NCBI GenBank assembly: GCA_025928645.1
Contig: JAICJD010000003.1
Coordinates: 1 to 56,069, forward strand
Direction: 5' to 3'
Source of the DNA: Gemmatimonadales bacterium
GTDB taxonomy: Bacteria > Gemmatimonadota > Gemmatimonadetes > Gemmatimonadales > GWC2-71-9
Length of the DNA stretch: 56,069 bases
The translations under genes were made by a program, and so were the position numbers. Positions 1-56,069 of this stretch are shown here, one piece after another. The first letter of the stretch is position 1. Each line of letters starts with the position of its first letter. Below the pieces are notes generated by a model. That model was not told where the DNA came from, did not search any database, and worked only from the letters and a program-made list of their open reading frames with translations.

Positions 1-1390
1 CGTATTCCTCGACAGCGCCGCGGGCAACGCCGACGCGCACCCGCTGGGCCGCTACTCCTTCCTCACGGCCGACCCCGCGCGCGTGGTGCGGAGCAAGGGT
101 CCGGTCACCGAGACCGGCGGCCCCGGCCGGGCGTGGACCGCAGTCGGCAGCGACCCGCTGCTCGCCGTGCGCGACCTGCTGGCGCCGTTCGCGGCCGACC
201 CGGTGCCCGGGCTTCCGCCGTTCCAGGGCGGAGCGGCCGGCTACATCGGCTACGACTACGGGTCGGTGCTCGAGCGTCTTCCATCCCCGCGGTTCGACGA
301 CCTGGCCATTCCCGACGTTGTGCTCGGACTGTACGACTGGGTGATCGCCTGGGACCACCAAGTGGGCACCGCGTGGATCGTGTCGACCGGACTGCCCGAG
401 ACCGGCGAGGCCCGGCTCGCGAGGGCGCGGGAGCGGCTCGCGATGGTGCGGGCCCGGCTCACGGGACCGGATCGCCATGGGGCGTCGCGGCCGCGGGCGC
501 AGGCCCCCCCGGATATCGAGGCGCCCTCGTATCCGGTGCAGGGTGTCGAAGGCGCGGCCGGGACCGGCCTTCGGTCCACCTTCACCCACCGCGGCTATCT
601 CGACGCAGTGACCCGGGTGCGGGACTACATCGTCGCGGGCGACATCTTTCAGGCCAACCTCTCGCAACGGTTCCAGGCGCCGCTCACCGAGCCCGCCTTC
701 GCGCTCTACGGCCGGCTTCGCCGGCGCAACCCCGCCGCGTTCGCCGCGTATCTCGACACCGGTGAGCTGCAGGTCATGAGCGCGTCGCCCGAGCGGTTCC
801 TCCGGCTGGACGAGAGCGGCCGCCAGGTGGAGTCCCGTCCCATCAAGGGCACGCGGCCGCGGGGACTGGGCCCGATGCACGACGCCGCCCTGGGCCGGGC
901 GCTGACGGAGAGCGACAAGGACCGGGCGGAGAACGTGATGATCGTGGACCTGCTCCGCAACGATCTGTCGCGCGTGTGCCGGCCCGGGACGGTCAGGGTG
1001 CCCGAGCTGTTCGCGCTCGAGCAGCATCCGACGGTGCACCACCTCGTCTCGACGGTGGTGGGCGAGCTCGACCCGGCGGCCGACGCGGTGGACCTGCTCC
1101 GGGCCGCGTTCCCGGGCGGGTCGATCACCGGGGCCCCGAAGGTGCGGGCCATGGAGATCATCGCCGAGCTGGAGCCGACGCGGCGCGGCGTGTACTGCGG
1201 CTCGATCGGCTATCTCTCGACCACGGGCGCGCTGGACACGAGCATCGTCATCCGCACCTATCTGGCGCTCCGAGGCCGGGTATACTTCCAGGCGGGCGGC
1301 GGGATCGTGGCGGACTCCGATCCCGAGCTCGAGTACCGCGAAACCCTGGACAAGGCGCAGGCGCTCATCGCCGCGCTGGCCCGCCCATGA
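1..1390 (+). CDS. pabB: Aminodeoxychorismate synthase component I (5'-truncated by window edge)
   Basis: Frame is open from base 2 (VFLDS...GRYSF). Motifs PFQGGAAGYIGYD, SPERFL, PIKGT, ENVMIVDLLRND, FPGGSITGAPK. PIKGT rather than PIAGT favours PabB over TrpE. Confidence 0.9.
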   Translation, partial: VFLDSAAGNADAHPLGRYSFLTADPARVVRSKGPVTETGGPGRAWTAVGSDPLLAVRDLLAPFAADPVPGLPPFQGGAAGYIGYDYGSVLERLPSPRFDDLAIPDVVLGLYDWVIAWDHQVGTAWIVSTGLPETGEARLARARERLAMVRARLTGPDRHGASRPRAQAPPDIEAPSYPVQGVEGAAGTGLRSTFTHRGYLDAVTRVRDYIVAGDIFQANLSQRFQAPLTEPAFALYGRLRRRNPAAFAAYLDTGELQVMSASPERFLRLDESGRQVESRPIKGTRPRGLGPMHDAALGRALTESDKDRAENVMIVDLLRNDLSRVCRPGTVRVPELFALEQHPTVHHLVSTVVGELDPAADAVDLLRAAFPGGSITGAPKVRAMEIIAELEPTRRGVYCGSIGYLSTTGALDTSIVIRTYLALRGRVYFQAGGGIVADSDPELEYRETLDKAQALIAALARP

Positions 1391-2061
1391 TCCTGCTGCT
1401 CGACAACTACGATTCCTTCGTCTATAACCTGGCCCGCTACGTCCGCGAGCTCGGCGGGACGCCGGAGGTGCACCGGCACGACGCGCTCACGGTGGACGAC
1501 GTGGCCGCGATGGCGCCCTCGCACATCATCATCTCGCCGGGACCCTGCTCGCCCACCGAGGCGGGGATCTCCACCGAGCTGGTGCGCCGGCTGGGCGCCA
1601 CCGTGCCGATCCTCGGCGTCTGCCTGGGGCACCAGTGCATCGGCGCGGCCTACGGGGCGGAGATCGTCCGCGCCGGCCGGCCGATGCACGGCAAGACCTC
1701 GCTCATCCACCACAAGGGCGGCGGACTGTTCCACAGCCTGCCCAATCCGTTCCGGGCCACCCGGTACCACTCGCTCGTCGTCGCGCCGGCGTCGGTGCCG
1801 CCCGAGCTCGAGGTGCTCGCCACCTCGGAGGACGGCGAGATCATGGCGGTGCGGCACGTGCGGCATCCGGTGCACGGCCTCCAGTTCCACCCCGAGTCGG
1901 TCCTGACCGAGCACGGCTACCGGCTGGTGGACCACTTCCTCCATGGCGTGCCCCGGGCGCCACGGACGGTTCCGCTGGCGGCCGACGGCGCGCTGGTGCC
2001 GGCGGGAGCGGGCCCGGGCACCCTGACATCGAACCCGCCGCCGGTGGACCTGGTGCGGTGA
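1387..2061 (+). CDS. pabA: Glutamine amidotransferase, ADC/anthranilate synthase component II
   Basis: MILLLDNYDSF, SPGP, GVCLGHQ, RYHSL, QFHPES. ATGA overlap with pabB. Confidence 0.9.
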   Translation: MILLLDNYDSFVYNLARYVRELGGTPEVHRHDALTVDDVAAMAPSHIIISPGPCSPTEAGISTELVRRLGATVPILGVCLGHQCIGAAYGAEIVRAGRPMHGKTSLIHHKGGGLFHSLPNPFRATRYHSLVVAPASVPPELEVLATSEDGEIMAVRHVRHPVHGLQFHPESVLTEHGYRLVDHFLHGVPRAPRTVPLAADGALVPAGAGPGTLTSNPPPVDLVR

Positions 2062-2603
2062 TCATCGAATGCATCGTGACCACGATGGCGCCCGACGGCG
2101 CGATCAACTTCGCGCCCATGGGCGTCGACTGGGGCGATGAGGTCATCGTCCTCAAGCCGTTTCTGGAGACCACCACCTTCCGGAACGTGCGGGCCGGCCG
2201 AGCGGCGGTCGTCAACCTCACCGACGACGTGATGCTGTTCGCGCAGGGGGCCATCTCGAGCCCGCAGTATCCCTGGACGCCGGCGGCGGTCGTGCGGGGC
2301 GCGGTGCTCGAGGCCGCATGTTCGTGGCGGGAGCTGGAGGTCGTGTCGATCGACGACACGCCCCCCCGGTCCCGGATCGAGGCCCGCGTGGTGCATCACG
2401 GCACCCGGCGAGAGTTCATCGGGTTCAACCGCGCGCGGCACGCGGTCCTCGAGGCGGCCATCCTGGCGACGCGGACCCACCTCATCCCGGCCGATGAGAT
2501 CCAGGCGGAGTTCGGGCGCCTGCAGGTGATCGTGGACAAGACGGCGGGCCCGAGGGAGCGGGAGGCGATGGCGCTCCTCACCGACCATGTCCGCGCCCGG
2601 TAG
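2058..2603 (+). CDS. DUF447 family protein (methanopterin cluster-associated)
   Basis: GTG start overlaps the pabA stop. IIECIVTT...NFAPMGV...KPF...GFNRARHAVLEAAILATR resembles DUF447. Adjacent to mptG. Confidence 0.75.
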   Translation: MIIECIVTTMAPDGAINFAPMGVDWGDEVIVLKPFLETTTFRNVRAGRAAVVNLTDDVMLFAQGAISSPQYPWTPAAVVRGAVLEAACSWRELEVVSIDDTPPRSRIEARVVHHGTRREFIGFNRARHAVLEAAILATRTHLIPADEIQAEFGRLQVIVDKTAGPREREAMALLTDHVRAR

Positions 2604-3564
2604 CGTCTTCGTCGAGGCCGCGGCGAGGCTGCACTTCGGCGTGCTGGACCTGCGTGGATCGCTCGGTCGTCGGTTCGGCGGGCTGGGCGCGGCGGTGCCG
2701 GCGCCCTCGCTCCTGCTCGAGGCGGCGCGGGAGCCCGGGGTGAGCGCGGAGGGGCCCGACGCCGAGCGGGTGGCGGCGTTCGCGACCCGCTTTCTCGAGG
2801 GCAAGGGTCTCACGGGGGGCGCCCGCTTCACGGTACACCGCACCATCCCGGCGCACAGCGGATTGGGCTCAGGCACGCAGCTCGGGCTCGCGGTGGGCCG
2901 CGCGCTGGCCGAGCTCTACGCTCTGCCGGTCGATCCGGTGGATCTGGCCAGAGCCGTCGGCCGCGGCCGCCGCTCGGCGATCGGCACCTGGACATTCGCG
3001 CTAGGGGGCTTCATTGTCGAAGGTGGCCGCCGTCCCGGGTCGGACGCGATCTCCCCCTTGCTCGCCAGATTCGCGATGCCCGAGCGCTGGCGGTGCGTCG
3101 TCGCGGTGCCCGACGGGGCGCCCGGTCTGAGCGGCGAAGCGGAGGCCGCCGCGTTCGAGCGGATGCCGGCGCCGCCCGAGCGCGAGGTCGAGCGCGTGGC
3201 CCATCTGGTTCTGATGCAGCTGCTCCCGGGGCTGGCGGAGGCGGACCTCGTGAGCTTCGGGGCGGCGCTCACGGAGATCCAGCGGATCACCGGGGCCTGG
3301 TTCTCGAGCGCCCAGGGCGGCGCCTTCGCGCCCGGCCCTTCCTCGACCCTGGTGCGGCGGATGGTCGAATGGGGCGCGGCCGGCGTGGGCCAGAGCTCCT
3401 GGGGGCCCGCGGTATACGGGATCGTCGCGGATGCCGCGGAAGGGCGCGACCTCGCGCGCCGCGCCGCCGCCCTGCTGGGCGACGCGGGCCGGGTTTTCGA
3501 GGGCGGATTTGCACGCGCCGGCGCCCGGATCTGGCGAACGGAAACGGCCGGAATTCGTGATTGA
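2587..3564 (+). CDS. mptG: Beta-ribofuranosylaminobenzene 5'-phosphate (RFAP) synthase, GHMP fold
   Basis: ARLHFG, IPAHSGLGSGTQ, RSAIG...GGFIVEGG and GQSSWGP motifs. Follows the pABA synthesis genes. Confidence 0.85.
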   Translation: MSAPGSVFVEAAARLHFGVLDLRGSLGRRFGGLGAAVPAPSLLLEAAREPGVSAEGPDAERVAAFATRFLEGKGLTGGARFTVHRTIPAHSGLGSGTQLGLAVGRALAELYALPVDPVDLARAVGRGRRSAIGTWTFALGGFIVEGGRRPGSDAISPLLARFAMPERWRCVVAVPDGAPGLSGEAEAAAFERMPAPPEREVERVAHLVLMQLLPGLAEADLVSFGAALTEIQRITGAWFSSAQGGAFAPGPSSTLVRRMVEWGAAGVGQSSWGPAVYGIVADAAEGRDLARRAAALLGDAGRVFEGGFARAGARIWRTETAGIRD

Positions 3565-3589
3565 CAGTTCATTTTGCACGATGTATACT
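3561..3589 (+). promoter_or_regulatory. Sigma70-type promoter upstream of the xoxF leader
   Basis: TTGACA (3561-3566), 17-nt spacer, TATACT (3584-3589): near-consensus in GC-rich DNA. The -35 overlaps the mptG stop codon. Confidence 0.75.
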
Positions 3590-4280
3590 GGCCCCTCTAA
3601 GCCTCCCGCAGTCGGCGACTTGGCTGACCTTGACGATCGTAGTGCCGCGCCCGACTGATCCGGGACCGCCCCGCGTCCTTCGGGCGGAAGCATGAGAGAT
3701 TATTCAGGCGGCGGAATATTTCGGCGCCTCCCCAACTGCAGTTCTTTAACCAGCACAACGTGGGTCAGCGGCGACGCTGAGGGGTGAGATGGGCTTGTTC
3801 CCGTTCGCTTCCACGGTTGGCACGATGTGGTATTCCTGGTGGCCCGACGCGCTCGCGCCCTCGGGCCCCGTGCTGCGCCGTGTCTCCCTCCGTTCGCCCT
3901 TCGGTTGGTTCCGTCCCTCCTTCAGTTTTGCCTCGTGCCTGACGACAGCCCGGTGCCCTGACGCCGTGGCGCGCCCCGCGGGCATCCACGGCGGCGTCTC
4001 GAGGCGTACTTCAGGGCAAACCCTCTCCCGCAGCGAGCACGGGGACCGCGCGATGGCCGAGCGGAGTCCACCGTCATCGCTCCGGCCGCCCTGCTAGTCG
4101 CAGGTCGCGCCGCCGGTCGGCACGAGCGGGACTCGAGCCCAGTCGCCGTCTCCGCCGTCCGGCAGGCGCAGCATGCAGGGGCAGCATGCATCGGCAGCAC
4201 GCGTCACCCGGCAGCACAGTCCGCACGTGGCAACGGAATGCAGTAGAGCAGTAGAACCACCCTTCATCCTGAGGTCAGTT

Positions 4281-6164
4281 ATGAACCGTTTTACGCAGAA
4301 GGTGCTGTCCGGCGGCATCGCGGCGGGGCTGAGTTTGGCCGTCGCGGGGTCCGCCAGCGCCCAGGCAGCGCGTTCAGGGGCTTGGACCCTGAATGCGAAA
4401 GAGGGCGAGTGGACGATGACCGGGCGCGATTACAGCTTGCAGCGTTTCAGTCCGCTCAAGCAGATCACGACCTCGAACGTCGCCGAGCTGCGGCCCGTCT
4501 GGTCGTTCTCGACCGGCACGCTGCGCGGCCATGAGGGCAATCCGCTCGTCATCGGGACCACGATGTACGTCAACACGTCCTTCCCGAACATCGTGTATGC
4601 GCTCGATCTCTCGAAGCCGGGCGCCCCGCAGATCTGGAAGTACGTGCCCAACCAGTCGCCCGACGCGATTCCAATCGCGTGCTGCGACCTGGTGAACCGC
4701 GGCACCGCCTACAGCCCGAGCGGGAAGATCTACATCCAGGCGCTGCAGGGTGAGCTCATCGCCCTCGACGCCAAGAGCGGCAAGGAGCTGTGGAAGGCCA
4801 AGCACCCGGATCACTCCAACGCCGGCGTCGAGGCCAACGGCTACAAGCAGGGCGCCACGATGACCAACGCCCCGATCTACATCAAGAGCAAGTCGGGCAA
4901 GGAAATGGTCATCATGGGGATCTCCGGCGGTGAGTTCGGCGTGCGCGGCCGGGTGACGGCGGTCGACGCCAACACCGGCGAGCACCTGTGGACCGCCTAC
5001 AGCACGGGCCCGGACAACGAAGTCCTCATCGACGGCGACGCGAACGCGAACTATCCGTCGCACAAGGGCAAGGACCTCGGCGTCTCGACCTGGCAGGGCG
5101 ACGAGTGGAAGCGCGGCGGCGGCACCACCTGGGGCTGGTACTCCTACGACCCGGACTCCGACACCTACTACTACAGCGTCGGCAACCCGGGCACGTGGAA
5201 CCCCGACCAGCGGCCGGGCGACAACAAGTGGTCGATGACCATCTTCGCACGTAACCCGGACAACGGGCATGCGAAGTGGGCCTATCAGATGACCCCCCAC
5301 GATGAGTGGGACTATGACGGTGTGAACGAGAACGTGCTGTTCGAGAACGGCGGCAAGAAGCTGCTCGCCCACTTCGACCGGAACGGCATCGGCTACACCG
5401 TCGATCGCACCAACGGCAAGGTCCTCGTGGCCAACGCGTTCGGCCCGATCAACTGGGCCAAGAGCGGCGGCACGGGCACCCCGGTCGAGGGCGTGGTCGA
5501 GACCGGCGTCCCGGTGAAGGATCCGAAGTACGGCACCTCCTCGAAGAAGAACGGCGAGGGCATCTGCCCGGCCGCCATCGGCTTCAAGGATCAGCAGCCG
5601 TCGGCGTACTCGCCGATGACCGGCATGTTCTACGTCCCGACGAACCACATCTGCATGGACTATGAGGGCGTCGAGGTGAAGTACACGGCCGGCCAGCCGT
5701 ACGTCGGCGCGATCGTGCGGATGTTCCCGGGCCCGGGCGGCAACCGTGGCCGGTTCATCTCGTGGGATCCGATGAAGGGCAAGGTCAACTGGGAGATCAA
5801 GGAGAACCTGGCCGCGTACGGTGGCGCGCTCACCACGGCCGGTGGCCTGGTCTTCTACGGCACCATGGAGGGCTGGCTCAAGGGCGTCGACCAGAAGAGC
5901 GGCAAGGTCCTCTGGCAGTTCAAGACCCCCTCGGGCATCATCGGCAACCCGATGAGCTATCTCGGGCCGGACGGCCAGCAGTACATCGCCGTCTACTCGG
6001 GCATCGGCGGCTGGGCCGGTATCGGCGTGGCCGCGGGCATCGGGGCGGAAGACCCGACCGCCGGTCTCGGCGCGCTCGGCGCCTTCGGCGACGCCGGCCA
6101 GTTCAGCAACCAGGGCGGCGTCATGACCGTGTTCGGGCTCAAGAACATGGCGATGGGCAAGTAG
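4281..6164 (+). CDS. xoxF: Lanthanide-dependent PQQ methanol dehydrogenase
   Basis: ATG 4281 follows GAGG. Signal peptide, vicinal ACCDLVNRG, GGEFGVRG, GNPGTWN, and WDYDGVNE with the extra Ln-binding Asp (MxaF has WDYAG). No mxaI follows. Confidence 0.92.
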   Translation: MNRFTQKVLSGGIAAGLSLAVAGSASAQAARSGAWTLNAKEGEWTMTGRDYSLQRFSPLKQITTSNVAELRPVWSFSTGTLRGHEGNPLVIGTTMYVNTSFPNIVYALDLSKPGAPQIWKYVPNQSPDAIPIACCDLVNRGTAYSPSGKIYIQALQGELIALDAKSGKELWKAKHPDHSNAGVEANGYKQGATMTNAPIYIKSKSGKEMVIMGISGGEFGVRGRVTAVDANTGEHLWTAYSTGPDNEVLIDGDANANYPSHKGKDLGVSTWQGDEWKRGGGTTWGWYSYDPDSDTYYYSVGNPGTWNPDQRPGDNKWSMTIFARNPDNGHAKWAYQMTPHDEWDYDGVNENVLFENGGKKLLAHFDRNGIGYTVDRTNGKVLVANAFGPINWAKSGGTGTPVEGVVETGVPVKDPKYGTSSKKNGEGICPAAIGFKDQQPSAYSPMTGMFYVPTNHICMDYEGVEVKYTAGQPYVGAIVRMFPGPGGNRGRFISWDPMKGKVNWEIKENLAAYGGALTTAGGLVFYGTMEGWLKGVDQKSGKVLWQFKTPSGIIGNPMSYLGPDGQQYIAVYSGIGGWAGIGVAAGIGAEDPTAGLGALGAFGDAGQFSNQGGVMTVFGLKNMAMGK

Positions 6165-6183
6165 CACCGCCGGACCCCGCGGC

Positions 6184-6273
6184 GGCCGGAGGGAGTAGCC
6201 TCCGGCCCCGAGGGGGGTAGATTACGAAGTGAGCACGGCGCCGGGGCGCGGTCAGCTCCGGCGCCGTGGTCTT
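6184..6273 (+). terminator. Two intercistronic hairpins after xoxF (partial terminator or mRNA stabiliser)
   Basis: GGCCGGAGG/CCTCCGGCC at 6184-6207; CACGGCGCCGGGGC/GCTCCGGCGCCGTG at 6234-6268 followed by GTCTTT. Confidence 0.45.
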
Positions 6274-6296
6274 TCGGACTCGACAAGGATGCTACG

Positions 6297-7214
6297 ATGT
6301 CGCGACAAGCTCATTGGACGTGGATGCTTCTTGTGGCGGGCGGCGGGCTTCTCTGGGCCGCGCCGGCCAGTGCCCAACGTCCCGCTCCGCTTACCGCCGG
6401 CCTGCTGCGGGTTTGCGCCGATCCCGACAACATGCCCTTCTCCAACCAGAAGGGCGAAGGCTACGAGAACAAGATCGCCGAGCTCATCACAAAGACGTGG
6501 GACTCGAAGCTCGAATACGTGTGGTGGCCGATACGCCGGGGCTACTATCGCATGCTGAACGGCACCTATTGCGATCTCGTGATCGAGTCGCCCGCCGGGC
6601 TCGACATGGCGGGGACCACCAAGCCGTATTACCGGTCGGGCTACGCGTTCGTGAGCCGGAAGGGCAGCGGCCTCGAGGACATCAACTCGCTGGATGATCC
6701 CCGGCTCAAGAAGCTCAAGATCGGGGTCAATCTGTTCGTGTCCTCCGACGGCGAGCATTCCCCACCGGAGATGGCCCTCAGCCAGCACGGCGTCGTCGGC
6801 AACCTCAAGGGCTACAACGTCTCGTACGACGAAAACATCCGGCCCGAGGACATCATCAACGGGGTCGCGAAGAAGGATGTGGATGTGGCGATCGTGTGGG
6901 GGCCCATGGCCGGATACTTCGTGAAGCGGTCACAGGTACCGCTGGTGCTCACGCCGATTGCGGTCGCGGTGGATTCGGTAAGCGGCTTCCCCATGCAATA
7001 CAACATCGGCATGGCGCTCCGCCGGCGGGACCACGAGCTGCGCGACAGCCTGAATACCTTTCTGGACCGGCACCAGTCGGAAATCCAGGCTCTGCTGAGA
7101 GAATATTCGGTCCCGACCACTCCTATCGTGCAGGAAAAGAAGGAAGGGGAGAAGTCCAGCGCGGAAACGCCGAATCCCGCAGCCGATTCCGCCAAGGTCG
7201 CCGGACGACACTAG
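6297..7214 (+). CDS. xoxJ: MxaJ/XoxJ-type periplasmic binding protein
   Basis: Signal peptide, LRVCADPDNMPFSN...GYENKIAE, TTKPYYRS, DVAIVWGP. Directly after xoxF. Confidence 0.88.
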   Translation: MSRQAHWTWMLLVAGGGLLWAAPASAQRPAPLTAGLLRVCADPDNMPFSNQKGEGYENKIAELITKTWDSKLEYVWWPIRRGYYRMLNGTYCDLVIESPAGLDMAGTTKPYYRSGYAFVSRKGSGLEDINSLDDPRLKKLKIGVNLFVSSDGEHSPPEMALSQHGVVGNLKGYNVSYDENIRPEDIINGVAKKDVDVAIVWGPMAGYFVKRSQVPLVLTPIAVAVDSVSGFPMQYNIGMALRRRDHELRDSLNTFLDRHQSEIQALLREYSVPTTPIVQEKKEGEKSSAETPNPAADSAKVAGRH

Positions 7215-7312
7215 GGTCCGCGAAGCCTCTGGCACGACGTATTCAACTCTCGAAGCCGCTGGCCATGGTCGGCCGGAGCCTACCCTCTCTCACGAAAGGA
7301 CTCCGTCAGCGC

Positions 7313-7750
7313 ATGCGTTCGTCTCTCTCCGCTGTCCGCCTGCTCATGCTTGGCGCGTGGGTCGCCGCCGGTGCCGCTACCGTGAGCACCCGCGCCGAGG
7401 CCCAGGAGCTCCGTGACGCCTACCACCATGCCCCGCGCGATACCGTGGACCAGGCCACCTACGACGGCTGGAAGCAGTTCAACCTCAACTGCGCCCGCTG
7501 CCACGGGGAGGACGCCCTGGGCACGACGATCGCGCCGCACCTCATCATGTCGCTCAAGCCGGACGGCCCGATCAACACCAAGGAGCTGTTCGTGCAGACG
7601 GTGTGCGCCGGGCGGCCCGCCAAGGGGATGCCCTCGTGGTGCGCCCTCGGCCTCGATATGAACAAGATCAACGACATCTATCTGTACGTGAAAGGACGGA
7701 GCGACGCAAAGCTCTCCCCGGGCCGACCAGCGCTCAAACCCGCGGGCTGA
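7313..7750 (+). CDS. Monoheme c-type cytochrome, likely XoxF electron acceptor (XoxG equivalent)
   Basis: AAAGGA RBS, signal peptide, CARCH heme motif, distal GMP Met, and position in the operon. Confidence 0.8.
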   Translation: MRSSLSAVRLLMLGAWVAAGAATVSTRAEAQELRDAYHHAPRDTVDQATYDGWKQFNLNCARCHGEDALGTTIAPHLIMSLKPDGPINTKELFVQTVCAGRPAKGMPSWCALGLDMNKINDIYLYVKGRSDAKLSPGRPALKPAG

Positions 7751-7773
7751 CCCCGCTCCTCCTCCCTTCCCGA

Positions 7774-7806
7774 CGGGACCGCCCAGCGCGGTCCCGCCGG
7801 CGTTTT
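7774..7806 (+). terminator. Hairpin after the cytochrome gene
   Basis: CGGGACCGC/GCGGTCCCG stem, with TTTT shortly after. Confidence 0.4.
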
Positions 7807-7900
7807 CGGGGGCCTTCCGTTGGCCAACCGCCCGAACCACCCCTATGTTGCCGGAAGGCGGCGGCGAACGCCGGCGCCCGACCTCGAACCCGGGTTCGCC

Positions 7901-8788
7901 ATGTCGACCCTCGCGCCGGTTCTTCGCTGGTATCACGTCGGCGTCACGCTCGCGCTGGCGGCCGTGGCGCCGGTGAGCTCCGCCCGGGCAGCGGGTCCGG
8001 CCGGCCCGGACGACGCGATCCGGGCAGCCGCGCAGCCCGCCGACTCCCCCGCGGTGCGTCTTACCGTGGCCCAGCTCAAGGCTCGCCTGGCCGCCGCCAC
8101 GCAGAGCGCGCCGGCCGATCTCTCGAATACCGACCTGAGCGGGCTGGACCTCACCAAGCTCGACTTCAAGCACGCGACGCTCACTGGCGCCACGCTCGCC
8201 AACAGCAAGCTGGCCGGCGCGAACCTGTTCTCGTGCGACCTCACCGGCGCCAACCTGAGCGGCGCCGACCTGTCGCACGCGAACCTCGACGGCACCGTGC
8301 TCCGCCGCGCCGACCTGCAGCGCGCCAACCTTCAGGGGGCGAGCCTGTTCGCCACGATCATCGAGGGCGCGGACCTGCGCGGGGCCAACTTGTCGGGCAC
8401 TCGCGTCATCGGCTATCTCCGGAGCGCGAAGCTGGCCGGCGCGATCATGCGCGACGCCAACATGGGCGCCGACCCCAGCAATCAGTCGATGGGAGTGATG
8501 CGCGCCACGTTCGTCGGCGCCGATCTGACCGGCGCGGACCTCACCGGCACCAACCTGTACAAGGCGGACCTTTCGCACGCGACGCTCGCCAAGGCTCGCC
8601 TGGTCCGGGCCACGCTCAGCAACGCCGAGCTGGTCCAGACCGATCTCACCCATGCCGATCTGACCGGCGCCAAGCTGGACAAGGCCAATCTGGACGGCGC
8701 AGACTTCACCGGGGCCGTCGGGCTGGACCAGGTTCAGGGTCTGGCCGAGGCGCGCAACCGAGACAAGGCAACCTTCGATGCCAAGTAA
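7901..8788 (+). CDS. Exported pentapeptide-repeat protein
   Basis: N-terminal hydrophobic signal, long A(D/N)LxG-type pentapeptide repeats and a GADPSNQSMG loop. Such proteins are known neighbours of PQQ dehydrogenases. Start is approximate. Confidence 0.85.
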   Translation: MSTLAPVLRWYHVGVTLALAAVAPVSSARAAGPAGPDDAIRAAAQPADSPAVRLTVAQLKARLAAATQSAPADLSNTDLSGLDLTKLDFKHATLTGATLANSKLAGANLFSCDLTGANLSGADLSHANLDGTVLRRADLQRANLQGASLFATIIEGADLRGANLSGTRVIGYLRSAKLAGAIMRDANMGADPSNQSMGVMRATFVGADLTGADLTGTNLYKADLSHATLAKARLVRATLSNAELVQTDLTHADLTGAKLDKANLDGADFTGAVGLDQVQGLAEARNRDKATFDAK

Positions 8789-9860
8789 GATCCCTTCCTT
8801 CGCCCTCATCCTGCTCGCCGCCGCGTGCGGCCGGGGCGAGACTGCCCGACCCGCCGCCGATTCGTCGGCCACGCCCGGCTCGGTCGCGGGCCCGCAGGAG
8901 AGCGGGCTGCTCGCCTACGTCACCAACGAGGGCTCGGAGGAACTTTCGATCATCAACACCGGTACCGACAGCGTCGTGGCCACGATCCCCGTGGGCACCC
9001 GTCCGCGGGGCCTCCGAGTGAGTTCGGACGGGAAGACCATCTTCGTCGCGCTGAGCGGCAGCCCTCGCTGCCCGCCGACCATGCCCGACGAGGAATGCGA
9101 GAAGCTCAAAGCCGACAAGTCGAAGGACGGCGTGGCCGTGGTGGACGCCGCCGCCCGCAAGGTGTCGCGGGTGCTCCCCGGCGGCTCCGACCCCGAGGCG
9201 TTCGATATCAGCAAGGACGGCGGCACGCTCTACGTCTCGAACGAAGACGCGGGCACCGCCTCGATCGTGGACGTGGCGAGCGGGAAGATCCGGGCGACGG
9301 TCCCGGTCGGCACCGAGCCCGAGGGTGTGGAGGTGACGCCCGACGGCAAGCAGGTGTGGGTGACGGGCGAGACCGCGCACAACGTCACCATCCTCGACGC
9401 CGGGTCGGGCAAGGTGCTCGGCAGGGTCGAGGTCGGGAAGCGGCCGCGCTCGGTCGCGTTCACCCCCGACGGGGCCCGCGCCTACGTGCCGTGCGAGGTG
9501 GACGGCACCGTGTGGGTGGTCGACGTCCGCGCGCGGAAGAAGGTCGCGGTGCTCACGATGCCCAAGGATTCGAAGCCCATGGGCTCGGCGATGTCTCCCG
9601 ACGGCCGGCGGGTGTACGTCTCCACCGGCCGGGGCGGCGCCGTGGCCGCCATCGACGTGGCGTCCGACTCGATCGCGGCGGTCGTGCCGGTGGGGCAGCG
9701 GCCCTGGGGCATCGCCCTCACGCCTGACGGGAAGACCCTGTACACCGCCAACGGACCGTCCAACGACGTGAGCGTCGTGGACACCGACAGCATGAAGGTC
9801 CGCCAGAAGATCCCGGTCGGGAAGCTTCCGTGGGGCGTCGCAATCGGCGAGGCGCCGTGA
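8778..9860 (+). CDS. YVTN beta-propeller lipoprotein (PQQ-catabolism-associated type)
   Basis: Lipobox LAAAC, YVTNE, and repeated TPDG/(I/V)PVGxxP blades. Confidence 0.85.
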   Translation: MPSKIPSFALILLAAACGRGETARPAADSSATPGSVAGPQESGLLAYVTNEGSEELSIINTGTDSVVATIPVGTRPRGLRVSSDGKTIFVALSGSPRCPPTMPDEECEKLKADKSKDGVAVVDAAARKVSRVLPGGSDPEAFDISKDGGTLYVSNEDAGTASIVDVASGKIRATVPVGTEPEGVEVTPDGKQVWVTGETAHNVTILDAGSGKVLGRVEVGKRPRSVAFTPDGARAYVPCEVDGTVWVVDVRARKKVAVLTMPKDSKPMGSAMSPDGRRVYVSTGRGGAVAAIDVASDSIAAVVPVGQRPWGIALTPDGKTLYTANGPSNDVSVVDTDSMKVRQKIPVGKLPWGVAIGEAP

Positions 9861-10339
9861 ACGCCGGCTGGCTCTGCGCTCTGGCGGCGCTTCCTCTCCT
9901 CGCCTCCGCCGGCGGCGACCCCCTGACCTTCGCGCTGGACGCGGAGGCGGGCGCAGCCATGCACGATCTCTGGCGGTCCAGCGTGGCCGCCCGCACCGAG
10001 CAGGTGGCCTGCCTGGCCAGCGTGATCCGGGGGGACACGCTCCGCATCACCCGGGTCCGCCCGCTCACGAGCGGCGCCGACTCCATGGCCGTGTCCGCAC
10101 AGGCCTCGCTCGACCTCTGCGGCCCGCCCGAGTGGCAGGGCACGGTCCACACCCATATCGCCATGACGCCGGGGCAGCGACCCTACTCGCTGTTCTCGGG
10201 GGCGGACCGGGGAGTCATGCTCATGTGGTGGCGCCGATGGAAGACCGACGGGACCTTCTGTCTGCTCTACGCGGAGGACCAGGCCCATTGCGAGATCGAC
10301 GGCTCGCACGTGGTGATCCTCCCCAGCGGCAAGTATTGA
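9857..10339 (+). CDS. Exported JAB/MPN+ (JAMM)-like protein, paralog 1
   Basis: GTG overlaps the upstream stop. Signal-like N-terminus; EQVACL ... GTVHTH-x13-SGAD. The CDS is well supported; the family call is inferred. Confidence 0.65.
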   Translation: MNAGWLCALAALPLLASAGGDPLTFALDAEAGAAMHDLWRSSVAARTEQVACLASVIRGDTLRITRVRPLTSGADSMAVSAQASLDLCGPPEWQGTVHTHIAMTPGQRPYSLFSGADRGVMLMWWRRWKTDGTFCLLYAEDQAHCEIDGSHVVILPSGKY

Positions 10340-10884
10340 CGCAAGGCGTCGTCGTCGCCGCGGCGGTGGTCGCCCTGGCGGCGGGCACGCCCGCGGCGGC
10401 ACAGCGCGCGGCCGGCGCCGACACCTCGGCCGCGGCGGCCGACAGTCTGCGGGTGCCTCCCGCGTTCCGCTTCAGCCAGGAGGCCGGCCTCGGCCTCAGG
10501 GCCATGTGGGAGGAAAGCGTCGCGGCCAAGCAGGAGCGGGTGGCGTGTCTCAGCGCCACCATCCGGAACGACACCGTGTTCGTCGCCCGCATCCTGGAGC
10601 TGGCGTCCCACGAAGCCGACTCGATGAGCATCGGGAGCGAGGGGTCGATCGAGCGGTGTGGCCCGCCCGAATGGTCCGGCACGGTCCACACCCACGTCGC
10701 GCTCTACACCGAAGACAGTCCTTCCATGCGCTTCTCGGCCCAGGACCGCGGCGTGATGAGCCGCTGGTATCAGCGCTGGCACGCCGACGGCGTGTTCTGC
10801 CTGGTCTACAGCGCCAGGGACGCGCATTGCGAGGCGGACGGCGTGGTCGGGGGTATGCGGTCGGCGCCGGTCATCGTGCGCTGA
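10336..10884 (+). CDS. Exported JAB/MPN+ (JAMM)-like protein, paralog 2
   Basis: TTG overlaps the upstream stop (TTGA). Signal peptide ending PAAA-Q; ERVACL ... CGPPEW ... GTVHTH-x13-SAQD. Clear paralog of the previous gene. Confidence 0.65.
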   Translation: MTQGVVVAAAVVALAAGTPAAAQRAAGADTSAAAADSLRVPPAFRFSQEAGLGLRAMWEESVAAKQERVACLSATIRNDTVFVARILELASHEADSMSIGSEGSIERCGPPEWSGTVHTHVALYTEDSPSMRFSAQDRGVMSRWYQRWHADGVFCLVYSARDAHCEADGVVGGMRSAPVIVR

Positions 10885-10910
10885 CCGGGGATCGCGCGCG
10901 GCAGCCGGGC

Positions 10911-11279
10911 TTCCGGGTCCCTGACAGTTCACCACGGAACCACGGAAAACACGGACAAGGGCCACGGAAAAGGCGTTTGGTCGACAGCACACCGGCGTTG
11001 GTCGTGGAGCAGGGACCGCGCCGGTGTGCGGTTGACCACCTGCTGTTCTCCGTGGTTTCCTCCGTGCCCCTCCGTGCCTCCGTGGTTCGCTTGTTCCATC
11101 AGCCCCGAGCTCCACTGGTGTGCTGTCACACCACTAGCAGTTTTCCGTGGCCGTTGTCCGTGTTTTCCGTGGTTCCGTGGTGAACTGTCTGGGACCCGGA
11201 ACCAGCCCGGTGTGCCGTTGACCAGAGGCCGTTCTCAGTGGCCCTGTCCGCCTCCGTGGTGACCGTCCGACCCGGAACC
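10911..11279. repeat. Mosaic palindromic repeat array, family A copy 1
   Basis: 61-bp inverted arms at 10911-10971 and 11141-11201 (2 mismatches) made of CACGGA repeats. GCACACCGG-type cores at 10987, 11021, 11115 and 11207. Confidence 0.9.
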
Positions 11280-11291
11280 CCGAACGGAAGA

Positions 11292-11314
11292 GGGCATGCC
11301 GCCACGGCATGCCC
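11292..11314. terminator. Hairpin between the convergent xox and DoxX operons
   Basis: GGGCATGCCG-CCA-CGGCATGCCC, a perfect 10-bp stem. Confidence 0.5.
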
Positions 11315-11341
11315 CCTCGGTCTGCGTCAGCGCGGGCGTCG

Positions 11342-11884
11342 TCAGGAGAACGGTCGTCGGGCGAGGAACGAGCCCGGCCGCGCGGTCCAGAGCCGCGCGT
11401 CGAGGCCCCAGGTCCGGCCGGCCCGAGCCCCGAAGAAGCAGATCATGAGCGTCACCAGCACCAGGTGGAATCCCTGCTGGCCGGGAGACATCCACTGCGT
11501 CGCCAGCCCGTAGTTGGTCGCCAGCACGAGCCCCGCCAGCGACGCCACCCCCGTGAGCAGCCCGAGCGTGAGGCCGATGCCCGTGATCGTCTCCCCGATG
11601 GCCGTGAGCTGCGCGAAGGTCTCCGGGTGGGTCAGCACCGTGTTCTCGAGGAAGTGTTTGTAGAACAGTATCGGATTTCCCTCCGCCTGCTTGCTCACGA
11701 TCTTGGGCATGGTGCTGATCCAGCGCGCCGACGCGCCGGGCAGCGGCACCACCCCGCCCACCATCACGATGCCCAGCTTGGTGATAACCGCCTTGGCGAA
11801 GTACAGCCCCACGACGATGCGCGCGACGGCGAGCCAGCGGTCGGGGTGGGACATGCTCGCGGCGGTGCGGGTCGCGTAGGCCAT
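11342..11884 (-). CDS. DoxX/TQO small-subunit family membrane protein
   Basis: GAGGAG RBS, ARIVVGLYF, GETITGIGLTLGLLT and C-terminal GRTWGLD. Confidence 0.75.
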   Translation of the reverse strand: MAYATRTAASMSHPDRWLAVARIVVGLYFAKAVITKLGIVMVGGVVPLPGASARWISTMPKIVSKQAEGNPILFYKHFLENTVLTHPETFAQLTAIGETITGIGLTLGLLTGVASLAGLVLATNYGLATQWMSPGQQGFHLVLVTLMICFFGARAGRTWGLDARLWTARPGSFLARRPFS

Positions 11885-11923
11885 CGGCGGGGGCTCCTCG
11901 GTTCGGGTCGGTCCTGCGCTGTG

Positions 11924-13978
11924 CTAAACCTCCACCCCAAGCTCCGAAAACACAAACGACCAGGTGTCGGTCAACTCCTCCAGTACCTTGGCCAGCGGCT
12001 TCCCCGCCCCATGGCCGGCTCTCGCCTCGAGCCGCAGGAGCACGGGGCGGCCGGACGTCGTTGCCGCCTGAAGGCGGGCGGCCATCTTCCGCGCGTGCAT
12101 GGGATCGACCCGGGTGTCGCTCTCTGCGGTGGCGAGGAGGACCGCCGGATACGCGACGCCCGCCTGCACCTGATGATAAGGCGAATATGCCCGGAGCCAG
12201 CCGTAGGCTTCGGCGTCCTCGGGCGAGCCGTATTCGGGAATCCAGAGCCGCGCGATCAGGAACCGGTGGTAGCGCAGCATGTCGAGCAGCGGCACCTGGA
12301 TGACCACGGCGCGGAACAGCTCGGGCCGCTGCGTGAGCACCGCGCCCATGAGAAGGCCGCCGTTCGAGCCTCCCGCGGCCGCGAGCCGCTCCGGCCGGGT
12401 ATAGCGCTCGCGCACGAGCCACTCCGCGGCCGCGATGAAGTCGTCGAAGCTGTTCTGCTTGCGGCCCAGCATGCCGCCCTGGTGCCAGGCCTCGCCGTAC
12501 TCCCCGCCGCCCCGAATGTTGGGAATGGCGACCAGCCCGCCGCGCTCGAGCCAGAGCAGCAGCGAGCGCGAGAAGGCCGGCGTCATGCTGATGTTGAACC
12601 CGCCGTAACCCGTGAGATACGTCGGCGCCGTTCCATCCCGGGCGAGGCCGCGCCGGTGGACCAGGAACATGGTCACCTCCGTGCCGTCGCGCGAGCGCAC
12701 CGCCGCCTGGCTCACTTCGTACCGTTCGGGCTCCACGTCTGCCTCGACCCTCCGCCAGAGCTCCTGCTCTCCGGACTCCACGTCGAGCCGGTACACGGTC
12801 GGCGGCACGGTGTACGACGAGAACCCGTAGAACAGCTCGCGGCCGTCCCACTCCGCGCCGAGGCCGAACAGGCTGCCGAGCGCCGGCAGCGGCACTTCCC
12901 GGCGAAGGCCGCCGTCCAGGTCGGCGAGGCGCAGGCGGGATGACGCGCGCTCGAGGTAGCTCAAGGCGAGCCGGTCGCCCAGGACGCTCGCGCCCTCGAG
13001 CACCGCCTCGGGCCGGGGGGGCACCAGCTCGCGCCAGTGGCCGCGCTCGGGACGTTCCGGATCGACCTCGTACATGCGGTAGGTCGGCGCGTCGAGGTTG
13101 GTCCGGAGATACAGACGTCCGCGCACGACCTCGCCGTCGAACGAGAACGGCAGGTTCTCGGCCACGGGCACGAGCGCCGGCGACACCGTGCCGCCCGCGC
13201 GGTCGCCGAGGTAGAGATCGGTCTGGTCGAACGTCCGGGCGACGCTCACCACGAGCCAGCGCCCGTCCGGCGACACGCTCATGCCCGGCCAGTGCTCCTT
13301 CTCCCTCGGCGCGAACACCAGCTCGTCGGCGTCGGGATCCATGCCGAGCCGGTGGAAGTAGATCGCGCGGTGGTAGTGCTCCTCGCCGTTGGGCACCGTG
13401 CCGGGCGCCGGATAGCGGGTGTAGTAGAAGCCCGAGCCCTCGGGCAGCCACGCGAGGTCCGCCGCCCGGGTGCGGTCGATCCGCTCGGCCAGCGCGGTGC
13501 CGTGCTCCACGTCGAGGACGTGCAGCACGCTCTGCTCGCTGCCGTCGCGCGAGAGCCCGTAGGCGAGAAGCCGGCCGTCGTCGCTCGGATAGTACCAGTC
13601 GAGGGCCGTAGTCCCGGCGGGGTCCAGCGCGTTGGGGTCCACGGCGACGCGATCGTCGCCGTGCACGCCTTCGCGTACGTAGAGCACGGGCTGGTTCTGG
13701 CGTCCGTCGCGGCGCAGGTAGAAATATCGCCCGCGCGCGGGCGCGGGCGCGCTGACGGCGCCGATCGCGAGCAGCTCATCGAGCCGCCGCCGGATCGCGT
13801 CGCGTCCCGGCACGGCAGCGAGCCAGCGCTCCGTCAGCGCGTTCTGCCGTTCGGTCCAGGCGCGGACCGCGGGATCGTCGCCGTCCTCGAGCCAGCGGTA
13901 GGGGTCGGCGACGGTGTCGCCGTGGAGGGTCTCGACCGCCTCGACCGTCGGGGTCGGGGGATACTCGGGCTCAGTCAC
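11924..13978 (-). CDS. Prolyl oligopeptidase (S9A)
   Basis: GTG overlaps the pfkA 3' end. DPYRWLE, GYGGF, RGGGEYG, catalytic GGSNGG, DTRV and AGHG. Confidence 0.92.
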   Translation of the reverse strand: MTEPEYPPTPTVEAVETLHGDTVADPYRWLEDGDDPAVRAWTERQNALTERWLAAVPGRDAIRRRLDELLAIGAVSAPAPARGRYFYLRRDGRQNQPVLYVREGVHGDDRVAVDPNALDPAGTTALDWYYPSDDGRLLAYGLSRDGSEQSVLHVLDVEHGTALAERIDRTRAADLAWLPEGSGFYYTRYPAPGTVPNGEEHYHRAIYFHRLGMDPDADELVFAPREKEHWPGMSVSPDGRWLVVSVARTFDQTDLYLGDRAGGTVSPALVPVAENLPFSFDGEVVRGRLYLRTNLDAPTYRMYEVDPERPERGHWRELVPPRPEAVLEGASVLGDRLALSYLERASSRLRLADLDGGLRREVPLPALGSLFGLGAEWDGRELFYGFSSYTVPPTVYRLDVESGEQELWRRVEADVEPERYEVSQAAVRSRDGTEVTMFLVHRRGLARDGTAPTYLTGYGGFNISMTPAFSRSLLLWLERGGLVAIPNIRGGGEYGEAWHQGGMLGRKQNSFDDFIAAAEWLVRERYTRPERLAAAGGSNGGLLMGAVLTQRPELFRAVVIQVPLLDMLRYHRFLIARLWIPEYGSPEDAEAYGWLRAYSPYHQVQAGVAYPAVLLATAESDTRVDPMHARKMAARLQAATTSGRPVLLRLEARAGHGAGKPLAKVLEELTDTWSFVFSELGVEV

Positions 13979-15050
13979 CCAGGCAGATCCCCAGGTCGCG
14001 GGCGGTGCGGATGGTGTCGCAGTCGAGCGGGACGAACTTGGCCCGGCCCACGACGTTCTCGAGCGGGATGCGGGTGATGTCCTGCCCGTTGAGGCCCACC
14101 ATCGTCCCGAACGCGCCCTCGGCGATCGCCCGCACGGCCGCGGCGCCGAACCGGAGCGCCAGCAGCCGGTCGTAGGTCGTGGGCGACCCGCCGCGCTGCA
14201 GATGCCCCAGGACGAGGGTCCGGGTCTCTTTGCCGGTGTGCACCTCGATGGCGCGGGCGACCTTGCTCGCGATCCCGCCGAGCCGGTCCACCGTGCCCAC
14301 GCCCCGCCGCTCGAGCAGCTCGATCGCCCCGTCCTTGGGACGGGCCCCCTCGGCGGCCACCACGATGCTGAAATGGCGGCCGGCCTCTTCGCGGCTGCGG
14401 ATCTTGCCGCACACCTTCTCGATGTCGAACGGGATCTCGGGCAGGAGGATGACGTCGGCGCTGCCGGAGAGGCCGCTGTAGAGCGCGATCCACCCGGCAT
14501 AGCGGCCCATCAGCTCGACCACGATCACGCGGTCGTGGCTCTCGGCGGTAGAGTGGAGCTTGTCGATCGCCTCGGTCGCGGTGCTCACGGCCGTGTCGAA
14601 CCCGAAGGTCCGCTGGGTGCTGCTCACGTCGTTGTCGATCGTCTTCGGCACGCACACCACCGGGAGCCCCTTGCGCCAGAGATCGTGCGAGATCTGCAGG
14701 CTCCCGTCGCCGCCGATAGAGACCAGCGCGTCGAAGCCGCTCGCCTGAAAGGCGGCCACGAGGTCGTCCGAGCGGTCGCGCTCGATGGCCTCGCCCTGAT
14801 CGTCCCGGGAGATGTAGCGGAAGGGATTGCCCCGATTGGTGGTGCCGAGAATCGTGCCGCCGAGGTGGGTGATCCCGCGGACCTCGGCCGGGCCGAGCGG
14901 GACGACGCCGTTGAAGGACAGCAGGCCCTCGTAGCCCCGCTGGATTCCGTAGGACTTCCAGCCCCGATGGTAGGCCGACAGCACGACCGCACGGATCACC
15001 GCATTCAACCCCGGCGCGTCGCCGCCGCCGGTGGAGATGGCAATCCGCAT
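13971..15050 (-). CDS. pfkA: 6-phosphofructokinase
   Basis: TGGGDAPGLN, GGTILGT, GGDGS, PKTIDND, ELMGR, LGHLQRGG. Confidence 0.93.
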   Translation of the reverse strand: MRIAISTGGGDAPGLNAVIRAVVLSAYHRGWKSYGIQRGYEGLLSFNGVVPLGPAEVRGITHLGGTILGTTNRGNPFRYISRDDQGEAIERDRSDDLVAAFQASGFDALVSIGGDGSLQISHDLWRKGLPVVCVPKTIDNDVSSTQRTFGFDTAVSTATEAIDKLHSTAESHDRVIVVELMGRYAGWIALYSGLSGSADVILLPEIPFDIEKVCGKIRSREEAGRHFSIVVAAEGARPKDGAIELLERRGVGTVDRLGGIASKVARAIEVHTGKETRTLVLGHLQRGGSPTTYDRLLALRFGAAAVRAIAEGAFGTMVGLNGQDITRIPLENVVGRAKFVPLDCDTIRTARDLGICLGD

Positions 15051-15051
15051 G

Positions 15052-15279
15052 TCAGCCCGACTGCCGGATCAAACGCATGATCTCCCCAGGCTCCGGATGC
15101 CGCCGGAGCGCCCGCTTGGAATAGATGAGTTTGCCGTCCACGGTCACCTCGAAGACACCGCCGGAAGATGGAATGAGACGGACCTCGGCGTCGGGCCACG
15201 CCTGCTTGAGCTCAGCCGCCAGACTGGCGGCTCGGGGTTGGTAGTTTCAGACGACGCAAAACTCGATAACCGCGCGCAT
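15052..15279 (-). CDS. SelW/SelT/SelH (Rdx) family selenoprotein, 75 aa, Sec at codon 11
   Basis: AAGGAG RBS. Reads MRAVIEFCVV-U(TGA 15249-15247)-NYQPRAASLAAELK...SSGGVFEVTVDGKLIYSK...HPEPGEI, giving the CxxU and GxFEV Rdx motifs. Not in the ORF track. Confidence 0.9.
15214..15232 (-). promoter_or_regulatory. Candidate bacterial SECIS hairpin
   Basis: AGCCGCC-AGTCT-GGCGGCT begins 14 nt after the in-frame UGA. Confidence 0.75.
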
Positions 15280-15401
15280 TACGACTCCTTGTCGCATCGG
15301 GGATGCAGGCCGTCGAATCGTAGCGGAGACCGAAGAGCAATGCCAACCCTGGTGACGCGCCTCCTTGTCAGGCCTTCCCTGGAGCCGTATCTATTTGGCT
15401 T

Positions 15402-17027
15402 ATGCGAACCTACCCACAGCGTGCCACCCGCCCGGCCGCCCGGACCGGCGTGCTGGTCGGCGGACTCCTGCTGCTGGCCTTGAGTCACACGGCGGCGGCG
15501 CAGCAGCGGAAGTATCTCTTCGAGGTCGGGGCGGCGGGGCTGTACCAGTCGTTCGATACCGCCACCAAGCTGGGCGGCAGCGTCGGCGGGAGCGGGCGGA
15601 TCGGGGTGTGGTTGCCGCTCAACTTCTCCGTCGAAGCCGAGGGGCTGTTCACCTCGCCGAAAAGCGACGTGGGCAGCAATTCGGTCGGGGTGCGGAATCT
15701 GGCCATCTCGGCGCTGTACAACGTGCTGATCGGCGGGTCAAATTCGGTGTTCCTCCGCGCCGGGCTGGGGTCGACCAAGTACGGCAGCGAATGCCCCGGC
15801 GTGGCCTCGCCCGACGATCCTGCGTGCGGCTCGAGCACGGCCTTCATCGGCGGCGCCGGGTTTCGCGTGGGCGTGACGCCGATCCTCATGGTACGGGGCG
15901 ACGGCCTCCTGCTCCGCAACCGGAGCAAGGGGCAGCCGAACGCTTCACCCCCGGTCGCGCCGCGGACCGTGCTCAACTACGGCGCCAGTCTCGGGCTGAG
16001 CGTCATGCTGGGCAGCCGCCCGATCATGGACGCCGACGGCGACGGGGTGCTCGACAACCGCGACCGCTGCGCCGACACGCCGGCGGGCGCCACGGTGGAC
16101 TCGCGCGGGTGTCCGAGCGACAGCGACGGCGACGGGGTGCCCGATGGCGTGGATCGCTGCCCCACAACGGTCGCCGGCGCGTCGGTGGACTCGCGCGGCT
16201 GCTCGCAGGACACCGACGGCGACAACATCCCCGACGGGCTCGACCGCTGCCCCGACACGCCGTCCGGCGTGCTGGTGGATCCGCGCGGCTGCCCCAAGGA
16301 CAGCGACGGAGACCAGATCCCGGATGGGCTGGACCGCTGCTCCGACACGCCCCACGGCGCCACCGTGGACGCCCTCGGCTGCCCGGGCGACGAGGACGGC
16401 GACGGCGTGCTCGACGGACTGGATCGGTGCCCGCGCACGCAGGCGGGTGCCGCGGTGAACGCGGAAGGCTGCTCGCAGGGCCAGGCCCCGAGCCGCCCCG
16501 CGCCGTCGGGCGCCGCGCCGCCTGCCCAACCCGGCCAGGCGGCGGCACCCCCCGCCCAGCGAAGCGGCGGCACCCCCAATGCCCAAGCGTCGCCGAGGCC
16601 GGCGATCGACACCAACGGCCGGGTCATTCCCCGGCAGAACGTGACCGTGCCGCGCTCCGCGGCGGGAATGGGACCGGTCAGCGCGTCCGTGCTGTCGGGC
16701 GTGAGCTTCGTGCCGGGCACGGCCCGGCTGCAGCCGTCGGCGTACGAGACGCTCGACTCGATCGCCGATCTGCTCCACCGGAACCCATCGGCGCACGTCG
16801 AGATCGGCGCGCACACCGACAAGAGCGGCTCCGCGAACGACGATCAGCGCATCACCTCGCTTCAAGCCGAAGCCGTACGCGACTACCTGGTGGTCAAGGG
16901 CGTGAGCTACCAGCAGGTCGTGGCGCGCGGGTACGGCTCGTCGGTGCCGCTCACCCCCGACACGACGCCGCGGGGGCGGGAAGCCAACCGCAGGGTCGAA
17001 ATCCGTCCGGTGACCCCGGGGCCATGA
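15402..17027 (+). CDS. OmpA-family outer membrane protein with thrombospondin type-3 repeats
   Basis: Signal peptide, beta-barrel-like N-terminal half, five DxDGDGVxDxxDRCPxT repeats, Pro/Ala linker, and OmpA C-domain (AHTD...RGYG...NRRVEI). Confidence 0.88.
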   Translation: MRTYPQRATRPAARTGVLVGGLLLLALSHTAAAQQRKYLFEVGAAGLYQSFDTATKLGGSVGGSGRIGVWLPLNFSVEAEGLFTSPKSDVGSNSVGVRNLAISALYNVLIGGSNSVFLRAGLGSTKYGSECPGVASPDDPACGSSTAFIGGAGFRVGVTPILMVRGDGLLLRNRSKGQPNASPPVAPRTVLNYGASLGLSVMLGSRPIMDADGDGVLDNRDRCADTPAGATVDSRGCPSDSDGDGVPDGVDRCPTTVAGASVDSRGCSQDTDGDNIPDGLDRCPDTPSGVLVDPRGCPKDSDGDQIPDGLDRCSDTPHGATVDALGCPGDEDGDGVLDGLDRCPRTQAGAAVNAEGCSQGQAPSRPAPSGAAPPAQPGQAAAPPAQRSGGTPNAQASPRPAIDTNGRVIPRQNVTVPRSAAGMGPVSASVLSGVSFVPGTARLQPSAYETLDSIADLLHRNPSAHVEIGAHTDKSGSANDDQRITSLQAEAVRDYLVVKGVSYQQVVARGYGSSVPLTPDTTPRGREANRRVEIRPVTPGP

Positions 17028-17042
17028 TTGGAGGCAGGAAAT

Positions 17043-17079
17043 TTCACCACGGAACCACGGAAGGCACGGACACCGGCAG
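17043..17079 (+). repeat. Solo partial unit of repeat family A
   Basis: TTCACCACGGAACCACGGAAGGCACGGACACCGG matches the family A arm. Confidence 0.7.
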
Positions 17080-17124
17080 TATTCTCCATAGCCTGCATTC
17101 AGTCGACGTCACCCGAGAGGAGCC

Positions 17125-17508
17125 ATGATGCACATCCAGACTCGTGTCGGTCTGCTGCTCGCGTTCGCCGCCGTGCTGGGAGCGCGCCCCGCCGCGGCCC
17201 AGGCCGACAGCGTGACGCCGGCCATGATCGCGCAGGGCGACAGCATCTTCCACAGCAAGGGCAACTGCTACGCCTGCCACGGCACCAACGCGCTGGGGGC
17301 GGTGGGGCCCAACCTGACCGACTCCGAGTGGATCCACAGCGATGGCTCCTACCCGGCCATCGTGAAGCAGGTGACGACGGGTGTGCCGCAGGCCGAATCG
17401 AAGAGCGGCATCGTGATGCCGCCCAAGGGCGGCGCCGACCTCTCCGACGCCGAGGTCAAGGCGGTCGCCGCGTACGTCTATTCGTTGAGCCACAAGAAGC
17501 CGTCCTGA
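17125..17508 (+). CDS. Monoheme c-type cytochrome
   Basis: GAGGAG RBS, signal peptide, CYACH, GPNLTD, distal MPPKGG. Confidence 0.88.
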   Translation: MMHIQTRVGLLLAFAAVLGARPAAAQADSVTPAMIAQGDSIFHSKGNCYACHGTNALGAVGPNLTDSEWIHSDGSYPAIVKQVTTGVPQAESKSGIVMPPKGGADLSDAEVKAVAAYVYSLSHKKPS

Positions 17509-17535
17509 CGCTGGGCGCTGTCGCTCGGGCCGGCG

Positions 17536-17560
17536 AGGGCGCACCGCGGTGCGCCCTTTT
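17536..17560 (+). terminator. Intrinsic terminator
   Basis: AGGGCGCAC-CGCG-GTGCGCCCT followed by TTT. Confidence 0.65.
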
Positions 17561-17574
17561 CGCTACCTTGTACC

Positions 17575-19659
17575 ATGTCCTCGAACCGTCTCGCCGGCGC
17601 CGCCTCCGCCTACCTCCGCTCGGCCGCCCACCAGCCGATCCACTGGTTTCCCTGGGGTGACGAGCCGTTCGCCGCCGCGCGCGCGGCCGACAAGCCCGTG
17701 CTGCTCGACATCGGCGCGGTGTGGTGCCACTGGTGCCACGTGATGGATGGCGAATCCTACGAGAACCCCGAGCTGGCCCGATTTCTCAACGAGCACTTCG
17801 TCTGCGTCAAGGTGGATCGCGACGAACGCCCCGACGTCGATACCCGCTACCAGCGGGCCGTCCAGGCGCTGAGCCGCCAGGGTGGCTGGCCGCTGACGGC
17901 GTTCCTCACGCCCGATGGCGAAGTGTTCTATGGGGGCACCTATTTCCCGCCGGACGGCGCCCACGGGCGGCCCGGGTTCCGGACCGTGCTGGAGAGCGTG
18001 CTCGAGGCGTACCGCACCCGCCGGCCGCAGGTGCAGTCGCAGGCCGACGCCGTGCGCCGGGTCGTGGGAGCGGACCTGAACGAATCGGCGTCAGGCGAGC
18101 CGTCGGTGCGAATGATCGAAGATGCGGTCGCCGGGATGGAGCGGGTATTCGATCCGGTCAACGGCGGGTTTGGCCGGAGCCCCAAGTTCCCCCATCCCGG
18201 CGCGATGCTGCTCCTGCTTCACCGCTGGTGGGACGCGCCGGCCGAGATGAGGCGGACGATCCTCGATCGCACCCTGCAGGGCATGGCGCGAGGTGGAGTG
18301 TACGACCAGCTTGGCGGCGGCTTCCACCGCTACAGCGTGGACGCGGAGTGGATCGTCCCGCACTTCGAGAAGATGTCGTACGACAACTCCGAGCTCCTCA
18401 GGGCCTACGCCGAGGCGTACGCCCTGTTCGGGACCGAGACGTACGCGGCGACCGCGCGCGGCATCATCCGCTGGGTCCGGGAGGTGGCGGCGGATCCCGA
18501 GGGCGGCTATGCGGCGAGCCAGGACGCCGACGTGGGGCTCGACGACGACGGCGACTACTTCACCTGGACCCGCGAGGAGGCCGCGGCCGTACTCGAGCCC
18601 GACGAGCTCGAGGTGGCGTCCGCCTACTATGACATCGGCACCGCCGGCGAGATGCACCACAACCCGTCGAAGAACGTGCTGTTCGTCGCGGCGACGACCG
18701 AAGCCATCGTCGCGCGCCAGGGACGGACCGAGGCCGACGTCCGCCGCCTGCTCGAGCAGGCCCGGCGCAGCCTGCTGGCCGCGCGGGAGCGCCGTCCCGC
18801 GCCGTTCGTGGACCGCTCCCGCTACACCAACTGGAACGCCATGATGGCCTCGGCGATGCTTCGCGCCGGCGCGATCCTGGGCGACGGCCCCGCCCGCGAC
18901 CACGCGCTCCGCACGCTCGAGCGCCTTCGCGCGGAGCGGATCGCGGAGGATGCGGTGGCCCACACCCCCGGCGGGATTGCCGGGCTGCTCGACGACCAGG
19001 TGCAGGTGGCCGCGGCGGCGCTCGACGCGTTCGAGACCACGGGCGAGCCCGGCTGGCTCGACTGGGCCGCGCGGATCATGGACCGCGTGTGGACCGATTA
19101 CCTCGACGAGGAACACGGCGGCCTGTTCGACACCGCGCGGGGCCGGGGCGCCGAGCCGGGTCTGCTCCCCGCGCGGGCCAAACCGATCGAGGACAGCCCC
19201 ACGCCCTCGCCGAACGGCGTAGCGGGCATCGTCCTGGCGCGGCTTCACGAGCTCACCGCCGACCCGCGGTGGCGGGAGCGCGGCCAGGCGCTGGTGCGCG
19301 CGTTCGCGGGCCGGGGGGCGGAGCTCGGCCTCTACGCCGCCACCTATCTCCTCGCGGTGGATTGGCAGGTGCAGCCGGCGACCCACCTCGTCGTCGTGGG
19401 GGCCCGCGCCGACGCCGTGGCCGACCGGATGCATGCCGAGGCGCTGGCGACGTTCGTTCCCCGGCGCGTGATCCGGCGGCTCACGCCCGAGGACGCCGCC
19501 ACGCAGGCGCTGCCGCCGGCCATGGCCGGCATGATGACGGCGTCCGCCGGTGCCCGGGGCTATGCCTGCACCGGGACCAGCTGCCGGGCGCCGGCCGACA
19601 GCGTCGAAGGCTGGCGGCGCACCCTGGGCGAGCTGCGCGAGGCCGCGAGCGCCGCGTGA
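17575..19659 (+). CDS. YyaL/SSP411 thioredoxin-domain protein
   Basis: NRLA...SAYL, WCHWCHVM, KVDRDERPD, GGWPLT, PKFP, PHFEKM. Confidence 0.9.
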   Translation: MSSNRLAGAASAYLRSAAHQPIHWFPWGDEPFAAARAADKPVLLDIGAVWCHWCHVMDGESYENPELARFLNEHFVCVKVDRDERPDVDTRYQRAVQALSRQGGWPLTAFLTPDGEVFYGGTYFPPDGAHGRPGFRTVLESVLEAYRTRRPQVQSQADAVRRVVGADLNESASGEPSVRMIEDAVAGMERVFDPVNGGFGRSPKFPHPGAMLLLLHRWWDAPAEMRRTILDRTLQGMARGGVYDQLGGGFHRYSVDAEWIVPHFEKMSYDNSELLRAYAEAYALFGTETYAATARGIIRWVREVAADPEGGYAASQDADVGLDDDGDYFTWTREEAAAVLEPDELEVASAYYDIGTAGEMHHNPSKNVLFVAATTEAIVARQGRTEADVRRLLEQARRSLLAARERRPAPFVDRSRYTNWNAMMASAMLRAGAILGDGPARDHALRTLERLRAERIAEDAVAHTPGGIAGLLDDQVQVAAAALDAFETTGEPGWLDWAARIMDRVWTDYLDEEHGGLFDTARGRGAEPGLLPARAKPIEDSPTPSPNGVAGIVLARLHELTADPRWRERGQALVRAFAGRGAELGLYAATYLLAVDWQVQPATHLVVVGARADAVADRMHAEALATFVPRRVIRRLTPEDAATQALPPAMAGMMTASAGARGYACTGTSCRAPADSVEGWRRTLGELREAASAA

Positions 19660-22535
19660 CGTTCGACCCGTCGCCCGCGCAGCGCCAGGCGATCGAGTCG
19701 CCGCTCGGACCGGTGCTCGTCGTCGCGGGGCCGGGTGCCGGGAAAACGTATTGCCTCATCGCGCGCATCGCGCGGCTGATCGCGTGGCACGGTCTCGACC
19801 CGCGCCGCATCTGCGCCGTCACCTTCACCAACAAGGCCGCGGACGAGATCGCGGCGCGGCTCCTGCGCGAGATCGGGCCGCTGGCCGACGAGGTCACCCG
19901 CGGCACCCTCCACGCGCTCTGCTTTGCGCTGCTGCGCGACCACGCGGCCGCCGCGGGGCTGCGGCGCGGGTTCGGCATCGCCGACGATGACTACCAGCGC
20001 CGGGTGCTCCGGCGGCTCCGGGTCCGCTCGGAGCGTCACGGAGCGCTGCTGCAGGCGTTCGGGCGTCACCGGCTGCAGCACGTGCCGCTCACCGGCGGCG
20101 ACGACGAGCTGTTCCGGGCCTACGCCGAGGCCCTCCGGGTCCGGAATCTCCTGGACTACGACGATCTCATCGCCCGGACCGGCGAGGTGCTCCGGACCCG
20201 CGCGGACCTGCGTGCCGAGCTGGGCCGCCGCTGGGACTACGTGCTGGTGGACGAATTCCAGGACCTGAGCCTGGCCCAGTACGAGGTGGTGACCGCGCTG
20301 GCCGGACGCGAGCGCAACTGCTTCGCCGTCGGGGACGACGAGCAGTCGATCTTCTCCTGGACCGGCGCCGACCCGGCCATCCTCGGCCGCTTCCGCGACG
20401 ACTTCGGCATCGAGGCGCCGATCATCCTCGATCTCAACCGCCGCTGCTCCCGGCAGATCTTCGAGACCGCGCGCCGGCTGGTGACCCGGAACCCCGGCCT
20501 GTTCGAGAAGCAGCTCGAAGCGACCCGGGAGTCGGAGCACTGCGTCACCGCCCAGACCTTCACCGACGAGTCCTGCGAGGCCGAGTGGGTGGTCTCGGAC
20601 CTGCTGCGCGACCGCAGCGCCACCGGCCTCGACTGGGGCGACTACGGGGTGCTCTACCGCTCCCACCGCATCGGCCAGCGGCTCGAGACCCGGTTCATCG
20701 AGGCCGGCGTGCCGTGTCTCATGGCCCGGGGACAGGCGCTCATGGATGACGAGCTGGTGGGCGCGGTCGTGGCGAGCCTCCGCATTATCCAGGCGCCCGA
20801 CGATCCGCTACCGGTCGAAGCCTTCGCCGAGCAGGTGCTGCCCCCGGAACTGGTCCAGCGGGTGCGGGCCGGCCACCGCGGGTCCGAGCTGCTGACCGCG
20901 CTCCGGGTCTTCGCCCGCACCAACCGCGGTGATCCCGACGCCCGGGTGGCGTGGCGCTTCGTCTTCCACGTCGAGAACCTCGCCGGTCTCAGCCGCACCC
21001 ACGACACGCTCGCCGACCTGGTGGACGGGCTCCTCTCCGAGCGGGTGGGCCGCTACCGCAACCCCCTGGACGAGCGCGCGGCCGAACTCAGCGACCCGGC
21101 CGAGGCGCCCGGCGCGGCGCACCTGGCCGACCGTCTGCGCGAGACGCGCGACGCCGGCGGCACGGTCTGGCTCGAGCCCGACCGGGGCGTGGACCTCGCG
21201 CTGCTTCCCATGCTGCGCGCCGTCGTCGGCGACCGGGTCCATCGGCTGGATCCCCGCGCTCGACCCGCGCCGGGCGATCTCATCCTCCGCGCGGGCGGCG
21301 CGCGGCCGCTGCTGGTCTTCAAGGCGCTGCAGCTGCTCCAGTGCCGCGGGCTCACCGACCCGCTGCAGGACTACGTCGCGTTCGACCTGGAGACCACGGA
21401 GATGGACGCCGGCGCGTGCGACGTCGTGGAGCTCGCGGCCGTGCGGGTCCGGGGGCGCGTCATCGTCGACCAGTTCCAGCGGCTGGTGCGCCCGTCGCGG
21501 CCGATCAGCCCGCGTGCGAGCGCGGTGCACGGCTACCGTGACACCGACGTGTGCGATCAACCCACGCTCGCGGAGGTCTGGCCCGAGTTCCGCGCCTTCG
21601 TGGGCGACGACCTGCTGGTGGCGCACAACGGGTACACCTTCGACGTGCCGGTGCTCCGCCGTCTCGCCGCCGAGCTGGCGGGCGTGGACGACCTGGTGTT
21701 CTTCGACACGCTGCCGCTGGTCCGCTCGCTTCTGGATGACAGCGCGCGCCTGGAGGACCTGGCCCATCGCTTCGGCGTGGCGCGGGGCCGCTCGCACCAC
21801 GCGCTGGACGACGCCGGCACCCTGGTCGGCGTCACCCGCCACCTGGGCGAGCTTCGGCTGGTGCGCGCGCGCAAGACGGCGCTGGTGCATCTGCTCGGCT
21901 GGCTCGGGCTGGCGCTGGCGCTGGACGCGCCCGCCGAGCCCACGGCGGAGGAGCGTCTGCTCCGCGACCTCGCGGTGCCCGCCGCGCTGGGCCGGTACAG
22001 CGGGTGCCTCGAGGCGTACGCCGAGCAGGCCGCCGGGACCGACGCGCCGGCGGCGGACGAGGTGGTCGAGCGCCTCGGCGGCGGCCGGCTGCTCGAGCGC
22101 CTGCGACGGGAGCGCCCGGTCGCCGAGCGTTACCCGACCAGTGCGGCCCGCCTCGCCGCGCTGGTCGAGGCCAGCGCTGCTCCGACGCTCGCGGAGAGCA
22201 TCGCGCTGCTGCTGGGCCGCGTGGCGCTGTCGCGGAGCGACGGCGCGGGCACGGATCATCACCGCGTCAGCCTGCTCACGCTCCACGCGACGAAAGGGCT
22301 CGAGTTCTCCCGGGTGTACATCGTGGGCGTCGAGGACGGCCAGCTGCCCGGCGGGCTCACCCTGGAGCACGACGATCTGGCCGGCCTGCAGGAGGCGCGG
22401 CGCCTGCTCTACGTCGGGATGACGCGGGCGAAGGACCGGCTGGTGCTGACGCGCGCGGTGCAGCGCGAGGGCCGGCCGACGGGCGGCGATCTCTTTCTGC
22501 AGGAGGCCGGGCTCGCCGCCACGGTGTTAGATTAG
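19656..22535 (+). CDS. UvrD/Rep helicase with internal DEDDh 3'-5' exonuclease domain
   Basis: Helicase motifs AGPGAGKT, TFTNKAA, VDEFQD, VGDDEQSIF, TLHATKGLEF, LYVGMTRAK. Exonuclease motifs FDLETT, AHNGYTFD and HHALDDA at about 21369-21850. Confidence 0.88.
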   Translation: MTFDPSPAQRQAIESPLGPVLVVAGPGAGKTYCLIARIARLIAWHGLDPRRICAVTFTNKAADEIAARLLREIGPLADEVTRGTLHALCFALLRDHAAAAGLRRGFGIADDDYQRRVLRRLRVRSERHGALLQAFGRHRLQHVPLTGGDDELFRAYAEALRVRNLLDYDDLIARTGEVLRTRADLRAELGRRWDYVLVDEFQDLSLAQYEVVTALAGRERNCFAVGDDEQSIFSWTGADPAILGRFRDDFGIEAPIILDLNRRCSRQIFETARRLVTRNPGLFEKQLEATRESEHCVTAQTFTDESCEAEWVVSDLLRDRSATGLDWGDYGVLYRSHRIGQRLETRFIEAGVPCLMARGQALMDDELVGAVVASLRIIQAPDDPLPVEAFAEQVLPPELVQRVRAGHRGSELLTALRVFARTNRGDPDARVAWRFVFHVENLAGLSRTHDTLADLVDGLLSERVGRYRNPLDERAAELSDPAEAPGAAHLADRLRETRDAGGTVWLEPDRGVDLALLPMLRAVVGDRVHRLDPRARPAPGDLILRAGGARPLLVFKALQLLQCRGLTDPLQDYVAFDLETTEMDAGACDVVELAAVRVRGRVIVDQFQRLVRPSRPISPRASAVHGYRDTDVCDQPTLAEVWPEFRAFVGDDLLVAHNGYTFDVPVLRRLAAELAGVDDLVFFDTLPLVRSLLDDSARLEDLAHRFGVARGRSHHALDDAGTLVGVTRHLGELRLVRARKTALVHLLGWLGLALALDAPAEPTAEERLLRDLAVPAALGRYSGCLEAYAEQAAGTDAPAADEVVERLGGGRLLERLRRERPVAERYPTSAARLAALVEASAAPTLAESIALLLGRVALSRSDGAGTDHHRVSLLTLHATKGLEFSRVYIVGVEDGQLPGGLTLEHDDLAGLQEARRLLYVGMTRAKDRLVLTRAVQREGRPTGGDLFLQEAGLAATVLD

Positions 22536-22562
22536 CCCGCGGACCCCATCCGGAGTTACTGC

Positions 22563-23012
22563 GTGGCCAAGACCGCAACCATCGTGACGAGCAAGGGCAC
22601 CATCGTCGCCGACCTGTTCGACGCCGAAACGCCCGACACCGTGGCGAATTTCGAGAAGCTCGCCAACAGCGAGTTCTACGACGGTACCCGATTCCACCGC
22701 GTGATCGACAACTTCATGATCCAGGGCGGCGACCCGCTGTCCAAGGACCCGAACAATCCGCGCGTCGGCACCGGCGGCCCCGGATACCAGATCAAGTGCG
22801 AGACCCACCTCAATACGCACAAGCATGTGGCGGGCACGCTGTCCATGGCGCACGCGGGCAAGGACACCGGCGGCAGCCAGTTCTTCATCTGCCACGCGCC
22901 GCAGCCGCACCTCGACCGGGTGCACACCGTGTTCGGCCAGGTCCGCGAGGGCATGAACGTCGTGAACAGCATCAAGAAGAACGACGTCATCACCTCGATC
23001 CGGGTGGCGTGA
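22563..23012 (+). CDS. Cyclophilin-type peptidyl-prolyl isomerase
   Basis: [46 protein letters not shown]. Confidence 0.92.
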
Positions 23013-23013
23013 C

Positions 23014-23412
23014 CTGCACCTCGACTTCGCCATCGTCGCCGATTACGCCCTGATCGACCAGCAGGGCAAGCTCAGCGTGCTGGGCATGTTCCAGCACGTC
23101 TGGCTCACCAGCTTTCCGTCGGTCTGCCCCCGCACGCATCTCGTGCTCCGGGTGCGCGGACGCCGCACCGAGATCGGCGTCCACTCCATCCGCATCCGGT
23201 TCGTAGACGAGGCCGGGACCGAGCTGCTCGGCGGCGAGGGCACCGTGCAGTTCGGCGAGCCGCCCGCCGGTGTGGTGGACGTGGAAGCCGGAGCGGTGCT
23301 GGTGTTCGACGTGCCGCTTCCCCGACCCGGCACCTACGCGTTCGAGATCTCGCTCGACGGCGAGGTGTCGACCCGCGTCCCCCTGACCGCCGGATACGCG
23401 CAGCCTACCTGA
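23014..23412 (+). CDS. Conserved hypothetical beta-rich protein (DUF6941-like)
   Basis: LHLDFAIVADYA...GKLSVLGMF...PGTYAFEI. The coding pattern extends upstream of the track's GTG 23077 to a CTG at 23014. Start uncertain. Confidence 0.65.
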   Translation: MHLDFAIVADYALIDQQGKLSVLGMFQHVWLTSFPSVCPRTHLVLRVRGRRTEIGVHSIRIRFVDEAGTELLGGEGTVQFGEPPAGVVDVEAGAVLVFDVPLPRPGTYAFEISLDGEVSTRVPLTAGYAQPT

Positions 23413-23428
23413 CCCGCCCGGAGCTCCG

Positions 23429-24010
23429 ATGGCCCTCGACCGCGACCGCGCACTCGCCCTGATGCACGAGTATACGGCGTCCGATGCCCTTCGGAAGCAC
23501 ATGTACGCGGTGGAGCTCGCCATGCGGGCGATGGCCCGGCGGGCGGGTGAGGACGAGAACGCGTGGGGTCTGGTGGGCCTGCTGCACGACTTCGACTACG
23601 AGCGCTTTCCCAACGCGGCGCACGCCGCCACCGAGGAGCATCCGGCCGAGGGCGTCCGCCTCCTCACCGCCGACGGGCTGCCCGAGGCGAGCGGCCGGGC
23701 CATCCTGGGGCATGCCTCCTACACCGGCGTCCCGCGCGACAGCGCCATGGCCAAGGCGCTGTTCGCCGTGGACGAGCTGTGCGGGTTCCTGGTGGCGTGC
23801 GCCCTGGTGCGCCCGTCGCGGAGTCTCCGCGATCTGGAGGTCTCGAGCGTCAAGAAGAAGCTCAAGGACAAGGCGTTCGCGCGCGGCGTGAGCCGGGACG
23901 ATGTGACGCAGGGCGCCGCCGAGATCGGCGTGCCGCTCGACGAGCACATCGCGTTCGTGCTGGAGGCCCTCCGGCCCCACGAGCACGCGCTCGGCCTCGG
24001 CGGCGCATGA
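23429..24010 (+). CDS. HD-domain hydrolase
   Basis: LRKH...GLLHDFDYE...H...AVDELCG...LKDKAFARGVSR. Confidence 0.85.
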   Translation: MALDRDRALALMHEYTASDALRKHMYAVELAMRAMARRAGEDENAWGLVGLLHDFDYERFPNAAHAATEEHPAEGVRLLTADGLPEASGRAILGHASYTGVPRDSAMAKALFAVDELCGFLVACALVRPSRSLRDLEVSSVKKKLKDKAFARGVSRDDVTQGAAEIGVPLDEHIAFVLEALRPHEHALGLGGA

Positions 24011-25422
24011 CCGGCGCTCCGGCCGCCGGCGCCGGCGGGGTCGACGCCGAGCAGTCGGTCGCGAGCGCGATCAACCGCGCCGCCGGCGGCCGGCCCATCC
24101 CCGGCAACAAGGTGGACCTGCTCATCGACGGGCCCGCCGCCTACGACGCGATGCTCGAGACCATCGCCGGCGCCACCCGCTGGATCCACTTCGAGAATTA
24201 CATCATCCGGGCGGACAGCGCGGGGAAGCGGTTTGCCGATCTGCTGGCCCGGCGCGCCCTCGAAGGCGTGCACGTGCGCGTGCTGTACGACGGGCTCGGC
24301 AGCTTCGCCACGCCCCGGTCGTTCTGGCGGTCGCTCCGGAAGGCAGGCGTCGAGGTCCGGGCCTTCCGCCCGCTCTCCGCGCTCGATCTGGTCCCCAACT
24401 TCTCGCGCAATCACCGGAAGCTGGTCGTGGCCGACGGCTCGCGCGCGGTGATCGGAGGGCTCTGCATCGGGTGCGAGTGGACGGGCGAGGAGGCGCGCGA
24501 CCTGGCACCGTGGCGCGACACCGCCGTGCAGGTGGCCGGCCCCGCGGCTGCGGTGCTGGACCAGGCGTTCGGCCGCACGTGGGAGCTTGCCGGCGGCCGG
24601 CTGCCCGACGAGGACGTGGCCGGCCGGGTCGCCCCCCAGGGCGACGCCGAGGTCCGGGTCATCCGCGGGGAGCCGGGCCGGGAGCGCACCTATCGGGTGA
24701 TCGAGCTGCTCGCCGCCGGCAGCATCAACCGGCTGTGGATCACCGACGCCTATCTCGTGGCTCCGCCTCGCCTGTTCCAGGCGCTGCGCGACTCGGCCCG
24801 CGACGGGGTGGACGTGCGGCTGCTGGTACCGGGGTCGAGCGACCTCCCGCTAGTGCGCAACCTCTCGCGCATCGGCTACCGCGATCTGCTCCGGAGCGGC
24901 GTCCGGATCTTCGAGTGGGACGGCCCCATGCTTCACGCCAAGACGCTGGTCGCCGACGGGCGGTGGTCCCGCGTCGGGTCGAGTAACCTCAATCCGTCGA
25001 GCCTGCTCGGTAACTGGGAGCTGGACGTGCTGGTCGAGGATGTGGCCCTGGCCGACGCCATGGAGCGCCAGTTCCGCCTGGACGTGGCGCGGAGCCGCGA
25101 GGTCATTCGCCGGCCGGCGCGCGGGCCGCACCGCCTGAGCGCGGCTCTGCCCACCGTGCTCAGCCGCGGGAGCCCGGAGGTCGTGGGCCTGGAGCATCAG
25201 CCGACCGGCCGGGAGCGGCGGCGGCGCGCCGCGCTCGCCCTGCGCGCCCTCATCTCCAACGCGCGCCGATCGATCTTCCTCCCGCTGAGCGCCATGCTCG
25301 TGTCGCTCGGCGCGCTGTTCTTCGCGCTCCCGACCATCACCGCCTACGGCTTCGGGATCCTGTGCGGCTGGCTCGCGATCAGCGCGTGGCGCGAGGCGTT
25401 CAGGCGGCGGGTGGATCGGTAG
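24007..25422 (+). CDS. Cardiolipin synthase-like phospholipase D with C-terminal TM pair
   Basis: Two HKD motifs (NHRKLVVADG, LHAKTLVADG), WRDT, GSSN. ATGA overlap. Confidence 0.87.
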   Translation: MTGAPAAGAGGVDAEQSVASAINRAAGGRPIPGNKVDLLIDGPAAYDAMLETIAGATRWIHFENYIIRADSAGKRFADLLARRALEGVHVRVLYDGLGSFATPRSFWRSLRKAGVEVRAFRPLSALDLVPNFSRNHRKLVVADGSRAVIGGLCIGCEWTGEEARDLAPWRDTAVQVAGPAAAVLDQAFGRTWELAGGRLPDEDVAGRVAPQGDAEVRVIRGEPGRERTYRVIELLAAGSINRLWITDAYLVAPPRLFQALRDSARDGVDVRLLVPGSSDLPLVRNLSRIGYRDLLRSGVRIFEWDGPMLHAKTLVADGRWSRVGSSNLNPSSLLGNWELDVLVEDVALADAMERQFRLDVARSREVIRRPARGPHRLSAALPTVLSRGSPEVVGLEHQPTGRERRRRAALALRALISNARRSIFLPLSAMLVSLGALFFALPTITAYGFGILCGWLAISAWREAFRRRVDR

Positions 25423-25425
25423 GGC

Positions 25426-25496
25426 GGGAGGCGGGCGAGCAGGCGAGCGGGCGAGCGGGCGAGCAGGCAGCGGGCGGGCACGCGAGCGGGCGGCCA
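25426..25496 (+). repeat. Degenerate 8-nt tandem repeat GGCGAGC(A/G)
   Basis: Four exact units at 25434-25465 with degenerate units on either side. Confidence 0.75.
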
Positions 25497-25510
25497 GGAG
25501 CAGCAGCATT

Positions 25511-25598
25511 TTCATCCCGAGCGCAGCGAGGGATCTTGCCGGGCCGAGTTCGGGCCATTCCAGAGCAAGATCGCTCCGCCACTCGGGCTCGGGATGAC
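25511..25598. repeat. REP-like hairpin, family B copy 1
   Basis: TTCATCCCGAGCGCAGCGAGGGATCTTGC ... GCAAGATC...GCTCGGGATGA. Same arms and loop as 34929-35011. Confidence 0.85.
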
Positions 25599-25633
25599 AG
25601 GGTGTGCGTCTCCCGCCTACCGCTCCCCGCCGG

Positions 25634-26047
25634 CTACCGCCGTTTCGCCTGCCTTCTCCGATCGATCTCCTGGACGATCTTGGCGAACCGGTCGCGCTGC
25701 TCGGGGGTGAGGACGGCCTGAATCTCGTCCCGCGTGCGGTGCGCGATCGAGTCGAAACGCGGGCGGGTCTCGGTCATGAGGGCGTGCAGATCGGCCTCGC
25801 GGCGGGTCAGCACGCTGTCGATCCGGGTGTGCTGAGCGGGCGTCAGCTTGAGCTCGCGATCCAGCCGCTCGAGCATCGACGCCTTGACCCCGCCGGACGG
25901 CCTGGGCGGCGGGCCGCCCACGGCAAGGCCGTTCGGCCCATCGTGCCAGCCCATTTCGTGGCGCAGGAAGAAGCCCACCGCCACTCCAGCGGCGAACACC
26001 AGCACGATCACGATGCCGGCGACCAGGCGGGACCGTGGCTCGCTCAT
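25634..26047 (-). CDS. Membrane-anchored Spy/CpxP-like periplasmic protein
   Basis: N-terminal TM and two LTxxQ motifs (LTPAQ, LTPEQ). ATGA overlap. Confidence 0.75.
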   Translation of the reverse strand: MSEPRSRLVAGIVIVLVFAAGVAVGFFLRHEMGWHDGPNGLAVGGPPPRPSGGVKASMLERLDRELKLTPAQHTRIDSVLTRREADLHALMTETRPRFDSIAHRTRDEIQAVLTPEQRDRFAKIVQEIDRRRQAKRR

Positions 26048-26460
26048 CGCGACTCCCACGCGGCCAAGGCATCGGTCCGGCCGTCCTGCACCATGGAGCT
26101 GAACACGGCCTCGTCCGGATAGGCGACGACGACGCGCGCGAGCGCGGCCGTCTCGGGAGCCGCGTCCGTCAAGGAGACCTCCGCGTCGCTCCGCTCCGTC
26201 TGCCACAGCATCGCAGCGGCCGCGAGGATGGCCGCCACGCTCGCCGCCACGGCGACCCGCCGCCACCGCGCCACGACGTCCCACCACTCACCCGCGTCCG
26301 GCCGCGCGGCCGGCAGGCCGGCCGCGGCGGCGATGCGGTCGTGCAGGCGATCCCAGTCCATGGGCCGGGTGCCCGCCGACCCGTCGGCGGACCGGAGCAG
26401 CCGGGCCAGCGCCTCGTCGCGGGGCGGGTCCTCGTCGAGCGACCAATGTGAGGGGTTCAT
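26044..26460 (-). CDS. Putative single-TM anti-sigma factor
   Basis: Coupled to the ECF sigma; one TM (VAVAASVAAILAAAAMLW). Confidence 0.65.
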   Translation of the reverse strand: MNPSHWSLDEDPPRDEALARLLRSADGSAGTRPMDWDRLHDRIAAAAGLPAARPDAGEWWDVVARWRRVAVAASVAAILAAAAMLWQTERSDAEVSLTDAAPETAALARVVVAYPDEAVFSSMVQDGRTDALAAWESR

Positions 26461-27062
26461 CGTGCCGTCTCCTGCAGATGGGCGAGCGTGCCGCGCAGGG
26501 CCTGCCGCGCCTCGTGGAGATACCAGCGCACCGTACCGGGCGAGATGCCGAGCATGCCCGCGATCTCGGCGCCGGAGAACCCGTCCAGCTCGAACAGCTG
26601 GACGACCATGCGCTGCCGCTCGGGAAGCCGCCCGAGCGCTTGCGCCACGCTGGTCCGAAGCGCGTCCTGCTCGGCCGCGGCGGCGGGCCCGGGGTCGCCG
26701 CTGGCGACGCCCGCATCGTCCAGGGCCTCGGTGGCGCGCCGTCCGCGCGATTTGCGGAAGTTGAGCCCGCGCGTCACCACGATGCGGTGGAACCAGGGGC
26801 CGAACCTTCGCCCCGTATCGAAGCTGCCGATATTGGCCAGCGCGGCGAGGAAGGCCTCCTGGACCACGTCCTCGGCATCCTCCCGGTGCCCGAGCACCCG
26901 GAAGGCCACCGCGTATCCGGTGCGCATGTAGCGCCGCACCAGCAGGTCGAACGCCTCGGCCTCGCCCCGTTGGACGCGGGCGATGGCGGCCGCCTCGTGC
27001 GGGTCGGGCGCCTCGGCGGGTGCGGAGTCGTGGCGGGCCTCAGGACCTATCGAGCCCGGCAT
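26457..27062 (-). CDS. ECF sigma-70 factor
   Basis: AEDVVQEAF, FGPWFHRI, LPERQR...GFSGAEIAGMLGISPGTVR. Start approximate. Confidence 0.88.
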   Translation of the reverse strand: MPGSIGPEARHDSAPAEAPDPHEAAAIARVQRGEAEAFDLLVRRYMRTGYAVAFRVLGHREDAEDVVQEAFLAALANIGSFDTGRRFGPWFHRIVVTRGLNFRKSRGRRATEALDDAGVASGDPGPAAAAEQDALRTSVAQALGRLPERQRMVVQLFELDGFSGAEIAGMLGISPGTVRWYLHEARQALRGTLAHLQETAR

Positions 27063-27420
27063 TACGGAGAGTCTCCGGGACCCGCTCGGGCCCCGGACCA
27101 CGGCCGGCTCGGTCGTATCGCGTCCTCGGTCATGATGGATGATGCCACGAAACCTCGTTCGAGTATACAGGCCCCCCGGCGGAAGCGTTGGCCGGGCCTC
27201 GCCAACACTCCGGGCCCCGGCGATGTACTCCCTGCGTCACGAGAGCCCACGGTAGCCGGGGCGGCACCCCAATGCAGTGACCGGATGCGCCAGTGTCCGG
27301 CCGGGGTCCCGGCGCCGTTCTCGCGCCCCGCATCCCGCGACGGCCGGGTTGGCCGGCGAATTCTGTGCTTCGGACCCGTCAGAGCTATTTTCCGCTGTCG
27401 ACCCTGACCCTCGGGATCGC

Positions 27421-28719
27421 ATGACCCGCGTGCGCCTCATCCTGCTGTTCACCCTCCTGGCTGCCTGTCCCCTCCGGGCGCAGGAGCGGGCGGTGTCCCT
27501 CGCCGAGGCCATCCGGCTGGCCGAGCGGACTCAGCCGGGGATGGTCCAGGCCCAGCGCGAGCTCGAGACCGCTTCCGCCCAGCGGCGCAACGCCTGGGGC
27601 AACTTCCTGCCCAACCTGAACGCGAGCTCGTCGGCCAGCATGTTCTCGTCCGGCGGCGCCTCGCGCATCGATCCCGTGACCGGCCAGGTGCTCTCGGGCA
27701 ACACGACCAACCGCAGCCTCAACACCTCGCTCAGCGCCAGCGTGGACCTGTTCACCGGCTTTCGCCGCGGCGCCGAGCTGCAGGCGGCCAAGGCGGGCCA
27801 GACGCAGGCGAACGCGGGCCTGGTGGACGCGCGGTTCCAGCAGGCGCTGGCCACCACGAACCAGTTCTTCGACGCCCTGAGCGCCGCCCAGCTGGTCGGC
27901 GTGCGGGAGGCGAGCGTGCGCCGGGCCGAGGAGCAGCTCAAGGTCTCGGTGGCCAAGCTGCACGCCGGGTCCGCCACCCGCTCGGACTCGCTCCGGTCGC
28001 TCGTGACCCTGGGCAATACCCGGCTCGACCTCATTCAGGCCCAGACCGATCTCGCGACCGCGGAAGCCGGCCTGGCCCGCCTCATCGGCGAAGCCGGCCG
28101 GGTCCGCGCGCTGGACGACTCGAGCTTTCGCCGGGTCGTGTCCGCGGTGGACACCGCGGCGCTCCGTCAGGAGGCCGAGGCCGGGTCGCCCCGGATCCAG
28201 AACGCGGTCGCGAGCGCCGAGGTCGCGCGGTCCAACCTCCGGGCGTCGCGGTCGGCCTACTGGCCGAGCCTCACGCTCGGCGCCAACACGAGCTGGAACG
28301 CGAGCCGGGCGAACGATTACGCCTTCTTCAACCAGCGCCAGCTCAGCCTGCAGCTGAGCTGGAGCCTGTTCAACCGGTTCGACCGCGAGCTCACGATCGC
28401 GCAGCGCGAGGCCACGTTCGACGTGGCCCAGGCGACCGCGCTCGACGAGCGTCGCGCGGTCGAGGCGGAGCTCACCCAGCGGCTGGCGGAGCTCGCGGCG
28501 GCGCAATCCAAGATCGACATTACCGCCACCAGCGTCGCGGCCGCCACCGAGGACCTCCGGGTTCAGCAGGAGCGCTATCGGCTCGGCGCCTCGACCATCG
28601 TCGACGTGCTGACCTCGCAGGAAGCCCTCAATCAGGCGGAGGTGGACGTGGTGAACGCGCGGTTCGACTATCTCCGGGCCCGGGCGCAGCTCGAGGCGCT
28701 GATCGGACGGACCCTGTGA
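27421..28719 (+). CDS. TolC-family outer membrane efflux protein
   Basis: Signal peptide, SLAEAI, duplicated OEP repeats, ERYRLGAST. Confidence 0.88.
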
Positions 28720-29471
28720 CCGCGGGCCTGGGCGACACGGCCGAGCGCATGGCCAGGCTGCCGGCCGACGTCCCGAAGAACGCGGTCATCGTCACCCGGA
28801 ACCTCCAACGTGACTACGACATGGGCGGCGAGGTCGTCCACGCGCTCCGCGGCGTCGATCTCGCCATCCGGCAGAACGAGTTCGTCGCCATCATGGGGGC
28901 GTCCGGCTCGGGCAAGTCCACCCTCATGAACCTGATCGGCTGCCTCGACAGCCCGACCGGCGGCGAGTACTGGCTCAACGGTCACCGGGTCTCCGAGCTG
29001 GGCGACGACGAGCTGGCGCGCATCCGGAACAAGGAGATCGGGTTCGTCTTCCAGACCTTCAACCTGCTCCCGCGCGCCTCGGCGCTGCACAACGTCGAGC
29101 TGCCGCTGGTGTACGCCGGCATGGGCGCGCGCGAGCGGCGGGCCGCCGCGGCCGACGCGCTCACGCGCGTGGGGCTGCAGGACCGCATGGAGCACCGCCC
29201 GAACGAGCTGTCGGGCGGCCAGCGGCAGCGGGTGGCCATCGCCCGGGCGCTGGTGAACCGGCCGAGCATTCTGCTGGCCGACGAGCCCACCGGCAACCTG
29301 GACAGCGCGACCAGCGAGGAGATCATGGCCCTGTTCGAAGGGCTCCACCGCGACGGCCAGACGATCGTGCTGGTGACCCACGAGACCGACATCGCCGCCC
29401 ACGCGCTTCGCCAGGTCCACCTCAAGGACGGACGCGTCGAGCGCGACTTCGTGACCGGGAGGACGGCGTGA
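28716..29471 (+). CDS. ABC transporter ATPase (MacB/LolD type)
   Basis: [30 protein letters not shown]. Confidence 0.92.
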
Positions 29472-30865
29472 GGCGCCTGAGCGGCCTCATCGCGCTGGCG
29501 GCCCTGCTGGCCAGCGGCTGCAAAAAGGAAGTGCAGCAGGTCGTCTACCAGGCCGTGCCGGTCGAGCGGAGGGACATCATCGTGAACGCCCAGGCGGCGG
29601 GGGCCATCCAGCCCGACACGACCGTCGAGGTCAAGTCCAAGGCGTCGGGCGAAGTGCTGCAGCTCAACGCGGAGACCGGCCAGCTGGTGAAGCGCGGCGC
29701 GCTGCTGGTGCATATCGACCCGCGGAACGCGCGCAACCTGCTGGCGCAGGCACAGGCCAATCTCGACGTGGCCCAGGCCAAGCTCACCAACGCGACCAGC
29801 CAGATGCGCCGGGCCGACGAGCTGTTCAAGACCCAGGCGATCACCCAGGAAGAGCACGAGACCGCCCTGCTCAACTACGCCGACGCCAAGTCGCAGGTCG
29901 TGAACGCGCGGGTGGCGGTGGACAACGCGAAGATCCAGCTCGAGGACACCGACGTCCGCGCGCCGATCACCGGCACCATCATCGAGAAGGACATCGAGCG
30001 GGGGACCGTCATCGCCTCGGCCACGTCCAACGTGAGCGGCGGCACGACGCTGCTCAAGATGGCCGACCTCAACCTGGTGCAAGTCCGCACCCTGGTGGAC
30101 GAGACCGACGTCGGGAAGGTCCAGGCCGGACAGGAGGCCACCATCACGGTCGACGCCTATCCCAACCGCAGCTTCGACGGCACCGTGCTCAAGATCGAGC
30201 CGCAGGCGCAGACCGAGCAGAACGTGACCGTGTTCCCGGTGCTCGTCCGCATCCACAACGAGACGGGCCTGCTCCGGCCCGGCATGAACACCGAGGTCGA
30301 GATCCACGTCGGCGAGCGCGACAGCGTGCTGGCCGTGCCCAACGCCGCGCTCCGGACCCAGCGGGATGTCGGCTCCGCGGCGCAGGTGCTGGGACTCTCG
30401 CCCGATGACGTTCAGCGCCAGCTCGCGGCCACCGCGAGCCAGGCGGGCAGCTCGGCCGGCGCCTCGGTCCCCGGGGCGGCCGACAGCGCGGGCGCGGCGG
30501 ATTCGGCCGGCCGGAGCCGCCGGGATTCTACCCGAGCCCGCGGACAGCGGGGCTTCGGCGGCGCCGGCCGCCGCGCCACCCGGGGCACAGACGCGGGCGG
30601 GGGCCGCTACGTCGTCTTCGTCAAACGGAACGCCGCGCCCGCGCCGGTCTGGATCCGGACCGGCCTCACCGACCTCGACTACAGCGAAGTCCTCCACGGG
30701 CTGGCCCAGGGCGACTCGGTCTACGTCCTGCCGAGCGCGAGCCTGGTGCAGTCGCAAGAGGACATGAAGCAGCGGGTCAACCGGATCACCGGCGGCGGCG
30801 GAGTTCCCGGCATGCAGCAGACGGCGCCCTCGTCCGGCGGCGGCCGCCGGACACCGGCCCGCTGA
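29468..30865 (+). CDS. MacA-type periplasmic adaptor lipoprotein
   Basis: Lipobox LASGC, APITGTI, LRPGMN. Confidence 0.88.
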
Positions 30866-30867
30866 CG

Positions 30868-32082
30868 ATGCTGGTCGGCGAAACGCTGGCCGTCGCCCTC
30901 TCCTCGATCCGGAGCAACGCGCTCCGGTCGGTGCTCACGATGCTGGGCATCATCATCGGGGTCGGCGCGGTCATCACCATGGTGGCGCTCGGCAGCGGAG
31001 CCCAGAAGGCGGTCGAGGAGCGGATCGCCGCGCTGGGCGCCAACGTGTTCACCGTGTTCGCCGGCCAGGGTCGCTCGGGCGCCGTCATGATCACCGACCG
31101 GACCATCCTGAGCACCGACGACTACGAGGCGCTCGAGCGCGACGCCACCCTGCTCAAGGCGGTCGTGCCCGAGGCCCAGTCGTCCCAGCAGGTCGTGTTC
31201 GGCAACCAGAACCGGAACCTCAACATCATCGGCACCACGGCCGAGTACGTGGACGTGCACAACTACACCGTCCCGTACGGCCGGATGTTCACCAACGGCG
31301 ACGACGCGTCCCGCCAGCGCTACGCGGTGCTCGGCTCGTCGGTGCCCGAGGAGCTGGGCGCGAACCCGGCCGCGATGATCCACCAGACGCTGCTCATCCG
31401 CGGCATTCCCTTCGAGATCGTCGGCGTGCTGAGCGCGAAAGGCGCCGCGGGCGGGTTCCAGAACCCCGACGAGCAGATCCTCATCCCCCTGCATACGGCG
31501 CAGTACCGGGTGTTCGGCAGCAAGCGGCTCCGCTCCATGTCCATTCAGGTGAAGGACAGCGTGCCGATCGAGCAGGGCATGGTGGACCTCGAGCGGGTCC
31601 TCCGGCGCCAGCATCACATCCGTCCGGGCGGCGAGAACGATTTCATCATCCGGAACCAGCAGGACGTGCTCCAGACCCAGCAGCAGGCGACGCAGGTCTT
31701 CACCACGCTGCTCGCCAGCATCGCGGCGGTGAGCCTCGTGGTCGGCGGCATCGGGATCATGAACATCATGCTGGTGTCGGTCACGGAACGCACCCGGGAG
31801 ATCGGCGTGCGCAAGGCGCTCGGCGCGACCCGGGGGAACATCCTGCTCCAGTTCCTCATCGAGGCGCTGACGCTCTGCATCCTGGGCGGGGCGATCGGCA
31901 TTCTGCTTGGCGTGGGCACGACCGTCGTGCTCGCCCGCGTCATGCAGTGGAACACGCTCATCTCTCCGCTGGCCGTGGTCGTCGCGTTCGGCTTCAGCGC
32001 CCTCGTCGGACTCTTCTTCGGCATCTGGCCCGCCAGGCGGGCCGCCCGACTCGATCCGATCGTCGCCTTGCGCTACGAGTAG
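30868..32082 (+). CDS. MacB-type ABC permease
   Basis: RSVLTMLGIIIGV, GGIGIMNIMLVSVTERTREIGVRKALGA, C-terminal ALRYE. Confidence 0.92.
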   Translation: MLVGETLAVALSSIRSNALRSVLTMLGIIIGVGAVITMVALGSGAQKAVEERIAALGANVFTVFAGQGRSGAVMITDRTILSTDDYEALERDATLLKAVVPEAQSSQQVVFGNQNRNLNIIGTTAEYVDVHNYTVPYGRMFTNGDDASRQRYAVLGSSVPEELGANPAAMIHQTLLIRGIPFEIVGVLSAKGAAGGFQNPDEQILIPLHTAQYRVFGSKRLRSMSIQVKDSVPIEQGMVDLERVLRRQHHIRPGGENDFIIRNQQDVLQTQQQATQVFTTLLASIAAVSLVVGGIGIMNIMLVSVTERTREIGVRKALGATRGNILLQFLIEALTLCILGGAIGILLGVGTTVVLARVMQWNTLISPLAVVVAFGFSALVGLFFGIWPARRAARLDPIVALRYE

Positions 32083-32087
32083 CGCCG

Positions 32088-33377
32088 ATGGCCGACACCG
32101 ACGTGCTGGTCGTGGGGGCGGGCATGGCCGGACTCGCCGCGGCGGACCGGCTGGTCGCCCGCGGCCGGCGCGTCGTGATCGTGGAGGCGCGCGACCGCCT
32201 CGGCGGCCGCATCCACACCACGCACGCCCCCGAGCTCGCCTCGCCGGTGGAGCTCGGCGCCGAGTTCGTGCACGGGCGTCCGGCGGAACTGGTCGCGCTG
32301 ATCGAGGCGCTCGGGCTGACACTGGTCGCCGTGCCCGAGCGGCATCGGCGAGGGCCCGGGCGCCCGCCTCTCCCCGATCTGCGGAGGTCGCTCGCCCGTC
32401 TGCTCGAGGCCGGCGACGCATCCCACGACCGTCCCGTGGCCGAGCTGCTGGACGAGACCCGCGGCACGGGCGAGCCCGGCGAAGTCGAGGCCGTCGCCCG
32501 GTATCTCGAGGGCTTCCACGCGGCCGACCTGTCGCTGCTCGGCTCGCGGTCGCTCGCGGAGAACGAGAACGCGGGCGCGGAGGACGGCGAGGACGTCCAT
32601 CGGATCCGCGAGGGCTACGGCGCGCTGATCGAGCGCTTCGTCGCGCGGATCGATCCCGCGCGCTGCGAGATCCGGCTCGGCCAGCGGGTGACCGCGCTCC
32701 ACTGGGGTCCCAGGGAGGTGCGGAGCGCCGTTCGGACGGGAAACGGGCGGACCGAGGTAACCGCCCGGCAGGCCGTGGTCACCCTCCCGCTGCCGGTGCT
32801 GTGCGAGCTGGTCGAGGCCACGGGGCCGGACGCCATTGATCCCGCGCCGCCCCAATGGCAGACTGCCCTTCGGACGCTCCGGATGGGCAGCGCACACCGC
32901 GCGGTCCTCGGATTCGACCGCCGCTGGTGGGCGCCCGATGGCGAAAACGGCCCCAGCTTCGTGCACGGCGGCGCGGAGGCCTTTCCGGTGTGGTGGACCG
33001 CCCTGCCGAGCCATGAGGCCCTGCTCACCGGCTGGACCGGCGGACCCCGTGCCGCCGCGCTGAGCGGGCAGCCGGAAGGAGTCATGCTCCGGGCGGCGCT
33101 CGAATCGCTCGCCTCCGTGTTCCGGCGCGACGTGGCGGAGCTCCGTTCGGCCCTGCGGCTGGCTTACACGCACGACTGGACGGCGGACCCGCTATCGCGG
33201 GGGGCGTACAGCTACGGCGGCGTCGGGGCCATCGAGGCGCGCGAGCTGCTGGCCCGCCCGGTCGGCGGCACGGTCGTACTCGCGGGCGAGGCCGTCGCCC
33301 GAAAGGGACGGAACGCCACGGTCCACGGGGCACTGGCCAGCGGCCGCGAGGCGGCGGACACCCTGTTCGCGAGCTGA
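32088..33377 (+). CDS. Flavin monoamine oxidase family protein
   Basis: GAGMAGL, EARDRLGGR, ELGAEFVH, GAYSY, AGEA, TVHGALASG. Confidence 0.87.
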   Translation: MADTDVLVVGAGMAGLAAADRLVARGRRVVIVEARDRLGGRIHTTHAPELASPVELGAEFVHGRPAELVALIEALGLTLVAVPERHRRGPGRPPLPDLRRSLARLLEAGDASHDRPVAELLDETRGTGEPGEVEAVARYLEGFHAADLSLLGSRSLAENENAGAEDGEDVHRIREGYGALIERFVARIDPARCEIRLGQRVTALHWGPREVRSAVRTGNGRTEVTARQAVVTLPLPVLCELVEATGPDAIDPAPPQWQTALRTLRMGSAHRAVLGFDRRWWAPDGENGPSFVHGGAEAFPVWWTALPSHEALLTGWTGGPRAAALSGQPEGVMLRAALESLASVFRRDVAELRSALRLAYTHDWTADPLSRGAYSYGGVGAIEARELLARPVGGTVVLAGEAVARKGRNATVHGALASGREAADTLFAS

Positions 33378-33418
33378 CAGGGGAGCGGGCCCGAACCGCA
33401 ACCCCCGGGAGCCCGGAC

Positions 33419-33444
33419 GGAACCGGGCGTCGGCTGGCGACGTT
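33419..33444 (+). promoter_or_regulatory. Candidate ECF sigma promoter
   Basis: GGAAC, 17-nt spacer, CGTT, about 40 nt before the cytochrome b start. Confidence 0.45.
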
Positions 33445-33485
33445 TCCCCACGGTTGGATCGTCGTTCTCTCTCCTGGAGGGCCGG

Positions 33486-34157
33486 ATGGACCCCGAGCGG
33501 CCCGATGTGAAGCGACACCACGGGTTGGTCCGCGCCGCCCACTGGCTCAATGCCGTTTTCCTCCTGGGCATGATCGCAAGCGGGCTTCAGATCTATCTCG
33601 CCTTTGCGCACTTCGGGCCGCGCGGGCAGCCGTACTACCCGAACCCGATCGACGGCCCCATCCCGCGGTGGGCCCGGCTCGGCGGCTGGCTGGCCGGCGG
33701 CCTCAACTGGCATTTCGCGCTCGCGTGGCCTTTCGTCATCACGGGCGTCGTCTATCTCGGTTTCCTGGCCGTGAGCGGCGAGTGGCGGTCGCTGCTGTTC
33801 CGGCCTCGCGACATCGGCCCCGCCATCCAGATGCAGCTCTACTATCTCCGACTCCGGAAAACCCATCCTCCGCAGGGCAAGCACAACGCCCTCCAGAAAG
33901 GGGCCTACACGTTCATCGTGCTGCTCGGCGCGCTCTCGGTGCTCACCGGGTTCGCCGTCTACAAGCCGGTGCAGCTCTCGTGGCTCACCGCGCTGTTCGG
34001 CGGATACGAGCTGGCGCGCTACTGGCACTTCTGGGCGGTGTGGATCTTCATCGCCTTCACGCTCCTTCACGTCGCGCTGGTGCTGCTGGTGGACCCGGCC
34101 TCGCTCCGGGCGATGATCACCGGCTGGTACCGCGGGAGGTTTCCGAGCCATGGGTGA
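33486..34157 (+). CDS. Cytochrome b membrane subunit (YdhU/FdnI-like)
   Basis: GGAGG RBS. Four TM His ligands: RAAHWLN, NWHF, YWHF, LLHV; also KHNALQK. Confidence 0.83.
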   Translation: MDPERPDVKRHHGLVRAAHWLNAVFLLGMIASGLQIYLAFAHFGPRGQPYYPNPIDGPIPRWARLGGWLAGGLNWHFALAWPFVITGVVYLGFLAVSGEWRSLLFRPRDIGPAIQMQLYYLRLRKTHPPQGKHNALQKGAYTFIVLLGALSVLTGFAVYKPVQLSWLTALFGGYELARYWHFWAVWIFIAFTLLHVALVLLVDPASLRAMITGWYRGRFPSHG

Positions 34158-34878
34158 GCGTCCCGGACTCAGCCGGCGCGACTTCGTGCGCCTGGGTGTC
34201 GTGGCCCCCGCGTCGATCGTCGCCGCGTGCGGCTGGGACGGCGGCTCACTGATCGAGCCGCGGCTCCGGGCCGTAAGCCGCATCAACGACTGGGTGGGCG
34301 AGAAGATTTTCTTCTCCGGCACCCGTCTCGCACCGCAGTATCCCATTTCCGCCCGGACGCCCAGGCGGGACTTCCCCGCGTATTCGATCACCTACAACCG
34401 CGTCGGCACCTATCCCCAGCCGCCCGCCGGGTGGACCTTCGAGGTAGACGGCCTGGTGCGAAAGCCCGTGCGCCTGACGAGCGCGATGCTCGAGGCGCTG
34501 CCGCGGGTGACCTATACGGTGAAGCACCATTGCGTCGAGGGATGGACGGCCATCGCCACCTGGACGGGAATTCCGGTCTCGGCGGTCACGCAGATGGTCG
34601 AGCCGACGCGCGACGCGAGGTACCTTCGGTTCGACTCCTTCGACAGCCGGTACTCCAACGGCTGGGACCTGGCGAGCGCGATGCACCCGCAGACGATCCT
34701 CGCCTACGCCTGGAACGACCGGCCGCTCACAGCGGAGAGGGGTGCGCCGCTCCGGCTCTATTCGCCGGTGAAGCTGGGGTACAAGCTCACGAAATATCTC
34801 ACCGGCATGACGTTCACCCGCGAGCGGCCGGGCGGATACTGGGAGGACCAGGGCTACCCGTGGTTCGGGGGGGTATGA
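34150..34878 (+). CDS. Sulfite-oxidase-family molybdopterin oxidoreductase (Tat-exported)
   Basis: SRRDFV Tat motif, Mo-ligand HCVEGW, GAPLRL...LGYK, GGYWED. Confidence 0.86.
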   Translation: MGERPGLSRRDFVRLGVVAPASIVAACGWDGGSLIEPRLRAVSRINDWVGEKIFFSGTRLAPQYPISARTPRRDFPAYSITYNRVGTYPQPPAGWTFEVDGLVRKPVRLTSAMLEALPRVTYTVKHHCVEGWTAIATWTGIPVSAVTQMVEPTRDARYLRFDSFDSRYSNGWDLASAMHPQTILAYAWNDRPLTAERGAPLRLYSPVKLGYKLTKYLTGMTFTRERPGGYWEDQGYPWFGGV

Positions 34879-34928
34879 GGTAAGCGGGAAGCGGGCAGTG
34901 GTAAGCGGGACAGGCATACCGGCGGCAC

Positions 34929-35011
34929 TTCATCCCGAGCGCAGCGAGGGACCTTGCCGGGCCGAGTTCGAGCCATTCCCGCACACGGTCCCTCGCTGCG
35001 CTCGGGATGAA
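34929..35011. repeat. REP-like hairpin, family B copy 2
   Basis: Perfect 25-bp inverted repeat at 34929-34953 and 34987-35011, preceded by GGTAAGCGGGA repeats. Confidence 0.9.
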
Positions 35012-36332
35012 GAACTCCCTCGGAGGCCGTCGCTATATTCCCGGCATTCCCGCCTCCGTTCCGCCTCACCGACTCCCGGCTCGCACCGGGCTCGCCCTCC
35101 CGCTCGTGCTGACGCTGGGGCTGCTGGCGGCCAGGCTCGTTCCGGCCGCCCCGCTCAGCGATCCGCTCGGCCGGCCACTGCCGCCGTCGCTGCACCTCGC
35201 GTACCCGCCGCTCTACCAGCTGCTGGCGCCGCTGTTCACGCTATGGGACGGCGTGTCGATGCTCAGCATGAGCCGCCTGCACGGCTTTCTCCTCGGGCTG
35301 CTGGTCCTCTTCGTGGCATGGCGGGTCGGGCGCGCGCTTCGTTTGCGGAGGCGGCCGGCGGAGCAGCGCGGCGCCCAAGCGCTCCGCGAAGTGCGCGTGT
35401 TCCTCTCCGCCCTTCTGGGTCTCGTGGCGTTCGTAGCCGCGGGGCTGCTGTGGCACCGCCCCATGGCTGCCCTCGCGGGGGCGCCCCCAGGCGACGTCGT
35501 CTTCGACGCGCACACCCACACCAACGTTTCCCACGACGTGCGCGGAACGCTCATGCGCGGGTTCGACACCGAGGCCGACCTCCGCTGGCACGCTCGGGCC
35601 GGCTTCGACGCCGTGTTCGTGACGGATCACAACACCGTCGCCGGGCTCCGCCCTCCCGCGCCGCGCGCCGACGCGCGGGTTGAGGCGGAGCGGCGCCCAC
35701 CCGTGCCGTGTCCCGGCATCGAGGTGAGCGCGTGGAAGGCGCACATCGTTCTCCTGGGCGATTCGCTGCCGGTCGACCCTCGGCGCTACAACGGCTCGCT
35801 GGAGGGCCTCGAGCGGCTGCTCGGCGAGAGCGAGCGGGCCTACGGCGCGCTCAGCCTGCTCTCGCTGCCCGAATACGAGCGCAACCATCGTGACCGGCTC
35901 GACAGCCTCTTCGCCGCCGGCGCCGACGGCCTCGAGCTGGTGAACGCGGCCCCGAAGGCCAACGAGCTCACGCGCGCCCGGCGGGATTCCATCGCGGCGC
36001 TCGCCCGCCGGTTCAACCGCTTCGTCGTCGGCGCGAGCGACAGCCACGGCTGGGGCGCCACGAACATGGTCTGGAACGTCATGGCCCTGCCCCACCCGGA
36101 GGGCCCGGCCCCCGCCCTGTGCGCCGCGCTGCTGGAGGGACTGCGCCGCGGCTTCGGAAGCTCGCAGATCGTCGAGCGCCATCGCCTCCGTTCGGACAGC
36201 GGCTGGCCCGTGTGGCTCACGCCTGTTGGTGTGGTGTGGGAGACCTGGCGGTCGATGGATTGGGTGCTGACGATGGCCTGGCTCGCGTGGGTATGGCTCC
36301 TGTGGGCCGCCTTCCGCCGGCGGTATACTTAG
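35007..36332 (+). CDS. Membrane-bound PHP-domain metallo-phosphoesterase
   Basis: N-terminal TMs, DAHTHT, TDHN, GIEVS, GASDSH, C-terminal TM. The ATG lies inside the repeat, so the start is uncertain. Confidence 0.78.
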   Translation: MKNSLGGRRYIPGIPASVPPHRLPARTGLALPLVLTLGLLAARLVPAAPLSDPLGRPLPPSLHLAYPPLYQLLAPLFTLWDGVSMLSMSRLHGFLLGLLVLFVAWRVGRALRLRRRPAEQRGAQALREVRVFLSALLGLVAFVAAGLLWHRPMAALAGAPPGDVVFDAHTHTNVSHDVRGTLMRGFDTEADLRWHARAGFDAVFVTDHNTVAGLRPPAPRADARVEAERRPPVPCPGIEVSAWKAHIVLLGDSLPVDPRRYNGSLEGLERLLGESERAYGALSLLSLPEYERNHRDRLDSLFAAGADGLELVNAAPKANELTRARRDSIAALARRFNRFVVGASDSHGWGATNMVWNVMALPHPEGPAPALCAALLEGLRRGFGSSQIVERHRLRSDSGWPVWLTPVGVVWETWRSMDWVLTMAWLAWVWLLWAAFRRRYT

Positions 36333-36377
36333 TCCCGCTCATTCCACTGGGTGCCGCTCATTCCACTGGATGGACGC

Positions 36378-37370
36378 ATGCCCGGCGCACGCTTCCTCGG
36401 GACCGGCCTCGCCGTGCCTGAACAGGTCGTCACCAACGACGATCTCTCCCGCCTGATGGACACCACCGACGAATGGATCCGCACGCGCACCGGCATCCGG
36501 GAGCGCCGCTGGGTGCGCGAGGGCGAGACCAACGCCGGCCTGGCCCACGCGGCCACCTTGCGCGCGCTCGAGTCCGCCGGGCTCGAGCCGGGCCGGCTCG
36601 ACGCCATCGTCTACGCCACCTCCACCCCCGACCACTTCGCGCCGGGCGGCGGCGTGTACCTCCAGCGTATGCTGGGCACCGGCGCCATTCCGTCGATCGA
36701 CATCCGCAACCAGTGCAGCGGGTTCGTGTACGCTCTGGCCGTCGCCGACGCGTTCATCCGCGGCGGGCTGTACCGGTACGTCCTCGTGGTGGGCGCGGAA
36801 GTGCAGTCCACCGCGCTCGATGTCTCGACCCGGGGACGGAACACGGCCGTGATCTTCGCCGATGGCGCCGGCGCCGCCGTGCTCGGCCCAGGCGACGGCG
36901 GGCGCGGCATCCTGGGGTACGATCTCCACGGTGACGGGACCTACGCGGAAAAGCTGTGGGTCGACGCGCCAGGGTCGATGTACCATCCGCGGATGTCGGC
37001 CGGGCAGATCGAGGCGGGGCGGCACTTTCTGGAGATGGACGGGAAGGAAGTATTCCGGCACGCGGTGACCCGGATGCCCGAGTCAGTCCGGGCGGTGCTT
37101 GCCGCGAACGGATACACGACGGCGGACCTCGCGCTGCTCGTGGCCCACCAGGCCAATCTGCGCATCGCCGAGATGATGCAGAAGGCGCTCGATCTGCGCG
37201 ACGACCAGGTCTACAACAACATCGAGCGGTACGGAAACACGACCGCGGCCACGATCCCGATGGCGCTCGACGAGTGCGCCCGCGCGGGCCGGCTCACGCC
37301 CGGCGACCTCGTGGCGCTCACCGCCTTCGGCTCGGGGTTTCTCTGGGGGAGCGCACTGCTCCGCTGGTGA
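36378..37370 (+). CDS. fabH: 3-oxoacyl-ACP synthase III
   Basis: DTTDEWIRTRTGI, catalytic NQCSGF, HQAN, YGNT. Confidence 0.9.
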   Translation: MPGARFLGTGLAVPEQVVTNDDLSRLMDTTDEWIRTRTGIRERRWVREGETNAGLAHAATLRALESAGLEPGRLDAIVYATSTPDHFAPGGGVYLQRMLGTGAIPSIDIRNQCSGFVYALAVADAFIRGGLYRYVLVVGAEVQSTALDVSTRGRNTAVIFADGAGAAVLGPGDGGRGILGYDLHGDGTYAEKLWVDAPGSMYHPRMSAGQIEAGRHFLEMDGKEVFRHAVTRMPESVRAVLAANGYTTADLALLVAHQANLRIAEMMQKALDLRDDQVYNNIERYGNTTAATIPMALDECARAGRLTPGDLVALTAFGSGFLWGSALLRW

Positions 37371-37397
37371 GCCGGCCGCGCGCCGCGGACAGCGGCC

Positions 37398-37784
37398 CTA
37401 GCCTGCGTTCTGGCTTTCATCGAGCGTGAGCTTCCGGCCGCAGTTCGTGCAGTGCAGCGACTTGGGCAGCGAGAACCGCCCGTAGAGCGGGAACTGCTGC
37501 TCGGTCCCGCAGAAGGGGCAGCGGCCCTGCACGCCGCGGAAGATCGCGCCCTCGCGCAGGCGCAGCGTGCCGAGCAGGACCGCGAGGAGCAGTCCGCCCG
37601 GCACCACCACGAAGTGCACGATGGGAATCGGAATCGCGATGATGGCGACGGCGATGAAGGCGCCGAAGATGGTGGCGGCCCGCTTGAGCCGGTCCGCCGG
37701 GGCCAGCTCCGCCACCTCGGCTTTCGCCGGGGCGAGCGGAGCACCAAAACCGTGTAGCTGCAGTTCGATACTTCGAGTAGTCAT
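37398..37784 (-). CDS. Membrane protein with C-terminal zinc ribbon
   Basis: Two TMs, then CPFC...CTNC. ATGA overlap. Confidence 0.7.
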   Translation of the reverse strand: MTTRSIELQLHGFGAPLAPAKAEVAELAPADRLKRAATIFGAFIAVAIIAIPIPIVHFVVVPGGLLLAVLLGTLRLREGAIFRGVQGRCPFCGTEQQFPLYGRFSLPKSLHCTNCGRKLTLDESQNAG

Positions 37785-38209
37785 TCAGGATCGAGCGGGT
37801 ACTTGCGCAAGTAGTACTCCTGCGTCCGGACGGCCCGCGCCCGGTAGAGCTGCTCCTCGTCGTCGTCCGCGTCGCTCACGAACAGGTGGAGCGACCCGGG
37901 CCACATCGTGGCCTGCAGCGACCAGTTGGTGGACGGCGCGTGGAGCACCCACTGGAGGGCACCGCCCCCCGCGTCGGTCAGATGGATTTCGCTCGCCCGC
38001 TCGAGCGGCACCTGCGCCGGGATTCCGGCGATGGCCGCCTCGATCGGATCGAGGCTCAGTTCAGCGTCGGTCCACGAGCGGAAGGTCACCTTCCCGTGCA
38101 CCGGCGACTCGGTTTCCGGCAACTCGAACTCGGCCTGCCACTCGCCCAGCAGATCCCACGCGTGGTCCATCGGGCCGATATTGGGCACCTGAACGGTCGG
38201 ATGTCGCAT
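37781..38209 (-). CDS. Hypothetical protein
   Basis: AGGAGG RBS before ATG 38209, host-like codon usage, coupled to the downstream gene. Confidence 0.72.
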   Translation of the reverse strand: MRHPTVQVPNIGPMDHAWDLLGEWQAEFELPETESPVHGKVTFRSWTDAELSLDPIEAAIAGIPAQVPLERASEIHLTDAGGGALQWVLHAPSTNWSLQATMWPGSLHLFVSDADDDEEQLYRARAVRTQEYYLRKYPLDPE

Positions 38210-38381
38210 CTGTGGCCTCCTTTCCCGAGTAGAGACAGGAGCAAGGACACGAACCTTCCACCCGCGGTACGTACTCACACTGTCGCTAGTCTGATGCCTG
38301 GGGGCACCCCGTCGGCGAATCTTTTCTCCTGACGTTTCGTACTGTAACGCGGCCTCCATGTCCTCAATAGAGGGTAACGCC

Positions 38382-38660
38382 ATGCTTCAGTTGATGTTGA
38401 CCGTAGCCGCCGGCCTCGCCGGCTACCTCATCTCCAAAAACTTCGTCCGCACGCGGCTCCGGTTCGTCGATGCTGTTCAGTCGACCTGGGCCCCGCTAAT
38501 CGCGGGAGCGACGGCATTTGTCTTCGCCTGGCCGACGGTCCTGCTGCCGCTCGTGACCGTCACGCCGGCCGTGCTGTTCGGCATCGGCACCGGGCTCGGC
38601 ACCGCCGCGGGCGCGAGATACATCAGGCGCGACGAATCGCGGCGACGTCTCGCTCCCTGA
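38382..38660 (+). CDS. Small membrane protein
   Basis: GAGGG RBS and hydrophobic segments. Confidence 0.65.
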   Translation: MLQLMLTVAAGLAGYLISKNFVRTRLRFVDAVQSTWAPLIAGATAFVFAWPTVLLPLVTVTPAVLFGIGTGLGTAAGARYIRRDESRRRLAP

Positions 38661-38769
38661 ACGGATTCTAATGCGGTAGGCAAGACTTGCCCGTAGACTG
38701 GATCACACTTTCGGCGCCGTCCCGTAGGCTGGATCACATTTCCTCGGGTACCCGTCTATCTTCCGCGCC

Positions 38770-39015
38770 ATGACGATGGTACACTGTGCCCGCTGTGGAC
38801 TGGATCGAGAGCGGATGGCGTTTCAGCCGTTCCCGAATGAGCTGGGCAAGCGAGTCTACGACGAGATCTGCGGCGTGTGCTGGGGCGAATGGCTCAAGTT
38901 TCAGCAGCAGCTCATCAATCACTACGGCCTGAACCTCCGCGATCCCAAGGCCAAGGAATTTCTCATCCGCAACATGGAGCAGTTCCTGTTCAAGCCCGGG
39001 CAGGTGGGGGCCTGA
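38770..39015 (+). CDS. yggX: Fe(II)-trafficking / oxidative damage protection protein
   Basis: PFPNELGKRVYDEI...WGEW...LINHYGLNL...MEQFLF. Confidence 0.85.
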   Translation: MTMVHCARCGLDRERMAFQPFPNELGKRVYDEICGVCWGEWLKFQQQLINHYGLNLRDPKAKEFLIRNMEQFLFKPGQVGA

Positions 39016-39049
39016 GAGAGGCGGCGAGCCGTCCCGCTCAGCGCTCACC

Positions 39050-40030
39050 CTACCACAGCCCCCTCGCCCCCAGCCGGAACACCAGATCGATCCCAGGCCC
39101 GCTCGGCTCCATGTCCTCGGTAAGCCCGAGCCGCCACTCCGGGCCGCGCTTCGTCGCCAGGATCCACCCGAAATCGAGCGACAGCTCGCGCCGGTCGAGC
39201 GCGGGAATGGTCGTGTCGTGGTAGTACGGGCTGTGAAAGAAGAGGTTCGCGTAAAGCGACTGGCGTCCCCAGAAGCGCCAGCGCAGCCCCGAGCTCGCCG
39301 ACACGAACGTCGTCCGCTGCACGGCGGCAAGATCGCCGTGCTCGGCGGTATATCCCAGGCCAAAGCTTCCTTCGTAGACCAGGGGCCGGGCAAGCGGGGC
39401 GCGCAGCGTGGTCTCGAGCCCCCACCCCACGGCGCCGCGGCCGTAGCCGGCCGGACCGGTCGAGGTGGGGAGCGCCACGGTCGCGATGGCCTGTAGATGC
39501 GGCCCGACGCGCAGGCCGCCCGCCAGGTGCAGATCGCCCAGGTAGAGATCGCTCGCACGCCGCGCGTGGACCGAGCCGTCGGGCAGCGCGAGCTGGTAGA
39601 GAAAGGCGTCGTTCGGTCTGAGCTCGCGGGCCTCGAGCGTGATGCCGAGCAGGCCGTGATACCAGTTGAGGAAGCCGTCGAGGAAACCCGCGTAGCTCCC
39701 CTGCGCCGCCGCGTCCGCCATGACGAACACCGAAGGGCTCAGGTCACGGACGACGCGAAGGCGGAGACGCAGCAGCTCGGCGTCCAGCACGTAATCGGCG
39801 CGAGCCGCCTGGAAGTATTCGACCGCGCTCCCGTAGTCCAGCGCGAGCGCGACGTCCCACCGGCCCGCCCGCGCCGGCCGGTACGGCTCGAATCCGAGCG
39901 GCGTGCGGGAATCGGCGACGGGGTTGATCGGAGCGTACGGCGGAAGCCCCTGCGCGGCCATGTGGCCGCCAAGGAGCGCGAGAACGATCACGAGCAGGCA
40001 GGCCGGCCGAAGGCGCGTCACGAGCGCCAA
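39050..40030 (-). CDS. Putative outer-membrane beta-barrel protein (DUF3187-like)
   Basis: Signal peptide, GFLDGFLNWYHGLLG, GDL...LPT, terminal amphipathic strand. Start uncertain. Confidence 0.65.
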   Translation of the reverse strand: MALVTRLRPACLLVIVLALLGGHMAAQGLPPYAPINPVADSRTPLGFEPYRPARAGRWDVALALDYGSAVEYFQAARADYVLDAELLRLRLRVVRDLSPSVFVMADAAAQGSYAGFLDGFLNWYHGLLGITLEARELRPNDAFLYQLALPDGSVHARRASDLYLGDLHLAGGLRVGPHLQAIATVALPTSTGPAGYGRGAVGWGLETTLRAPLARPLVYEGSFGLGYTAEHGDLAAVQRTTFVSASSGLRWRFWGRQSLYANLFFHSPYYHDTTIPALDRRELSLDFGWILATKRGPEWRLGLTEDMEPSGPGIDLVFRLGARGLW

Positions 40031-40042
40031 AGATAAGCTTGC

Positions 40043-40072
40043 TTGACAAACCCGAGGGCCGCCCGGTACGTT
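40043..40072 (+). promoter_or_regulatory. Sigma70 promoter of the aromatic leader
   Basis: TTGACA at 40043-40048, 18-nt spacer, TACGTT at 40067-40072, 6 nt before the leader ATG. Confidence 0.6.
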
Positions 40073-40078
40073 GGACCC

Positions 40079-40159
40079 ATGCCCCAGTCACGGAACGTGT
40101 GGTTCTTCTACTTTACCAGCCCGGCGCGGCCCGATGGCCGTCCGGAGTCGGTAGCGTAG
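40079..40159 (+). CDS. Attenuator leader peptide MPQSRNVWFFYFTSPARPDGRPESVA
   Basis: Five consecutive aromatic codons (W F F Y F) upstream of a terminator and an aromatic biosynthesis gene. Confidence 0.85.
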   Translation: MPQSRNVWFFYFTSPARPDGRPESVA

Positions 40160-40185
40160 TCGAGCGCCCCCGACCGGACGTCATC

Positions 40186-40217
40186 AAAGCCCCGCCGGAC
40201 CATCCGGCGGGGTTTTT
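40186..40217 (+). terminator. Attenuator terminator
   Basis: CCCCGCCGGA-CCA-TCCGGCGGGG followed by TTTTT. Confidence 0.85.
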
Positions 40218-40241
40218 CGTTGTTCACCTCTGGAGCAGAGC

Positions 40242-41963
40242 ATGCGTGTAGCGATTCAAGGCACCCACGGGTCGTTCAGCCAGGCGGCCGCCCGCCGGCG
40301 CTGGCCGGACCATGAAACGATCCCGTGCCGGGAAGCGGCGGATGTGGTCGCGGCCGTGCGGACGGGCGCGGCGGAGGCCGGCTGCCTGCCGATCGAGAAC
40401 TCGCTGATCGGGTCGGTCACGACCACGTACGATCTGCTCGAGGAGGCCTTCGGCGACGGGACGCTCCGCCTCACGCACGAGATCCTCTACCCGGTGCACC
40501 ACACGATCATGGGACTTCCCGGCGCGAGCCTGGAGGGGATCAGGCGGGTGCTGTCGCACCCCGTCGCGCTGGGCCAGTGCCGGCGTTGGCTGGGCGAGCA
40601 CCTGCCCGACGTGGAGCTGGTGAGCGCGTGGGACACCGCGGGCAGCGCCGAGCTCGTCGCTCAGGAAGGCAATCCGGCGCTTGCCGCCATCGCCGCCCGC
40701 CACGCGGCCGACGCGCACGGCCTGGTCCCGCTCGCCGAGCGGATCGAGGATGACCCGACCAACCAGACCCGCTTCCTGACGTTCACCCGCGCCGACGCGC
40801 CGGCCCTGCCGGCCGGCAGCGCGGGCAGCACGCGCTACAAGACGTCGCTCATCGTGCTGATCGACCACAAGCCCGGCATGCTGGCGCTCACGCTTCAGGC
40901 GTTCGGCGTGCGGGGCGTCAACCTGATGGCGCTGCAGTCCCGGCCCGAGCGGTCGGCGCCCTGGACCTACCGGTTCTACGTCGACATCGACGGATCGGCC
41001 GCGGACCCGCGGGTCGCGGAGGCGCTGGAGGAAGTGGGCGCGCTGGCCGCCCACGTCGTCGTGCTGGGGAGCTACGAGGCCTGGGTCGAAGGGTCGCGGC
41101 TCTCCGCGCCTCCGCCCACGCCGGCGCACCACACCCGGAAGCCGGACATCCCGCTCGTGGACCGGCGGCGGGTGCCCGAGGGCAGCCGGGTGTCGGTCGG
41201 CGCGGTGACGTTCGGCGGTGAGGAGCCGGTCCTGATCGCGGGACCGTGCTCGGTCGAGAGCGAGGCCATGATCCTCGAGACCGCCCGCGCGGTGGCCGAC
41301 GCCGGCGGCGACATGCTGCGCGGCGGCGCCTACAAGCCGCGCACCTCGCCCTACGACTTCCAGGGCCTGGGCGTGAAGGGTCTCCGCTATCTCGCCGACG
41401 CGCGCGAGCGCACCGGGTTGCCGGTCGTGACCGAGGTGCTGAGCTGGGAGGAAGTGGCGGTCGTGGGGCACTTCGCCGACATGCTCCAGATCGGCGCGCG
41501 CAACATGCAGAACTTTACCCTGCTTCGCGCCGCCAGCCGGAGCGGCAAGCCGATCCTGCTCAAGCGCGGCGCGGGCGCCACCATCGAGGAGTGGCTGATG
41601 GCCGCCGAGTACATCCTGGCGGAAGGGAATCCGAACGTCGTCCTGTGCGAGCGCGGCATCCGCACCTTCGAGCGCGCGACCCGGCACACGCTCGACCTCA
41701 ACGCCGTGGCGCTGCTGCTCGAGCGGACCCACCTGCCGGTCATCGTGGATCCCAGCCACGCCGCCGGCGTGCGCTCGCTGGTGACGCCGCTCAGCCTGGG
41801 CTCGCTTGCGGTCGGCGCGTGCGGGCTGATCGTCGAGGTGCATCCGGACCCGGCGAAGGCAATGAGCGACGGCGCGCAGAGCCTCGACATTCCGATGTTC
41901 GCCGAGCTGGCGCGGCAGGTGCATCCCGAGCGACCGGCGCGGGCGCGGGTGGCGCTCGTCTAG
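40242..41963 (+). CDS. Fusion of prephenate dehydratase, ACT domain and type I-beta DAHP synthase
   Basis: PDT motifs QGTHGSFS, PIENS, SHPVALGQC, NQTRF; ACT (HKPGML, LQSRP); DAHPS motifs IAGPCSVE, KPRTSPY, QIGARNMQNF, DPSH, EVHPDP, SDG. Confidence 0.9.
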   Translation: MRVAIQGTHGSFSQAAARRRWPDHETIPCREAADVVAAVRTGAAEAGCLPIENSLIGSVTTTYDLLEEAFGDGTLRLTHEILYPVHHTIMGLPGASLEGIRRVLSHPVALGQCRRWLGEHLPDVELVSAWDTAGSAELVAQEGNPALAAIAARHAADAHGLVPLAERIEDDPTNQTRFLTFTRADAPALPAGSAGSTRYKTSLIVLIDHKPGMLALTLQAFGVRGVNLMALQSRPERSAPWTYRFYVDIDGSAADPRVAEALEEVGALAAHVVVLGSYEAWVEGSRLSAPPPTPAHHTRKPDIPLVDRRRVPEGSRVSVGAVTFGGEEPVLIAGPCSVESEAMILETARAVADAGGDMLRGGAYKPRTSPYDFQGLGVKGLRYLADARERTGLPVVTEVLSWEEVAVVGHFADMLQIGARNMQNFTLLRAASRSGKPILLKRGAGATIEEWLMAAEYILAEGNPNVVLCERGIRTFERATRHTLDLNAVALLLERTHLPVIVDPSHAAGVRSLVTPLSLGSLAVGACGLIVEVHPDPAKAMSDGAQSLDIPMFAELARQVHPERPARARVALV

Positions 41964-42021
41964 GGTCCCGGCCCGGGGGCTCGACGCAACGGGACCGTGA
42001 ACGGCTCGGGAGTTTCCCGGG

Positions 42022-42339
42022 ACGGCACACCGGTGGAGTTCCTGGTCCCTGACAGTTCACCACGGAACCACGGAAAACACGGACAACGGCCACGGAAAAA
42101 AGCCTTTGGTCAACCGCACACCGGCGCGGTCCCTGCTCCACGACCGGCGCCGGTGTGCGGTCACCCCACGTTTCTCTCCGTGCCCTCCGTGCCCTCCGTG
42201 CCTCCGTGGTTCGCTTTCCCCTCAGGCCCCGAACCCCGCCGGTGTGCTGTCACCACCAGCTGTTTCCGTGGCCGTTGTCCGTGTTTTCCGTGGTTCCGTG
42301 GTGAACTGTCAGGGACCAGGGGCCCCACCGGTGTGCCGT
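42022..42339. repeat. Mosaic palindromic repeat array, family A copy 2
   Basis: 77-bp inverted arms at 42022-42098 and 42263-42339 (3 mismatches). Cores at 42025, 42116, 42150, 42239 and 42328. Confidence 0.92.
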
Positions 42340-42359
42340 TCAAACGGGAGCCCGAATGA

Positions 42360-42398
42360 CGAAAGGCGGATCGCCGCTGAGCGACGTTCCGCCTTTCG
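42360..42398. terminator. Hairpin between convergent genes
   Basis: CGAAAGGCGGA/TCCGCCTTTCG stem. Confidence 0.55.
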
Positions 42399-42417
42399 GT
42401 CTTGCCCCGGCAAGCCG

Positions 42418-42684
42418 CTATGGAACCGTGGTTCCCCGCCGGCCGATGAACAGGCGGTAGAGCAGCAGCAGGATCAGCGCCCCGATGATGGAGGCGATGA
42501 TGCCCGGACCCTCACCGGGATTCTGATACCATCCGAGCGACCGCCCCAGGAACCCCGCCAGCAGGGCACCGACGACGCCGATCAGCATGGTGACGATCAC
42601 ACCGCCCGGGTCCTTGCCGGGCATCAGGAACTTCGCAATCGCTCCGACGATCAACCCAATGATCAAGGTCCACAAGAATCCCAT
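42418..42684 (-). CDS. GlsB/YeaQ/YmgE stress-response membrane protein
   Basis: GGAGG RBS; IIGLIVGAIAKFLMPGKDPGG...IIASIIGALILL. Confidence 0.88.
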   Translation of the reverse strand: MGFLWTLIIGLIVGAIAKFLMPGKDPGGVIVTMLIGVVGALLAGFLGRSLGWYQNPGEGPGIIASIIGALILLLLYRLFIGRRGTTVP

Positions 42685-42749
42685 AGTGCCTCCGAGGTGG
42701 GCCGAACCTATAGCCAACTCCTCGAAGAAGCTCTGTGAGGCACAGCACA

Positions 42750-43649
42750 TCAGTCGTCGTGATCGCTCAGCCGCCCGGTGACCGTCTCCCGCTTGTGGTT
42801 GCGCATGATGTCGAGCTTGAACGACTCCCCTTGCTCGTAGCTGCGGAGGATCCGCAACAGGTGGGAGGGGCTGGACGGCTTCCGGCCGTCGACCGCCTGC
42901 ACCACGTCGCCCGCCTTGAGGCCCAGGCTGCCGTCGCGCGGGGCCCGGATCACCAGCACCCCGTCCGTCGTGCCGAAGTACCCGCCCAGATCGGGGTTGA
43001 GCGGTGCCAGCTCCAGGTCACCCAGGGACCCGCCCGACAGGAACTCGAAGTGCCCGCCCGGCCCCATCTCGTCCATGAAATCGCCCACGGGCAGGCGGTC
43101 GCGCGGGCCCGGACCCGAGAACCGCATCATGAACCGGTGCCCGTCCGGACCCTGGGCGAAGGTGTCGGGCTCGTCCTCGGTCACCACGGAGACCGTCCGC
43201 CGGTCCTTGCCCCGGAGGAACTCTATGGCAACCGTATCGTTGGGCTCGAGCCGCGCGGCCAGCTCGATCAGGCGGAGGCCCGGGAGCGACTGGCGCCGGT
43301 CCGCCTGCTGCTCGGCCTCTCCGCCGGACAGCACTGACTTGCCGTCGAGCTTGGTGATGATATCCCCGGAGCGGAGCCCCGCCTTGGCGGCCGGCCCGTT
43401 GGGCGACACCGACTGGACGTAGGCGCCGAGCGAGTCGGTGTCCCGCGCCTGGAGGTTCACCTTGATGCCGAGCCGGGCACGCCGGTTCATCACGATCCGC
43501 ATGAGCCCGTCGGGCCCGTCCACCCGCTGCTCGAACCGATCGGCCCGGAGCGAGTCGTCGTGCGGCCGGCCCTGGGCGGCGAGGACACCGGGGGCGGCGC
43601 CCACCGTCGTCGCGGTCAGCATCGCCATCAGAACAACACCAGATCGCAT
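42750..43649 (-). CDS. Exported tandem-PDZ protein without a protease domain
   Basis: AAGGAG RBS, signal peptide, GPAAKAGLRSGDII and GLKAGDVV. Confidence 0.82.
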   Translation of the reverse strand: MRSGVVLMAMLTATTVGAAPGVLAAQGRPHDDSLRADRFEQRVDGPDGLMRIVMNRRARLGIKVNLQARDTDSLGAYVQSVSPNGPAAKAGLRSGDIITKLDGKSVLSGGEAEQQADRRQSLPGLRLIELAARLEPNDTVAIEFLRGKDRRTVSVVTEDEPDTFAQGPDGHRFMMRFSGPGPRDRLPVGDFMDEMGPGGHFEFLSGGSLGDLELAPLNPDLGGYFGTTDGVLVIRAPRDGSLGLKAGDVVQAVDGRKPSSPSHLLRILRSYEQGESFKLDIMRNHKRETVTGRLSDHDD

Positions 43650-43666
43650 GTCTCGCTCCTTCGGGC

Positions 43667-44269
43667 TTAGAGCCCCACGTTGCTGGCGCGGGTGACGTGG
43701 ACATCCACCAGGGCGTCGAGCAGGCCCACGCGCTCGCGCCACAGCTTGAGCACCTGCTCGTCGCGCGCCTGCTGCGCCAGCAGGTCGGCCATCTCCAGCT
43801 CCCGGTCCACCGTCGCGATCCGGTCCTCCAGCTCCTGGGCGATGCCGGCGGTGCGGCCGTCGAGCACGCGCTGGTCGGGCTGGTAGCGGCTCAAGGCGTT
43901 CTCGAGCGCCTGGGAGCGGGCCATCGCCGCCTGAATCTCCTGCTCGCCGGGATTGGTGGCCGGGTTGCCGCGGGGTCCCAGCGAGACGCCGAGCGCGATG
44001 GACGCGGCCGCCGCCAGCCCGATCAGGCCGGCCGTGCGCTGCCGGCGGTTCCGCCGCTCGACCCGGTACCGGGCCGAGACCTGGGGCCAGCGGTCGCGGC
44101 TCGGGCGCAGGGCGGGAAGGGCCTTGAGCCGGGCGACCCGCTGGTGAAGCCGCTCGAGCTCGGCCCGGCAGCGCGGACAGCCGTCGAGGTGGGCCCGGGC
44201 CGAGGCGTCGCCCGGCTCGAGCCCCGCCTCGCGGAGGCTGAGCAGCGCTTCCACGGTCAGGTGGGTCAT
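43667..44269 (-). CDS. Zinc-binding (ZAS) anti-sigma factor
   Basis: N-terminal H...HLDGCPRC (HxxxCxxC) and one TM. ATGA overlap with the sigma gene. Confidence 0.8.
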   Translation of the reverse strand: MTHLTVEALLSLREAGLEPGDASARAHLDGCPRCRAELERLHQRVARLKALPALRPSRDRWPQVSARYRVERRNRRQRTAGLIGLAAAASIALGVSLGPRGNPATNPGEQEIQAAMARSQALENALSRYQPDQRVLDGRTAGIAQELEDRIATVDRELEMADLLAQQARDEQVLKLWRERVGLLDALVDVHVTRASNVGL

Positions 44270-44820
44270 CCCTCCACCTCCTCGCCGAGCCAGCGGCGCA
44301 GGCGCTGGTGCGCCCGCGCGAGCTGCGACTTCGAGAAGCTCGGCGTCTTGCCCATCATGCCCGCGATCTCGTCGTGGGTGTAGCCTTCGACGTCGTGCAG
44401 CCAGACCACGGCCCGGGAGGTCTCGGAGAGCCGTTCGAGGGCGGCCTCGAGATCCATGCGGAGCGCCGTGTCCTCCCGCCGTTGGCCGACGGCCTCTTCC
44501 TGGAGCTCGTCGGTATCCCGGTACTTGTTCCGCCGGAGACGCATGAGCGCCTTGCTTGCCGCGATGGTCCGCACCCAACCCCAGAGACTCCCCTCCTCAC
44601 GGTAGCGCCCGATGCTGCGGCACACCTCGAAAAAGGTCTCCTGGAGCACGTCCTCGGCGTCTTCGGTGGTTCGGCAGATCCGGCGGGCAAGGTTGTAGAC
44701 GGGCGCCTCGAAGGCCCGGTAGAGCTCTTCGAGGGCATCCTCATCCCCGGCCCGAGCCCGGGCGACCACCGATTCGGCGTTGGCGAGGAGGTACGAATCC
44801 ATTAACTGGGTCCCGGTCAT
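44266..44820 (-). CDS. ECF sigma-70 factor
   Basis: DAEDVLQETF, WGWVRTIA, LHDVEGYTHDEIA...SKSQLARA. Confidence 0.9.
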   Translation of the reverse strand: MTGTQLMDSYLLANAESVVARARAGDEDALEELYRAFEAPVYNLARRICRTTEDAEDVLQETFFEVCRSIGRYREEGSLWGWVRTIAASKALMRLRRNKYRDTDELQEEAVGQRREDTALRMDLEAALERLSETSRAVVWLHDVEGYTHDEIAGMMGKTPSFSKSQLARAHQRLRRWLGEEVEG

Positions 44821-44937
44821 GGCGTTCTGAAAGATGCGGGGGCCAGGGACATGGTCGCAAAGGGGCGCCGGCGGTGAGCCCGTGCTCACATTCGAGATTC
44901 CACTGGAGCCCCGGGATGCGCTCGAGAACCTCGGGCC

Positions 44938-45354
44938 AACCGCACACCGGCGGAGTCCCTGGTCCGCGACAGTTCACCACGGAACCACGGAAAACACGGA
45001 CAACGGCCACGGAATAAAGCCTTTGGTCAACAGCACACCGGCGAGGCCCCCGGTCCGCGGACCTTCACCACGGAGGCACGGAGCGGCCCGGAGGAAAGCA
45101 CGGAGAACAGCAGGTGGTCAACCGCACACCGGTGCGGTCCCTGCTCCACGACCGGCGCCGGTGTGCGGTCACCCCACGTTTCTCTCCGTGGCCGTTCTCC
45201 GTGCCCTCCGTGCCTCCGTGGTTCGCTTTTCCCTCAGGCCCCGAACCCCGCCGGTGTGCTGTCACCCCTCGCCCGTTTCCGTGGCCGTTGTCCGTGTTTT
45301 CCGTGGTTCCGTGGTGAATCCCTGGCAATCCGAACCTCACTGGTATGCCGTCAC
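44938..45354. repeat. Mosaic palindromic repeat array, family A copy 3 (fully nested)
   Basis: Forward cores at 44942, 45033 and 45124; reverse cores at 45158, 45251 and 45340. Two forward and two reverse CACGGA units. Confidence 0.92.
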
Positions 45355-45455
45355 TCCAACCTGCTCCCCGCGCCCTTCGAGATGGCCAATGATACCCGTG
45401 TCGCGCTCTCGGAGCCCGCTTACCGCTCCCCGCGGACCGGGCTATATATCCGCCC

Positions 45456-46580
45456 ATGCCCGAGACCGCCGCACCTCATATCTGGCTGCACCACCTCGAA
45501 GACGAGGCCGATGCGGCTTTCCTCTACCGGGAGCTGGCCCAGGCGGAGCGAGACCCGCACAAGGCCGAGTTGTACCGGAAGCTGGCGTCCGTCGAGGACC
45601 GGCACGTGGAGATGTGGCGGACCCTCCTCGCGGAGAACGGCCACCAGGTCGAGACGCCGGGGCCCTCCCGCGGTGCCAGGCTGCGGGCCTGGATCGCACG
45701 GCGGGTAGGCGCGGGGGTGCTCCTGCCGATGCTGCTCCAGGAAGAGGGCCGCGAGGTCAAGGGCTATCTGAGCCTCTACCAGGAGGCGCCCGACGGGGTG
45801 GTCGGTCCCACGGCCCTGACCCTCGCCAAGGAATCCAAGGAGCACGCCGAGACGCTGGCCTCGATCAGCGGGACGGACGGAGAGCCCTGGCACAAGACCG
45901 GGGCCGGCGGATTCCTCCGCAACGTGGTGTACGGCTTCAACGACGGGCTCACCGCCAACTTCGGCCTGGTGGCCGGGATGCTCGGCGCGCAGGGCGGCGG
46001 TCTGGAGGTGGCGAGTCACGCCGTGGTGGTCGCGGGGCTCGCCGGGATGGCCGCCGACGCGCTCTCGATGGGGTCCTCGGGCTACCTCGCCGCCAAGAGC
46101 GAGCGGGAAGTGTTCGAGCACGAGATCGCGATGGAGAAGGAGGAGATCCGGCTCATGCCCGAGCTGGAACAGGAAGAGCTGAGCCTCATCTACCAGACCA
46201 AGGGCGTGCCGTCCGAGCAGGCCCAGGCGCTGGCCGCGCAGATCATGCAGGACCCCGCCCGCGCGCTGGAGGAGCAGGTCCGCGAGGAGCTCAAGATCGG
46301 CGAAGCGACCACGACTCCCATGCGCGAGGCGTGGATCACCGGCACCGCGACCGCGCTCGGCGCGTTCATCCCCGTGGCGCCGCTGCTGTTCAGCACGGGA
46401 CGGGCCGCGATCTGGGCCTCCTTTCTGCTCGCCATGGTGTCGCACTTCGCGGTGGGCGCCGCCCGCAGCTTCTTCACCGGCCGCGGCGTGATCCGAAGCG
46501 GCATGGACATGTTCCTCGTGGGCCTGGGCGTGGCGGGCATCGGGTACCTGGTCGGCGACTGGATCGTCAAGCTGCTCTGA
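45456..46580 (+). CDS. VIT1/CCC1 iron exporter with N-terminal ferritin/rubrerythrin-like domain
   Basis: ExxH motifs (EDRH, ESKEH), VYGFNDGL, ALSMGSSGYLAAKSE. Confidence 0.88.
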   Translation: MPETAAPHIWLHHLEDEADAAFLYRELAQAERDPHKAELYRKLASVEDRHVEMWRTLLAENGHQVETPGPSRGARLRAWIARRVGAGVLLPMLLQEEGREVKGYLSLYQEAPDGVVGPTALTLAKESKEHAETLASISGTDGEPWHKTGAGGFLRNVVYGFNDGLTANFGLVAGMLGAQGGGLEVASHAVVVAGLAGMAADALSMGSSGYLAAKSEREVFEHEIAMEKEEIRLMPELEQEELSLIYQTKGVPSEQAQALAAQIMQDPARALEEQVREELKIGEATTTPMREAWITGTATALGAFIPVAPLLFSTGRAAIWASFLLAMVSHFAVGAARSFFTGRGVIRSGMDMFLVGLGVAGIGYLVGDWIVKLL

Positions 46581-46596
46581 TCACACGAGCGCGCCG

Positions 46597-46672
46597 CCCG
46601 AGCGCGGCGCGGGACCTCGGCCGGAAGGGCTCGAACCACGCCGAACACGTGCCTCGCTGCGCTCGGGATGAA
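46597..46672. repeat. REP-like hairpin, family B copy 3 (opposite orientation)
   Basis: CCCGAGCGCGGCGCGGGACC ... CCTCGCTGCGCTCGGGATGAA. The loop GGCTCGAAC is the reverse complement of the copy 2 loop. Confidence 0.8.
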
Positions 46673-46683
46673 GGGATGCCTAC

Positions 46684-47622
46684 ATGCTCCGCTGGGGCCT
46701 CTGCTGCCAATTCGTCGACGCCCCTATCAAGTTCCGCTCGGCGACCCATCGGTACGTCTCGACCCTGACGGCCAGGGCGCGCCGCGACTACCTGGGCGGC
46801 ATCGCGGTGGACAACGGGCGCGCGCTCGTGGCCGCGGTGCGGCACTGCCACGAGCTCGGCATCGGCGCCTTTCGCATCACCAGTCAGATCCTGCCGCTCG
46901 GCACGCATCCGGAGAGCGGGTACACGCTCGAGCGCATCGACCGCCGGGGCACCGCGCGGGAGAGCTTTCTCGAGGCTGCAGCGCTCGCGCGCGAGCTTGA
47001 CGTGCGGCTCAGCTTCCATCCGGACCAGTTCGTCGTCCTCAATTCGGAGCGCCAGGCGGTGGTGCAGAGCTCGACCGCGGAGGTCGAGTTCCAGACGGAG
47101 GTCGCCGAGCTGGTAGGCGCCGACGTGATCGTATTGCACGGCGGGGGTGGCGCGGGCGGAGTCGAGGCGGCTGTCGCGCGGCTCGGCCTCGCGGTCGAGC
47201 GTCTGAGCGCGCGAGCCCGGAGCCGACTCGCGCTGGAAAACGACGACCGGCTGTTCGCGCCGGCGGACCTGCTGCCGCTCTGCGAGCGGCTGGGCCTCCC
47301 GCTGGTCTACGACGTCCATCACCACCGCTGCAAAGGCGACGGGCTGTCGGTGGCGGAGGCGACCGCGCGGGCCGCCGCGACGTGGGGCGCACGAGAGCCG
47401 TACTTCCACATCTCGTCGCCGCGCGAAGGTTGGAAGGGCGGCGACCCCAGGCCCCACGCGGACTACATCGACCCTGCGGACGTGCCGCGGGAGTGGCTCG
47501 GGATGCGCGCAACGGTGGACGTCGAGGCGAAGGCGAAGGAGCGGGCGGTCCGGGCGATCTCCGAGGCGATCCGCTTCGCCTCGCGCCCGATCTCCCGCAG
47601 CATGCCGGTCGGCGCCACGTAG
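46684..47622 (+). CDS. uvsE: UV damage endonuclease
   Basis: FRITSQI, RLSFHPDQF, LHGGG, LENDD, YDVHHH, HISS, HADYI, VEAKAKE. Confidence 0.9.
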   Translation: MLRWGLCCQFVDAPIKFRSATHRYVSTLTARARRDYLGGIAVDNGRALVAAVRHCHELGIGAFRITSQILPLGTHPESGYTLERIDRRGTARESFLEAAALARELDVRLSFHPDQFVVLNSERQAVVQSSTAEVEFQTEVAELVGADVIVLHGGGGAGGVEAAVARLGLAVERLSARARSRLALENDDRLFAPADLLPLCERLGLPLVYDVHHHRCKGDGLSVAEATARAAATWGAREPYFHISSPREGWKGGDPRPHADYIDPADVPREWLGMRATVDVEAKAKERAVRAISEAIRFASRPISRSMPVGAT

Positions 47623-48662
47623 TACCCGCAGAAGTAGAGCCCCGGAACGCCCGACGCGCGCCCGCTCGAGCGCGGCGTACCCTCCGGGCCGAGCGCCGCC
47701 CCGGCGCCCTGCAGGAACGCGTCCACCCGCGGGCGGTACCCGGTGGCGAGCACCACCGCATCGAACGCCTCCCGCGTCCCATCGCTGAACGCGACGCCAT
47801 CCGCAGTGAACCGCTCGATGCCCGGACGCACCGCGATCTCTCCTCGCTTGATCCGTTCGATCGTGCCCACGTCGATCACGGGTATGCGTCCCTCGCGGTG
47901 GATCCGGCTCAGCGGACCGCCCGCCGGACGTCGGAGGCCATGGCGCGTGAGGTCGCCGAGGACGGCGCGCAGAACCGGCGCGTTGAGCGCATCGGCGAGC
48001 CGCGGCGGCAGCGCTCGTTCCGCGATGGTGATCGCCAGGATGGGAATCCCGAACAGCTCGCGCGGGACGACATGCGGCGGCCCGCGCACCGCCAGGGTCA
48101 CGCGTGCGCGATGCTCGCACAGGTCGAGCGCGATCTCCGCGCCCGAGTTGCCGAAGCCGACCACGAGCACGCGCCGTCCCGCGAAGCGCGTCCCGTTCCG
48201 GTAGCCCGAGCTGTGCAGCAGCTCACCGCCGAACGCCTCCTGACCCGGCCACGTCGGCAGGTTCGGCTCGCGGGTGTACCCGGTGGCGACCACCAGCACG
48301 CGCGCGGAGTAAACGGTATCCTGCGTCCGCACCTCCCAGCCGCCGCCGGCCGGTCGCGCGGCGGCGACGCGCCGGCCGAGCCTGATATCCAGCGGAAACG
48401 CCTTCGCGTACGTCTCGAGATAGGCGACCACGTCGGCGCGCGGGACGTAGCGCGGAAGGTCGCGCGGGAACGGCAGGAACGGCAGCCCGGATCGGCCTCG
48501 GTCGGTGTGCAGGTGAAGCCGGTCGTAGTGCGAGCGCCACGCGGCGCCGACCGCGTCAGCCTGCTCCAGCAGCAGCGCGGGGATGCCGAGCCGCGCGAGA
48601 CAGGCACCGACCGCAAGCCCCGCCGGTCCGGCTCCCACGATCACAACGTGGGGCTCGGTCAT
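47463..48662 (-). CDS. Flavin-containing monooxygenase (class B, FMO/YUCCA-like)
   Basis: GAGPAG, W..HYDRLHLHT, FxGxxxHxxxY (FGGELLHSSGY), GFGNSG, ATGY. ATGA overlap with the upstream gene. Confidence 0.88.
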   Translation of the reverse strand: MTEPHVVIVGAGPAGLAVGACLARLGIPALLLEQADAVGAAWRSHYDRLHLHTDRGRSGLPFLPFPRDLPRYVPRADVVAYLETYAKAFPLDIRLGRRVAAARPAGGGWEVRTQDTVYSARVLVVATGYTREPNLPTWPGQEAFGGELLHSSGYRNGTRFAGRRVLVVGFGNSGAEIALDLCEHRARVTLAVRGPPHVVPRELFGIPILAITIAERALPPRLADALNAPVLRAVLGDLTRHGLRRPAGGPLSRIHREGRIPVIDVGTIERIKRGEIAVRPGIERFTADGVAFSDGTREAFDAVVLATGYRPRVDAFLQGAGAALGPEGTPRSSGRASGVPGLYFCGYYVAPTGMLREIGREAKRIASEIARTARSFAFASTSTVARIPSHSRGTSAGSM

Positions 48663-50209
48663 CCGCGAATGGACAAGGCGTGACGGAAGACGTTCCGCGG
48701 ATCCCAGCGAGCCTTGGTGCGCTGGAGCCGGGCGTAGTTGCCTTGATAGTACAGGACTGGCCACGGCACGCCCGACGTGTTGAGCGACGGGTCTGCGAGG
48801 TCGCTGTCGGGGTGGTTGATGAGCGCGCCATCGTACGCGTCGGCCGGCACCGGCACGCCACCGGTGTCGGCGAACAGGTCGCGGTACAATGCGCGCACCC
48901 AGGCGAGGTTCTTCGCTTCGTCCGCCGGGTCCAGCCAACCGGTAGTGCAGGCGATGTCGAGGATCGCCGCGCGCTGCGGCGACGCGGTCGCGTCGGCGGC
49001 CACGGTGTTGATCCGCCCGCCGTAGGTGGCAAGCCCGAGCATGCCGCCCATGACGTCGGTATCGCGACGGGTGAGATGGTCGTAGGCCGTTTCCATCTGC
49101 CGGTCGGTAAACCGCCGCTTGAGCAGCGCGTCCTTCACCTTGACGCTGACGCCGCCCGGCGGCCCGGCGAACAGGTCGGGAAACGGGTTCAGCGCGAACT
49201 CGAGCCACGGCAGTCGGGCCAGCTCCCGACCTTGAGGCGCCGGGAGGCCGTCGGCCAGCGCCGCCAGGTGCTCGTTCGCCTGACGCTCCGCCGCCGCGCT
49301 TGCCGTGCTGACGCCGCGGACGACGATCTTCCCGAACTGTTCCCGATGAAGCTCGAGCAGCGTCCACAGCGACGCATTCGGCGAGTCGGCGCCGCTGTTC
49401 CGCTCGCACCATACGCCGTGATTGGCGAGGAGACGCCGGAAGGCGGACCGGCCGATGTCGGCCCAGCTCCACTCGGCCCGGAACGTGGTAACCGACTCCG
49501 GCGCGGGCGGCAGCAGCCGGCGGGGGTTGTCGCCCAGGGCGCCGCTCGCCCGGAACCAGTAGCGGAGCACCACACCGAAGTTTCCGCCGCCGCCGCCGGT
49601 GTGGGCCCACCAGAGGTCGTGGTTGGGGTCGGCCGGGTCGCGGGTAGCGACGACGGTGGCCGCGTGCCCATCGGCGTCCACCGTCACGACCTCGACCGCG
49701 TGGAGATAATCGGCCGCGAGGCCAAGCTGGCGGCAGAGAAAGCCAAAGGCGCCGCCCACCACGTGGCCGCCCATGCCGATGGCGGGGTACTCGCCGAGCG
49801 GGACGACGGTTCCCCAGCGCTCGAACAGCGCCCGGAAGACATCGCCGACGGTGGCGCCCGCCTCGACGACGATGGCGCGCCGGGCCGCGTCGTAGTCGAT
49901 CCGCTTCATCGGCGACACGTCCAGGATGACGCGCACCTCCGCGTCGGAGACGAAATTCTCCAGGCAGTGGCCGCCGCTCGTCACGGCGAACCGGCGTCTT
50001 TCCCGTACCGCGGCCTCGACCGCCGCGACCGCATCTTCCGCCGAGGCGATCATGCGGACGTCGTCGGGTCTCGGCGTGTATCGCTTGTTGAACTGCTTCG
50101 CGACGACGGCGAGGTACCGTGGGTCGTCGGGACCGATGGGGGGCGGGACGCCGCGCGGATGCGGCTCGGTGCGGGGCCCGGGCTGGTCCTCCGGAGTCGC
50201 TCCCTTCAG
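48659..50209 (-). CDS. FAD-linked BBE-domain oxidoreductase (AknOx/TamL-like)
   Basis: SGGHC covalent-FAD His, GGGGGNFGVV, C-terminal GNYARL..TKARWDPRNVF. Start tentatively placed at a CTG overlapping the upstream stop. Confidence 0.85.
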   Translation of the reverse strand: MKGATPEDQPGPRTEPHPRGVPPPIGPDDPRYLAVVAKQFNKRYTPRPDDVRMIASAEDAVAAVEAAVRERRRFAVTSGGHCLENFVSDAEVRVILDVSPMKRIDYDAARRAIVVEAGATVGDVFRALFERWGTVVPLGEYPAIGMGGHVVGGAFGFLCRQLGLAADYLHAVEVVTVDADGHAATVVATRDPADPNHDLWWAHTGGGGGNFGVVLRYWFRASGALGDNPRRLLPPAPESVTTFRAEWSWADIGRSAFRRLLANHGVWCERNSGADSPNASLWTLLELHREQFGKIVVRGVSTASAAAERQANEHLAALADGLPAPQGRELARLPWLEFALNPFPDLFAGPPGGVSVKVKDALLKRRFTDRQMETAYDHLTRRDTDVMGGMLGLATYGGRINTVAADATASPQRAAILDIACTTGWLDPADEAKNLAWVRALYRDLFADTGGVPVPADAYDGALINHPDSDLADPSLNTSGVPWPVLYYQGNYARLQRTKARWDPRNVFRHALSIRG

Positions 50210-51729
50210 CGGGCCGCCTCGGGCTCGACGCGAGCCCCGAACGCCGCCGTCTCCACCCGGCCGGCGCGCTTCACCTGCACCCAGACGCGATAGCGACCCG
50301 GCCGGGGGAAGGCGTACGGAAACGACAATCGTCCGGCCGCGGTGTCGTGCATCGTCGCGGCCATCGCGGAATCCCGCGCCGCGATGCGGGAGCCGATCGC
50401 GCCCGCTGCGGTGTCGCCCGCCTCCCGCAGGGTGAAGGTCTCCTGCGCCGCCGGCGACACGGTCCCCATCGGATGGAGATGGATGAAGACCGACCCGTCG
50501 TCCCGCATCACGATCGCGTGCCCCGGCATGCCGAGATAGGGCGCGAGGGCCGCGAGCCTTCCGTCGGGCTCGCGGACCGTGAAGCGGAGCGGCGCCGGCG
50601 CGCCCGCGACCAGCGGCGCCTCGCCGCGGTCCCAGGTGATGGTGGCGCCGTCGGGCAGCGCGGCGCGGCGGCCGGTCGCGCCGCCGACGTAGGCCGCGTC
50701 GTCGCCGCTCGGCTCGGCGGCCGCCGGGATCGAGCCGGCGAGGTCCACGGTCGTCACCAGCGTCTTGGCGAACCCGCTCTCGTGCACCAGATCCGCGAAG
50801 ACCCGGTAGCGGCCGGGCGGCAGGGCGGGCATCGGCGCGTCGAACCGCACCGAATCCGCCGTCCGCGGATGCAGGTGCGCAAAGGCGTCGAGGTCGGGCG
50901 CGCGCACGAGGAACAGGTGCATCAGCCTGCCGTGATCCGTCACGAGCGGCGGCCAGGCGTGCTGCCCGTGCGCGCGGAGCCAGGCCGAGTCGCCGCGCAT
51001 GATCCAGCCGGAGTCCCTGATCTCGAGCCGGAGCGTCGGGGCGGCGCCGGATCCCGTCACGGCGGCGGCCGTGGCAAACGGCCGGTACATCCGGCCGACG
51101 AAGGCGCGGTCCTCGCCGCTCCACCAGCGCCAGCCCCCGAGCAACAGGAGTCCGACGAGTGCAGCGGCGCCGGTCATCGCGCGGCGTGCCGCGCGGCGCC
51201 GGGGCGGATCCGGGGCCCTGCCGGGCGGCAGCACGCTCTCGCGCACGGCGGCACCGACAATCGTGACGATGCCGGCGAACAGGAACAGGCCCGCCGCGCC
51301 GAGGATTACTCCGAGCCAACGGCCGAGCGGCAACCGGCGGTTGGGAACCGCGGCGACCGGCACCACCGTCGTGCCGGCGCCCTTCGCGCCCTTCACGGTG
51401 ACCGTGACGCTGTTGGACCCGGGCGCCATGATCCAGAGCCGCGTGCCGTACCAGCCGGCCGCGCCCGCGATCGGATGCGCGACGTCGGGCGGCGGCAGGC
51501 CCGCGCGCGCGTCGTACAGGTTGACCATCGCGGTGACCGTGTCGGGGGCCGCGCCCGCCACCTGCACGTCCACGTCGGCGACGCCGGGAATGACGCCGGG
51601 CAGGCGCACGTAGACCAGCAGGTGGTACGGTCCGGCATCTCCCTCGTACCAGACGTCGGGGCTTCCCACGTGCGCCGAGCACAGCACTACCATGCCGGCG
51701 AGCCCGAGCGCGCGGGCGGCACGGGTCAC
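50206..51729 (-). CDS. His-rich membrane protein with PmoB-like architecture
   Basis: GTGA overlap. Signal peptide followed by His20, a soluble domain, two TMs (about aa 138-162 and 185-203), then a soluble domain with DHGRLMH, AHLHP, PGH and IHLHP. The CDS is solid; the function is inferred. Confidence 0.6.
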   Translation of the reverse strand: MTRAARALGLAGMVVLCSAHVGSPDVWYEGDAGPYHLLVYVRLPGVIPGVADVDVQVAGAAPDTVTAMVNLYDARAGLPPPDVAHPIAGAAGWYGTRLWIMAPGSNSVTVTVKGAKGAGTTVVPVAAVPNRRLPLGRWLGVILGAAGLFLFAGIVTIVGAAVRESVLPPGRAPDPPRRRAARRAMTGAAALVGLLLLGGWRWWSGEDRAFVGRMYRPFATAAAVTGSGAAPTLRLEIRDSGWIMRGDSAWLRAHGQHAWPPLVTDHGRLMHLFLVRAPDLDAFAHLHPRTADSVRFDAPMPALPPGRYRVFADLVHESGFAKTLVTTVDLAGSIPAAAEPSGDDAAYVGGATGRRAALPDGATITWDRGEAPLVAGAPAPLRFTVREPDGRLAALAPYLGMPGHAIVMRDDGSVFIHLHPMGTVSPAAQETFTLREAGDTAAGAIGSRIAARDSAMAATMHDTAAGRLSFPYAFPRPGRYRVWVQVKRAGRVETAAFGARVEPEAAR

Positions 51730-52934
51730 CGCATCACCCGCGACATGCCGGCGCCCCACCAGAGCCCGACCCTGGACGATCCGATCGCGATGGCCACGGC
51801 CCAGCCGATGCCGCGCGCGAACGCCGCGAGGTCGAGGCGGCCGGCCGCGTCGGTCGGCACGTCCCAGAAGCTGTGCTGCCAGGCTCCCGGCCGCACCATG
51901 TATGGCCACTGGTCGCCCGCGAAGACCCAGTTGCGCGCGGCGGGCGAGAGGAGGAACTCGCCGAACCACCACTGCACAATGAGGAGCAGCAGCACGAAGC
52001 TCGCGCCCAGGCTCGCGGCCAGCAGCCAGTCGGGGCGCCGTCCGGCGCGGCGGAGCAGCAGGTCCATGCCGAACGCGGGCACGACCAGCAGCAGCGGGAA
52101 CTCGGGCGGCAGCATGTGGGTGACGGGCGTGTAGATCGGCGCCAGCCTGGCCTCGGCGGGGAAGAGCTGGAGGATCCACATCGCCGCCAGGATGCTGGCC
52201 ATGTACACCAGAGCCGCCGCGGTGGCGGAGTAGCGAAGCCGCCCGGCGCGGCCGATGGCGGCGAGCAGCACCGGGAAGGCGATCGCCGTCACCTGGTAGA
52301 AGTGCGGCCGGTGCATCGTGTTCGGGCGGCTGGCGTACTCGGAGATCATGGTCGCCGCCATCACCACCAGGAGCCCGCCGGCGAAGCTGAACGCCCGGGC
52401 CAGCCTCTTCACCTCTCCCGCGCGGGTCGCCCGGTTCTGCGCCGCCAGCAGCAGCAGCATCCCGCCGACCACCACCGAGATCATCCCGACGGCGAGCACC
52501 ATGTGCGGCGGGCTCATGATCTTGACGTCGAGGCCGTAGGCGTTGTGCCACCAGTCGTCGAACGGGGCCGAGGTGATCATCACGAACGTGCCCCAGATGG
52601 TGACCCAGGCGCCGAGCGGCGCGCGGAATCCCCAGAACCGCACCGACTCGGCGCGCTCGGAGGCGGAGCCGGCGAAGGTGGTGCGGAGCACGAGCCAGCC
52701 GCAGCTCACGCCCGCGACGATGGCCCCGAGTTGCTCCAGCAGGTGCGGCAGGGTCCAGAAGGTGTCCCGGCCGATGCTCTTGTGCCACGAGATATCCCAG
52801 AGGATGCCGGCGACGATCGCGGCGGAGGAGAGCAGCACCGCGACCCGCGGCCAGGCCGCGGCCGAGCGTGCGGGGAGGGCGAGCTGGGCGTCGGGCAGGT
52901 CCGGCCGCGGCGATTCGGTAGCGAGGGAGGCCAT
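51726..52934 (-). CDS. Polytopic membrane protein resembling a PmoC-PmoA fusion
   Basis: D47-x3-H51-x12-H64 (WDISWHKSIGRDTFWTLPHLLE) and D126-x3-H130-x13-H144 (FDDWWHNAYGLDVKIMSPPH). The C-terminal half resembles PmoA helices. The CDS is solid; homology is judged by eye. Confidence 0.65.
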   Translation of the reverse strand: MASLATESPRPDLPDAQLALPARSAAAWPRVAVLLSSAAIVAGILWDISWHKSIGRDTFWTLPHLLEQLGAIVAGVSCGWLVLRTTFAGSASERAESVRFWGFRAPLGAWVTIWGTFVMITSAPFDDWWHNAYGLDVKIMSPPHMVLAVGMISVVVGGMLLLLAAQNRATRAGEVKRLARAFSFAGGLLVVMAATMISEYASRPNTMHRPHFYQVTAIAFPVLLAAIGRAGRLRYSATAAALVYMASILAAMWILQLFPAEARLAPIYTPVTHMLPPEFPLLLVVPAFGMDLLLRRAGRRPDWLLAASLGASFVLLLLIVQWWFGEFLLSPAARNWVFAGDQWPYMVRPGAWQHSFWDVPTDAAGRLDLAAFARGIGWAVAIAIGSSRVGLWWGAGMSRVMR

Positions 52935-52989
52935 GGTGGACAGCAAGTTGATGCGGACGTCGGGGCTGGGCAACGGGGCGGCGAGCGGT

Positions 52990-53134
52990 GAGCGACCCAC
53001 CCCGCGACCTCGAGAAGACGGCCCAGGGCGCGGGCCGCCTCGAGCGTGGCGGGGCGCGGGGCCCCCGAACCCATCACCCCGACGACCGGCCGCCGGTGAG
53101 GGCCCGGGATCCGGTCATCGCCGTCGAGGGGCAT
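52990..53134 (-). pseudogene. N-terminal fragment of a LOG/TIGR00725-like protein
   Basis: RRPVVGVMGSG...AARALGRLLEVAGWV breaks off before the expected TGG motif, and the frame continues as non-homologous sequence. Confidence 0.5.
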
Positions 53135-53284
53135 AGAGCACATCCTTCCGTGGGGGGCCTCTCTAAACTGGGGGGTATCGGCGGGGTCCCGGCACCCCGG
53201 GACCGCTGAAGACAGCGGACAGCCTGTCCGCTTTCGACGCGGCGACGCCGCGGTCACCCTTGCCAGTGCGCGAGCGAGTCACGT

Positions 53285-54028
53285 ATGCGAAACCCACGGT
53301 GGATCATCGCGGCGGCGGGATTCCTTTCCGCCGCCTGCGGCGGCAGCGGCAGCGACGTCACCGGCCCCCCCGCCGGCACCGCGCCGACCGCGAACTTCGG
53401 CGTCACCTGCACCGGTCTCACCTGCAGCTTCAGCGACAGCAGCAGCGCGGCCCAGGGCGGCGGCGCCATCACGGCCTGGCAGTGGAACTTCGGCGACAGC
53501 ACAACCGCGACCGACCAGAACCCCACCCACAGCTACGCGGCCGCTGGCAGCTACAACGCGACGCTCACCGTCACCGACAGCGCGGGCACGACGGGCTCGG
53601 TCACCAAGCCGGTCGCGGTGCAGGCGCCGACCGCCGACCTCACCTGCACCAACGCGACCTCGCCCGGGGGCGCCACCACCTGCAGCCTCACGCTGCCCGA
53701 GCAGGCGAGCGTCACTGTCGTGACGACGGACAACATCCCGTGTGAGGCGCACGGGGACATCTTCGCGTTTACCGCGCCGGTAGCGGACACGCTGAGCAGG
53801 GATGTCTGCTTCGCGCCGGTCGGCACCCAGGTGACGCTGCCGTCCTCGCCCGCGGGGACCGTGGTGAGCTTCAACTTCGTTTCCGGGCTCACTCAGGACA
53901 TGACCGCGGTGCAGGTCAGCGGCCAGTATCCGCAGTGGACCATCGTCGGCGAGGATGCCATCGGCGCGCCGTTCCCGCCGGACTTCGCGGACCTGGGCGT
54001 GACGTTGACGGTGACACCGGGGCCGTAA
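53285..54028 (+). CDS. PKD-domain lipoprotein
   Basis: Lipobox LSAAC; APTANF...WQWNFGD...NPTHSYAAAGSYNATLTVTD. Confidence 0.85.
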   Translation: MRNPRWIIAAAGFLSAACGGSGSDVTGPPAGTAPTANFGVTCTGLTCSFSDSSSAAQGGGAITAWQWNFGDSTTATDQNPTHSYAAAGSYNATLTVTDSAGTTGSVTKPVAVQAPTADLTCTNATSPGGATTCSLTLPEQASVTVVTTDNIPCEAHGDIFAFTAPVADTLSRDVCFAPVGTQVTLPSSPAGTVVSFNFVSGLTQDMTAVQVSGQYPQWTIVGEDAIGAPFPPDFADLGVTLTVTPGP

Positions 54029-54031
54029 AGG

Positions 54032-54090
54032 GGAGTCACTGACACGGAGTCACCCTGGGCGACTCGCGCTCAGGGTGACTCGCGCTCAGG
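54032..54090. repeat. GAGTCAC/GTGACTC hairpin with direct repeat between convergent genes
   Basis: Inverted pair GAGTCACCCTG (54047-54057) and CAGGGTGACTC (54071-54081); GACTCGCGCTCAGG occurs twice. Confidence 0.55.
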
Positions 54091-55015
54091 CTGGCTCCGT
54101 CGGTGACGCCGGGACGGCCCCCCTCCCCCACAGCCACGCCGCCCCGCGCACCCCGCTCGAATCGCCGTGGCGGTTCGGCACGATCTTCGTGACGACGCTG
54201 TCGGAGAAGACGTAGCGCGGCAGCCGCCGGGAGACGGCCGCCGGCAGGTCCGGCAGGTTGGACATGCCGCCGCCCAGGACGACCGCGTCGGGGTCGAGCA
54301 CGTTGAGCACGCCGGCGAGCGCGCGGGCCAGCCGGTTTCCGTAGCGCTCGAGCGCCTCGCGAGCCGTTCCCTCACCGGCTGCGGCCGCCCGCACGATCTC
54401 CGGGCTCGTACGCGTCGTGCCCGAGAGCCGGGCAGCGTCGCGCTCGAACCCGGGTCCCGACAGAAAAGTCTCCACACAGCCCCGCTTGCCGCAGTAGCAC
54501 TCGGGCGCGGTGGCCCGCTCCTCGTCGGTCATCCACGGCAGCGCGTTGTGGCCCCACTCGCCGGCGATCTGATTCGGCCCTTCGTGAATTCGGCCGCCGA
54601 TCGCGATCCCACCGCCGACGCCCGTGCCCAGGATGACCCCGAACACCGCGCCGAGGCCCTGCCCCGCGCCGTCGATCGCCTCAGAGAGCGTGAAGCAGTT
54701 CGCGTCGTTTGCCACGCGGACCGGACGGGCGAGCCGCGCCTCGAGGTCCGCGAGCAACGGTCGTCCGTTGAGCCAGGTGGAGTTGGCGTTCTTCACCAGG
54801 CCGGTGGCCCGGCTCACGACGCCCGGGATTGCCACGCCCGCCGAGCCGGCGCGTCCGGCCTCGGCCTCGATCTCCACGACGAGCCGCGCGATGGCGTCGA
54901 GCGTGCCGGCATAGTCGCGTGGGGTGGCGACGCGGCGGCGCGCGGCGACGATCTCCGATCCGTCGAGCGCGATGGCTTCGGTCTTGGTGCCGCCGAGGTC
55001 GATGCCGATCTGCAT
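54086..55015 (-). CDS. ROK-family sugar kinase (Mak/fructokinase-like)
   Basis: IGIDLGGTK, NDANC, LGTGVGGG, GEWGH, CYCGKRGCVE, GDSSGVRGAAWL. Confidence 0.9.
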   Translation of the reverse strand: MQIGIDLGGTKTEAIALDGSEIVAARRRVATPRDYAGTLDAIARLVVEIEAEAGRAGSAGVAIPGVVSRATGLVKNANSTWLNGRPLLADLEARLARPVRVANDANCFTLSEAIDGAGQGLGAVFGVILGTGVGGGIAIGGRIHEGPNQIAGEWGHNALPWMTDEERATAPECYCGKRGCVETFLSGPGFERDAARLSGTTRTSPEIVRAAAAGEGTAREALERYGNRLARALAGVLNVLDPDAVVLGGGMSNLPDLPAAVSRRLPRYVFSDSVVTKIVPNRHGDSSGVRGAAWLWGRGAVPASPTEPA

Positions 55016-55653
55016 CACGCGCCCCGGTCGCGCGGGGCGAGCGAGCGGAGCACCTCGGGCAGCTCGCGGAGCGACCCGAGGTACGCGCTGGCACCGGGCA
55101 ACGCCTCGCGGCGGTGGGTCGTGAGCATGGCGACCACGCGCATACCCGCGGCCAGGCCCGATTCGACGCCGGCGGGCGCGTCCTCCAGCACGACGCAGGC
55201 GCGCGGCTCCACGCCCAGGACCCGGGCACCCACGAGGTATGGCTCGGGGTCGGGCTTGCCCCGGGTCCAGCACTCGGGCGTCACGAGGAAGCCGGGACGC
55301 GGGAGCCCCGCCGCCCGGAGTCGAGCGGTGGCCAGCCGCTCGGGGCCGGAGGTCACCACGGCGAGACGGCGCGCGGACGCCAGCAGCTCGTGCGCCCCGT
55401 CGAAGGCCGCCACGCCCTCGGTACGCTCCGCCTGGCGGTCGTCGAGCAGGGCTCCCTCGCGGGCGGGGTCGAGTTGCGGGGCGAGCATCGCGGCGGCATC
55501 CGTGCTGGTGCGGCCGAAAGGCAGCCGGTCCACCACGTCCGGCGGCAGCCCCCGCAGCTCGGCCCACCAGCGGAACGCCGCGATCACCGACCGGGTCGAG
55601 TCGATGAGCGTGCCGTCGAGGTCCGAGAGGATCGGAATGTCGGGAAGGTCCAT
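55015..55653 (-). CDS. HAD-family sugar phosphatase
   Basis: DLDGTL, VTSG, GKPDPEPY, EDAPAG. TGATG overlap with the ROK gene. Confidence 0.88.
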   Translation of the reverse strand: MDLPDIPILSDLDGTLIDSTRSVIAAFRWWAELRGLPPDVVDRLPFGRTSTDAAAMLAPQLDPAREGALLDDRQAERTEGVAAFDGAHELLASARRLAVVTSGPERLATARLRAAGLPRPGFLVTPECWTRGKPDPEPYLVGARVLGVEPRACVVLEDAPAGVESGLAAGMRVVAMLTTHRREALPGASAYLGSLRELPEVLRSLAPRDRGA

Positions 55654-55812
55654 GACGACCGGATGATAGCCGGAGCGGTCGGTCGCGGCAGCCGGCATTG
55701 GTGATCCCGGTCGCCGCAGCCCGGAGCGCAACCGCCTAACGTGGGCGGGCTTCGGGCGGTACACCAGGGACGGCGCCGCGGGCGACCGCGCGCCCAGCGG
55801 AAGGAGGACGTC

Positions 55813-56069
55813 ATGCTGCGGCAGGACCCGGAATGGGTGATCTGGCCGGTGTCGTGGAGCGCGGTCTGGGTCGGCGCGCTCACCGCGCTCGCCGTCGGGT
55901 TGCTGATCGGACTCGTCGGACTGGCGCTCGGCGCCAACGAGGCTGCGCAGTACGTGGACTGGAAGAAGATCCACCTGATCGGGCTCATCTTCTCGGTGTG
56001 CGGCGCGTTCTTCGGGTATGTGGCGGGCGGCTGGGCGGCGGCGCGGATCGCCGGGCGGGTCCGGTCGGA
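55813..56069 (+). CDS. Membrane protein, 3'-truncated by window edge
   Basis: AAGGAGG RBS; MLRQDPEWVIWPVSWSAVWVGALT... with TM segments; open to the end of the window. Confidence 0.75.
   Translation, partial: MLRQDPEWVIWPVSWSAVWVGALTALAVGLLIGLVGLALGANEAAQYVDWKKIHLIGLIFSVCGAFFGYVAGGWAAARIAGRVRS

Follow-up and report, generated by a model that had tools for sequence, protein, structure and literature searches.

The 56,069-nt window analysed here (contig JAICJD010000003.1, assembly GCA_025928645.1, from a Gemmatimonadales bacterium), whose numbering is used throughout, encodes a membrane-anchored periplasmic His-rich protein without a family name, hereafter P0001, and directly upstream of it a polytopic membrane protein, P0002. 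On balance, we favour the view that P0001 is the periplasm-facing metal-binding subunit of a two-protein inner-membrane complex, an analogue of PmoB that would hold or relay copper, which is most likely its metal. Since P0001 is encoded adjacent to a membrane protein that shows copper-site signatures known from methane/ammonia monooxygenase, the two probably form a copper membrane complex that has not been described before and is common among soil bacteria. We envision that cleavage by signal peptidase leaves P0001 starting with His20 on a CrdA/YtkA-like beta sandwich, followed by a transmembrane (TM) hairpin and two tandem YtkA-like beta sandwiches, each with an invariant H-x13-H-x-H cluster. 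Via its first TM helix and the invariant face of domain 1, the protein would dock on P0002, which would contribute two Asp/His/His sets spaced like the CuC and CuD sites of PmoC as well as a PmoA-like second half. The N-terminal His and both three-His sites may then capture copper, to be held beside the membrane sites of the partner or relayed to them. The pair comprises the following features:

50206..51729, minus strand: whole gene of P0001, 507 aa plus stop (open frame, relatives, structure model)
51726..51729, minus strand: GTGA overlap, in which the P0001 GTG start meets the upstream gene's TGA stop (read directly)
51726..52934, minus strand: partner gene P0002, which encodes about 402 aa if counted from Met23 of the long frame starting at 53000 (relatives of about 400 aa)
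51673..51729, minus strand: residues 1-19, a predicted signal peptide with C-S-A at its end (positively charged n-region, hydrophobic core and small -3/-1 residues across 107 relatives)
51670..51672, minus strand: codon of His20, the predicted mature first residue and candidate histidine brace (His in 104/107 aligned relatives)
51334..51672, minus strand: domain 1, residues 20-132, eight-stranded beta sandwich of CrdA/YtkA-like type (model strands, fold and profile matches)
51115..51321, minus strand: TM hairpin, made of helix 137-164, an Arg-rich cytoplasmic turn and the membrane part of helix 175-213 (hydropathy, AlphaFold2 model)
50725..51087, minus strand: domain 2, residues 215-335, first repeat, with D265, H266, H271 and H285-L-H287-P (conservation, hhalign)
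50215..50697, minus strand: domain 3, residues 345-505, second repeat, with Y398, M401, H404 and H417-L-H419-P (conservation, hhalign, model)

Translation of 50206-51729 on the minus strand is free of stops and yields 507 aa. The GTGA overlap translationally couples the gene to the upstream one, whose long frame occupies 51726-53000 of the same strand. The GTG start is favoured over an internal ATG at residue 13 because relatives begin at this position, with ATG. More than 3570 relatives were found, and the family counts 3201 cluster representatives at E<=0.001; P0001 is therefore not a chance open reading frame. It matched no Pfam family at E<=1, Monooxygenase_B included, and neither P0001 nor P0002 matched any NCBIfam family. 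Single-sequence searches of the PDB with either protein returned chance-level hits only, and a search of the ESM Atlas gave only unnamed clusters. No paper on the P0001 family was found in our literature search; supplementary files might list it. A promoter and terminator scan of 47000-54200 produced nothing useful.

In the AlphaFold2 model of P0001 (mean pLDDT 94.3, pTM 0.90), residues 26-127 form eight strands, residues 137-164 and 175-213 are long helices, and two more beta domains follow. The first TM segment was also found in a hydropathy scan, and the Arg-rich loop 163-184 fits a cytoplasmic turn. Conservation was assessed in an alignment of 107 sequences at 33-79% identity. H271, H285, H287, H404 and H417 are present in 107/107, H419, M401 and W99 in 106/107, and H266 and M101 in 105/107. 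Domains 2 and 3 each carry an invariant H-x13-HxH pattern that includes the two HLHP motifs (285-288 and 417-420). Compared with one another by hhalign, the two domains align at a probability of 95.7% (E 9.4e-9), so that by sequence comparison they are homologous tandem repeats. Domain 3 carries an inserted helical loop containing Met and His (about 421-466), and Filamin-type Ig folds match it (Z 8.9). The three-His sites would fit zinc or nickel as well as copper.

The N-terminus reads MTRAARALGLAGMVVLCSA up to the predicted cleavage site and HVGSPD after it. Across the 107 relatives, position -1 is A in 90, G in 14, S in 2 and P in 1, and position -3 is A in 49, C in 16, L in 16, T in 11, S in 6 and V in 6. 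The residue after the predicted site is His in 104/107; in two of the three exceptions a His lies two residues off in an A/S-H-Q-P context, and the third has Tyr. By the -3/-1 rule, cleavage would thus expose His20. A lipoprotein reading was rejected, the Cys at -3 lying outside a lipobox context and being present in only 16/107. Domain 1 has no second His conserved in the alignment, and His20 would therefore form a mono-histidine brace at most. An earlier note on this DNA, made from the letters alone, had pointed to the GTGA overlap with a PmoC/A-like gene, a signal-like segment ending LCSA ahead of His20, a beta-rich domain of about 115 aa, two central TMs and two HLHP motifs in the C-terminal part. 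The overlap is confirmed directly in the sequence, and the others reappear as an AxA-type site, the strands at 26-127, the helices at 137-164 and 175-213, and a pair of motifs near-invariant in the 107 relatives. Its proposal had been staked on conservation of His20, which the 104/107 count bears out. Its caveat about the placement of HxH also holds, both motifs lying in domains 2 and 3 and none in domain 1.

The two genes are closely linked. In 301 sampled genomes of the phylum, they occur in 70 and 71 genomes, respectively, with both in 67, and wherever both are held (67/67) they are adjacent and on one strand. Among 80 loci from six phyla (Gemmatimonadota, Acidobacteriota, Verrucomicrobiota, Eisenbacteria, Methylomirabilota and Bacteroidota), the partner gene lies directly upstream in 77. 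The co-occurrence that the earlier note proposed to check is thus borne out, homologues rarely occurring without the partner. No third gene was found to travel with the pair in these 80 loci, nor any substrate-related or alcohol- or hydroxylamine-processing gene, and no copper-homeostasis gene, copper regulator or copper pump recurs nearby. Beyond the pair, the only recurrent neighbours are an OmpR-type regulator (16/80) and a histidine kinase (9/80), followed by a redoxin (7/80) and an M28 peptidase. A fused form of the two genes was sought among longer proteins and none was seen, which is weak evidence.

P0002 is a polytopic membrane protein (model pLDDT 92.5) whose likeness to a PmoC core plus a PmoA-like half is only moderately supported. 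Two ligand sets, D47-x3-H51-x12-H64 and D126-x3-H130-x13-H144, are invariant (63/63). The CuC and CuD sets of PmoC have the same spacings, x3/x12 and x3/x13; the second set begins with Asp in P0002, whereas PmoC has Asn (N-x3-H-x13-H), and W-H-x4-R-D-T is common to both proteins. According to passages of PMC12576850, CuC is bound by Asp, His and His, and CuD by Asn, His and His. By standard criteria the resemblance to PmoC is weak. In hhalign, P0002 aligns with PmoC over 86 columns with both motifs in register (E 9.9e-5), at a probability of only 58%. A search of this genome with Pfam AmoC (PF04896) at E<=10 gave no match; one P0002 homologue from another genome matched PF04896 over motif 1 at E 0.03, with 14.9 bits against a cut-off of 26.7. 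Structural comparison with PmoC (7yzy_C) gave Z 7.1 over 140 aligned residues, and PmoC was not among the top 50 matches of the wide fold search. In that search the N-terminal bundle matched cytochrome b561 at Z 12.6, b561 and designed bundles being equally good at Z 10-12.6. A di-haem b561-type partner, as this match and the four invariant His might suggest, was rejected: the four His sit at the same periplasmic end, beside polar loops, and follow the D-x3-H...H pattern shared with PmoC, along with R-D-T. For residues 170-402, the top 12 fold matches are all PmoA/AmoA (PF02461), with 186-219 residues aligned at Z 11.7-12.9, which is below about 13, a level where helical matches can be mere common arrangements. 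The Foldseek E-values against PmoA are only 0.05-0.3, the hhalign probability is 1.2%, and a sequence-profile search of the PDB with P0002 gave no match. P0002 matches nothing in Pfam or NCBIfam, where neither CopD nor HupE/UreJ nor another transporter family came up.

A physical complex of the two proteins is predicted. The multimer modelling that the earlier note had suggested was run from unpaired alignments, and the model passes, with an ipSAE of 0.83 compared with 0.00 for the best of three controls; the mark used for this score is reached by 58/80 solved complexes and 2/110 mismatched pairs. Contact agreement between runs is at least 82%, and partner pLDDT is at least 86. On the P0001 side, the predicted interface is formed by invariant residues of domain 1 (44, 46-49, 68-80, 99 and 101), and on the P0002 side by its second motif (residues 128, 130-136 and 141-142), while TM1 of P0001 packs on helix 3 of P0002. 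His20 is not among the confident interface residues of this model.

PmoB, whose HxH (His137/His139) shares the N-terminal domain with the first His, has a pair of TM helices set between a periplasmic beta domain and further periplasmic beta structure, and P0001 repeats this order with its own beta domain, TM hairpin and beta domains. Like PmoB, P0001 is also predicted to carry an N-terminal His after removal of its signal peptide, its gene follows a putative C-/A-type gene, and it is predicted to bind the PmoC/PmoA-like product. According to passages of PMC12576850, PmoB His33 is exposed by signal-peptide removal and ligates CuB through its amine and side chain. P0001, by contrast, carries its HxH motifs in domains 2 and 3 and not next to the N-terminal His; it has three soluble domains to PmoB's two, and two of the three follow the hairpin; the domains are of CrdA/YtkA type; and the partner is one fused C-plus-A-like protein. 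We compared the family with PmoB (Pfam PF04744, e.g. PDB 7S4H chain A) by hhalign of the 107-sequence alignment against eight PmoB sequences from Methylomirabilota genomes, seven of which have no mature N-terminal His; the probability was 1.2%, and only the TM stretch aligned. PmoB was not among the 50 structural matches listed for the whole three-domain model. Because it is built from different domains, P0001 is an analogue and not a demonstrable homologue of PmoB. The earlier suggestion of a PmoB analogue or copper-delivery subunit thus stands as analogy, through layout, gene order, co-occurrence, the ligand sets and PmoA match of the partner and the complex model; homology to PmoB is not supported, given the hhalign result, the lack of any Pfam match and PmoB's absence from the 50 listed structural matches. 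From its layout, gene order and predicted partnership, P0001 would therefore take PmoB's place in a distant, undescribed relative of the copper membrane monooxygenases.

Copper membrane monooxygenases drive methane and ammonia oxidation, and both their catalytic copper site and the purpose of PmoB are debated. We tentatively raise the possibility, which we place somewhat short of probable, that the pair is a deep unrecognised branch of this superfamily in which C and A are fused and a YtkA-type copper protein of three domains, non-homologous to PmoB and bearing an N-terminal histidine brace, stands in for that subunit. If this is true, about one in five of the Gemmatimonadota genomes sampled, and members of several further soil phyla, would encode a novel membrane copper oxygenase. 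Keeping both PmoC-type ligand sets with a differently built periplasmic subunit, the family would be a natural experiment on what a B subunit is needed for. It is large and unannotated: soil Gemmatimonadota, Acidobacteriota and Verrucomicrobiota encode thousands of its proteins, and neither Pfam nor NCBIfam has a model for it; assigning its role, be it a new oxidation reaction or a copper-trafficking route, would fill an annotation gap in many soil genomes.

The alternative that the pair belongs to a deep branch of true, catalytic copper membrane monooxygenases that has yet to be described, with P0001 a very diverged true PmoB homologue whose CuB-type site combines His20 with the HxH of another domain, appears unlikely to us. 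It would account for the invariant PmoC-type ligand sets and R-D-T signature of the partner, its PmoA-like second half, the C-A-B gene order and the PmoB-like topology; a patchy distribution (70/301 genomes), as in a niche catabolic trait, and the lack of recurrent copper-homeostasis neighbours in the 80 loci would suit it too. The PmoB comparison weighs against homology, however, on all three counts given above (hhalign, Monooxygenase_B and the 50 listed structural matches), the domains look like YtkA/CrdA and not specifically like PmoB, and no gene for a substrate or for processing alcohol or hydroxylamine travels with the pair in the 80 loci.

In fold and sequence, domain 1 resembles small copper proteins. 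The H. pylori copper-resistance protein CrdA (9ll2_A) matches it at Z 10.6 (rmsd 2.7, 101/108 residues aligned), tied with CBM56, and is also the sole PDB sequence-profile match of the P0001 family, at E 0.0092. YtkA/CtaK of B. subtilis has a role in copper handling. PF13115 (YtkA-like) matches domain 1 below its cut-off in 12/85 relatives, the best at 21.9 bits compared with 25.9, and does not match P0001 itself. Further fold matches are P19, Tp34, FtrA, HftA and CopC (Z 8.1-8.6), and generic Ig/FnIII folds are also among them. CrdA (PDB 9LL2) and YtkA thus share the fold of domain 1 and are small extracytoplasmic copper proteins, but unlike P0001 they are single-domain proteins without a TM hairpin.

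Two further described systems bear comparison. According to passages of PMC8424229, YcnI (DUF1775) has a cleavage-exposed N-terminal His, a beta sandwich, a TM anchor and a mono-histidine brace with a conserved Trp nearby, and in Bacillus subtilis it works with the polytopic YcnJ (CopC-CopD) of the same operon. P0001 likewise has a predicted N-terminal His on an anchored beta sandwich, with W99 and M101 near-invariant, and a polytopic partner from the same operon; it differs in its two extra His-cluster domains and in the PmoC-type, not CopD, motifs of the partner. DUF1775 was neither among the P0001 matches nor among the 25 families listed for 85 relatives, and no CopC/CopD Pfam match exceeded threshold. 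The Ang-1 and Ang-2 'anglerases' (PDB 9GCE), as portrayed in passages of PMC12537917, have an Ig-like periplasmic domain whose first residue past the signal peptide is a 100%-conserved His, bind Cu(II) by a mono-histidine brace and are tethered to HupE/UreJ permeases with His sites. In P0001 the tether is a separate, coupled gene product rather than a fusion, and the membrane partner is unrelated to HupE/UreJ; 9GCE was not among the 50 structural matches listed for P0001.

Two fusions were seen. P0394, an HMA-domain P-type ATPase, ends in the domain 2-3 module, which is 30% identical to residues 265-501 of P0001 (E 1e-20) with the His motifs kept. In P0393, from one contig, a complete P0001-type protein and a copper amine oxidase form one reading frame, upstream of which the partner gene is retained; as a single event among 79 metagenome loci (1/79), with no fusion in the closest relatives on either side, it was set aside as support. 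The pair could on these grounds be a copper-acquisition or metallochaperone system and not an enzyme, in the manner of YcnI-YcnJ or CopC-CopD, in which P0001 fishes periplasmic copper and passes it via the partner into the cell or to other cuproenzymes. The N-terminal His domains tethered to permeases already described in passages of PMC8424229 and PMC12537917 would be precedents, and the CrdA/YtkA-like domain 1, the copper ATPase ending in the domain 2-3 module and the in-frame amine-oxidase fusion point the same way. We nevertheless regard such a system as improbable: the partner has PmoC-type sites instead of any CopD, HupE/UreJ or transporter similarity, the amine-oxidase fusion is confined to that one locus, and copper regulators and pumps do not recur nearby.

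Returning to P0001 as a copper-holding or copper-relaying analogue of PmoB, it is very improbable that the sites bind zinc, nickel or iron, or that P0001 is a structural or sensor subunit without metal transfer: three-His clusters and N-terminal His residues do bind Ni and Zn too (DUF4198 and Ang-1 data in passages of PMC12537917), P19/Tp34-type iron/copper proteins are among the fold matches and 9 to 16 of the 80 loci have a downstream two-component system, but the nearest sequence-level and fusion links, namely CrdA, YtkA, the HMA-type ATPase and the PmoC-type sites, all lead to copper.

The best-supported reading of P0001, a 507-residue His-rich membrane-anchored protein, and P0002, the polytopic membrane protein of ~402 residues (numbered from Met23) encoded directly upstream, is that they make up a two-subunit inner-membrane copper complex. 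Among 301 genomes of the phylum, a P0001 relative was found in 70, a P0002 relative in 71 and both in 67, tallies that include one unpublished genome (G181), without which both genes occur in 66 of 300. The co-occurrence check proposed in the earlier note came out in favor of the pair: in 67/67 genomes with both genes these were adjacent and on one strand, the membrane gene first. Of the three genomes with a P0001 relative alone, one has the locus truncated at a contig end and the other two give weak partial matches; among the four with the partner alone, one is clear-cut (G049, 40% identity). In a species-level genome collection the partner lies directly upstream in 77 of 80 loci, spread over Gemmatimonadota, Acidobacteriota, Verrucomicrobiota, Eisenbacteria, Methylomirabilota and Bacteroidota, and two of the other three begin at a contig end. 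The third, in a Verrucomicrobiia MAG (L092:4555-7479), alone has upstream DNA yet no partner there; its upstream gene is a divergently oriented polytopic membrane gene unrelated to the partner. In one genome of the phylum sample, a second copy of the pair (G034:C2:92388-99787) has ~4.7 kb separating the membrane gene from the His-rich gene. The partner homologue of a Gemmatimonadales MAG (L021:4733-5938) carries one in-frame stop at codon 60, which may be a sequencing error or the mark of a pseudogene.

The P0001 frame is open over 507 codons on the minus strand (window 50206-51729; window G+C ~72%), and its GTG start and the TGA that ends the upstream gene, also on the minus strand, lie within four shared bases, the GTGA overlap claimed previously. 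We favor this GTG over an internal ATG at residue 13, because close relatives start at the identical position with ATG. The gene is present in one copy in its genome (97% complete), and its nearest named relatives are Gemmatimonadales MAGs. A word-indexed search returned more than 3570 family proteins at E ≤ 0.001 (cluster representatives: 3201 at E ≤ 0.001, 484 at E ≤ 1e-30), all named only "hypothetical protein". No Pfam or NCBIfam model matched P0001 or P0002 at E ≤ 1, and literature searches, with supplementary files outside their coverage, found no paper on the family.

Invariant in 63 partner sequences are W46-D47-I-S-W50-H51, G55-R56, H64, D126, W128-W129-H130, Y133-G-L-D136, P142-P143-H144 and D291. 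The two Asp/His/His motifs of the partner, spaced D-x3-H-x12-H and D-x3-H-x13-H, each sit where a helix pair ends on the periplasmic side of the P0002 model (pLDDT 92.5). According to PMC12576850, the pMMO copper sites CuC and CuD are ligated by PmoC residues Asp156, His160 and His173 and by Asn227, His231 and His245, respectively; both spacings equal those of the two P0002 sets. Reference PmoC, PmoA and PmoB sequences came from true pmoCAB operons of four Methylomirabilota genomes. This PmoC reads D-G-T-W-H-Q-T-V-I-R-D-T-D-F-T-P-S-H and N-E-F-G-H-x13-H, and P0002 has D-I-S-W-H-K-S-I-G-R-D-T-F-W-T-L-P-H, with W-H and R-D-T at equal offsets in both. Aligning partner and PmoC alignments with hhalign put both motifs in register (86 columns, E 9.9e-5, probability 58%), and the AmoC Pfam model matched motif 1 in a partner homologue of another genome at an E of just 0.03; searched against the host genome, that model found nothing at E ≤ 10. 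On folds, where helical VIA-align Z scores under about 13 may reflect mere common arrangements, PmoA/AmoA chains fill the top 12 rows for partner residues 170-402 (Z 11.7-12.9, 186-219 aligned), and one PmoC chain (7yzy_C, residues 131-276) falls on residues 23-173 (Z 7.1). Foldseek likewise ranked PmoA/AmoA chains first (E 0.05-0.3). In a wide fold search, cytochrome b561 (Z 12.6) and designed bundles matched the N-terminal bundle as well as anything, and PmoC was not among the best 50 matches; hhalign against PmoA was null (probability 1.2%). Taken together, the N-terminal half of the partner is likely homologous to the PmoC core, and a PmoA-like second half is plausible.

The AlphaFold2 model of P0001, based on an alignment of 107 family members (33-79% identity to the query), has a mean pLDDT of 94.3 and a pTM of 0.90. 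It contains the beta-rich N-terminal domain, the two central TMs and the C-terminal HLHP motifs that the earlier note had read from the sequence.

Features of the P0001 model (residues; minus-strand gene)
N-terminus: signal helix
26-127: domain 1, an eight-stranded sandwich
137-164 and 175-213: two long helices
about 215-335: domain 2, beta
about 345-505: domain 3, beta
about 421-466: helical loop inserted in domain 3, with Met and His

The inter-helix loop is Arg-rich and fits a cytoplasmic turn, which should place all three beta domains on the periplasmic side. An hhalign comparison (E 9.4e-9, probability 95.7%) shows domain 2 and domain 3 to be repeats of common ancestry and pairs P-D-H-G-x-L-M-H(271)...F-A-H(285)-L-H(287)-P with P-Y-x-G-M-x-G-H(404)...F-I-H(417)-L-H(419)-P. 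H271, H285, H287, H404 and H417 are each kept in 107/107 relatives, H419, M401 and Y398 each in 106, H266 in 105 and D265 in 104. Each repeat therefore presents a three-His cluster, joined by Asp/His in the first and by Met in the second.

All 107 relatives begin with a signal region of charged start, hydrophobic core and short c-region. Position -1 is A in 90, G in 14, S in 2 and P in 1; position -3 is A in 49, C in 16, L in 16, T in 11, S in 6 and V in 6. The candidate N-terminal residue, His20, directly follows the predicted cleavage site in 104 of 107 relatives, the exceptions being two with His two residues off in an A/S-H-Q-P context and one Tyr, and it opens the strongly conserved motif H-V/I-G-S-P-D/N. 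From the -3/-1 rule and this conservation, we infer that signal-peptide cleavage would expose His20. Lipoprotein anchoring was rejected, as the Cys at -3 varies among relatives and no lipobox surrounds it. A second conserved His is absent from domain 1 across the alignment (H36 is His in merely 16/107), so any brace within this domain would be of the mono-histidine type, which is known from YcnI (PMC8424229) and Ang-1 (PMC12537917). The near-invariant W99 (106/107), M101 (105/107) and Y35 (99/107) may form the environment of the His20 site.

Foldseek with the whole P0001 model retrieved generic multi-Ig proteins only.

Structural likenesses of P0001 domains (exhaustive VIA-align search)
Domain 1: H. 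pylori copper-resistance protein CrdA (9ll2_A), Z 10.6, rmsd 2.7, 101/108 aligned, tied with a CBM56
Domain 1: P19 / Tp34 / FtrA / HftA, Z 8.1-8.6
Domain 1: CopC, Z 8.1
Domain 3: filamin-type Ig, Z 8.9

CrdA was also the sole PDB match of the family profile (E 0.0092), and YtkA-like matches on domain 1, all sub-threshold, appeared in 12 of 85 relatives scanned singly (best score 21.9 bits, cut-off 25.9). A search among longer proteins yielded two metagenome fusions. P0394, a 1207-aa heavy-metal P-type ATPase, has two HMA domains and, as its C-terminal tail, the domain 2-3 module. Aligned at 30% identity across residues 265-501 with E 1e-20, the tail retains the His motifs and has a PF13115 match; this arrangement suggests a repeat module working on exported copper. 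In P0393 (L124:1874-6414), a single open frame joins a full-length P0001 relative to a copper amine oxidase represented by its N2, N3 and enzyme domains; directly upstream, the gene for the PmoC-like partner is still present. The occurrence of this fusion in 1/79 metagenome loci, and its absence from the closest relatives of either half, mark it as a single event, and we give it little weight.

Multimer modelling, which the earlier note had suggested, joined the 402-aa partner to P0001 residues 20-507 with an ipSAE of 0.83 (median of three runs; best of 3 controls 0.00). The runs agreed in at least 82% of contacts, with a partner pLDDT of at least 86. The mark applied is attained by 58/80 solved complexes and 2/110 mismatched pairs, a calibration that holds only roughly here because custom alignments were fed to the model. 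In the modelled interface, P0001 TM1 (139-170) and TM2 (199-210) pack on partner helix 3 (107-125), and domain-1 residues 44, 46-49, 68-80, 99, 101-102 and 106 meet partner residues 128, 130-136 and 141-142. These contacts would seat the invariant face of domain 1, W99 and M101 included, on the CuD-like motif; His20 is absent from the confident contacts named. We envision P0001 as the periplasmic subunit holding or relaying copper, with one predicted N-terminal His site and two predicted three-His sites, and the partner as holding two PmoC-type sites at the membrane surface.

Such a complex may be an enzyme turning over a substrate, as argued by the invariant retention of both PmoC-type sets in the partner, its putative PmoA-like half, the patchy distribution of the pair and the absence of recurrent copper-homeostasis neighbors. 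Alternatively, it may only move copper, a role favored by the CrdA/YtkA-type domains of P0001 and by the repeat module that ends a copper ATPase.

PmoB has a domain-hairpin-domain topology and pmo operons run in the order C-A-B; P0001 matches both the layout and the last place. The N-terminal His of CuB, where His33 is joined by His137 and His139 according to PMC12576850, has its counterpart in the predicted exposed His20, whereas domain 1 of P0001 has no HxH. The "PmoB analogue" proposed previously thus stands as an analogy of candidate exposed His, layout and gene position. Descent from PmoB is not supported: Pfam was negative, hhalign of the family against 8 true PmoB sequences gave a probability of 1.2%, and PmoB is not among the 50 structural matches listed by VIA-align for P0001. 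Seven of these 8 PmoB sequences (L114, L115, L118-L122, Methylomirabilota) themselves lack an N-terminal His, their mature start lying near Q-G-M-G-A-K-S-Q or G-I-G-E-R-A-Q; L117 alone has one (A-W-A/H-G-E-R-S-Q, the slash marking the presumed cleavage site).

Across the 80 loci no third gene was found travelling with the pair, the commonest neighbors being an OmpR-type regulator (16/80), a histidine kinase (9/80) and a redoxin (7/80). In nine loci (L030:6451-9594 and eight others), an unnamed ORF of ~190 aa, a histidine kinase gene and an OmpR-type regulator gene come after the pair on its strand; together they may be a dedicated sensor. In the window, the neighboring genes encode an FAD/BBE oxidase, a flavin monooxygenase and a PKD protein. 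Further off (window 43667-46580) lie an ECF sigma factor gene (44266-44889, minus strand), then a probable anti-sigma gene without a Pfam match, and a VIT1-family metal transporter that is extended at its N-terminus (45456-46580, plus strand). In the intergenic stretch 44900-45400, near-identical peptide strings recur in ORF translations of both strands, a sign that repeated DNA units lie between the sigma factor and VIT1-family genes.
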